Of a stretch of DNA of 32,000 bases, positions 1 to 32,000 are shown piece after piece. Source of the stretch: an archaeon. Lineage in GTDB: Archaea; Iainarchaeota; Iainarchaeia; Iainarchaeales; JANQMZ01. Below the pieces are notes generated by a model that did no database searches, was not told the DNA's origin, and saw only the letters and a list, made by a program, of their open reading frames with translations. Numbering within the stretch: the stretch's first letter is position 1; each line of letters starts with the position of its first letter. A program made the position numbers and the translations under genes. The stretch is from positions 821,279-853,278 of the forward strand of contig JANQMZ010000007.1 in NCBI GenBank assembly GCA_028279805.1, in the 5' to 3' direction.

Positions 1-139
1 TAACCTGTTTTGCAAACTCCGGCTTGAATTCAATAAAACAAATTCTTGCCAATTCCTTTTTATCAGTTGTTAAATTATAACGCCCAGGAGTAATCAAATC
101 AGTGTTAATGTCTGAACCAAATTTCCAGGTTTTGCCCAT
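1..139 (-). CDS. Aconitase-family dehydratase small subunit (LeuD/HacB-like), N-terminal part only; the gene runs off the window
   Basis: Reverse complement of 1..139 reads [46 protein letters not shown]. This matches the WKFGDxIxTDxIxPxRY N-terminus typical of isopropylmalate/homoaconitate dehydratase small subunits. Its ATG (137..139) overlaps the TAA of the upstream large subunit (TAATG). Confidence 0.8.
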
Positions 140-1383
140 TATTTTTCCCTCCATTCAAGTTTTCCGCTTAAAGCAGTTAAAGCAGCAACATACGGGCTAA
201 CCAGATAAATTTCAGATTTTGGTGAACCCATTCTCCCCATATAATTCCTGTTCATTGTTGAAACACAAACATCGTTATCAGCTAAAATTCCCTGGTTTCT
301 GCCCAGACAAGGACCACAACTTGTATTCCCAATAACTGCTCCTGCCTGAGCCAAATCATTAATGATGCCTTCCTTTGTTGCCTGTTTTAAAACTTCCTGT
401 GAAGCAGGCGTTACAATAAAACGCATTCCTTCCTTGACATGTTTTCCCCTGACTATATCGGCAGCAATTCTCAAATCCTCTATCCTGCCATTGGTGCAGG
501 TGCCAATAAAAACCTGGTCAACTTTTGGCACGTTAACCTCACTAATATTTTTAACATTTGCAACATCCGGAGGCACCGCAACAACAGGCTCAATTTCATC
601 AGCATTAATTTCCAGTGTTTCAACAAATTCTGCGTCATCATCTGAAAAAATTTTCTCACCTTTAACTCCTGCCTTTTTTAAAAAATTTAAAGTTGTTTCA
701 TCGGCATTAATCAGACCTGTTTTTGCTCCTGCCTCAATTGCCATATTACTTAAAACAATTCTGTCAGACATGTCAAAATCTTTAATTGTCTGGCCATGAA
801 ATTCTAAAGCCCTGTAATTTGTTTTGATTTTTTTCTGTTTTAATTCTTTTATTATTGTTAACATTAAATCTTTGCTGAAAACCCCGGTCCTCAGCTTTCC
901 GGTAACATTAACTTTAATTGTTTCCGGAACGCGAAACCAGTTTTGGCCTGTTGCCCAGCCAACAGCAATATCAGTTGAACCCATACCCGTGCCAAAACAA
1001 CCGAATGCACCGTAAGTGCATGAATGGGAATCAGCCCCAATAACCACTTCGCCTGGCTTAATAAAGCCTTTTTCCGGCAGAATTTGATGGCAAATGCCTT
1101 GCCCATAAAACATTTCCACATTGTTTTTTTGCGCAAAATCAATTAACCTGCGGTGAATGTTTGCAACATTTTCGTTTGGGGCGGGAACTGCGTGATCAAA
1201 AACTATTACCATTTTATCTGAATATAATTTTTTTGTATTCATTTTTTCAAAAGCTTCTATAGCCAAAGCCGTTGTGGAATCATGTGACATTATTCTGTCC
1301 AACTCAACATTTACAATTTCCCCGGGTTTAACCGGTTTGCCTGCTTTTTTTGAAAAAATTTTTTCACTAATTGTTTGACCCAT
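139..1383 (-). CDS. 3-isopropylmalate / homoaconitate dehydratase large subunit (aconitase family, LeuC/HacA-like)
   Basis: 414 aa ORF. Aconitase-family signatures include [29 protein letters not shown] and NTSCGPCLG (Fe-S cluster cysteines). Overlaps both neighbouring genes, consistent with an operon. Confidence 0.9.
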
Positions 1384-2731
1384 TTAACTCACTCATAATA
1401 ATTCTGGAATTTGTTTTTTTAACCTTTTTTATTGAATTAATTTTATCAATCAAATTATCCAGTTCTGAAACATTTTTTGTTTTAACAAAAGCCAAAATGT
1501 CATAATTGCCTGCAACTTCCAAAACTTTTTCAACAAAAGGCATTGACAATAATTCTTTTGACAATTTTTTGCTCGAGCTTGTCTGATTACTTTTAATTGA
1601 TATGACTGCCTTAATTTTTTTACCGGATTTTATTTCACCTGAACCGTTTTCCACTAAAGTAATTATGTCAGCATCTTTAACCCAGCGTTTTTTTGACTCT
1701 TTTAATTTTTGAAACACTTCCAAAAACTTTTTTTCATCCAGTTTTACTCCCAGTTCATTTAATTTGTTTTCAAAAGCTTTTTTTCCCGCAAACTGGTCAA
1801 CAACAATTGTTCTTTTTCTTGCAAATTTTTCAGGATTAATAACTTCATAACTTTCAGGATTTTTTAAAACAGCATTTGTATGCAAACCGGCTTTATGTGA
1901 AAAAGCATTCCTGCCAACAATCGGGGCGTTTCTTGCCAAACCCAGCCCTGAATATTTTCCAACCAATCTGCTTAACTCCGGCAAAACGCTGAAATTCCAC
2001 CCGTTTTGAGCATTATAAAGCGTATCCAAAGAAACAGCCAATTCAGCCAAAGGCGTAATTCCCGCTCTCTCTCCCAAACCATTCACAGTAACATCTGCCA
2101 GTTTTGCTCCAGCTTCAAATGCAGCCAAGCAATTTGCTGTTGCCAGCCCAAAATCATTATGGCAATGCACATTCAATTCAATTTTTGATTTTTGTAAAAT
2201 TTGTTCAACCAAAACTTTCATTTTTTCAGGAGTCATTGTTCCGACAGTATCAGCCAGACTAATCCTGTCAGCTTTGCTTTCCATTTCATTGCAAATTTTT
2301 ACAAAATAATCCAACTTCGTCCTAGTCCCATCTTCCGGAGTAAACCTGATTTTTAATCCATGTGATTTTGCATATTCAACAGCTTCCAATCCTTTTTCCA
2401 AAACCTGTTCTTTTGTCAAATTGTATTTTGTTTTAATTCCGATGTCCGATGTGCTGATAAAAATTCCGACCCAGTCACAATTGCAATCTAATACTGCATC
2501 AACATCTTGTTTTAGAGCACGCGCGTGTCCAAGAATTTGTGCATTTAATTTTAATGAACTTAATTTTTTTACCGATTCTTTTAATTGTTTTGAAACAAAT
2601 GGTTGCCCGGCCTCAATTACATTCACGCCAAATTTATCAAGCAAAGTGGCAATTTCAATTTTTTGTTTCTGGCTGAACAAAACTCCTCTAGTCAGTTCTC
2701 CCTCTCTTAAAGTTGAATCTAATAATTCCAT
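1367..2731 (-). CDS. Homocitrate / 2-isopropylmalate / citramalate synthase family enzyme with a C-terminal RAM (Lrp/AsnC ligand-binding-like) domain
   Basis: 454 aa. HMGL-like TIM-barrel motifs: DSTLREGE near the N-terminus and the metal site NVHCHNDFGLATAN. The last ~75 aa (PFVEKVLEVAGNYDILAFVKTKNVSELDNLIDKINSIKKVKKTNSRIIM) follow the RAM/ACT-like pattern rather than a LeuA_dimer regulatory domain. Confidence 0.8.
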   Translation of the reverse strand: MELLDSTLREGELTRGVLFSQKQKIEIATLLDKFGVNVIEAGQPFVSKQLKESVKKLSSLKLNAQILGHARALKQDVDAVLDCNCDWVGIFISTSDIGIKTKYNLTKEQVLEKGLEAVEYAKSHGLKIRFTPEDGTRTKLDYFVKICNEMESKADRISLADTVGTMTPEKMKVLVEQILQKSKIELNVHCHNDFGLATANCLAAFEAGAKLADVTVNGLGERAGITPLAELAVSLDTLYNAQNGWNFSVLPELSRLVGKYSGLGLARNAPIVGRNAFSHKAGLHTNAVLKNPESYEVINPEKFARKRTIVVDQFAGKKAFENKLNELGVKLDEKKFLEVFQKLKESKKRWVKDADIITLVENGSGEIKSGKKIKAVISIKSNQTSSSKKLSKELLSMPFVEKVLEVAGNYDILAFVKTKNVSELDNLIDKINSIKKVKKTNSRIIMSELNGSNN

Positions 2732-2976
2732 TATTTTTCACCTAATATTACTAATGATTCAACGTTTTTGACATCATCTATTGCTGAAACATTGTCAACA
2801 AAATTGTTGAAATGTTCTGTGTTCAAAAAACTGCCAATTAAAACTATATCCGTTTTTCCTGAAACTTCAAACACTTTTTGTGTTTCTTTAAATTCTTTCA
2901 GTCTTTCAACAACTGTTGCTGTGTTTTTGTTGCTTTCCACATCAATGTGTAAAAACGCTTCAATTTTCCCGCTCAT
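2731..2976 (-). CDS. Stand-alone RAM domain protein (Lrp/AsnC C-terminal ligand-binding domain without an HTH)
   Basis: 81 aa. IEAFLHIDVE...VFEVSGKTDIVLIGSFLNTEHFNNFVDNVSAIDDVKNVESLVIL matches the beta-alpha-beta-beta-alpha-beta RAM pattern (xGxxDhhh...GV..t.T). Its stop overlaps the start of the synthase gene by 1 nt. Confidence 0.6.
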   Translation of the reverse strand: MSGKIEAFLHIDVESNKNTATVVERLKEFKETQKVFEVSGKTDIVLIGSFLNTEHFNNFVDNVSAIDDVKNVESLVILGEK

Positions 2977-2997
2977 ATACTATAATCCCAGAAAAAG

Positions 2998-3006
2998 CTT
3001 TAAAAA
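2998..3006 (-). promoter_or_regulatory. TATA-like box for the RAM/synthase/dehydratase operon; implies a leaderless transcript
   Basis: The minus strand reads TTTTTAAAG, centred about 26 nt upstream of the ATG at 2976. Confidence 0.4.
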
Positions 3007-3018
3007 ACAAAATTAAAC

Positions 3019-3089
3019 GCGACTTCAGACCGCCCATCAATCTTCATCCTCTTGCGAGTCAGTTTCATCGTCAGGTCATCAAAAGCCGC
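3019..3089 (-). ncRNA. Candidate C/D box sRNA (71 nt)
   Basis: Minus strand: GCGGCUU-UUGAUGA(C)-13 nt-CUGA(D')-9 nt-GGAUGA(C')-15 nt-CUGA(D)-AGUCGC. The ends GCGGCUU/AAGUCGC form a 7-bp terminal stem with one G-U pair. A TATA-like box lies about 27 nt upstream. The element is intergenic and more GC-rich than its surroundings. Confidence 0.5.
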
Positions 3090-3110
3090 AATAATATTAT
3101 TGCAGTAAAA

Positions 3111-3120
3111 CTATTTAAAA
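3111..3120 (-). promoter_or_regulatory. TATA-like box upstream of the candidate C/D sRNA
   Basis: The minus strand reads TTTTAAATAG, centred about 27 nt upstream of the predicted sRNA 5' end at 3089. Confidence 0.4.
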
Positions 3121-3126
3121 GCAGGA

Positions 3127-3321
3127 TTAAGCTCTTCTTCTTTGTCTTTTTGCTCCGGGTGGCTTGTTTCCGCTCCAGCCGGTTACAACATTTCCTGTCA
3201 AATGCTTTGATGTAATAAAATTAATTCTTTCCCATGCGGTTGCAGGCCTGGTTCTTCCTTCTTCTACAACAAATAGCCGTGTTTTTCCGCCAACATTTTT
3301 TTCAACAAATTCTTTAACCAT
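3127..3321 (-). CDS. Hypothetical small basic protein (64 aa)
   Basis: ORF with a non-repetitive composition and a basic tail (KRQRRRA). No family recognised. It sits in an otherwise empty interval. Confidence 0.35.
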   Translation of the reverse strand: MVKEFVEKNVGGKTRLFVVEEGRTRPATAWERINFITSKHLTGNVVTGWSGNKPPGAKRQRRRA

Positions 3322-3412
3322 ACTAAAATAGTTTGTTTGAATATTTTTAATCTTTTACCTGTTTTTAGCCAAAAAAAGCTTTTTTAAGCATTTAATGCTT
3401 TTTTTTTGTTGA

Positions 3413-3589
3413 ATGGCTTCAAATGTTTCAAAAGAACTTTTAAACGTGTTAGCCTGTCCCAAATGCAAATCAGGTTTAAAGCATGATTCTGCTAAAAAAA
3501 GGCTTTTATGCAAGAAATGCTCAGTTTTTTATGAAATAAAACATGGAATTCCGCTTGCTTTGGAAGACAAAGCAAAAAAAATACCATAA
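3413..3589 (+). CDS. Trm112-like / UPF0434 zinc-ribbon protein (58 aa, below the ORF-track cutoff)
   Basis: Hand translation gives MASNVSKELLNVLACPKCKSGLKHDSAKKRLLCKKCSVFYEIKHGIPLALEDKAKKIP. The pattern LLxxLxCPxCKxxL...LxCxxCxxxYxIxxGIPxxL is the Trm112p/YcaR signature. Confidence 0.75.
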   Translation: MASNVSKELLNVLACPKCKSGLKHDSAKKRLLCKKCSVFYEIKHGIPLALEDKAKKIP

Positions 3590-3689
3590 ATCGTTCAAAT
3601 TTCACAACACTATGCCTTTAAATTCCCTCTGTCACACTATTTACTTATAAAATTCTTATTCTTATGATTAAAATTTTGGGGGTTTTTTT

Positions 3690-4064
3690 ATGACTGCAAA
3701 AAAAACAGAAAAATCAGAGAAAGCATCAGATGATGCGGAAATGGATGAATCAAAGTTACCCTTTCCTCGTGCCACAATTGTTAACATGGTTAGAAAAAAT
3801 TTGGATCAGAATAAACAAATCAAAGGCCGTGTTAAAGACGAAATGAACATTTGGCTTGGAAAACTTGTTGAAAAACTTTCCAAAAAAATGAATTCATATC
3901 CTTACACTTACGTTGACTACGGAATGTTTAAAGACGCAATAAGTGTTTATGAACAAATGGAAGAAATTGAGGATGAAAAAGAACGCATAATAAAATACTT
4001 AGACAAAATAAAAGCAGACTTGGAAATGTTAGAAAAAGAAGTTGACAAAAAATTCAAATTGTAA
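3690..4064 (+). CDS. Histone-fold protein with an acidic N-terminal tail and a C-terminal coiled-coil extension
   Basis: 124 aa. The core LPFPRATIVNMVRKNL-DQNKQIKG-RVKDEMNIWLGKLVEKLSKKMNS-YPYTYVDYG-MFKDAISVY aligns by eye with the alpha1-L1-alpha2-L2-alpha3 layout of archaeal histones and NF-Y (LPIAPIGRIIK...RVSDDA...). A possible SD (GGGGG) lies about 8 nt upstream. Confidence 0.6.
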   Translation: MTAKKTEKSEKASDDAEMDESKLPFPRATIVNMVRKNLDQNKQIKGRVKDEMNIWLGKLVEKLSKKMNSYPYTYVDYGMFKDAISVYEQMEEIEDEKERIIKYLDKIKADLEMLEKEVDKKFKL

Positions 4065-4095
4065 AATCAACTTTTTTTTCTCTTCTTTTAATGTG

Positions 4096-4110
4096 ATATT
4101 TGTTTTACTT
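4096..4110. repeat. Left copy of the 15-bp direct repeat ATATTTGTTTTACTT bracketing the 5-gene island
   Basis: Identical 15-mer at 9234..9248. The extended alignment 4091..4113 vs 9229..9251 is 20/23 identical. This copy spans the methyltransferase stop codon. Confidence 0.5.
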
Positions 4111-5220
4111 ATTCAAATGAACTATTCTTTCAATTTTAATTCCCTCTTGTTTGGAATTATTTAAAACTTTTTTGGAAACAGGAATTTTGTCAGTCATCAT
4201 ACCACTCACTTTAAAACCGCAGTCTTTTGCAAGACTACAAAACAGTTTTCCCATATTAATTATTTGTGGACCAGTCACTCTCTTATTTTTAACATCTCCC
4301 ACAACAACAAATGCATTTCCTCCGGGTTTCATTACTCTTTTTAATTCAACTAAAGTTTCTTTCATAAATTGCGAATAAACATTTAAAGAACCCGACTCCA
4401 TTAGTTTTGATTTAACTTCTTTGTAATCATATCCCAAGAACCAATGCCGAAGCCAATTATCATAAGCATATGTTTGTATATTGAGGTATGGGGGAGAAAA
4501 AAACGCCAAATCAACTGTGCAATCTTTTAATGAAATATCTCTTGAATCGCTATTTAAAGCACGTCCTTTATATTTTAAGTTGTTGTTAATTAATAGCTCT
4601 TCTCCTCTTTGCTTAAGTGCTTCAATAATATCTCTTCTTGGTCTTTTTAATCCATGCTTTTTTGCATATTTTTTGACATAGGTTGGAGACATAGAATAGG
4701 AATGGGAACAACGAAGCGAAAAGCTTTTTTGTGAATTTCCGTGTAAAAGCCCCAACGCAACCCCTTTTATAAAATTAGCTGATTTTGAGTTGTCTTCCTT
4801 TAAAATAGTCTTTAGTTCAATTAGTCTTTTCAAAGTGGTGGGATTGTAAAAAACTTTTACTTTGGGATCCACATTTTTTATTGATTTTATATAGCCCATT
4901 TTGTTTTCAATCTGGGTTAATTTTTTTTTATAGCTTGACAATTTTATGGGGTTCAATTTAGCATATGTTAAAATATGGGCTTCCGGAGAAACATCATTGC
5001 CTATAGATTTTCTATCAAGTAATGCTGCTTCTAAGGGCGCAGTTCCCTTTCCCGAAAAAATATCCAGGAAAACATCTCCCTTATTTGAATATTTTTCTAT
5101 AAAATATCTTGGCATGAGAGGCGGGAAAGAGCATATTCTAGAACACATTTTGTGTAAAGGATTTATGTCTCTCTTCTTCGATTTCCAGAAACTATTTTCT
5201 TCAAGTTTTATATCATACAT
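4105..5220 (-). CDS. DNA methyltransferase (N6-adenine or N4-cytosine type, SPPY catalytic motif)
   Basis: 371 aa. AdoMet motif I and flanks: PRYFIEKYSNKGDVFLDIFSGKGTAPLEAALLDRKSIGNDVSPEA near the N-terminus. Motif IV: DLAFFSPPY about 185 aa later, followed by LKRVMKPGGNAFVVVGD. Confidence 0.8.
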   Translation of the reverse strand: MYDIKLEENSFWKSKKRDINPLHKMCSRICSFPPLMPRYFIEKYSNKGDVFLDIFSGKGTAPLEAALLDRKSIGNDVSPEAHILTYAKLNPIKLSSYKKKLTQIENKMGYIKSIKNVDPKVKVFYNPTTLKRLIELKTILKEDNSKSANFIKGVALGLLHGNSQKSFSLRCSHSYSMSPTYVKKYAKKHGLKRPRRDIIEALKQRGEELLINNNLKYKGRALNSDSRDISLKDCTVDLAFFSPPYLNIQTYAYDNWLRHWFLGYDYKEVKSKLMESGSLNVYSQFMKETLVELKRVMKPGGNAFVVVGDVKNKRVTGPQIINMGKLFCSLAKDCGFKVSGMMTDKIPVSKKVLNNSKQEGIKIERIVHLNK

Positions 5221-5232
5221 TTTTTCGCCACT

Positions 5233-6225
5233 CTAAAATTTAATAGAAAGTTTCTTGGCTAAAGTTTTCATTTCTTTCATCAACTTGGTTATTATCTTTT
5301 TTTTCCTTTTATTATTTTTTATTTCATCTATTCTTTGTCTGCTAATGGCCTCGATTTTGTCTAAAAAATTCTGTGCTTCACGAATAAAAACATCTGACAT
5401 CTCTGGTTTATTGTTAAAAACTACCTCTTTCGCTTTTCCAAGAGTCCATTTTCCTTCAAAATATTTCTTTTGGGCTTTTTTATCTTTAAGAACTACTCGT
5501 GTCAGATCTCTAACATCCCTAGTTTCAAGATTATCTTCAGTTATTTTTTTAATTAATTTTTTATCTAATTTTTTATCTTTTTTTTTCGCTTTTAAATAGT
5601 CAGTTGATTTATTAATCTCATAATATTTGGTAAATTCTTTAGGATTAGAAATTTTGTTTTTTACCATAAAGTCAAACGTTTTTATGTAGTCCTGAATCTG
5701 TTTTTCAGGATAACGACTAACTTCTACTAATTCCTTAAAAGAAGCGCCTTCTCGTTTTCTTCTCTTAAACCAGACTGCAAGTTCATATGGCTCCCAATCT
5801 TTCTTTTGAATTATATGAACTCTTCCAAGTAAATAATCGATATCTGGCTGGGAAATTTTTTCTTTTATTACTTGGCATGGCACATTGGACCATTTTGTTT
5901 TTTCACTAGAAGTTTTAGCTTTTCTGTCAAGCTCCTTTAAAATACATAACCTAGTATTTCCCTCTAGCACTTTATTTTTGTAAACAATTAGTGGCTCATT
6001 AATTGCACCATCTGTTTCTATCACTTCCTTTAGTTTTCTTGTTGGTTCCGAATGTTTTTCCCAAAATAATTCTTCAATTTTTTTTTCAGTCAATGCACCT
6101 TTTTCTCTTTCAAGAATAGAAATTAATCTAGGATTCTCTTGGTAAAATTTTAGTTTCGATAACGGAACTTCTTTTATTTCTGTTTCAACTTTTTTATTTT
6201 TTCCAATTACAAGATATGATGACAT
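5233..6225 (-). CDS. ParB/Srx-fold (ParB N-terminal-like) protein, paralogue 2
   Basis: 330 aa. VPLSKLKFYQENPR ... INEPLIVYKNKVLEGNTRLCILKEL resembles ParB-like nuclease/NTPase domain boxes. Shares ENPR and EGNTRL with the 8062..9087 protein. The C-terminal half is lysine-rich and helical. Confidence 0.65.
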   Translation of the reverse strand: MSSYLVIGKNKKVETEIKEVPLSKLKFYQENPRLISILEREKGALTEKKIEELFWEKHSEPTRKLKEVIETDGAINEPLIVYKNKVLEGNTRLCILKELDRKAKTSSEKTKWSNVPCQVIKEKISQPDIDYLLGRVHIIQKKDWEPYELAVWFKRRKREGASFKELVEVSRYPEKQIQDYIKTFDFMVKNKISNPKEFTKYYEINKSTDYLKAKKKDKKLDKKLIKKITEDNLETRDVRDLTRVVLKDKKAQKKYFEGKWTLGKAKEVVFNNKPEMSDVFIREAQNFLDKIEAISRQRIDEIKNNKRKKKIITKLMKEMKTLAKKLSIKF

Positions 6226-6228
6226 GGT

Positions 6229-7653
6229 TTACCCCAGAAGTTCAACCAACTCTTCTTTAGATAATAAGTTTCCTTCTTTATAACTCGTAATGTCCCCCTG
6301 AATGTATTTTGCTATTTCTTCCTTCCTTTTGAGTAAATAATCAACATATTCATCAATTGTATCTTTTGCGACAAGTAAGTGAATAAAACAGTTTTTTTTT
6401 TGTGAAATTCTATGAATCCTATCCTGAGATTGCATAAAATCAACCAAATTAAAATTTCTATCCAAGTATATGGCGTTGCTTGCAGCAGTTAATGTTAGGC
6501 CCTCTCTAGCTGCAGCGGGGTTTGCCAGCAAAATTTTATATTCCGGGTAATTTTGAAATTTTTTAACTGAGGCATTTCTTTTTTCCATAGTCATTTTTCC
6601 ATAAATCATCACAGGATTAAATTTAGAATATCTTTTTCTAAGTATTGAAATGTTTTCAATGAAAGAGGTCCAAATAATAACTTTTTGTTTTTTCTTTGTC
6701 AAATTTAAAATTAATTGATCAAGAGCTTTAAATTTAGCAGGCACTTCATCATAAGCTTTGTCAATCAGATAAGGATTGCTTGTTATTTGAATCAATCTTA
6801 AAAGTTTTACAAAAATTTCTTCTGCTTTTAAAATAATTTCATTTCCGTTCAAGTCTTTTATTTCCAAAAACAATTTTTCTTTTAATCTTTTGTACATTTC
6901 CTTTTGATCTTTTTCTAAAATAACAGGAACGTTTATTATTTTCTTGCTAGGCAAATCCAATTCAGGAAGTTCTCCTTTGGTTCTACGCAACGATATTTTT
7001 TCAATTTTTTCTTTTAAGACTTTTAGTTTGCTTTGGTTAACTTCTTTTTTCAAATCAAAATCAAACTCTTTTTTAAATTTTTTAAAATCCTTTCCGAACG
7101 TTTTTCCATCATCCAAGAAAAAAAACTGCGCCCACAAGTCTATGGGTTTATTTGCTATGGGAGTTCCGCTAAGTATTATTTTTTTTCCCGGTAAGTTGGC
7201 TAATTTAAACAATTGAAGCGTTATTTTAGCTTCTGGATTTTTTATTTTGTGAGATTCATCAAGAACAAGAGCCATTTTTCTAATTTTAAGTAACTCTTCA
7301 ATCATTTTATTTTCTCTTATAAGAGATTCATAGCCAATAATATAAAAATAAGAAAATCCAAGCCCTTTCCTTTGCCTGGTTTTTCTGTTCCCGGTTATTT
7401 CAGTACAAGAGAGATTGCTATGTTTTTCTATTTCCTCTAACCAATTTTTAATTAATGTTTTTTTACATACAACTATTGCGCCATTTAGTTTTTTTTCTGC
7501 AAAGTTTTTACAAAGTGCATCAATAACAATTTTTGTTTTTCCTAGTCCCTGTTCATCAAAAAGAGATACAACATCCTCTTTTTCAACGAAATCAATTGCA
7601 ATGCTTTGATGCGCAAAAGGATTTGTTTTAATTTTAAATTTATTTTTTTTCAT
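6229..7653 (-). CDS. SNF2-family SF2 ATPase/translocase (minimal, 474 aa)
   Basis: Motifs I DEQGLGKT, Ia VVCKKTLIKNW, II LVLDESHKIKN, III LSGTPIANKPIDLW, V/VI AAREGLTLTAASNAIYLDRNFN...QSQDRIHRISQKK. Confidence 0.9.
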   Translation of the reverse strand: MKKNKFKIKTNPFAHQSIAIDFVEKEDVVSLFDEQGLGKTKIVIDALCKNFAEKKLNGAIVVCKKTLIKNWLEEIEKHSNLSCTEITGNRKTRQRKGLGFSYFYIIGYESLIRENKMIEELLKIRKMALVLDESHKIKNPEAKITLQLFKLANLPGKKIILSGTPIANKPIDLWAQFFFLDDGKTFGKDFKKFKKEFDFDLKKEVNQSKLKVLKEKIEKISLRRTKGELPELDLPSKKIINVPVILEKDQKEMYKRLKEKLFLEIKDLNGNEIILKAEEIFVKLLRLIQITSNPYLIDKAYDEVPAKFKALDQLILNLTKKKQKVIIWTSFIENISILRKRYSKFNPVMIYGKMTMEKRNASVKKFQNYPEYKILLANPAAAREGLTLTAASNAIYLDRNFNLVDFMQSQDRIHRISQKKNCFIHLLVAKDTIDEYVDYLLKRKEEIAKYIQGDITSYKEGNLLSKEELVELLG

Positions 7654-8062
7654 TTGGTAGCAACCTGTCTGGAATTTTTAATATGTCTATGTTTTTTCTA
7701 TCAAGCAAACCCTGCTGGCTTAATATTTTTTCCAATTTTTTTTCACAAGATAATGGTATGCCCACTATTAGCCTTATTGATTCACTGTCATTAATTTTTG
7801 ATTTTGAAAAGTCCAAAAGCTGCTCTTTTGTTCTTTTACTTGAAAGATCTTTTGAGGATTTAGCTTCCCCAATTATTAAATTTCCAGACTCGGGATCAAC
7901 ACCTACCACATCTGGTCGATGTCTAACTATTTTTGGAGGCATGTATAATTTCAAATCTGAAACGTCTTTTGGGTTGTCATCAAAGCAAACTACGTGATAT
8001 CCCTCATTTCTTATCTTTTTTGCGAGAAGGGTTGCTATAATTCTGTGAGTATTAGACGGCAT
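7640..8062 (-). CDS. Small PD-(D/E)xK-type nuclease-like protein
   Basis: 140 aa. HRPDVVGVDPESGNLIIGEAKSS fits the PD...(D/E)xK restriction-endonuclease-fold core (D in PDVVG, ExK in GEAK). Overlaps the SNF2 start by 14 nt and the upstream ParB-like stop by 1 nt. Confidence 0.55.
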   Translation of the reverse strand: MPSNTHRIIATLLAKKIRNEGYHVVCFDDNPKDVSDLKLYMPPKIVRHRPDVVGVDPESGNLIIGEAKSSKDLSSKRTKEQLLDFSKSKINDSESIRLIVGIPLSCEKKLEKILSQQGLLDRKNIDILKIPDRLLPNEKK

Positions 8063-9087
8063 TATTCATCATCCAGAATTGAATTTATTTCCTCTTTAAG
8101 TTCATTTAACAGTTTTTTTTTTGCATTATTTTGGCCTGACTTTATTTCTTCCTCTTCTTTATTTGACATTTTTCTTAATCCAATTAAAACCATAGATATC
8201 CGATCAAACAATGTGGAAGAATACTTAGGTTCAATAGTGCTTAGTTTTTCAATTGCAATGTCATAATTTCTTTCTAGAAATAACTTTCTACAATCAGAAT
8301 TCTCAAAAATTTTATCCAATTTTCTAACATCCCGAACATTAAGGAATTTGTCAATTCCAACCCAATCACAAAAATCAGCGTCTGTAAAATTCAAATTTTG
8401 CATTTGCTGTTTTAAATTTTTGTTCTTTAAATATTCCACAAAATACGTAAACTTATGTACGAAATCCTTCTTGTTTCCATATTTTTTCTTGAATTGTGTC
8501 GACATTAATTTGAATGCATCAATATCTTGCTTAATGCTACTTTTGTTTAATTTTGTCCTTAAAGAAAGGGTCTCCAAAGAAATTTTGTGGTCCTCATGTA
8601 AAGCATACAAATATTTGGCTTTTTCATAAGTGTCCCATTCATTTGTTCCATTCAAATGGGCAGTCAATCTAATGAAATCTTTGCCTTCGTCATCTAAATC
8701 AGCGGAAAACACTACACATTTTATTTTTTTGAAATTTTTTTCTTCAGGATATTCTCCACTTAACTGTTTATAAATAAGCAATCTGGTGTTTCCTTCAATT
8801 ACAATATAGTTTTTTTTTGGAAGTTGTTGTACCCATATATCGTACAACGCTCCCTTGTTATCTTTGATTGAAGCTTTTAGGTCATAGTAATAAGAATTTC
8901 TTTTTAACGCATATGCTATTTGACCCTGGGTCATTTTTTCTTTTTCTTCCTCAAAAGTGTCTTTAGCTAGAGATATTCTTGGATTTTCAACGTCAAACAT
9001 AATTTTTTCTATTTCAATTTCTTGTCTTTTGACAGGGGTTTTTCTTCTATTAATAATGACGCTGTCGGGATAAACAGGCGAGTTCAT
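8062..9087 (-). CDS. ParB/Srx-fold (ParB N-terminal-like) protein, paralogue 1; first gene of the operon
   Basis: 341 aa. IEKIMFDVENPR ... ALYDIWVQQLPKKNYIVIEGNTRLLIYKQL. Same ENPR/EGNTRL boxes as the 5233..6225 protein. Confidence 0.65.
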   Translation of the reverse strand: MNSPVYPDSVIINRRKTPVKRQEIEIEKIMFDVENPRISLAKDTFEEEKEKMTQGQIAYALKRNSYYYDLKASIKDNKGALYDIWVQQLPKKNYIVIEGNTRLLIYKQLSGEYPEEKNFKKIKCVVFSADLDDEGKDFIRLTAHLNGTNEWDTYEKAKYLYALHEDHKISLETLSLRTKLNKSSIKQDIDAFKLMSTQFKKKYGNKKDFVHKFTYFVEYLKNKNLKQQMQNLNFTDADFCDWVGIDKFLNVRDVRKLDKIFENSDCRKLFLERNYDIAIEKLSTIEPKYSSTLFDRISMVLIGLRKMSNKEEEEIKSGQNNAKKKLLNELKEEINSILDDE

Positions 9088-9225
9088 TTTATTTCACATT
9101 TTTAAATTTTTTTTTGTATTGTTATAATTATATAATTAAAAACAAAATTAATTTAACACTTTACTGTGAACTATGAAATCGTATATGCTTATTTTTTGTC
9201 AAAAGTTTAGCGAAATATTTTTTTT

Positions 9226-9822
9226 TCAATATAATATTTGTTTTACTTTTTTTACAATTGATGAATGTTTGCTGTAAAACAAAAAACTCATAATTTGCCC
9301 CATGTTGCCTGTTTTTTTTCTGATTGAACTTTTTTCAAAATCAATAATAACCGGCAAATTCTTCCTTACAATAATGTTTCTGCCCCGCCTTGCAAGCTGC
9401 CCATGGCTTAATCCTAGTGAATCCATTAAACTTATTTGCATAAACAATTCGTTTAACAAATTCATAAACTTTTTTTTTGAAGGTTTATCAAACAACCATT
9501 TGTCCAAAGTTTTTCCTTTAACAAATTCCATTAAAACGCATTTGTTTTGTGAATCAAATTTTTTCAGTTTTGGCCCGATGCCAACAGAATTTGCCAGCTT
9601 TAAATGTTTAACCTCTTTTTCCAGCATTTGAATTCTGCGTGATTTGTCTTTTTCAATTTTTAATGCAAACTTTTTTTCACGCAATTTAACCAGGTAAATA
9701 TTTGAAGAATGTCCTTTGGCCAAAAATTTAACCATTTTAAGCTTGTTTTTTTTCAAAAAATTCTGCAATCTGAATTCTTCTGATTTCATTAAAATTACCA
9801 TTTTTGATGATTGTACTGGCAT
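9226..9822 (-). CDS. Small atypical protein-kinase-fold protein (Bud32/RIO/COG2112-like)
   Basis: 198 aa. Gly-loop-like LAKGHSSNIYLV, VAIK-like FALKIEK, catalytic-loop-like LSHGQLARRGRNIIV, DFG-like IIDFEKS. The start is ambiguous: a TATA-like TTTAAAAAG sits only ~10 nt upstream of the first ATG, so Met8 (9801) or Met12 may be the true start. Confidence 0.5.
   Translation of the reverse strand: MPVQSSKMVILMKSEEFRLQNFLKKNKLKMVKFLAKGHSSNIYLVKLREKKFALKIEKDKSRRIQMLEKEVKHLKLANSVGIGPKLKKFDSQNKCVLMEFVKGKTLDKWLFDKPSKKKFMNLLNELFMQISLMDSLGLSHGQLARRGRNIIVRKNLPVIIDFEKSSIRKKTGNMGQIMSFLFYSKHSSIVKKVKQILY
9234..9248. repeat. Right copy of the 15-bp direct repeat ATATTTGTTTTACTT
   Basis: Identical to 4096..4110. 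Lies inside the last codons (KVKQI) of the 9226..9822 gene. Confidence 0.5.
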
Positions 9823-9921
9823 TTACACAAGCTTTTTAAATCTTTTTTAATGAAAATTAGGTTATAAAGCAATAAAAATGCTATTTTTAAAAATTTACAA
9901 ATTTTTGAGGTGTAATTGTTA

Positions 9922-11565
9922 ATGGCTGAACAAGATGCAAACAGGCAAATTGTATTTTTAAGTGAGGGTTCCAAAAGAACAAGGGGGAGAGAAGCACAGC
10001 AAATTAATATTTTGATTGCAAGGGCGATCGCTGAAGCTGTAAAAAGCACTTTGGGTCCCAAAGGAATGGACAAAATGATTGTTGATGACCTGGGTGACAT
10101 AATTATTTCAAATGACGGTGCAACAATTTTGGATGAAATGAGCATTGACCATCCGGTTGGAAAAATGCTTGTAGATGTTGCAAAAACTCAGGAAGCAGAG
10201 GTGGGTGATGGCACCACGACAGCTGTTGTTTTAGCCGGAGGCTTGCTGGAAAAAGCTGAAAAATTATTGGATGATGAAATTCATCCGAGCATTATAATTA
10301 AAGGTTACAGGCATGCAACAAAAAAAGCAATTGAAATTTTAAACAAAATTTCAGATTCGGTTAATGTTAATGATAAAAAAATGTTAACACAAATTGCAAT
10401 GACTTCAATGACAGGCAAATCAGCTGAAGCTGAAATGAAACTGGCTTCAATGGTTGTTGACTCTGTTTTGGCTGTAATGGAAGAAGATAATGGCAGAATT
10501 GTTATTGACAAAGACATGATTAAAATTGAAACAAAGCAAGGTGCGTCTTTGGCAAAAACTGAAATGATTAACGGCATTGTTATTGACAAAGAAGTTGTTC
10601 ATTCAGGAATGCCAAAACATGTTAAAAATGCAAAAATTGCATTGGTTGATGCTGCCTTGGAAATAAAGGAAACGGAAACGGATGCGGAAATAAGAATTTC
10701 TGACCCGGAACAATTGCAGGCTTTTTTGGATAAAGAAGAATCTTTATTGAAAGAAATGGTTGAAAATGTTTCAAAATCCGGTGCAAACGTTTTAATGTGC
10801 CAGAAAGGAATTGATGATTTGGCTCAGCATTTTTTGTCAAAAAACGGAATTCTTGCAATTCGCAGGGTTAAAAAAAGTGACATGGAAAAAATTGCAAAAG
10901 CAACAGGTGCAAGCATTGTTACAAGACTTAGTGACATTTCAAAAACAGATTTGGGGCAAGCAAAAGATGTTTCAGAAAAAAAAATAGGAGACGAAGAAAT
11001 GCTGTTTATTGAAGGCTGCAAAAACCCAAAATCTGTTACAATTTTGGTTCGAGGCGGTTCACAGCACGTTGTAGAAGAAGCCGAAAGGTCAATTGATGAT
11101 GCTTTGGGCACAGTTTCAAGCGTATTAAGAGACAAAAAATCTGTTTCAGGCGGAGGCAGCACCGAAATTGAACTGGCAATGCAGTTAAGAAAATATGCAA
11201 CAAGTGTCGGAGGCAGAGAACAGTTAGCAATAGAAGCATTTGCTGAAACACTTGAAGTAATTCCAAGAACTTTAGCTGAAACAGCAGGAAGAAATCCTTT
11301 GGATACAATTGTTGACTTAAAATCAAAACACAAAGGAGAAAAAGGCAAATACATCGGAGTAAACGTTTATTCCGGAAAACTAGAGGACATGAAAAAAGAA
11401 CATGTCATTGAACCTTTAAGCGTTAAAACCCAGGCAATAACTTCAGCCTCAGAAGTAGCTGAAATGGTTCTAAGAATTGATGACATAATTAAAGGAACCG
11501 GAAGCAAAGCACCTCCGATGGGACCAGAAGGAATGCCACCTGGAATGCCTCCAATGGGAATGTAA
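9922..11565 (+). CDS. ths: Thermosome subunit (group II chaperonin)
   Basis: [21 protein letters not shown] and a C-terminal Gly/Met/Pro tail ([17 protein letters not shown]). I prefer the ATG at 9922 over the TTG at 9916 used by the track. GAGGTG lies at 9906..9911. Confidence 0.95.
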
Positions 11566-11723
11566 CAAGCTGCCTGACTGCAGCTGGGAGTCGTGCCATT
11601 TGCAATGGCACTGTCATCACTGCATAAGTGATCCATGTTCTGGCTCAAATGCCCACCTTTGTTAGGGTGAACTTTTTTTTCCTCAATTACTTTTTAACCA
11701 TTTCCAAATTTTTATTTTTCTGA

Positions 11724-12254
11724 ATGCAAGTAATTGGAATAACCGGTTTAATTAGGACAGGAAAAGATGCTGTTGCTGATTATTTGGTTGAAAAACATGG
11801 TTTTGAAAAATTTGTTTTAAGTGACATCATAGTTGAAGAAGCAAAAAAAAGACAAATTGAACCCAATAAAAAAAACATTGCTTTTCTGGCAGATGAATTA
11901 AGAAAAGAAAAAGGATTCGGAACTGTTGCACAAAAACTTGCTGAAAAAATTAAACAAAAAAATCCTGAAAAAGTTGTGGTTGTAGGATTCAGGTCAGTTG
12001 AAGAAATTCCTTTTATTAAAAATATTTCAAAAACTTTTACTCTTATTACAATTGTTGCTCCAAAAAAGAAAAGATTTGAAAGGCGTTCCGATTTGGATCC
12101 GGATAATGAGGAAGAATTTTTTGAAAGAGACAAAATTGATTTGGAAAACAAAGGTCTGCAAAAAGTAATTGATTTGTCGGACATGACTTTAGACAATTCA
12201 GGCACTTTTAAAGAATTATTTGAATTAATTGAAAAAAAGCTTTTTACTGAATAA
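11724..12254 (+). CDS. P-loop nucleotide-kinase-like protein (dephospho-CoA kinase / UPF0200-like)
   Basis: 176 aa. N-terminal VIGITGLIRTGKDAVADYL resembles the CoaE-type IGLTGGIGSGKS P-loop, but has GKD instead of GK[ST]. Confidence 0.5.
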   Translation: MQVIGITGLIRTGKDAVADYLVEKHGFEKFVLSDIIVEEAKKRQIEPNKKNIAFLADELRKEKGFGTVAQKLAEKIKQKNPEKVVVVGFRSVEEIPFIKNISKTFTLITIVAPKKKRFERRSDLDPDNEEEFFERDKIDLENKGLQKVIDLSDMTLDNSGTFKELFELIEKKLFTE

Positions 12255-12335
12255 AACGTATTTTTTATGCTTTTAAACCAAAATGAAAAGCTTTAAAAAC
12301 AGCAAAATCATTTTGATTAACGAGGTGATTTTCAC

Positions 12336-13022
12336 TTGGGCGTAGATAGCGTAGTTTCCGGCGGAATTGTCGGACAAACAGCCACAAGCCTTTCAGATGC
12401 TTTAATGCAGCTTGCCATATCAACATTAAGCTTTATACCAAACCTAATTGCAGCAGTAATAATAGTTGCAATTGGCTGGTTCATTGGAAGCTTGTTAAAA
12501 CAGGCAATTGTAATACCGTTACTTCAAAGAGTAAAGGTTGACCAATGGATTGAAGAGCAAAATTTATCCAAAGCCTTGGGACACTATGAAGTTTCAAGAC
12601 TTTTAGGGAGTTTTGTTAAATGGTATGTTATTGCCGTATTTTTAGCACAAGCAGCTCAAACTTTTGACTTACAAGTTTTGGGAACATTCTTACTGGACTT
12701 AGCCAGATTTATTCCGCAAGTATTAGTTGCATTTGTAATTTTTGCAATCGGAGTACTATTGGCAAGATATGTCAGGAACGCAGTTGAATCAACAAAACAT
12801 TCACACAAAAAAACAGTCGGCCTGGTAATAGAAATAGCAGTAATTTACCTGGCAATCGTTGTTTCACTGGGCAGTGTTGGCATTGAAGTTCAGTTACTTG
12901 AAGACTTGTTCAGAATAGCATTCAGTGCATTTGTTCTGACAATAGCAATAGTAGCCGGAATATCATTCGGACTAGCTTTCAAAGATGATGCTAAAAAAAT
13001 GCTGAAAGGAATCTGGAAATAA
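12336..13022 (+). CDS. Integral membrane protein with repeated TM helices (MscS-N-terminal-type TM helix repeats possible)
   Basis: 228 aa with about 5 hydrophobic spans. TTG start preceded by GAGGTG about 9 nt upstream. Confidence 0.55.
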   Translation: MGVDSVVSGGIVGQTATSLSDALMQLAISTLSFIPNLIAAVIIVAIGWFIGSLLKQAIVIPLLQRVKVDQWIEEQNLSKALGHYEVSRLLGSFVKWYVIAVFLAQAAQTFDLQVLGTFLLDLARFIPQVLVAFVIFAIGVLLARYVRNAVESTKHSHKKTVGLVIEIAVIYLAIVVSLGSVGIEVQLLEDLFRIAFSAFVLTIAIVAGISFGLAFKDDAKKMLKGIWK

Positions 13023-13160
13023 AACCCGGATTCTTTTCCTTTATTTTTTCTTTTTTTAGCCATTAGAAGCTATTCCAAAGCTCTATTGCCTAGGCGCAAT
13101 CGGCTTCAGGTGCTATTTTAGATAGCACATAAATTAGCAAAAAACGCTTTTCGCATGCTA

Positions 13161-13168
13161 TTTAAAAC
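13161..13168 (+). promoter_or_regulatory. TATA-like box for tRNA-Ile
   Basis: TTTAAAAC, centred about 27 nt upstream of the tRNA 5' end at 13193. Confidence 0.45.
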
Positions 13169-13192
13169 TTTTTTAACGCATTTTACTTTAAC

Positions 13193-13266
13193 GGGCACAT
13201 AGCTCAGTCTGGTAGAGTGGTAGTCTTATACACTATCGGTCGGGGGTTCAAATCCTCCTGTGCCCA
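13193..13266 (+). tRNA. tRNA-Ile, anticodon UAU
   Basis: Hand-folded cloverleaf. Acceptor stem GGGCACA/TGTGCCC is perfect. D arm GCTC-AGTCTGGTA-GAGT. Anticodon arm GTAGT-CTTATAC-ACTAT, with TAT at positions 34-36. T arm GGGGG-TTCAAAT-CCTCC. Discriminator A; no encoded CCA. Confidence 0.9.
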
Positions 13267-13325
13267 TGCCCGATGTTTCGGGCGGGAACGTGCGCCGTTG
13301 GCAGCACTGGCGCCTTTGAGGCGCA

Positions 13326-13333
13326 TTTAAATA
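13326..13333 (+). promoter_or_regulatory. TATA-like box for ileS; implies a leaderless transcript
   Basis: TTTAAATA, centred about 26 nt upstream of the ATG at 13356. Confidence 0.45.
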
Positions 13334-13355
13334 AAGTAAATGAGTTGTTTTGCAA

Positions 13356-16211
13356 ATGAGCAAAGGTTTGGAACAGTATTCTCATGAAAAAGAAAAAGAA
13401 ATAATTCAATTATGGGAAAAAGAAAAAATCCGTGAAAAATTTTTAAAATTGAATAAAAATTCAAAAAAAACTTTTTACATGATGGACGGCCCGCCATATG
13501 CAACAGGCAGCATTCACATGGGAACAGCTTTAAACAAAATTTTAAAAGACATATCAATCCGTTCACAAAACATGCAGGGCTTAAACGTTTTTGCCCGTCC
13601 CGGATATGACACGCATGGCTTGCCAATTGAACATAAAGTGGAAAAACAACTTGGTTTTAAAACAAAAGAAGAAATTGAAGCTTATGGAATTGAAAAGTTT
13701 GTAAAAGAATGCAAAAATTTTGCAACAAAATTTATTGACACAATGAATTCAGAATTCAATGATTTGGGTTCATGGTTTGACTGGGACAATCCATACATTA
13801 CACTGGAAAATGAATACATTGAATCTTTATGGTGGACTTTTAAAAAAGCTGAAGAAAAAAATTTGCTTTTTTTAGGCAATTATTCGGTTCATGTTTGTCC
13901 AAGATGTGTTACAGCTGTTGCTTATAATGAAATTGAATATTCAAAACAAACAGATGAATCAGTTTTTGTAAAATTTCCGGTTAAAAATCTGGAAAACACG
14001 TTTTTGATTATCTGGACGACAACTCCCTGGACTTTGCCGGGAAACACGGGAGTAATGGTTCACCCGAAATATGATTATTCTTTTGTAAAACTGAGTTCCG
14101 GTGAAACATTAATTATTGCATCTGAACTGGCTGAAAAATTAATGAATGCATTGGAAGCCGGTTTTAAAATTGAAAAAACTGTTAAAGGAAAAGAACTGGA
14201 AGGAATGCAGTATGAAAATCCTTTAACAAAACATATGCAATTGCCAAAACTTGAAAATGCTTACCGAGTAATTTTATCAGAACGTTATGTTAATTTGGAT
14301 GAAGGCTCGGGATTGGTTCACACAGCCCCTGGACATGGAAAAGAAGACTGGGAAGCCGGAACAAAAAACAATTTGCCAATAATTGTTCCCGTTGAAATGA
14401 ACGGCTCATTAAAAAAAGAAACAGGAAAATATGCAGGCAAAAAAGCACGCATTGTTGATAAAGAAATTATAAAAGACCTGGAAGAATCCGGAAACTTGTT
14501 GTACAAGCATCCTTACACTCATGATTATCCTTTGTGCTGGCGTTGTGATTCTCCTTTGATTATGCTGGCAACTCCTCAATGGTTTTTGAAAGTTTCAGAT
14601 TTAAGACAAAAACTGTTAAAAGAAAATGAAAAGACTAACTGGACTCCAAAATGGATGAAAGACAGAATGAAAAACTGGATTGAATCATTGTCAGACTGGC
14701 CAATTTCCAGGAACAGGTATTGGGGAACTCCTTTGCCAATATGGTTATGTGATTCCTGCAATCACAGGCTTGTTATTGGTTCAATTCAGGATTTGCCAAA
14801 ACATGCTAAAATTCCAAAAAATTTAGATTTGCACAAGCCTTACATTGATGAAATCAAGTTTCCATGCAAAAAATGCAACGAAAAAGGCACAATGACACGA
14901 GTTCCGGAGGTTTTGGATGTTTGGTTTGATTCAAGTGCAACATCTTGGGCTGCTTTAAATTATCCGAAAAAACAGGAATTGTTTGAAAAATTCTGGCCGG
15001 CCAATCTGAATATTGAGGGAACTGACCAGATTCGCGGATGGTGGAATTCCCAGTTAATTGCTTCAATTATTTGTTTTGATAAAGCTCCTTTTGAAAACAT
15101 TTCAACTCATGGAATGGTGTTAGATTTGTCAAAAATTAAAATGAGCAAATCAAAAGGAAACATTGTAACTCCAAAAGAGGTAATTGAAAAATATAACAGG
15201 GATTATTTGAGATTTTATTTGGCAAAAATTTCAAAAGGTTCTGACATGAAATTTTCCTGGGATGATTTAAAGGATATTCACAGGTTTTTTAACATTTTAT
15301 TTAACACGGTTAATTTTGTTTCATTATACTTGGATGTAAAGTTAAATGATGGAAAAATAAAAGAAAAGCTTGAACCGGAAGATTTGTGGATTTTAAGCAA
15401 AACCAATTCTTTAACCGAACAGGTTACAAATGCTTACAATTCTTTTACTTTTTATAATGCGGTTAATGCATTGGAACAATTTATAATGGAAGATTTAAGC
15501 AGAACTTACATTAAATTAATCCGGCCAAGAATAAATTCGGACTCGCATGAAGCAGCTTCACAAACTTTGGGTTATTGCATTAACGTTGTTTTAAAATTGC
15601 TGGCGCCAATTGCTCCGCATGCTTCAGAGTTTGTGTTTAAAAATTTTTCAAATGAAAGCATTCATTTACAACATTTTGCAGAATTAAACAAAAAGTTTTC
15701 AGATAAAAAAATTGAACATGAAATGGATTTGGTTAAAGACTTATCTCAAACAGTTTTAAGTTTGCGTTCTGAAAACAATTTAAGGTTAAGATGGTTATTG
15801 GAATCTGTTGCTGTTCAAAACATTTCCTTGCCAAAACTAAAAAATGTTCTGGCAAAAATGTGCAATGTTAGAAAAGTAACTGAAACAAAATCAAAATTAA
15901 AAGGAAAATTTGCACAAAAAGAATTCAATAAGGGAATTGTTTATCTGAATCTGGACACTCCCGATGAATTAAAAGAAGAATGGGAATTCAGAGAATTGGT
16001 CAGACTGGTGCAAGATTCAAGAAAAAAATCAGGCTTAAATCCGAATGACATCGTTGAGTTAAATTTGGGTTCATCTGATGTTAATTTTTTGAAAAAATTT
16101 TCAAAAGAACTGGAAAAAGAAACCAATACTAAAATAATTCAAGTTTCAGAAAAAGGGGAAAAATTGCTTGAAAAACAATTTTTTGTACAAATCGGAAAAA
16201 AAGTTAACTGA
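13356..16211 (+). CDS. ileS: Isoleucyl-tRNA synthetase
   Basis: PPYATGSIHMGTALNKILKD (HIGH region), KMSKSKGN, WPISRNRYWGTPLPIW, and an editing-domain insertion with TTPWTLPGN. I prefer the ATG at 13356 over the TTG at 13350. Confidence 0.95.
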   Translation: MSKGLEQYSHEKEKEIIQLWEKEKIREKFLKLNKNSKKTFYMMDGPPYATGSIHMGTALNKILKDISIRSQNMQGLNVFARPGYDTHGLPIEHKVEKQLGFKTKEEIEAYGIEKFVKECKNFATKFIDTMNSEFNDLGSWFDWDNPYITLENEYIESLWWTFKKAEEKNLLFLGNYSVHVCPRCVTAVAYNEIEYSKQTDESVFVKFPVKNLENTFLIIWTTTPWTLPGNTGVMVHPKYDYSFVKLSSGETLIIASELAEKLMNALEAGFKIEKTVKGKELEGMQYENPLTKHMQLPKLENAYRVILSERYVNLDEGSGLVHTAPGHGKEDWEAGTKNNLPIIVPVEMNGSLKKETGKYAGKKARIVDKEIIKDLEESGNLLYKHPYTHDYPLCWRCDSPLIMLATPQWFLKVSDLRQKLLKENEKTNWTPKWMKDRMKNWIESLSDWPISRNRYWGTPLPIWLCDSCNHRLVIGSIQDLPKHAKIPKNLDLHKPYIDEIKFPCKKCNEKGTMTRVPEVLDVWFDSSATSWAALNYPKKQELFEKFWPANLNIEGTDQIRGWWNSQLIASIICFDKAPFENISTHGMVLDLSKIKMSKSKGNIVTPKEVIEKYNRDYLRFYLAKISKGSDMKFSWDDLKDIHRFFNILFNTVNFVSLYLDVKLNDGKIKEKLEPEDLWILSKTNSLTEQVTNAYNSFTFYNAVNALEQFIMEDLSRTYIKLIRPRINSDSHEAASQTLGYCINVVLKLLAPIAPHASEFVFKNFSNESIHLQHFAELNKKFSDKKIEHEMDLVKDLSQTVLSLRSENNLRLRWLLESVAVQNISLPKLKNVLAKMCNVRKVTETKSKLKGKFAQKEFNKGIVYLNLDTPDELKEEWEFRELVRLVQDSRKKSGLNPNDIVELNLGSSDVNFLKKFSKELEKETNTKIIQVSEKGEKLLEKQFFVQIGKKVN

Positions 16212-16371
16212 TTGCCTGCAAAACAAGTATAACTATTATTATGACAAGAGACAATGCAATCACAAATTCCGGTGTGATTTTTGGCCCTGAAGCATCAGAG
16301 TCAGAAAATCTCATTAAACCAAGTGTGCTGCTTGGCTGTGAAACATTTTTGCTTTTTCTAAGTTTAACCAT
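16204..16371 (-). CDS. secG: Preprotein translocase Sec61-beta / archaeal SecG (55 aa, below the ORF-track cutoff)
   Basis: Hand translation gives MVKLRKSKNVSQPSSTLGLMRFSDSDASGPKITPEFVIALSLVIIIVILVLQAIS. The pattern basic N-terminus, GLxRF/Y, D...PKIxPExV, then a single C-terminal TM helix is typical of archaeal Sec-beta. The 3' end overlaps the ileS 3' end by 8 nt (convergent). Confidence 0.75.
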   Translation of the reverse strand: MVKLRKSKNVSQPSSTLGLMRFSDSDASGPKITPEFVIALSLVIIIVILVLQAIS

Positions 16372-16391
16372 TTTTTCAGCCTAAGTAAAGT

Positions 16392-16399
16392 ATATATAA
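16392..16399 (-). promoter_or_regulatory. TATA box (TTATATAT on the minus strand) for secG
   Basis: Centred about 25 nt upstream of the ATG at 16371. Confidence 0.45.
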
Positions 16400-16416
16400 T
16401 AAGTCTGGGTTAAACC

Positions 16417-16424
16417 TTATATAT
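16417..16424 (+). promoter_or_regulatory. TATA box (TTATATAT) for the 16446 gene
   Basis: Centred about 26 nt upstream of the ATG at 16446. Same 8-mer as the divergent secG promoter. Confidence 0.45.
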
Positions 16425-16445
16425 TATACTGATGAGCATGATTTT

Positions 16446-17420
16446 ATGGCTGAACTGTCAGGAGATATAGTTAAAACTTTTTCAAAAATTTTAATTGTTT
16501 TAGTTTTAATCGGAGTTTTGTTATACATTTTAACTTTTACCGGGACAATCAAATGCAAAACGGTTCCGGGATGGTGTAATATTTATTATTCAGTCAAAGG
16601 AAAGCCAACAGTTGCAATTGTTCACGGAGACAATGGTTTGGGTGACCCGTTTTTGTTACAGCAGTTACTTCAAAACCCTGAGCACGCAGGAATAAGTGCA
16701 AGAACAATTCCAATTGAAACAATTAGCCTGGGAAACTTAAAAGATTATGAACTTGTTATTGTTGACAGAGCCAGAAAAATGTCTGCAGAACAAATGAAAA
16801 TGTTCATAGATTATGCAAATTCAGGCGGAAATCTGGTCTGGACCGGAGACGCTGGGGCAGAACTGGAAAATGAAGAAAACTATTTGTATGAAGATGAAAG
16901 ATTTGACGGAAACCAGCAACATGTAATCATTGGGCCCTGGTCAAGAAAATTTAACAACAAAATGGTTTTGCTTGACAAAACCTTGTCAGTTCAGTTTAAG
17001 GAAAATTATTGCAATATCGGGAATCAGTCAGCATGCCTTGAAGAACAGGAAAATTGTGCCGGCAAACTGATAACAGTTGACAGTGACCATCCTTTAACAA
17101 GAGCTTTAAGGCCTGAATTAACTTTGTGTTTTTATGGAAAAAATGGTCCAGCCTTAGTTGAACCGACAAACACCGGTTTAAGCAAAACACTTTTATCTGT
17201 TGATTTCGGTTCAAATGTAAATGTTGACGGTGAAAATATTGGAAGAACCTTGCCTGTAATCATTTCATCATCAGAATTAAGCTTTTTGGGATTGAATGTG
17301 GGAGAAAATGTTTTCTATTATGCAATTCCTCCCGAATTGTTATCCGATTCAAGATTGTCAGATGAACACAGGTATGACTCAATTTTGGGCAATTTATATT
17401 TCGGCATTTTGTTCGGTTAA
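16446..17420 (+). CDS. Membrane-anchored (N-terminal TM) secreted-domain protein, Cys-rich; paralogue of 17561..18394
   Basis: 324 aa. One N-terminal TM helix, then VAIVHG...YELVIVDRA...MKMFIDYANSGGNLVWTG...DHPLTRAL. The layout is reminiscent of class-I glutamine-amidotransferase-like/ThuA-like 'putative GATase' domains. This is a weak, by-eye call. Confidence 0.5.
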   Translation: MAELSGDIVKTFSKILIVLVLIGVLLYILTFTGTIKCKTVPGWCNIYYSVKGKPTVAIVHGDNGLGDPFLLQQLLQNPEHAGISARTIPIETISLGNLKDYELVIVDRARKMSAEQMKMFIDYANSGGNLVWTGDAGAELENEENYLYEDERFDGNQQHVIIGPWSRKFNNKMVLLDKTLSVQFKENYCNIGNQSACLEEQENCAGKLITVDSDHPLTRALRPELTLCFYGKNGPALVEPTNTGLSKTLLSVDFGSNVNVDGENIGRTLPVIISSSELSFLGLNVGENVFYYAIPPELLSDSRLSDEHRYDSILGNLYFGILFG

Positions 17421-17560
17421 AACGCCAAAAAAGCATCAAAACATTTATAAACAACCATTTCTATTAGATTTACAATTTGTGCTGACAGCAAAAGTTATTT
17501 AAACACTGGACGCATAAATAGTATTAACATATTCATTGAAAATAGTGAGGTTTGATAATA

Positions 17561-18394
17561 ATGGCTTATCCTGAAGATGATGGGGGCGACGTTGGAATGG
17601 CACCTAGCTTGGGCGGCGGAAGCCTGACAAGCAAATTAAAAAATTTTGAAGGTTTGATTCCTTTAATTTTAATCGGACTTATTGTTGTAGTCGGAGCCAG
17701 CATGCTTGGCTTTGTTGATCTTCCTTTTATTTCAAAACAGGGACCGGTTAACATGCTTGTAATTGGCTCACCTTCAATTCAAACACAGGAAATTTTAGAT
17801 GAGGATAGGGACTTAGTTGTTTACACCATAAGACCTGCCCAGTCTTTAACTGCAAATCCTGGAGAAGCTTTAGGAGAATATGATGTTGTAATGCTTGACC
17901 AGTCAGCACAATTTGACAAAACAATTCCAAGAGTTTTAGGTGAAGCTTTGCAGAATTATGTTACAAAAGGCGGAAAATTAATTGTTGTTGCAAACAGTGG
18001 AATTGCAAGAGTTGGCGCTCCGGACGTAATCGGCTGGAAAGCAAGCCTTGGAGATGTTGTGCCGGTTGAATGTACAAGATTACCAAACGGAACTCCAAGC
18101 TGCCAGCAAAGCGTTTTTGTAAGAGGAGAAATCTGGAGACAGGATTTTGACCATCCAATAATGCGGGGAATTGAACTTGTACCTGCATTACCGGAATTGC
18201 CTCTTTTGGAACTTGAAACATTTGAAGTCAGTGAAACAGGAAACACAGTTGCATTCATTAAAAGCGCTGATACTCCTCAGTGGTATCCTGCTATAGTTGA
18301 AAAAAGACTTGTTTTAGGAAAAAGTGTTTATTTCAATTATAATCCTGGATTGACAAGAGGAATATTTGAAGCAACACTGGCTTATTTGAGGTAA
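17561..18394 (+). CDS. Membrane-anchored secreted-domain protein; paralogue of 16446..17420
   Basis: N-terminal TM, then MLVIGS...YDVVMLDQS...LQNYVTKGGKLIVVANSG...DHPIMRGI...VYFNYNP, with the same motif order as the upstream gene. ATG at 17561 preceded by GTGAGGT; the track starts at the TTG at 17552. Confidence 0.5.
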   Translation: MAYPEDDGGDVGMAPSLGGGSLTSKLKNFEGLIPLILIGLIVVVGASMLGFVDLPFISKQGPVNMLVIGSPSIQTQEILDEDRDLVVYTIRPAQSLTANPGEALGEYDVVMLDQSAQFDKTIPRVLGEALQNYVTKGGKLIVVANSGIARVGAPDVIGWKASLGDVVPVECTRLPNGTPSCQQSVFVRGEIWRQDFDHPIMRGIELVPALPELPLLELETFEVSETGNTVAFIKSADTPQWYPAIVEKRLVLGKSVYFNYNPGLTRGIFEATLAYLR

Positions 18395-18424
18395 AATTTA
18401 CCTCAACCTTTTTCTTTTTTTTCC
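18388..18424 (+). terminator. Hairpin plus T-tract after the 17561..18394 gene
   Basis: GAGGTAAAATTTACCTC (near-perfect palindrome spanning the stop codon) is followed by CCTTTTTCTTTTTTTTCC. Oligo-T tracts are archaeal termination signals. Confidence 0.4.
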
Positions 18425-18511
18425 AATTTTTCAACATTTTTAATACTTTTGCAGCAGACTATTATTAATTAGCACAATAATTTGCAAAAAACTACTTTGG
18501 AGGTAACAATC

Positions 18512-18919
18512 ATGACTGAAAAAACAAAAACCAATGAAAACGACCCAAAAGCTGAAGCAAAAGAGACTCCTGTTGAAAAACCAGAAGCAAAGAAAACAGA
18601 TGCTTCAAAGCCTGAAGCAAAACCGGCTTTAAAGCAAAAAGCCCAGCTTGGTGCTGATAACACTGTTTTTGTAGGAAAAAAAGGAACAATGGCTTATGTT
18701 TTGGCTGTTGTTACACAATTTAATGGCGGAGCAAAAGAAGTTACAGTAAAAGCACGTGGAAGAGCTATCAGCAGAGCAGTGGATGTTGCTGAAATAGTCA
18801 AACACAGATTTGTTTCAGAGGTTAAAATTGGCGATATTTCAACAACAACTGAAGAAGTAACGTCTTCTGACGGCAAAACATTAAAAGTTTCAGCAATAGA
18901 AATCAAGCTAAACAAGTAA
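18512..18919 (+). CDS. albA: Alba (Sac10b) DNA/RNA-binding protein with a ~50 aa Lys/Glu/Pro/Ala-rich N-terminal extension
   Basis: The core [51 protein letters not shown] is a near-consensus Alba sequence. ATG at 18512 with GGAGGT at 18499..18504. Confidence 0.9.
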
Positions 18920-19060
18920 ACGCTTGATTTTATTGTTTCTTTTTTTTATTTTTAAGCGGTTTTTACCAAAAGCGTTTTAAAAGCAAGGGTTTATTATGAA
19001 TAAGTTAGGTTTTCAAAACCTGGCTTAAAAAGCTGTTTTTTGTTCAAAATACGAAAAGTT

Positions 19061-19068
19061 TTTAAATA
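19061..19068 (+). promoter_or_regulatory. TATA-like box for the wHTH regulator; implies a leaderless transcript
   Basis: TTTAAATA, centred about 26 nt upstream of the ATG at 19092. Confidence 0.45.
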
Positions 19069-19087
19069 TCATGATACTATCATGATA
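19067..19087. promoter_or_regulatory. Two tandem perfect 10-bp palindromes TATCATGATA (candidate operator)
   Basis: TATCATGATA at 19067..19076 and 19078..19087, separated by 1 nt. They lie between the TATA-like box and the start codon of the wHTH gene. Confidence 0.5.
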
Positions 19088-19091
19088 CATC

Positions 19092-19562
19092 ATGTCTGAC
19101 TTTGATTCTAATAAAAATTCCAAAAATGAAATTAAAGACATTATTGAAAAAATTTCACCAGATTTTAAAGAAACTTCAGCGGACTTTGAGGACATTGCAA
19201 AATATTCTTCTGATCCAATGGTTTTGTCTGCACTGGTTTTTAAGTTAGCGCAGGAGAAGGAAAAAACAAATAAAATGCTTAACCAGATTCATGACAAGTT
19301 TGACAAAATTTTGTTTGAATTAAAAAAATCTGAAACTGACACTTCTATCCCAACCACCACCTTTAGTGTTCTGCCGGAGCAGGACCAAAAGATCCTTGAC
19401 CTTATCGAAACAAAAGGTATGGCCGAGGCAAGAGACGTTATGCAGATACTTGAATATTCAGGATTGAATGCTGCGTCTCAACGCTTAAACAAACTTTACA
19501 AGGAGGGGCATTTGAAAAAAATAAGATCCGGTAAAAAAGTCTTATATCTTGCAAAGAATTAA
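19092..19562 (+). CDS. Winged-helix (MarR/ArsR-like) DNA-binding protein with an acidic/coiled N-terminal half
   Basis: 156 aa. The C-terminal LPEQDQKILDLIETKGMAEARDVMQILEYSGLNAASQRLNKLYKEGHLKKIRSGKKVLY fits the wHTH pattern. Confidence 0.65.
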   Translation: MSDFDSNKNSKNEIKDIIEKISPDFKETSADFEDIAKYSSDPMVLSALVFKLAQEKEKTNKMLNQIHDKFDKILFELKKSETDTSIPTTTFSVLPEQDQKILDLIETKGMAEARDVMQILEYSGLNAASQRLNKLYKEGHLKKIRSGKKVLYLAKN

Positions 19563-19694
19563 AACCCTTTGCTCTCACACACAAGAGCGTTAAGTGCTGA
19601 CCCAACCACCAACCTTTTCACCACTTAATCGCTCGCCTCCTTTTAACCGGATTTTTTTTTGAATGCTCCTCCCTCCTTTGCCCTGTTTTTTTAA

Positions 19695-21167
19695 TCAGTT
19701 CAAAGAGCTTATTGCAATTTTTTGTTTTGAATTTTTTCTGATTTGAGTTAAAATTGCAAGCATGTTCCATTCTGTTAAAAGTTTTGACCTTGTTTTTATA
19801 ACAGTTTTATTTTCATAATCGGTTTTTTCTAAAACATTTATTCCAAAAAAGTTTTCAGTCAAAAAATTTGATTCATTTTTGTTTTCAAGCCAGTGTACTA
19901 CAAAGCCTTTGTTTTTTTCACTTGGAACAACGATTTCAACATACAAATAGGTTTGAGGTTTTAATTCAAGCTTTAATTTTTCTTCAAGTTCGTTTGTTCT
20001 GAATTCTTTTCCGGGAACAATTCTGTAATAAGCCAGCCATTCAAGTTTGTAAGATTCTTTTATTTCACCAAACTCTGAAACAATTGAATCAATTTTTTTC
20101 TTTTCAGCATTTTTTGGCAAGCCGTAAATGAATAAACCGTTTCCTTCTCCGTCCAAAGGATTTTTTGTAAACTCTTTTGAAAAATTAAAAACAGGGGTGC
20201 CAAAACCAAAGTTAAAAATTGTTCCGAAAAAAGCAGGCAAAAACAGTAAAAAAAGCAAACCAGCAGCCAAATTAAAAGGCTTTTTTACATTTTTTGTTCC
20301 TTGTTTCCATAAAAAATATCCAAGCCCTGTAACCATAATCAAAGGAATTGTAAAATTGTCAGAGAGCGAAAAAACATTATACAAAGGACCCAGAGCAAGG
20401 GGAATAACTCCGATAAAAAGCATGGGGCTAAAATCTTTCAGTGTTTTGTTGCTTGTTTGTAAAAAATTTTTAGAAAAATAAATAGCCAAAAATAGTGCGG
20501 TTACAAGAAAAACAGTTGAACCTGCTCCCCCGTCAATTATTACTCCGGCAAGCCCGAACATTCCGATGTTAAAAACAAAAAAATCAAACAATTCAATTTT
20601 TTTAAGCATTGAATTAATATGAATTAATCCAAAAACAATTACAAGCACAACAATAACAAGCAAAATTATCGCCCAAATTTCCGGGTTTTGTTGTATTTCA
20701 TAAAGCGGTTGGCCTGAATCAAAGGAAGAAAAGTTTTGTCCAAGAATTTGTGTAACAAAGTATATTGTTCCTTTTGTTAAATGGTTATGATACAAGGATG
20801 TTGCTTCCCAGTTTGTCATATTTTCATTTATTGTTGCAATGGGGTAATTGGAATTTAATTCATTTGCAAAAAAACCTGTCTGAACAAGCCCTAATGTAAG
20901 CCCTATAATTCCGGTTAAAATCATTGCAGTAAAATATCTGAATGCTTTTTTTTCATCAATTTTTTTCCCAGTTTTAACAACCATCAGGGAAATTATTCCT
21001 GAAAATGTTAATGCACTCAAAAAAAGCAGTGTTTTTATTTCAGCATTCCCGCCCAAAAATGCCTGAATCACGCCGTGAAAAAAATTCATCGCAGTTGAAT
21101 TAAGCAAAATGATTACAATTATTGCAATATTCGCCAGAACAAATGCTGTTAATTTTTTTTGATTCAT
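19695..21167 (-). CDS. Polytopic membrane protein with a C-terminal soluble domain, function unknown
   Basis: 490 aa with about 9-10 hydrophobic spans, then a ~150 aa hydrophilic C-terminus. 4 nt downstream of the 21172..23463 gene. Confidence 0.55.
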   Translation of the reverse strand: MNQKKLTAFVLANIAIIVIILLNSTAMNFFHGVIQAFLGGNAEIKTLLFLSALTFSGIISLMVVKTGKKIDEKKAFRYFTAMILTGIIGLTLGLVQTGFFANELNSNYPIATINENMTNWEATSLYHNHLTKGTIYFVTQILGQNFSSFDSGQPLYEIQQNPEIWAIILLVIVVLVIVFGLIHINSMLKKIELFDFFVFNIGMFGLAGVIIDGGAGSTVFLVTALFLAIYFSKNFLQTSNKTLKDFSPMLFIGVIPLALGPLYNVFSLSDNFTIPLIMVTGLGYFLWKQGTKNVKKPFNLAAGLLFLLFLPAFFGTIFNFGFGTPVFNFSKEFTKNPLDGEGNGLFIYGLPKNAEKKKIDSIVSEFGEIKESYKLEWLAYYRIVPGKEFRTNELEEKLKLELKPQTYLYVEIVVPSEKNKGFVVHWLENKNESNFLTENFFGINVLEKTDYENKTVIKTRSKLLTEWNMLAILTQIRKNSKQKIAISSLN

Positions 21168-21171
21168 TTAA

Positions 21172-23463
21172 TTAACTCCTTAAATGCACGTAAAATGAAC
21201 CGTTTGAATAAATTTTATCAAGCTGTTCAAATTCTATTTTTTCAGGCTGCAAATTGCTTCCGACAGGCTGGCTTTCAATAAAAATTGACCTGTTTACCAC
21301 ATATTTTATTCCGTGTTTTTTTAGTATTACATTTTTTCCTGTCTGCAGAAATTCAAAGCTTTCATTAATTTTTTCAGAATCCGCATATTCAACAGCCAAA
21401 TCGCTTAAAATTTTTCTTTCGGTTAAAAAAACAACTGAATGTCCCAAAGCCGGCTCAACCAAAAAATTTGCTTCGGTTGAAGTGTTTTCTTTTAAAAAAG
21501 AAGCCATTTCAATTTCGCTTGCAGGCGTTGAAAACATTGTCATCGCAGTAAAAGTTGTTATTAATCCTAATATTAATGCAAGGCTTAAAGCATGCTCTGC
21601 AAATTTTTGTTTGAAAATTTTTTCAGGCAATGTTTTTGCAATAAACAATGCAAACAATAAAGCTGTTGCAATATTTACCCTGTAACTTATAAATGTCTGT
21701 ACAAGTGCAAGAATTAAAACCGTTGCAAGAATTTTTTTTGATTCATGATTCAGTTTAATTTTTTTTGTCAAAAACATTGGCATTAAAACAATTAATGAAA
21801 ACAGTGACATTGCAAGAGTGTCAAGTATTACTCCTGGCCACGGCATTCCGAAATTGTAACCCCATACGCTTGCATTTGCCTGTGTTACAAAACCATGCCT
21901 TAATATTACCTGGCTGAATGAAATTAAAACCAGAACAGATGCGATCAAAACCTGTTTCAGAACGGGAACAATTTTTTTAAATCCGAGCAATACAACTCCT
22001 ATGATTCCGAAAAAAGCGAGAAGCAATGGCTGCATGAATCCTGCAAATGCCAAAAGAATTCCAGGAGTAATTTTATTGTTTTCTTTTAAAAAAACAGCCA
22101 GTGCCAGCAACATAAAAGAAAAACTGATTGTGTGCCTTATGTTAAACATTAAGTCTCCGAAAATAAAACCGCTCATGAAAAAAAGAGCTGTTATAAGATA
22201 AGCAATTTTTGTTTCAATTTTTAATTCTTTTAACAATAAAAGCATTGAAACCAGAATCATTGTTCCTGCTAACAGCGTTATAATGGGAAAAATGTTGCTG
22301 CCGGGCAACCCTGTTAAAACCTGTAAAGCTGCGTTTATGAAAAAGTATCCTGAAACATATCCAAAAGGCTTTGTTCCTAATTCTGAAAAAGGGTCAATTA
22401 CGGGAATTTCATGTGTTTGGGCTATTAATGTTGCCTGTCTTTCATAAAAGGATGTCCAAAGGCTTACATAGTTTTCAGTAAACAAATGAAAAAATAATGC
22501 GCTGAACAAAATAAATCCGATTAACAGAATTTCAAAATAGCTTAATTTTCTTATTTTTATTTTATTTTTCTGAAAATTTTTTTTAAAATAAAAAGCCAAT
22601 CCTAGTGTAAAAAAGACTGTTATTAAAGCCATTAATTCTGCTGAAAAAATATTGGCATTTAACAAAATAAAAGGAATTACTCCCATGAACCCGAAAAATG
22701 ACGCAATGGAATAAGCGGTTCTTTCAAGCAGATTTTTTTTTGCAAAAACAAACAAAAACAAAACACTTAGAAGTCCTGCAATAATGGCAAGGCTTAAAAC
22801 AAGCGGAATATGAAAAGTTTCTTTTTTTTGAACAATTGTTTCCTCACTTTGATTCCCAAAAACAATTTTTACATTGTTTTCTCCGGGTTGAAGGGAAAGT
22901 TTTTCAGAAAATTCCTGATTTTTTTTTGAAGGAAAAACACTGTGATCTTTTTTTCCGTTTACAAGAATTGTAGCAGGTTCATATTTTTGCAAGTCATTGT
23001 TTTCAATTTTGAAAACAATTTCATTTTCGTTTGCTGAAACAATTGAAATTTTTGGATTTTGCTGTTCCAAAAAATCGGTTTTTTGAATGTGGTAAAAAAC
23101 CCTGTCATTTCCAAGATTAATAAAAACAATGTTGTCTCCCGATTCAAGTTCTTCAGAGGAAAAGCATTCATTTAATGTTTGTTTTTGTGAAACATCTATT
23201 TTTTTTTCAATTAATATTTTTTTGTTTACAGTTACATTTAATTTTTCAATTTTTTTCCGGTCAAAATTGTTTGGCTCCAGGTTTAGATTAAAGCAGGCAT
23301 CATTTTCTGCAATTTTTTTGTCAAAAGATTTTAACTGCATTTCAGTAAACGCAGGTTTTGTTGCAAGGGAATGCCAGTAACCTGTTGTAAAAACAGCTAA
23401 AAACAATATTAAAAAAATTCCGGCAAATATTTTGAATTCCTGTGAAAAACGCATTTTTCTCAC
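21172..23463 (-). CDS. Large polytopic membrane protein, GT-C-like (PMT/ArnT-type glycosyltransferase fold candidate) with an N-terminal extracellular beta-rich region
   Basis: 763 aa. Signal-anchor, ~200 aa hydrophilic region, more than 12 TM spans, and a ~110 aa C-terminal soluble domain resembling that of the 23508..24920 protein. Confidence 0.45.
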   Translation of the reverse strand: MRKMRFSQEFKIFAGIFLILFLAVFTTGYWHSLATKPAFTEMQLKSFDKKIAENDACFNLNLEPNNFDRKKIEKLNVTVNKKILIEKKIDVSQKQTLNECFSSEELESGDNIVFINLGNDRVFYHIQKTDFLEQQNPKISIVSANENEIVFKIENNDLQKYEPATILVNGKKDHSVFPSKKNQEFSEKLSLQPGENNVKIVFGNQSEETIVQKKETFHIPLVLSLAIIAGLLSVLFLFVFAKKNLLERTAYSIASFFGFMGVIPFILLNANIFSAELMALITVFFTLGLAFYFKKNFQKNKIKIRKLSYFEILLIGFILFSALFFHLFTENYVSLWTSFYERQATLIAQTHEIPVIDPFSELGTKPFGYVSGYFFINAALQVLTGLPGSNIFPIITLLAGTMILVSMLLLLKELKIETKIAYLITALFFMSGFIFGDLMFNIRHTISFSFMLLALAVFLKENNKITPGILLAFAGFMQPLLLAFFGIIGVVLLGFKKIVPVLKQVLIASVLVLISFSQVILRHGFVTQANASVWGYNFGMPWPGVILDTLAMSLFSLIVLMPMFLTKKIKLNHESKKILATVLILALVQTFISYRVNIATALLFALFIAKTLPEKIFKQKFAEHALSLALILGLITTFTAMTMFSTPASEIEMASFLKENTSTEANFLVEPALGHSVVFLTERKILSDLAVEYADSEKINESFEFLQTGKNVILKKHGIKYVVNRSIFIESQPVGSNLQPEKIEFEQLDKIYSNGSFYVHLRS

Positions 23464-23507
23464 TTGAATTAAAATACCCTGAAAGCATTTTTAATGGCTT
23501 TATTGTT

Positions 23508-24920
23508 TCAATCAGACCTGTTTAAAACATAAAAATAGTTGTTTTCATGGGATAAAACCAGTTTAAGCTGTTCTTTTTCAATTTTTTCAGTATTGCAATT
23601 AAATATCTGGCTTGAAAGGGGGGAAATATGGAGTATTTGAGCATCAAATTTTTTCATTGTTTCTGCAAAAGAACAGTTTTGAAAAGCATTAAATGTTTCC
23701 GAAAGCCTTTGGTTTGCTTCAGGCACTGACTCCATAAAAGCTCCTATAACCACTTTTTTTTGTGTAACATACGGAATTGTGTAAGAGCCTATAAAATCGC
23801 TCAAAACTTTTTCCCCTTCAATTTCCTTTAAGGCTTCCAATGCTTTAATGTTTTCATCTGAAAAATAACTCGGCTCAAAAACAAATGAATGCCCTATTAC
23901 CAGAAGCCAGAAAAATCCGAAAGACAATAATCCCAGGCCAAGCCTTGTTGAAATTCTCGGCTTTAATTCTTTTATGCCCAGCACAAGTATCAGCGGAATG
24001 AATGCAAACAAATACACACCGGTTCTCATTGCAAAAATGCCCGGCTGAAAAAGTGAATGAATTAATATACCAACAAAAAAAGGCAGGGTAAACAGAAAAT
24101 ATTTTTTTTTGTAAATCAAAAATAATGCCAAAATTAGTGCTGCAAAAAATAAAACTGAAAAAATTTCATGCAGTTGCATAAACTGAATCCACGGATTAAT
24201 TATTCTTTGGGTTGCCAGCAAAGAATCAAGCCTTGGAAAAATCCAAACAAGCGAAATCAATGATGTTATTACCGGCAATGCAATTTGTTTTATTGTTATT
24301 TCTTTTTTCCATAAAAAATAAGCTGAAAAAACCAGAAACAACAACCCAAATGTTAAGAAAGAACGGTAATGAAACAATGCAAAAGCTGAAAAAATTAAGG
24401 CAAGTTTTACAAAATCTTTTTTTAACAAAAAATAAAGGCTTACTGAAAAAAACATTAATCCAAGTGTTTCAGGAATAGCATTTAATAATCGCCTGAACAG
24501 CCACGGCATCATAACGGTTAAAGCTGAAACAAAATATGCATGTTCTTTTGGCAAAAACATTAAAGCTGTTTTAAATGAAAAAAATGCAATTATTGCAAAT
24601 GCCAGCATTCCCAAAAGTTTCCAGACACTCAGCAAAGGCAAACCGGTAACAAGTGCAATGCCTGAACTTAAAACATCAAACAATGGTGCGTAAATTTTTT
24701 GCAATCCCAGACCAAAAGCATCTGTTTCCAATCCTATAAATCCCGTTTCCATAATTGATTCTGTTGCTCTTGCCCTTTCAAACTGATCACTTATAAAAAA
24801 ATGTTCCTGTATTGCAAATCCTAAAACTATTATCAAGAATGATAAAATTAGCATTGCCGGAAACGCTTTTTCTTTTTTCATCCTATTCTTTATGATTTGA
24901 GTATTTAAAGCCTTTTTCAA
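23508..24920 (-). CDS. Polytopic membrane protein, GT-C-like glycosyltransferase candidate (family 39/83-like)
   Basis: 470 aa. The first loop SDQFERARATESIMETG resembles the D/E-x-x-R...A...G loop-1 motif of ArnT/PMT-type enzymes. Multiple TM spans and a C-terminal soluble domain. Confidence 0.45.
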   Translation of the reverse strand: MKKALNTQIIKNRMKKEKAFPAMLILSFLIIVLGFAIQEHFFISDQFERARATESIMETGFIGLETDAFGLGLQKIYAPLFDVLSSGIALVTGLPLLSVWKLLGMLAFAIIAFFSFKTALMFLPKEHAYFVSALTVMMPWLFRRLLNAIPETLGLMFFSVSLYFLLKKDFVKLALIFSAFALFHYRSFLTFGLLFLVFSAYFLWKKEITIKQIALPVITSLISLVWIFPRLDSLLATQRIINPWIQFMQLHEIFSVLFFAALILALFLIYKKKYFLFTLPFFVGILIHSLFQPGIFAMRTGVYLFAFIPLILVLGIKELKPRISTRLGLGLLSFGFFWLLVIGHSFVFEPSYFSDENIKALEALKEIEGEKVLSDFIGSYTIPYVTQKKVVIGAFMESVPEANQRLSETFNAFQNCSFAETMKKFDAQILHISPLSSQIFNCNTEKIEKEQLKLVLSHENNYFYVLNRSD

Positions 24921-24972
24921 ACAAAGCTTTTTAATTTCGTTGTTAAATCCTATTTTCAGGGAGAAATCTTAA

Positions 24973-26220
24973 ATGGGGTTAGAACTCTTAATTCTCTTGG
25001 TTTTAGTGCTTCTTTCAGCCTTTTTTTCAGGAGTTGAAACCGCCTTAGTTTCTTTAAGCGAGATTAAGGTAAAAAGCCTTGTAATGGAGGGAAAAAAAGG
25101 TGCTGCTGCTCTATCAAAACTTAAATCCAATCCAAGAAGAATGATTATTACAATTTTGCTGTTTAACAACCTGGTAAATATTGGGGCTTCAGCTTTTGCA
25201 GCTGTTGTTGCAATTGATTTGTTTGGTTCAACAGGTCTGGGTATAGCTACTGCGGTAATGACTTTTTTGATTCTGGTTTTTGGTGAGATTACTCCCAAAA
25301 CTTATGCAGCAAACAATGCTGTAAGTGTTTCTTTGATTGTTTCAAGGCCTTTGCATTTTTTGTCCACAATTTTTTCACCAATTATTATTATTCTGGAAAA
25401 AATTGTAGGATCTCTTTTAAGTGAAAAGTTTGTCGGACAGGCAAAACAAATAACCGAAGCTGAATTTTTAACAATGCTTGAATTAAGTGCAAAGCAAAAA
25501 GTTTTGGAAAAAAAAGAAAAAGAATTTATTGAAGGAATTTTGGAATTTAATGACATTAAGGTTCACAAAGTAATGATTCCGAGAGTTGAAATGTTTTCTT
25601 TGCCTGCTTCCATGCCTATAAAAAAAGCTGTGAAAGAAATAATTAAAAAAAATTTTTCAAGAATTCCCATTTTTGAAAAAAATGCTGACAACATTGTAGG
25701 AATAGTTCATTTAAGAGATGTTTTAACAGCTGTTGCTTTAAATGAAGATAAAAAATCTTTGAAAAACATTTCAATTGACCCTTTGTTTGTTTCAGAAGAG
25801 GAAATTATCAGTGAAGTTTTTAAAAAATTTCAAAAACGCAATATTCACCTTGCAATTGCCGTTGACGAATTTGGCGGCACAGCCGGACTGGTTACACTGG
25901 AAGATTTAATGGAGGAAATTGTCGGGGACATTATTGATGAAAGCGATGTTTCAAATGACAAAATAAGAAGATTAAATGGCAAATCAATTATTGCCGATGG
26001 CTCAATTGACTTGGATGAAGTTAACGATTTTTTTAAAGTAAAATTGCCAATAAAAGAACATTATCATACGCTTAACGCTTATCTGTTGCATCAGCTTAAG
26101 GATATTCCTTCAAAAGGCCAAAAGCTTGAAAGGCGCGGCTTAATTTTTGAAATTGAAAAAGCTTCTGATAAAAAAATTTTAAGCGTTAAAATAACCAGAA
26201 AAACAAGAAAAAAAGCCTAA
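24973..26220 (+). CDS. CNNM/CorC-family divalent-cation transporter (DUF21 + CBS pair + CorC_HlyC)
   Basis: N-terminal LSAFFSGVETALVSL, FGEITPKTYA, a CBS pair region (VMIPRVEM...IVGIVHLRDV), and a C-terminal transporter-associated domain. Confidence 0.9.
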   Translation: MGLELLILLVLVLLSAFFSGVETALVSLSEIKVKSLVMEGKKGAAALSKLKSNPRRMIITILLFNNLVNIGASAFAAVVAIDLFGSTGLGIATAVMTFLILVFGEITPKTYAANNAVSVSLIVSRPLHFLSTIFSPIIIILEKIVGSLLSEKFVGQAKQITEAEFLTMLELSAKQKVLEKKEKEFIEGILEFNDIKVHKVMIPRVEMFSLPASMPIKKAVKEIIKKNFSRIPIFEKNADNIVGIVHLRDVLTAVALNEDKKSLKNISIDPLFVSEEEIISEVFKKFQKRNIHLAIAVDEFGGTAGLVTLEDLMEEIVGDIIDESDVSNDKIRRLNGKSIIADGSIDLDEVNDFFKVKLPIKEHYHTLNAYLLHQLKDIPSKGQKLERRGLIFEIEKASDKKILSVKITRKTRKKA

Positions 26221-26272
26221 AACTCCTTTTTAAACCCAAAAAATTCTTATAATCCTGAATAGTAATTTTAAT

Positions 26273-27010
26273 ATGGCTTCAAAAAGAACAGGTGTTAAAA
26301 AGCCGGGGACTGTGCCTCTTGAAAGAGAAGATCGGACAATAATTCTTGAGAGAAGGGTAAAAGAACGTGAAAATTTATCAAATTTGGTTGAACAAGCCCG
26401 AAATAATGGAAGAAACTTGGCTGAATTTCTAAAATCAAAAGGCTGGAATTCTGAAAAGCTTCTTTTTAACAGAGTAAAACCTGAATTTTTTTACGAATTA
26501 AACGTTCCGGTTTCAGATTTAATCAAACTTGGTTATAAAAATCCACAAGAATTAAGACTTGCAGGTTATACTGATTTTTTTGAATTATTACATGCAGGTT
26601 TTCGAGAATTATCTTCAGGAGAAAAACAAGCATGGCTTTCTTCTCTATGGAATCTTGTTTTAAATGCCAGACATATGGAATTAATTTTAACTCCAAGACA
26701 AAAAACTTATCGTGAAAGATTAAAACAAAAATTACAAAAAACAGTTGCAAGAAACAAAGACATTGTTTTGAAATTTTTTATAACAGAAACAACATCAGAT
26801 AAAATGGGAACAATTTTTTCCACAACCCAGTTTAGAGAATTAAAACCAGGTGAAACTTTAACAAGACCAATTGAACTTGAAGACATTGTTGCCAACGCTT
26901 TGGAATCAAAAAACCCAAAAAGTTTTTTGGAAAATTTTGGAATTTCAAAAAAAGATTTGATTAATGCAGGGAATTTTGGAGAATATTCTTTGCCAAGATT
27001 AGGATTTTAA
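26273..27010 (+). CDS. Hypothetical protein with repeated LG[IY]xxxxLxxAG[FY] (helix-hairpin-helix-like) motifs
   Basis: 245 aa. Contains DLIKLGYKNPQELRLAGYTDFFELLHAGF and LENFGISKKDLINAGNF. The downstream gene carries a similar C-terminal motif. Confidence 0.45.
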   Translation: MASKRTGVKKPGTVPLEREDRTIILERRVKERENLSNLVEQARNNGRNLAEFLKSKGWNSEKLLFNRVKPEFFYELNVPVSDLIKLGYKNPQELRLAGYTDFFELLHAGFRELSSGEKQAWLSSLWNLVLNARHMELILTPRQKTYRERLKQKLQKTVARNKDIVLKFFITETTSDKMGTIFSTTQFRELKPGETLTRPIELEDIVANALESKNPKSFLENFGISKKDLINAGNFGEYSLPRLGF

Positions 27011-27020
27011 GTGAAAAATT

Positions 27021-27800
27021 ATGGGAAAACCCAGACCACATTATCTTGCAATTGCTGAGCATTTAAAAAAAGGAACAAGAAGAAGGGACATTTACAGACA
27101 GGTTTCTGAAGAATATGGAATTAGTTATAATGGAATCTGGCAAATTTGCCAAAGATATTTTCCAAGAGAAAAAATTAATAGCCCTGAAGATGTTGAAAGG
27201 CTTTTACAGGAATATCTGGATTCCGTTAAAAGGTCTGAAACAGAAAGAAATGAGCGGTTTGTGCAAATGGTTGAAAGTCTTACTCCTGAACAAAGAAGTG
27301 AAATGTCTAAAAAAGGCTGGAATAAACTCAGTGAATCTGAAAAAAGACAAAGGCTTGAGGCAAGCATTCAATCTGAGGCAAGCATTCGGTCAATAAGTCC
27401 TGAGCAAAGAAGTGAAGCTGCTAAAAGATATTGGGCGGGGTTAACTGAGGCGGAAAAACGTAGAAGACTTGAAGAAACAATTCAGTCAGTAACTCCCGAG
27501 CAAAGGAGTGAAACAGCTAAAAGATACTGGGCTGGGTTAAGTGAAGAGGAAAAAAGAGAACTTGTTCAGAAAAGCATGCTTTCAGTGTCTCCAAAGCAAA
27601 GAATGTATAGAAGAGGATTAACGGAAAAACTTGGAAGGCCTTTGAGAACGGTTTTGGAAGAATCTTTGAAATCAAATGATTCCGGTTTGTTTCTTTTAAA
27701 TTTGGGCATTAGACCGGCTGATTTGTGGAAAGCGGGTTTTGACACTGAAACCGTTACAAGATTTTTTCCAATTGAGTTTTTGATAGGAATAAGGAATTAG
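27021..27800 (+). CDS. Hypothetical DNA-binding-like protein: N-terminal HTH-like segment, three and a half ~32 aa tandem repeats, HhH-like C-terminus
   Basis: 259 aa. Repeats: LTPEQRSEMSKKGWNKLSESEKRQRLEASIQS / ISPEQRSEAAKRYWAGLTEAEKRRRLEETIQS / VTPEQRSETAKRYWAGLSEEEKRELVQKSMLS / VSPKQR... The C-terminus LLNLGIRPADLWKAGFDT resembles motifs in the upstream gene. Confidence 0.5.
   Translation: MGKPRPHYLAIAEHLKKGTRRRDIYRQVSEEYGISYNGIWQICQRYFPREKINSPEDVERLLQEYLDSVKRSETERNERFVQMVESLTPEQRSEMSKKGWNKLSESEKRQRLEASIQSEASIRSISPEQRSEAAKRYWAGLTEAEKRRRLEETIQSVTPEQRSETAKRYWAGLSEEEKRELVQKSMLSVSPKQRMYRRGLTEKLGRPLRTVLEESLKSNDSGLFLLNLGIRPADLWKAGFDTETVTRFFPIEFLIGIRN
27279..27620 (+). repeat. In-frame ~96-nt tandem repeats (3.5 copies) plus an 18-nt internal duplication inside the 27021..27800 CDS
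   Basis: Repeated DNA units start at actcctgaacaaagaagtgaa, agtcctgagcaaagaagtgaa and actcccgagcaaaggagtgaa. The 18-nt duplication gaggcaagcattcaatct/gaggcaagcattcggtca encodes EASIQS/EASIRS. Confidence 0.7.
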
Positions 27801-27802
27801 AG

Positions 27803-27886
27803 TGCACGGGGGAGGATTCGAACCTCCGAAGGCACTAAGCCACGGGGTCCTAAACCCCGCCCCTTTGACCACTCGGGTACCCATGC
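27803..27886 (-). tRNA. tRNA-Leu, anticodon UAG (type II, long variable arm)
   Basis: Hand-folded from the minus strand. Acceptor GCATGGG/CCCGTGC (one G-U pair). Anticodon arm CGGGG-TTTAGGA-CCCCG, with TAG at 34-36. Variable arm TGGCTTAGTGCCTTC. T arm GGAGG-TTCGAAT-CCTCC. Discriminator A. Confidence 0.9.
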
Positions 27887-27957
27887 ATTATACTAATTGT
27901 GTTAAAATTGCTTTAAAAAAGCTTTTTTTAACCATTACGCCTTTTTCTTTTTTTTAA

Positions 27958-28656
27958 ATGGAAAAAATGCCAAAACATGAGGAAATGCATTCAAATACCG
28001 GAGCCATATTTAGCGATATTATTTTAGGCGGACAGGACGGATTAGTAAATGTTTTGGGAATAGTTTTGGGTTTGGCAGCAGCAACAAATGATGCGCGAAT
28101 TGTAATAATTGCAGGATTAGCCGCTTTGTTTGCTGAAAGCATTGCAATGGCGGCTGTAGCTTTTACTTCAAATCAGGCTGAAGCAGAATTTTATGAAGCT
28201 GAAAAAAAACGGGAATTATGGGAAATAAAAAACTGGCCTGAAAAAGAAAAACAGGAAGTAAAAGAAATTTTTGCAAATTATGGATTAAAAGGAAAAGCTT
28301 TGACTGATGTTGTAAAAATTATTACATCAAACAAAAAAGCCTGGTTAAACATTATGATGTCAGAAGAATTAGGCTTAACCAAAATTGAAAAATCAAAACC
28401 GTTAAAATCAGCAATAGTTGTCGGCTTGTCGGCAGTTGCAGGTTCTTTAGTCCCTTTAATTCCTTTTTACTTGTTTCCGGTTTCACAAGCTTTAATTGTT
28501 GCATTAATTTTTTCAGCAATTGTTTTGTTTACAACTGGAGCAATAAAAGCAAAACTTACCGGGCGATTCTGGTTCAGATCAGGTTTTGAATTGTTTGCAA
28601 TCGGAATGCTGGCAGCTTTAGCCGGTTATTTGGTTGGAACTTTTTTAGGAGCTTAA
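27958..28656 (+). CDS. VIT1/CCC1-family iron/manganese transporter
   Basis: 232 aa. IILGGQDGLVNVLGIVLGLAAAT and AGLAALFAESIAMAAVAFTS, a central cytosolic helical insert, and C-terminal TM helices. Confidence 0.85.
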   Translation: MEKMPKHEEMHSNTGAIFSDIILGGQDGLVNVLGIVLGLAAATNDARIVIIAGLAALFAESIAMAAVAFTSNQAEAEFYEAEKKRELWEIKNWPEKEKQEVKEIFANYGLKGKALTDVVKIITSNKKAWLNIMMSEELGLTKIEKSKPLKSAIVVGLSAVAGSLVPLIPFYLFPVSQALIVALIFSAIVLFTTGAIKAKLTGRFWFRSGFELFAIGMLAALAGYLVGTFLGA

Positions 28657-29237
28657 TTTTTTTTAAACCATTTTACAAATTTTCTTGTTGCAATTGCCCT
28701 GTGTGAAAACAAATTTTTATCTTCTCTTGAAAAATATGATAAAGTTTGTTTTCTTCCTTTTGGAACACTTTTTGGAACATCTTTTGGAATAAATAATTTT
28801 TCATAAGCCAAAACATTTTTTTGAGGATTTCTGATTTTTTTTTCAAATCTGCCATGCAGTTTTCCGGTAAAAGTTTTGAATTTGTTTTTGCCCCAGATGT
28901 ATGTTAAAGCAACTCCAAAATAACCGGTTCTTTTTTTTCCTTCCAATAATTTTAACAATCCTTTTAAGCCGATTCCCAAATAAACTCTTTTGGCCATTAA
29001 ACCCGGGAATTCATTATAAGCGTCAAAGAATACGCCTGTATCTTCCACAATTAAAGGCTTTTTTAGCTGCGAATAAGCTTGTTTTGCTTTTTCCTCTGCA
29101 ACTTTTTGAATTGAACCCAAATCTGGTTCTTTTATATCCAAAGCTTTTCTTTTAAGCTTAATATCAAATTCTTTTAAAACTTTGGAAATTTCCTCATGCT
29201 TGTGTTTGTTTGTTGAAACAAAAATTAATTCCCTCAT
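28653..29237 (-). CDS. Non-canonical purine NTP pyrophosphatase (Ham1/RdgB/ITPase family)
   Basis: 194 aa. FVSTNKHKHEE, IVEDTGVFFDAYNEFPG and FSHRAIA motifs. Confidence 0.85.
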   Translation of the reverse strand: MRELIFVSTNKHKHEEISKVLKEFDIKLKRKALDIKEPDLGSIQKVAEEKAKQAYSQLKKPLIVEDTGVFFDAYNEFPGLMAKRVYLGIGLKGLLKLLEGKKRTGYFGVALTYIWGKNKFKTFTGKLHGRFEKKIRNPQKNVLAYEKLFIPKDVPKSVPKGRKQTLSYFSREDKNLFSHRAIATRKFVKWFKKN

Positions 29238-29290
29238 TCATTGAAAAAAGCAGTAAAACATTTTAAATCTTTTTAATCCAATTTTTTGGT

Positions 29291-30001
29291 ATGACTGAAA
29301 TGCTTTATTTGCAGGATTCTTATTTGAAGGAATTTTCAGCAAAAGTTGAAAAAGTTTCAGAAAACAAATTTGTTGTACTGGATAAAACTGCTTTTTTTGC
29401 ACAAGGCGGAGGGCAGCCATGTGATACAGGTTTTCTGGAAAAAAATGGAAAAAAATTAAAAGTTGTTTTTGTTAAAAAATTTGGAAACGAAATTTCACAT
29501 CAAGTTGAAAACAATTCATTAAAAGTTGGAGATGAAGTTAAAGGAATAATTAACTGGCAAAACAGATACAAGTTAATGAGAATGCACACAGCAACTCATA
29601 TTTTAAGTGCAATAATTTTTGAAGAAATTGGTTCTTTGATTACAGGAAACCAGTTAGGCATTGATAAAACAAGAATTGATTTTAATGTTGAAAATTTTGA
29701 CCGTGATTTGTTAAAATCTTTTGAAGAAAAAACAAATAACGCAATTAAAACAAATTCTGGTGTAAGCATTTCTTTTATGCCGACAGAAGAAGCTTTAAAA
29801 AATGAAAAATTGTTCCGGTTAAAAGATGTTTTGCCAAAAAATTTGAAAGAATTAAGAATTGTTAAAATTGGTGATATTGATGTGCAGGCTGATGGTGGAA
29901 CACATGTTAAAAATACTCAGGAGATAGGGCAGATTAAAATTATTAAAATGGAAAACAAGGGAAAAAATAACAGAAGAATTTATTTTGAATTGGATGACTA
30001 A
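29291..30001 (+). CDS. alaX: Alanyl-tRNA editing protein AlaX (AlaX-M type)
   Basis: 236 aa. GGGQPCDTG, MRMHTATHIL (HxxxH zinc motif) and DGGTHVKNT. Confidence 0.9.
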   Translation: MTEMLYLQDSYLKEFSAKVEKVSENKFVVLDKTAFFAQGGGQPCDTGFLEKNGKKLKVVFVKKFGNEISHQVENNSLKVGDEVKGIINWQNRYKLMRMHTATHILSAIIFEEIGSLITGNQLGIDKTRIDFNVENFDRDLLKSFEEKTNNAIKTNSGVSISFMPTEEALKNEKLFRLKDVLPKNLKELRIVKIGDIDVQADGGTHVKNTQEIGQIKIIKMENKGKNNRRIYFELDD

Positions 30002-30003
30002 AA

Positions 30004-30150
30004 ATGGTTAAAAAAATTTTTTTGTGTGAGGAATGTAATTATTTGTTTGAATCTGAAAAAAATGCAATAGAATGTGATGGGTTCTGCAAAACTCACAAGC
30101 AATGCAGTTTGGAATTGGCTCAAAAAGCAATTGGAATAATGCAAAAATGA
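30004..30150 (+). CDS. Small Cys-rich protein (48 aa), possible zinc-binding; below the ORF-track cutoff
   Basis: Hand translation gives MVKKIFLCEECNYLFESEKNAIECDGFCKTHKQCSLELAQKAIGIMQK (CxxC...C...C....C). The ATG is 2 nt after the alaX stop. Confidence 0.35.
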   Translation: MVKKIFLCEECNYLFESEKNAIECDGFCKTHKQCSLELAQKAIGIMQK

Positions 30151-30192
30151 ACTTTTAAACTGGAAAAACGCTTAAAAAAGGCTCTGTTCTAA

Positions 30193-31425
30193 ATGATTAA
30201 AATGACAGATTTTGATGCAATTGTTGTTGGCGGTGGTCCGGCCGGATCAGGCGCTGTAATGTATTTGAAAAGAAAAAACCTGAAAGTTTTGCTGTTGGAT
30301 AAAACTTCTTTTCCAAGAGATAAAACATGCGGGGACGGAATTTCAGGCAAAAGCATGGCTTTGGTTAGAGAATTAGGCTTAATGCCTGACATTGAAAAAA
30401 GAGAGCATAAAAAAATAACAGGAGTTTTATTGTCAAGTCCGAACGGAACTTTGCTTGAAGTTCCAATTCCTAAATCAAAACAATCAACAAATTATGGCTA
30501 TGTTTGCCGCAGGGAAGAATTTGATGATGCTTTATTCCAGAATGCAAAAAAGCTTGCCGATAAAACAATTGAAAATTTTACAGTAACAGACTTGTTAAAA
30601 GATGGAGAACAAGTAATAGGAGTTAAAGGAATTAAGGATGGAAAGGAACAGGAGTTTACTGCAAAAGTTGTTCTTGCAGCCGACGGAGCAAATTCTCTTA
30701 TTTCAAAAAAAATTGGTTTAGGGGATGTGGAACCAAAACATCACATTGTTGCTTTGCGTGCATATTTTGAGGGCGTTAAAGGAATGGAAGAATTAATTGA
30801 ATTGCATTTTATGGATGAATTAATTCCCGGTTATTTCTGGATTTTTCCGATTGATTTGGAAAAAGGTTATGCTAACATTGGCTTGGGAATGGTAATGCAT
30901 GACATGAGAAAAAACAAATTAAATTTGGAACAGGCTTTGGATGATGTTATTAAAAATTCAAAATTGTTAAAAGACAGGTTTGTTGGTTCAAAAAGAGTCA
31001 GCCAGATTAAAGGATGGAATCTGCCATTAGGTTCTCATAGAAAAAAACTTTACTCCAACGGAGTTGTTTTGTTAGGAGATGCAGCTTCATTAATTGACCC
31101 TTTTACTGGTGAGGGCATTGGCAATGCTTTGTTGTCAGCAAAATATGCTGCACAGGTTATTGAAGAAGCAAACCAAAAAAACGATTTTTCTGAAAAAATG
31201 TTAAAAAAATATGATGACTTGCTTTGGGATGAAATTGAATCAGAATTAAAAGCAAGTTATTTTATGCAAAAAATGTTAAAGAAAAAATTCTTGGTTAACA
31301 GAATAATGGAAAAAGCATCAAAAGACCCGGAGTTAAGGGATGCTTTGTCCGGAACACTGGTTAAAGATGCTCCGTTAAAACAAATAGCTTCATCAAAATT
31401 ATTTATGAAATTAATTTTTGGTTAA
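30193..31425 (+). CDS. Geranylgeranyl reductase family flavoprotein (archaeal lipid/isoprenoid saturation)
   Basis: 410 aa. FDAIVVGGGPAGS (FAD GxGxxG), KTCGDGIS and LLGDAASLIDPFTGEGIG. The start may be 30193 or 30202. Confidence 0.9.
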   Translation: MIKMTDFDAIVVGGGPAGSGAVMYLKRKNLKVLLLDKTSFPRDKTCGDGISGKSMALVRELGLMPDIEKREHKKITGVLLSSPNGTLLEVPIPKSKQSTNYGYVCRREEFDDALFQNAKKLADKTIENFTVTDLLKDGEQVIGVKGIKDGKEQEFTAKVVLAADGANSLISKKIGLGDVEPKHHIVALRAYFEGVKGMEELIELHFMDELIPGYFWIFPIDLEKGYANIGLGMVMHDMRKNKLNLEQALDDVIKNSKLLKDRFVGSKRVSQIKGWNLPLGSHRKKLYSNGVVLLGDAASLIDPFTGEGIGNALLSAKYAAQVIEEANQKNDFSEKMLKKYDDLLWDEIESELKASYFMQKMLKKKFLVNRIMEKASKDPELRDALSGTLVKDAPLKQIASSKLFMKLIFG

Positions 31426-31440
31426 AAAGGAGGTGAATTA

Positions 31441-31995
31441 ATGCAAAACAAAACAATGCTTTTAGCCGGATTGTTTGTTGCAATGGTTTTCTTAAGCGGC
31501 TGCACTCAATTAACAACTAACTCCGGAGACGCCATGGAAAAAGAAGATGGTGCGATGGAAAAAGGAGACGATGCAATGGAAGGCGGTGCAATGAATGGCC
31601 ATTCAGATGACGGCGACGCAATGGAAAAAACTGATGAATCCGGTGATGCTATGGAAGAAACAGGTTCTGATGAATCAAGCGAAGAAACAGAATCTAATGG
31701 TTCAATGGAAGAAACTGAAACAGAATCACAATTGGTTGAATTTACTGTTATCGGAGACGATTTGAAATTTTTTCCTGAAACTTTTGAAGTCAACAAAGGT
31801 GACACTGTAAGAGTTACTTTTACAAGTGCGGATGTTTTCCACACATTCAGTATTGACGAATTAGACGTTGATATTAAAGCTCAAGCCGGTGAAACAGTAA
31901 CAGAGGAGTTTGTTGCTTCTGAAAGTGGAGAATTTGAATTATACTGCAGGCCTCACAGAGGCGTGGGAATGATCGGAACATTCACAGTAAATTAA
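31441..31995 (+). CDS. Blue-copper (cupredoxin, plastocyanin/halocyanin-like) lipoprotein with an acidic Met-rich repeat linker
   Basis: Signal peptide plus LSGC lipobox. Linker with GDAMEK-type repeats. C-terminal domain with FHTF...YCRPHRGVGM, i.e. H...C-x2-H-x4-M type-1 copper ligands (compare the plastocyanin YCxPHxGAGM). GGAGGTG lies 7 nt upstream. Confidence 0.8.
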   Translation: MQNKTMLLAGLFVAMVFLSGCTQLTTNSGDAMEKEDGAMEKGDDAMEGGAMNGHSDDGDAMEKTDESGDAMEETGSDESSEETESNGSMEETETESQLVEFTVIGDDLKFFPETFEVNKGDTVRVTFTSADVFHTFSIDELDVDIKAQAGETVTEEFVASESGEFELYCRPHRGVGMIGTFTVN

Positions 31996-32000
31996 AGGAT

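Follow-up and report, generated by a model that had tools for sequence, protein, structure and literature searches.

Five intact, tightly packed genes on the minus strand of an archaeal contig (positions 4105–9087 of the window, that is, of the entire 32,000-nt stretch of DNA analyzed here) form one operon, A–E, which is best read as an R-M-like candidate defense system for which no name was found. What is conserved is a core of four genes, A-B-C-D, and not the five-gene set; the fifth gene that usually accompanies this core encodes a radical-SAM enzyme instead of a methyltransferase (MTase). We consider it fairly probable that A–E represent a rare MTase-bearing variant of a widespread bacterial cassette that performs R-M-like self-marking and restriction.

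Gene content of the operon

The operon resides on an 853-kb source contig and, within the window, is flanked by housekeeping genes. The archaeal identity of the host, proposed in the sequence-only reading, is supported by the genes for thermosome, Alba, Sec61-beta, tRNA-splicing endonuclease, and geranylgeranyl reductase. The ORF listing exactly matches the gene junctions given in that reading (the stop of A and the start of B share 1 nt, B and C overlap by 14 nt, and gaps of 3 and 12 nt separate C from D and D from E, respectively), and all the motifs it quoted were located in the translations of A–E. The gene arrangement goes beyond chance because A-B-C-D recurs, with the order kept, in about 70 independent loci. 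Inspection of the intergenic region upstream of A (9088–9225, minus strand) revealed an AT-rich, TATA-like element, TTATATAATTATAA (approximately 9126–9141, about 40–55 nt ahead of the gene A ATG), which may serve the operon as an archaeal promoter. No parS-like repeat was detected there, only an imperfect palindrome that is AT-rich. A sigma-70 promoter scan, a method that does not apply to archaea, was also run on this DNA.

Genes A (8062–9087; 341 aa) and D (5233–6225; 330 aa) encode ParB-like proteins, neither of which has a Pfam match at threshold; PF02195 is present in many of the 86 homologs of A. Protein A consists of a ParB/Srx N-terminal domain with the NPR and EGNTR boxes (ENPR, aa 34–37; EGNTRL, aa 98–103), an HTH-like middle domain, and a C-terminal helical domain; N35, R37, E98, G99, N100, R102, H144, G147, W151, and R255 are invariant in the family. 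The AlphaFold2 (AF2) model of A (pLDDT 90.6) matched Noc, ParB-CTP, KorB, Spo0J, and pNOB8 ParB in Foldseek (E 2.5e-6 to 1e-3, with alignments spanning about 250 columns), and the A profile matched Noc in the PDB (2e-3); in its predicted structure, A is ParB-like, with the ParB/Noc/KorB fold including the HTH. The D family shares the invariant boxes (N31, P32, R33; E88, G89, N90, R92; H137, W144), with ENPR at aa 30–33 and EGNTRL at aa 88–93. A and D align in BLASTP at 6e-9 (25% identity over 206 aa) and their families align in hhalign with a probability of 100 (E 1.2e-55, 316 aligned columns), which identifies D as a full-length paralog of A; the initial reading, too, had D as a paralog. The kinship with DndB, DUF262, and DpdB suggested in the same reading did not hold: A and D are of the canonical clamp type, with the fold, HTH included, of the CTP-binding clamp proteins ParB, Noc, and KorB.

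Gene B (7640–8062; 140 aa) has no Pfam match at threshold and is predicted to encode a stand-alone PD-(D/E)xK nuclease that retains the D...ExK...Q signature within the motifs RPDVVGV (aa 49–55) and IGEAKS (aa 64–69) and beyond. Across 68 loci, D51, E66, A67, and Q81 are invariant, and conservation reaches 90% or more at S3, H6, P50, G65, K68, and D72. In Foldseek, the AF2 model (pLDDT 85.7) matched solely nucleases of the PD-(D/E)xK fold (XisH, YaeQ, BstEII, MunI, XPF, MUS81, and Upx), in agreement with the original assignment; its BFVD matches are MmcB-like, Hjc-like, VRR-NUC, and Cas4 proteins, the best at 1e-4. The family comprises 1018 clusters at 50% identity, nearly all of 130–145 aa, and PF18743 (AHJR-like) was found on one member. 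Gene C (6229–7653; 474 aa) encodes a minimal SNF2-family ATPase/translocase, as originally recognized, with the Pfam domains SNF2-rel_dom (2.3e-39) and Helicase_C (4.1e-17) and every SNF2 motif intact (GLGKT, 36–40; DESH, 132–135; SGTP, 162–165; QSQDRIHRISQ, 408–418). Among solved structures, the best match to C is the Sulfolobus SNF2/Rad54 core (1Z63; 2.3e-46, residues 29–453). ZorD, DpdE, and DrmD match C over the ATPase core only, far under the NCBIfam cut-offs.

Gene E (4105–5220; 371 aa) encodes an N6/N4 DNA MTase, the function it had been given from its motifs, with FSGKGT (motif I, 55–60) preceding SPPY (motif IV, 242–245). It matches Pfam N6_N4_Mtase (2.4e-19) in two stretches in permuted order and PADLOC MTase_II PDLC03325 over the full length (2.7e-51). 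The nearest solved relatives are the N4-cytosine MTases 8S9M/8S9N, M.PvuII, M.MboIIA, and CcrM, with the matches to solved MTases confined to the motif I region. The layout of a separate translocase, a separate nuclease, and a modification enzyme is borne out. No named system matching the gene set was found in PADLOC 2.0, NCBIfam, Pfam, or the searchable literature, in line with the earlier impression that it falls outside described systems.

Distribution and context of the core

In phmmer searches, the number of loci with a match was 82 for A, 79 for D, 74 for C, and 42 for B; when a B ORF was sought by position, 69 loci had one. The order A-B-C-D is kept in nearly every locus of sufficient length. 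Among 185,579 GTDB species genomes, 202 relatives from many phyla were identified, and a small number of plasmids and prophage-like contigs carry the core as well. The expectation that the neighborhood is conserved stands for A-B-C-D, which is common to about 200 bacterial species, but not for the five-gene set, which was found in this genome only: no E homolog was detected beside A-B-C-D in any other locus. Because all 80 genome loci retrieved are bacterial, the archaeal copy appears to be an import and accordingly says little about a distinct archaeal defense repertoire, contrary to the link drawn in the sequence-only reading. Close homologs are absent from the relatives of the host, and every cluster is a singleton. 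The best reading is that the archaeon acquired the cassette from bacteria.

Defense genes frequently occur in the neighborhood of the core, as anticipated, even if absent from the window flanks. One locus (L002) adjoins BglII R-M, SLFN/NB-ARC, Fic, and GIY-YIG genes, another (L108) Cas4-like and Fic genes, and contig P0010 carries MazG and an SLFN-like helicase; a random sample of 144 flanking proteins, taken without a matched control, included GajA, MkoA, HEC-05, RT, PDC-S01 (three times), mad3 (three times), and integrases. Protein A is encoded on seven contigs from IMG/VR and on seven large plasmids; all seven viral contigs and both plasmids examined bear the complete system. A lone ParB-like gene paired with an MTase gene was seen on viral contigs as well as within an integrase island (L101, L103/L104, L086); in L086 and L101, the MTase is E-like, and B and C are missing. 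The Sphaerochaeta copy is flanked by IS elements.

Radical-SAM and methyltransferase partners of the core

The modification partner appears to be obligatory and interchangeable. Sixty loci that have the full core, flanked on either side by 2.5 kb or more, were scored for MTases with three MTase HMMs. Of these, 49 contain a radical-SAM gene only, 9, including the window, contain a DNA MTase only, 2 contain both, and none contains neither (Fisher's exact test for the either/or pattern, p = 3.7e-9; phylogenetic independence does not hold for these loci). A median of 18 nt separates the radical-SAM gene from the core. Its product is a divergent enzyme with a B12-binding-like N-terminal domain and an invariant GCx3Cx2C motif (PF04055 in 32 and B12-binding in 9 of the 56 members), and the RimO/MiaB and B12-radical-SAM families, both matched weakly, are the only relatives it has. 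Homology implies no DNA substrate.

Gene E fills the slot held by the radical-SAM gene in the closest relatives and is probably a lineage-specific replacement of that enzyme. In neighbor-joining trees, which carry no support values, the SNF2 protein of the window falls inside the A-B-C-D-radical SAM clade (50–54% identity), the loci with Dam/DpnII-type MTases form a separate clade, and L108, which has a divergent N6_N4 MTase and no radical-SAM gene, branches apart from both. This topology suggests that the switch from radical SAM to MTase occurred at least three times independently: an ordinary DNA MTase took the radical-SAM place in this archaeon as well as in two or more lineages of bacteria. 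In five loci (L041, L048, L053, L056, and L064), the core is located between two DpnII MTases and a DpnII endonuclease (1.8e-108), with overlapping junctions. Other MTase associations are looser: the MTase of L108 is divergently oriented across a 258-nt gap, and that of L014/L021 is convergent to the core; these cases could reflect defense-island clustering. Accessory GHKL ATPases and sigma-70-like and DpdB-like proteins differ between subtypes, and in some loci, a DpdB-like DGQHR gene adjoins a radical SAM-GHKL pair.

Proposed working and alternative explanations

Most likely, A–E mark the DNA of the host and attack foreign DNA. The SAM-dependent enzyme, here E, would mark host DNA, and the ParB-like pair, probably an NTP-gated A/D hetero-dimer or clamp resembling ParB, Noc, and KorB, would bind DNA and either read the mark or be blocked by it. 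On unmarked DNA, the A/D pair would recruit or license the SNF2 motor C together with nuclease B, which jointly may do the job that in Type III/ISP systems belongs to a single 'Res' subunit, here split over two genes. A precedent comes from the Dpd system, whose DNA modification is reported to require DpdB, a ParB-like ATPase (PMC10164549).

An explanation that we regard as unlikely is that A-B-C-D is a defense or surveillance nuclease machine independent of modification, in which the ParB-like clamps, once on foreign DNA (ends, plasmids, or replication intermediates), summon the SNF2 protein and the nuclease. The radical-SAM or MTase partner would then be an effector or regulator that has nothing to do with self-marking, or merely a co-located independent gene, and E itself might be an orphan MTase or what is left of a Type II system. 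Conservation of the core without E fits this scenario, as do the radical-SAM enzyme unlinked to DNA by homology, the accessories that vary as sensors and regulators often do, and the several MTase neighbors on the opposite strand. However, a dispensable or coincidental partner is hard to explain because no locus lacks both genes; moreover, E is on the same strand, 12 nt from D, in the radical-SAM slot of the sister loci, and the core is embedded in DpnII operons.

Slightly less likely still, the cassette could serve mobile elements in offense or in establishing themselves rather than act as a host defense. One such use would be anti-restriction, with the element quickly modifying its own DNA; the cassette would then be a multi-gene counterpart of the MTase-SNF2 dyad (P1 DarB) and of ParB-MTase fusions, which occur in phages and conjugative elements. 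The viral and plasmid copies of A, the ParB-like-MTase pairs, and the IS elements beside the Sphaerochaeta copy point in this direction. On the other side, just 7 viral contigs in a set of 2.9 million hold the complete system, as opposed to about 200 species genomes out of 185,579; the core usually comes with a radical-SAM enzyme rather than an MTase; and nuclease B is always there, conserved, and active-looking in its sequence. Furthermore, the window copy lies amid housekeeping genes, with no integrase detected around it and GC3 resembling that of host genes, and defense systems, too, typically ride mobile elements. These flanks, the partition and nucleoid proteins among the structural neighbors of A (ParB, Noc, KorB, and Spo0J), and the weak resemblance of B to Holliday-junction resolvases would all suit housekeeping DNA maintenance (segregation, nucleoid organization, or repair by ParB-like partition proteins, a remodeler, and a resolvase-like nuclease). 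We nevertheless deem this role highly improbable given the lack of a ParA partner in the window and of a parS-like repeat upstream of A, the patchy cross-phylum spread with cross-domain transfer, the ties to radical-SAM/MTase and R-M or defense genes, and the lack of close homologs in host relatives, with every cluster a singleton.

Within the preferred R-M-like reading, the coupling of E to the core can be viewed in another way. Because E has no recognizable cognate specificity link to A–D and E-like MTases pair with lone ParB-like proteins (L086, L101), D-E could be a separate ParB-MTase couple.

Composition of the operon and its proteins

The five minus-strand genes at positions 4105-9087 of the window encode, in the order A to E, a ParB-like protein (A; 8062-9087, 341 aa), a nuclease (B; 7640-8062, 140 aa), an SNF2 ATPase (C; 6229-7653, 474 aa), a second ParB-like protein (D; 5233-6225, 330 aa), and a DNA methyltransferase (E; 4105-5220, 371 aa). 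ORF calling confirmed the five packed reading frames that had been described from sequence alone, all intact and separated by successive junctions of -1, -14, +3, and +12 nt, and all the motifs quoted in that sequence-only reading were located in the proteins A to E. The public annotation of the source contig calls the same five genes. A TATA-like AT-rich element is located about 40-55 nt upstream of A; a scan for sigma-70 promoters and terminators, which is not relevant to an archaeon, remained at the background level. The five genes form a unit with the appearance of co-transcription.

The GC content of the operon is slightly lower than that of the remainder of the window (0.303 vs 0.338), and its GC3 (0.21-0.27) overlaps that of the host genes (0.25-0.31). 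Both flanks consist of archaeal housekeeping genes, those on one side encoding RIO kinase, thermosome, LeuRS, Alba, and Sec61-beta, and those on the other encoding Trm112, aconitase, isopropylmalate dehydrogenase, an HMGL-like synthase, and a regulator of the AsnC type; no integrase or additional defense gene was detected in these flanks. Elsewhere in the window, Pfam (at 1e-5) matched none of three consecutive large ORFs on the minus strand (19695-24920; 490, 763, and 470 aa).

For A, B, and D, no Pfam or NCBIfam family was found at threshold. The AF2 model of A, built from 34 homologs, has a pLDDT of 90.6, and its best structural matches in a Foldseek search are Noc, CTP-bound ParB, KorB, Spo0J, and pNOB8 ParB over about 250 columns (7OL9, 7NFU, 7BNR, 6SDK, 8QA9, and 1VZ0, all at probability 1.00). 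Because these matches span both the N-terminal ParB domain and the HTH domain, A belongs to the canonical clamp branch of the superfamily, and indeed, it displays the arrangement that defines the ParB-Noc-KorB branch, a ParB N-terminal fold with an arginine box followed by an HTH. A is accordingly not of the DndB/DUF262 branch, which the sequence-only reading had cited for such modules. Judging by sequence comparison, D is a full-length paralog of A (BLASTP E-value 6e-9; profile-profile comparison of the two families, probability 100, E-value 1.2e-55 over 316 columns). The two proteins share the invariant boxes NPR, EGNxR, and H..G...W, among which NPR resembles Box I and GNxR resembles Box II. 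The best structural match of A is to the NTP-binding domain and HTH of the CTP-dependent clamps ParB, Noc, and KorB, but in A and D the Box II glutamate is swapped (GERR to GNTR), so that nucleotide hydrolysis may differ, and the C-terminal helical domain is different as well. In phage genomes, A has weak matches only (26.6% identity over residues 23-194), in Escherichia phage Wphi (31855-32439) and a P2-like Peduovirus (246-830), where the matching protein is annotated as gp98 or hypothetical and is encoded at the end of the P2-like genomes.

The B family consists of stand-alone proteins of about 135 aa that form 387 clusters at 90% identity and 1018 clusters at 50% identity; a single-sequence search had retrieved two proteins only, and the search was repeated with a profile. 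D51, E66, A67, and Q81 do not vary, and S3, H6, P50, G65, K68, and D72 are almost invariant; for D51, E66, and K68, such conservation was scored in sets of 68 and of 60 sequences. The model of B (pLDDT 85.7) has the secondary-structure order H-E-(H)-E-E-H-E-H-E, and its fold matches in PDB are exclusively PD-(D/E)xK proteins (XisH, YaeQ, BstEII, MunI, XPF, and MUS81), along with MmcB-like, Hjc-like, VRR-NUC, and Cas4 proteins among viral models (down to 1e-4). B thus combines the core fold with the D...(D/E)xK triad that together define the superfamily. The comparison of the B profile with PDB sequences was uninformative (Hjc at E = 1.1). A homologous protein, P0319 (432 aa), which carries the B domain at its C-terminus (residues 318-431), was considered as an A-B fusion and rejected as its N-terminal part is unrelated to A.

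C is a minimal SNF2 ATPase that contains the helicase motifs of this family (Pfam SNF2-rel_dom, 2.3e-39; Helicase_C, 4.1e-17; ResIII, 2.9e-7); among solved structures, the Sulfolobus SNF2/Rad54 core is the nearest to C (1Z63; 2.3e-46 over residues 29-453). Its phage relatives are ordinary replication-type SNF2 helicases with about 30% identity. E matches the Pfam N6/N4 methyltransferase family (2.4e-19) in two stretches in permuted order, with motif I preceding motif IV, and the PADLOC MTase_II model over its full length (2.7e-51); its nearest solved relatives, N4-cytosine and N6-adenine enzymes, align over the motif I region only. The approximately 180 residues between motifs I and IV could be a TRD, and E has no Mod-specific match in PADLOC or NCBIfam.

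The conserved core and its SAM-dependent partner

The protein collection contains 86 homologs of A, and 202 relatives were found in the species genomes of GTDB. The retrieved loci, 80 of these 202 relatives, are all bacterial and come from many phyla. Searches of the ORFs of the retrieved loci with the window proteins recovered A, D, C, and B in 82, 79, 74, and 42 loci, respectively. The divergence of B is fast, and when ORFs were sought by position, B was present in 69 loci. The gene order is always A-B-C-D. E adjoins the core in the window and in no other searched locus. Conservation of the five-gene neighborhood, as envisaged at the outset, therefore holds very strongly for the A-B-C-D core and fails for the set with E. 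The window locus is a member of the cassette, with the four core genes in order, tight junctions, and E in the slot of the usual fifth gene, and this copy reached the archaeon by horizontal transfer from bacteria; the locus documents the transfer of a defense-like cassette between the two domains. Relatives of A are also present on seven large plasmids, with at least 80% of A covered in five of these, and the complete system was found on seven IMG/VR contigs.

Clustering of the immediate neighbors of the core revealed one dominant family of radical-SAM proteins, with 48 members of 380-550 aa encoded directly after D or directly before A. These proteins contain an invariant G-C-x3-C-x2-C motif and a B12-binding-like N-terminal domain, an architecture typical of the C-methylating class B radical-SAM enzymes. 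The Pfam matches (Radical_SAM in 32/56, B12-binding in 9/56) are mostly below the curated cut-offs, and one member is labeled 'radical SAM protein' by PGAP. The family has no close solved or curated relative and no PADLOC model, and the comparison of its profile with PDB yielded weak RimO-type matches only.

The partner genes were surveyed in the 60 loci where the core is complete and each flank extends for 2.5 kb or more, using three methyltransferase profiles for scoring. A radical-SAM gene alone accompanies the core in 49 of these loci, nine have only a DNA methyltransferase within 2.5 kb, two combine a radical-SAM gene with an adjacent DNA methyltransferase, and none lacks both; the exclusion between radical SAM and methyltransferase is significant by Fisher's exact test (p = 3.7e-9), with the caveat that the loci are not independent. 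The methyltransferase-type loci include, in addition to the window with its E-type enzyme, a clade (L041, L048, L053, L056, and L064) where the core is located between two DpnII methyltransferases and the DpnII endonuclease, the Dam-associated relatives of this clade (L014, L021, L062, and L067), and two loci, L108 and L109, that encode a divergent DpnA-like methyltransferase, with Cas4-like and Fic genes downstream and no radical-SAM gene. In this DpnII clade (positions 8291-14729 in L041), a complete DpnII R-M operon, consisting of a Dam-like methyltransferase, a DpnA-like N6_N4 methyltransferase, and the DpnII endonuclease (1.8e-108), is split by the four-gene core, which is inserted between the second methyltransferase and the endonuclease with overlapping junctions.

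In neighbor-joining trees of the SNF2 proteins, which carry no support values, the window lies inside the clade of A-B-C-D-radical SAM loci, with 50-54% identity to L011, L008, L006, L005, L091, L002, and L010. The SNF2 protein of L108 (45% identity) branches outside this clade, and the Dam/DpnII loci group separately, in a clade of their own that is nested among the radical-SAM types. These placements imply that the exchange occurred independently at least three times. In the window, E follows D after 12 nt, in the slot that in the sister loci is occupied by the radical-SAM gene (-3 to +21 nt). A SAM-dependent partner is obligatory and interchangeable; the signature of the cassette is A-B-C-D with the radical-SAM gene, and the window harbors a rare, independently derived methyltransferase variant.

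Several accessory genes recur in the bacterial loci. In 20 loci, the radical-SAM gene is paired with the gene for a GHKL ATPase similar to HSP90, MutL, and the BbrUII/HgiDII restriction enzymes, and in some loci a DGQHR/DpdB-like protein joins the pair. Both plasmid loci examined, L084 (rhizobial) and L085 (Roseomonas), carry A, B, and C along with the radical-SAM and GHKL genes; D was identified in L084 as well, and L085 has three A-like ORFs and no D match. On these plasmids, the GHKL, radical-SAM, and DGQHR genes form an operon convergent to the core (12961-17238 in L084 and 13014-17249 in L085), which, by analogy with DpdA/DpdB, looks like a three-gene modification module in which the radical-SAM protein would replace the TGT; the DGQHR protein matches PADLOC DpdB at 1.4e-16. 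A PADLOC scan of the bacterial homologs together with the radical-SAM, GHKL, cl2, DGQHR, and sigma-like accessories returned DpdB for the DGQHR protein only. The cl2 protein, an unknown domain with a length of about 226 aa, in some cases forms a fusion with an MzaA-like sigma-70 module (in L028, 13868-16207, at 2e-31). Sigma-70-like proteins with a size of about 900 aa are encoded upstream of A in the subfamily to which the window is closest; those of L091 (76-2739) and of the P0014 contig are 887-933 aa long and contain Sigma70_r4, with an additional RNA_pol_A_CTD domain in L091 and Sigma70_r1_1 in the P0014 contig. This sigma-70-like accessory is frequent in the bacterial relatives and absent from the archaeal copy.

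The flanks of the bacterial loci often contain genes implicated in defense or mobility, which is suggestive only, the sample having no matched control. Locus L002 is flanked by BglII R-M, MT-A70, SLFN/NB-ARC NTPase, Fic, and GIY-YIG genes, a Sphaerochaeta locus by IS elements, and another contig carries MazG-like and SLFN-like helicase genes. Among 144 random flank proteins from 63 loci, there were strong matches to GajA, MkoA, HEC-05, a defense RT, PDC-S01 (three), mad3 (three), several other PDC candidates, and integrases, and ordinary metabolic genes as well. Relatives of A and D also occur apart from the core. In the metagenomic locus L086 (6489-15132), a homolog of E (48% identity) is directly followed by a lone A/D-like protein; the surrounding island encodes a tyrosine integrase, RadC, an AbiEii-like NTase, and HsdR/HsdM of a Type I R-M system, but neither B nor C, which suggests that the E-type methyltransferase family pairs independently with the A/D family. 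Lone distant relatives of A and D on IMG/VR viral contigs similarly adjoin DNA methyltransferases: in L101 (9947-13216), the neighbor is E-like at 1e-31, and in L103 (9141-11140) and L104 (7905-9904), a Dam-like gene overlaps the ParB-like gene.

Comparison with named defense systems

In accord with the initial claim that the gene set matches no named system, profile scans of A to E with PADLOC (2023 models), NCBIfam, Pfam, and PHROGs gave no system assignment and produced only generic SNF2 and methyltransferase matches and partial matches to the ParB N-terminal domain. No description of the five-gene set or of A-B-C-D was found in open-access papers and bioRxiv, where the only paper joining 'ParB', 'SNF2', and 'radical SAM' is a Dnd reappraisal, in which the set is likewise not described. 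Ophion consists of radical SAM, PHP, and PRTase proteins, and the set is not described in the paper on BREX-related systems, the thaumarchaeal mobile-element and sponge papers, ProPhylo, or the Menshen and PD-lambda-5 papers.

The matches of C to ZorD, DpdE, and DrmD cover the SNF2 core only and are 10- to 20-fold under the curated cut-offs. Like the cassette, Dpd encompasses an SNF2-like helicase, DpdE (1.5e-44 for C with the PADLOC models, but 25 bits vs the NCBIfam cut-off of 500), and DpdB, a ParB-like NTPase with an assisting role in DNA modification, and some relatives of the cassette carry the DpdB-like DGQHR gene beside the radical SAM-GHKL pair. However, the cassette has no DpdA/TGT, DpdC, or preQ0 pathway, and A and D are of the ParB/Noc rather than the DGQHR type; given the absence of the TGT domain and the low DpdE score, Dpd was rejected. 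DISARM class 1 (DrmA/B/C, DrmD, and DrmMI) similarly combines an SNF2 helicase with an adenine/N4-type methyltransferase in a multi-gene locus, but neither the operon nor its flanks encode DrmA, DrmB (DUF1998), or DrmC (PLD), and C scores 35.9 bits against the DrmD cut-off of 610. For Zorya, there is no ZorA or ZorB, and the match of C to ZorD is confined to the ATPase core (positions 467-884 in a profile of 908; 83.7 bits vs the cut-off of 1500). Neither HsdS, HsdR, and HsdM domains of Type I R-M nor PglZ, BrxC, DndACDE, and SspABCD were found in A to E or the neighboring genes.

The only matches of A in the defense library, to PD-Lambda-5_A (1.9e-6) and to the uncharacterized candidate PDC-M38A (3e-12), are confined to the N-terminal ParB-like domain, where about 90-210 residues of A align with models of 449-715 residues. 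PD-lambda-5, from an E. coli P2 hotspot, is a validated compact two-gene RM+Abi system with a methyltransferase (Vassallo et al. 2022; PMC9519451). A covers positions 4-89 of the 449-residue profile of the full-length protein (about 450 aa), no match to PD-Lambda-5_B was found, and that system lacks the SNF2 protein, small nuclease, and second ParB-like protein; the likeness is limited to the common theme of a ParB N-terminal domain combined with a methyltransferase. The site in the Wphi and Peduovirus genomes that is matched by A may be the P2 defense hotspot where PD-lambda-5 was found. 'PDC-M38' is not mentioned in the open-access and bioRxiv literature searched. In Menshen (NsnABC), a ParB-superfamily protein has been proposed as a DNA sensor in defense (PMC12065111), but Menshen, GmrSD, SspE, and DndB represent the DUF262/DGQHR branch, with ABC ATPases or HNH effectors, and A to D show no sequence or architectural match to these systems.

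Possible functions of the cassette

The locus is a genuine candidate defense cassette that is conserved and apparently has not been described. The original proposal of an undescribed R-M-like defense system stands with respect to the lack of a named match and the conservation of the core and has to be amended with respect to the partner, the signature gene being the radical-SAM gene, not E. We consider an R-M-like function of the cassette moderately probable. The SAM-dependent partner would modify DNA; A and D would act on DNA together, with an NTP-gated hetero-dimeric clamp being plausible from the analogy to ParB, Noc, and KorB; and C and B would jointly supply translocation-coupled cleavage, as does the single Res subunit of the Type III/ISP enzymes. 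The nucleotide boxes of A and D are conserved, and the catalytic triad of B and the motifs of C are intact. The proposed logic, in which self DNA is marked and unmarked DNA is cut, is shared with Type III/ISP R-M (Mod + Res), as is the joint encoding of a SAM-dependent DNA methyltransferase, a dsDNA-translocating SF2 ATPase, and a PD-(D/E)xK nuclease. Unlike these enzymes, however, the cassette encodes an SNF2-type rather than a Res-type ATPase that contains no nuclease domain, the nuclease residing in a separate gene, and two extra ParB-like proteins, and in most of its members the methyltransferase is replaced by the radical-SAM protein; a Type III Res, in which a Res-type SF2 ATPase is fused to PD-(D/E)xK, is excluded by the SNF2-type C and the separate 140-aa B.

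E is certainly a DNA-modifying enzyme in kind, and its repeated exchange with the radical-SAM enzyme, combined with the B12-type architecture of the latter, leads to the testable hypothesis that the radical-SAM enzyme also modifies DNA. An unlikely alternative is that the core is a modification-independent surveillance nuclease and the SAM enzyme does something else. Somewhat less probable still is a mobile-element anti-restriction or establishment module. ParB superfamily, SNF2, and N6/N4 methyltransferase domains have been repeatedly linked in conflict systems, and the methyltransferase-SNF2 dyad of P1 DarB and the ParB-methylase fusions are akin to such a module (PMC5512222); pairs of E-like methyltransferases and ParB-like proteins do exist. 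However, the DarB dyad and the fusions are giant or fused proteins that mobile elements employ against host restriction, whereas the window has five separate genes including a nuclease, and the cassette is mostly chromosomal and usually has the radical-SAM gene instead of a methyltransferase. A housekeeping role in partition or repair appears very improbable: A has the fold of the partition proteins, but A and D are encoded alongside a nuclease, a translocase, and a modification enzyme, and the features of a ParABS system are lacking, with no ParA gene in the 21 kb that surround the operon and no parS-like inverted repeat, the only candidates being AT-rich imperfect palindromes.

A more specific form of the R-M-like model, which we put forward tentatively, is that A-B-C-D with the radical-SAM gene represents a new type of R-M-like immunity. 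The B12-type radical-SAM enzyme would put an unknown radical-chemistry mark on DNA, for example, through C-methylation of a base or sugar, the sliding ParB-like hetero-pair would read this mark, and the SNF2 motor and the stand-alone nuclease would be licensed on unmarked DNA. If so, the methyltransferase swap in the archaeon would be a natural experiment indicating that the mark matters, not its chemistry. Of the known versions, that of the window lends itself most simply to a test, given that standard methylome sequencing should be able to read its mark. If the R-M-like function holds, the cassette would be a widespread multi-gene immune system, present in about 200 species-level genomes (with about 1000 clusters at 50% identity for the signature nuclease alone) and missed by current annotation resources. 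Two of its features would then be without precedent in characterized defense, namely, a paralogous pair of ParB/Noc/KorB-type proteins outside chromosome biology and a radical-SAM enzyme at the methyltransferase position of R-M-like systems.

The host itself belongs to a poorly sampled lineage, given that all its housekeeping and operon proteins that were looked up are singletons at 90% identity among 15 billion proteins. The window also contains a tRNA-Ile with the anticodon TAT (13193-13266). Among archaea, isoleucine tRNAs with a UAU anticodon are unusual and known from a few lineages with small genomes, so this gene might help place the host.
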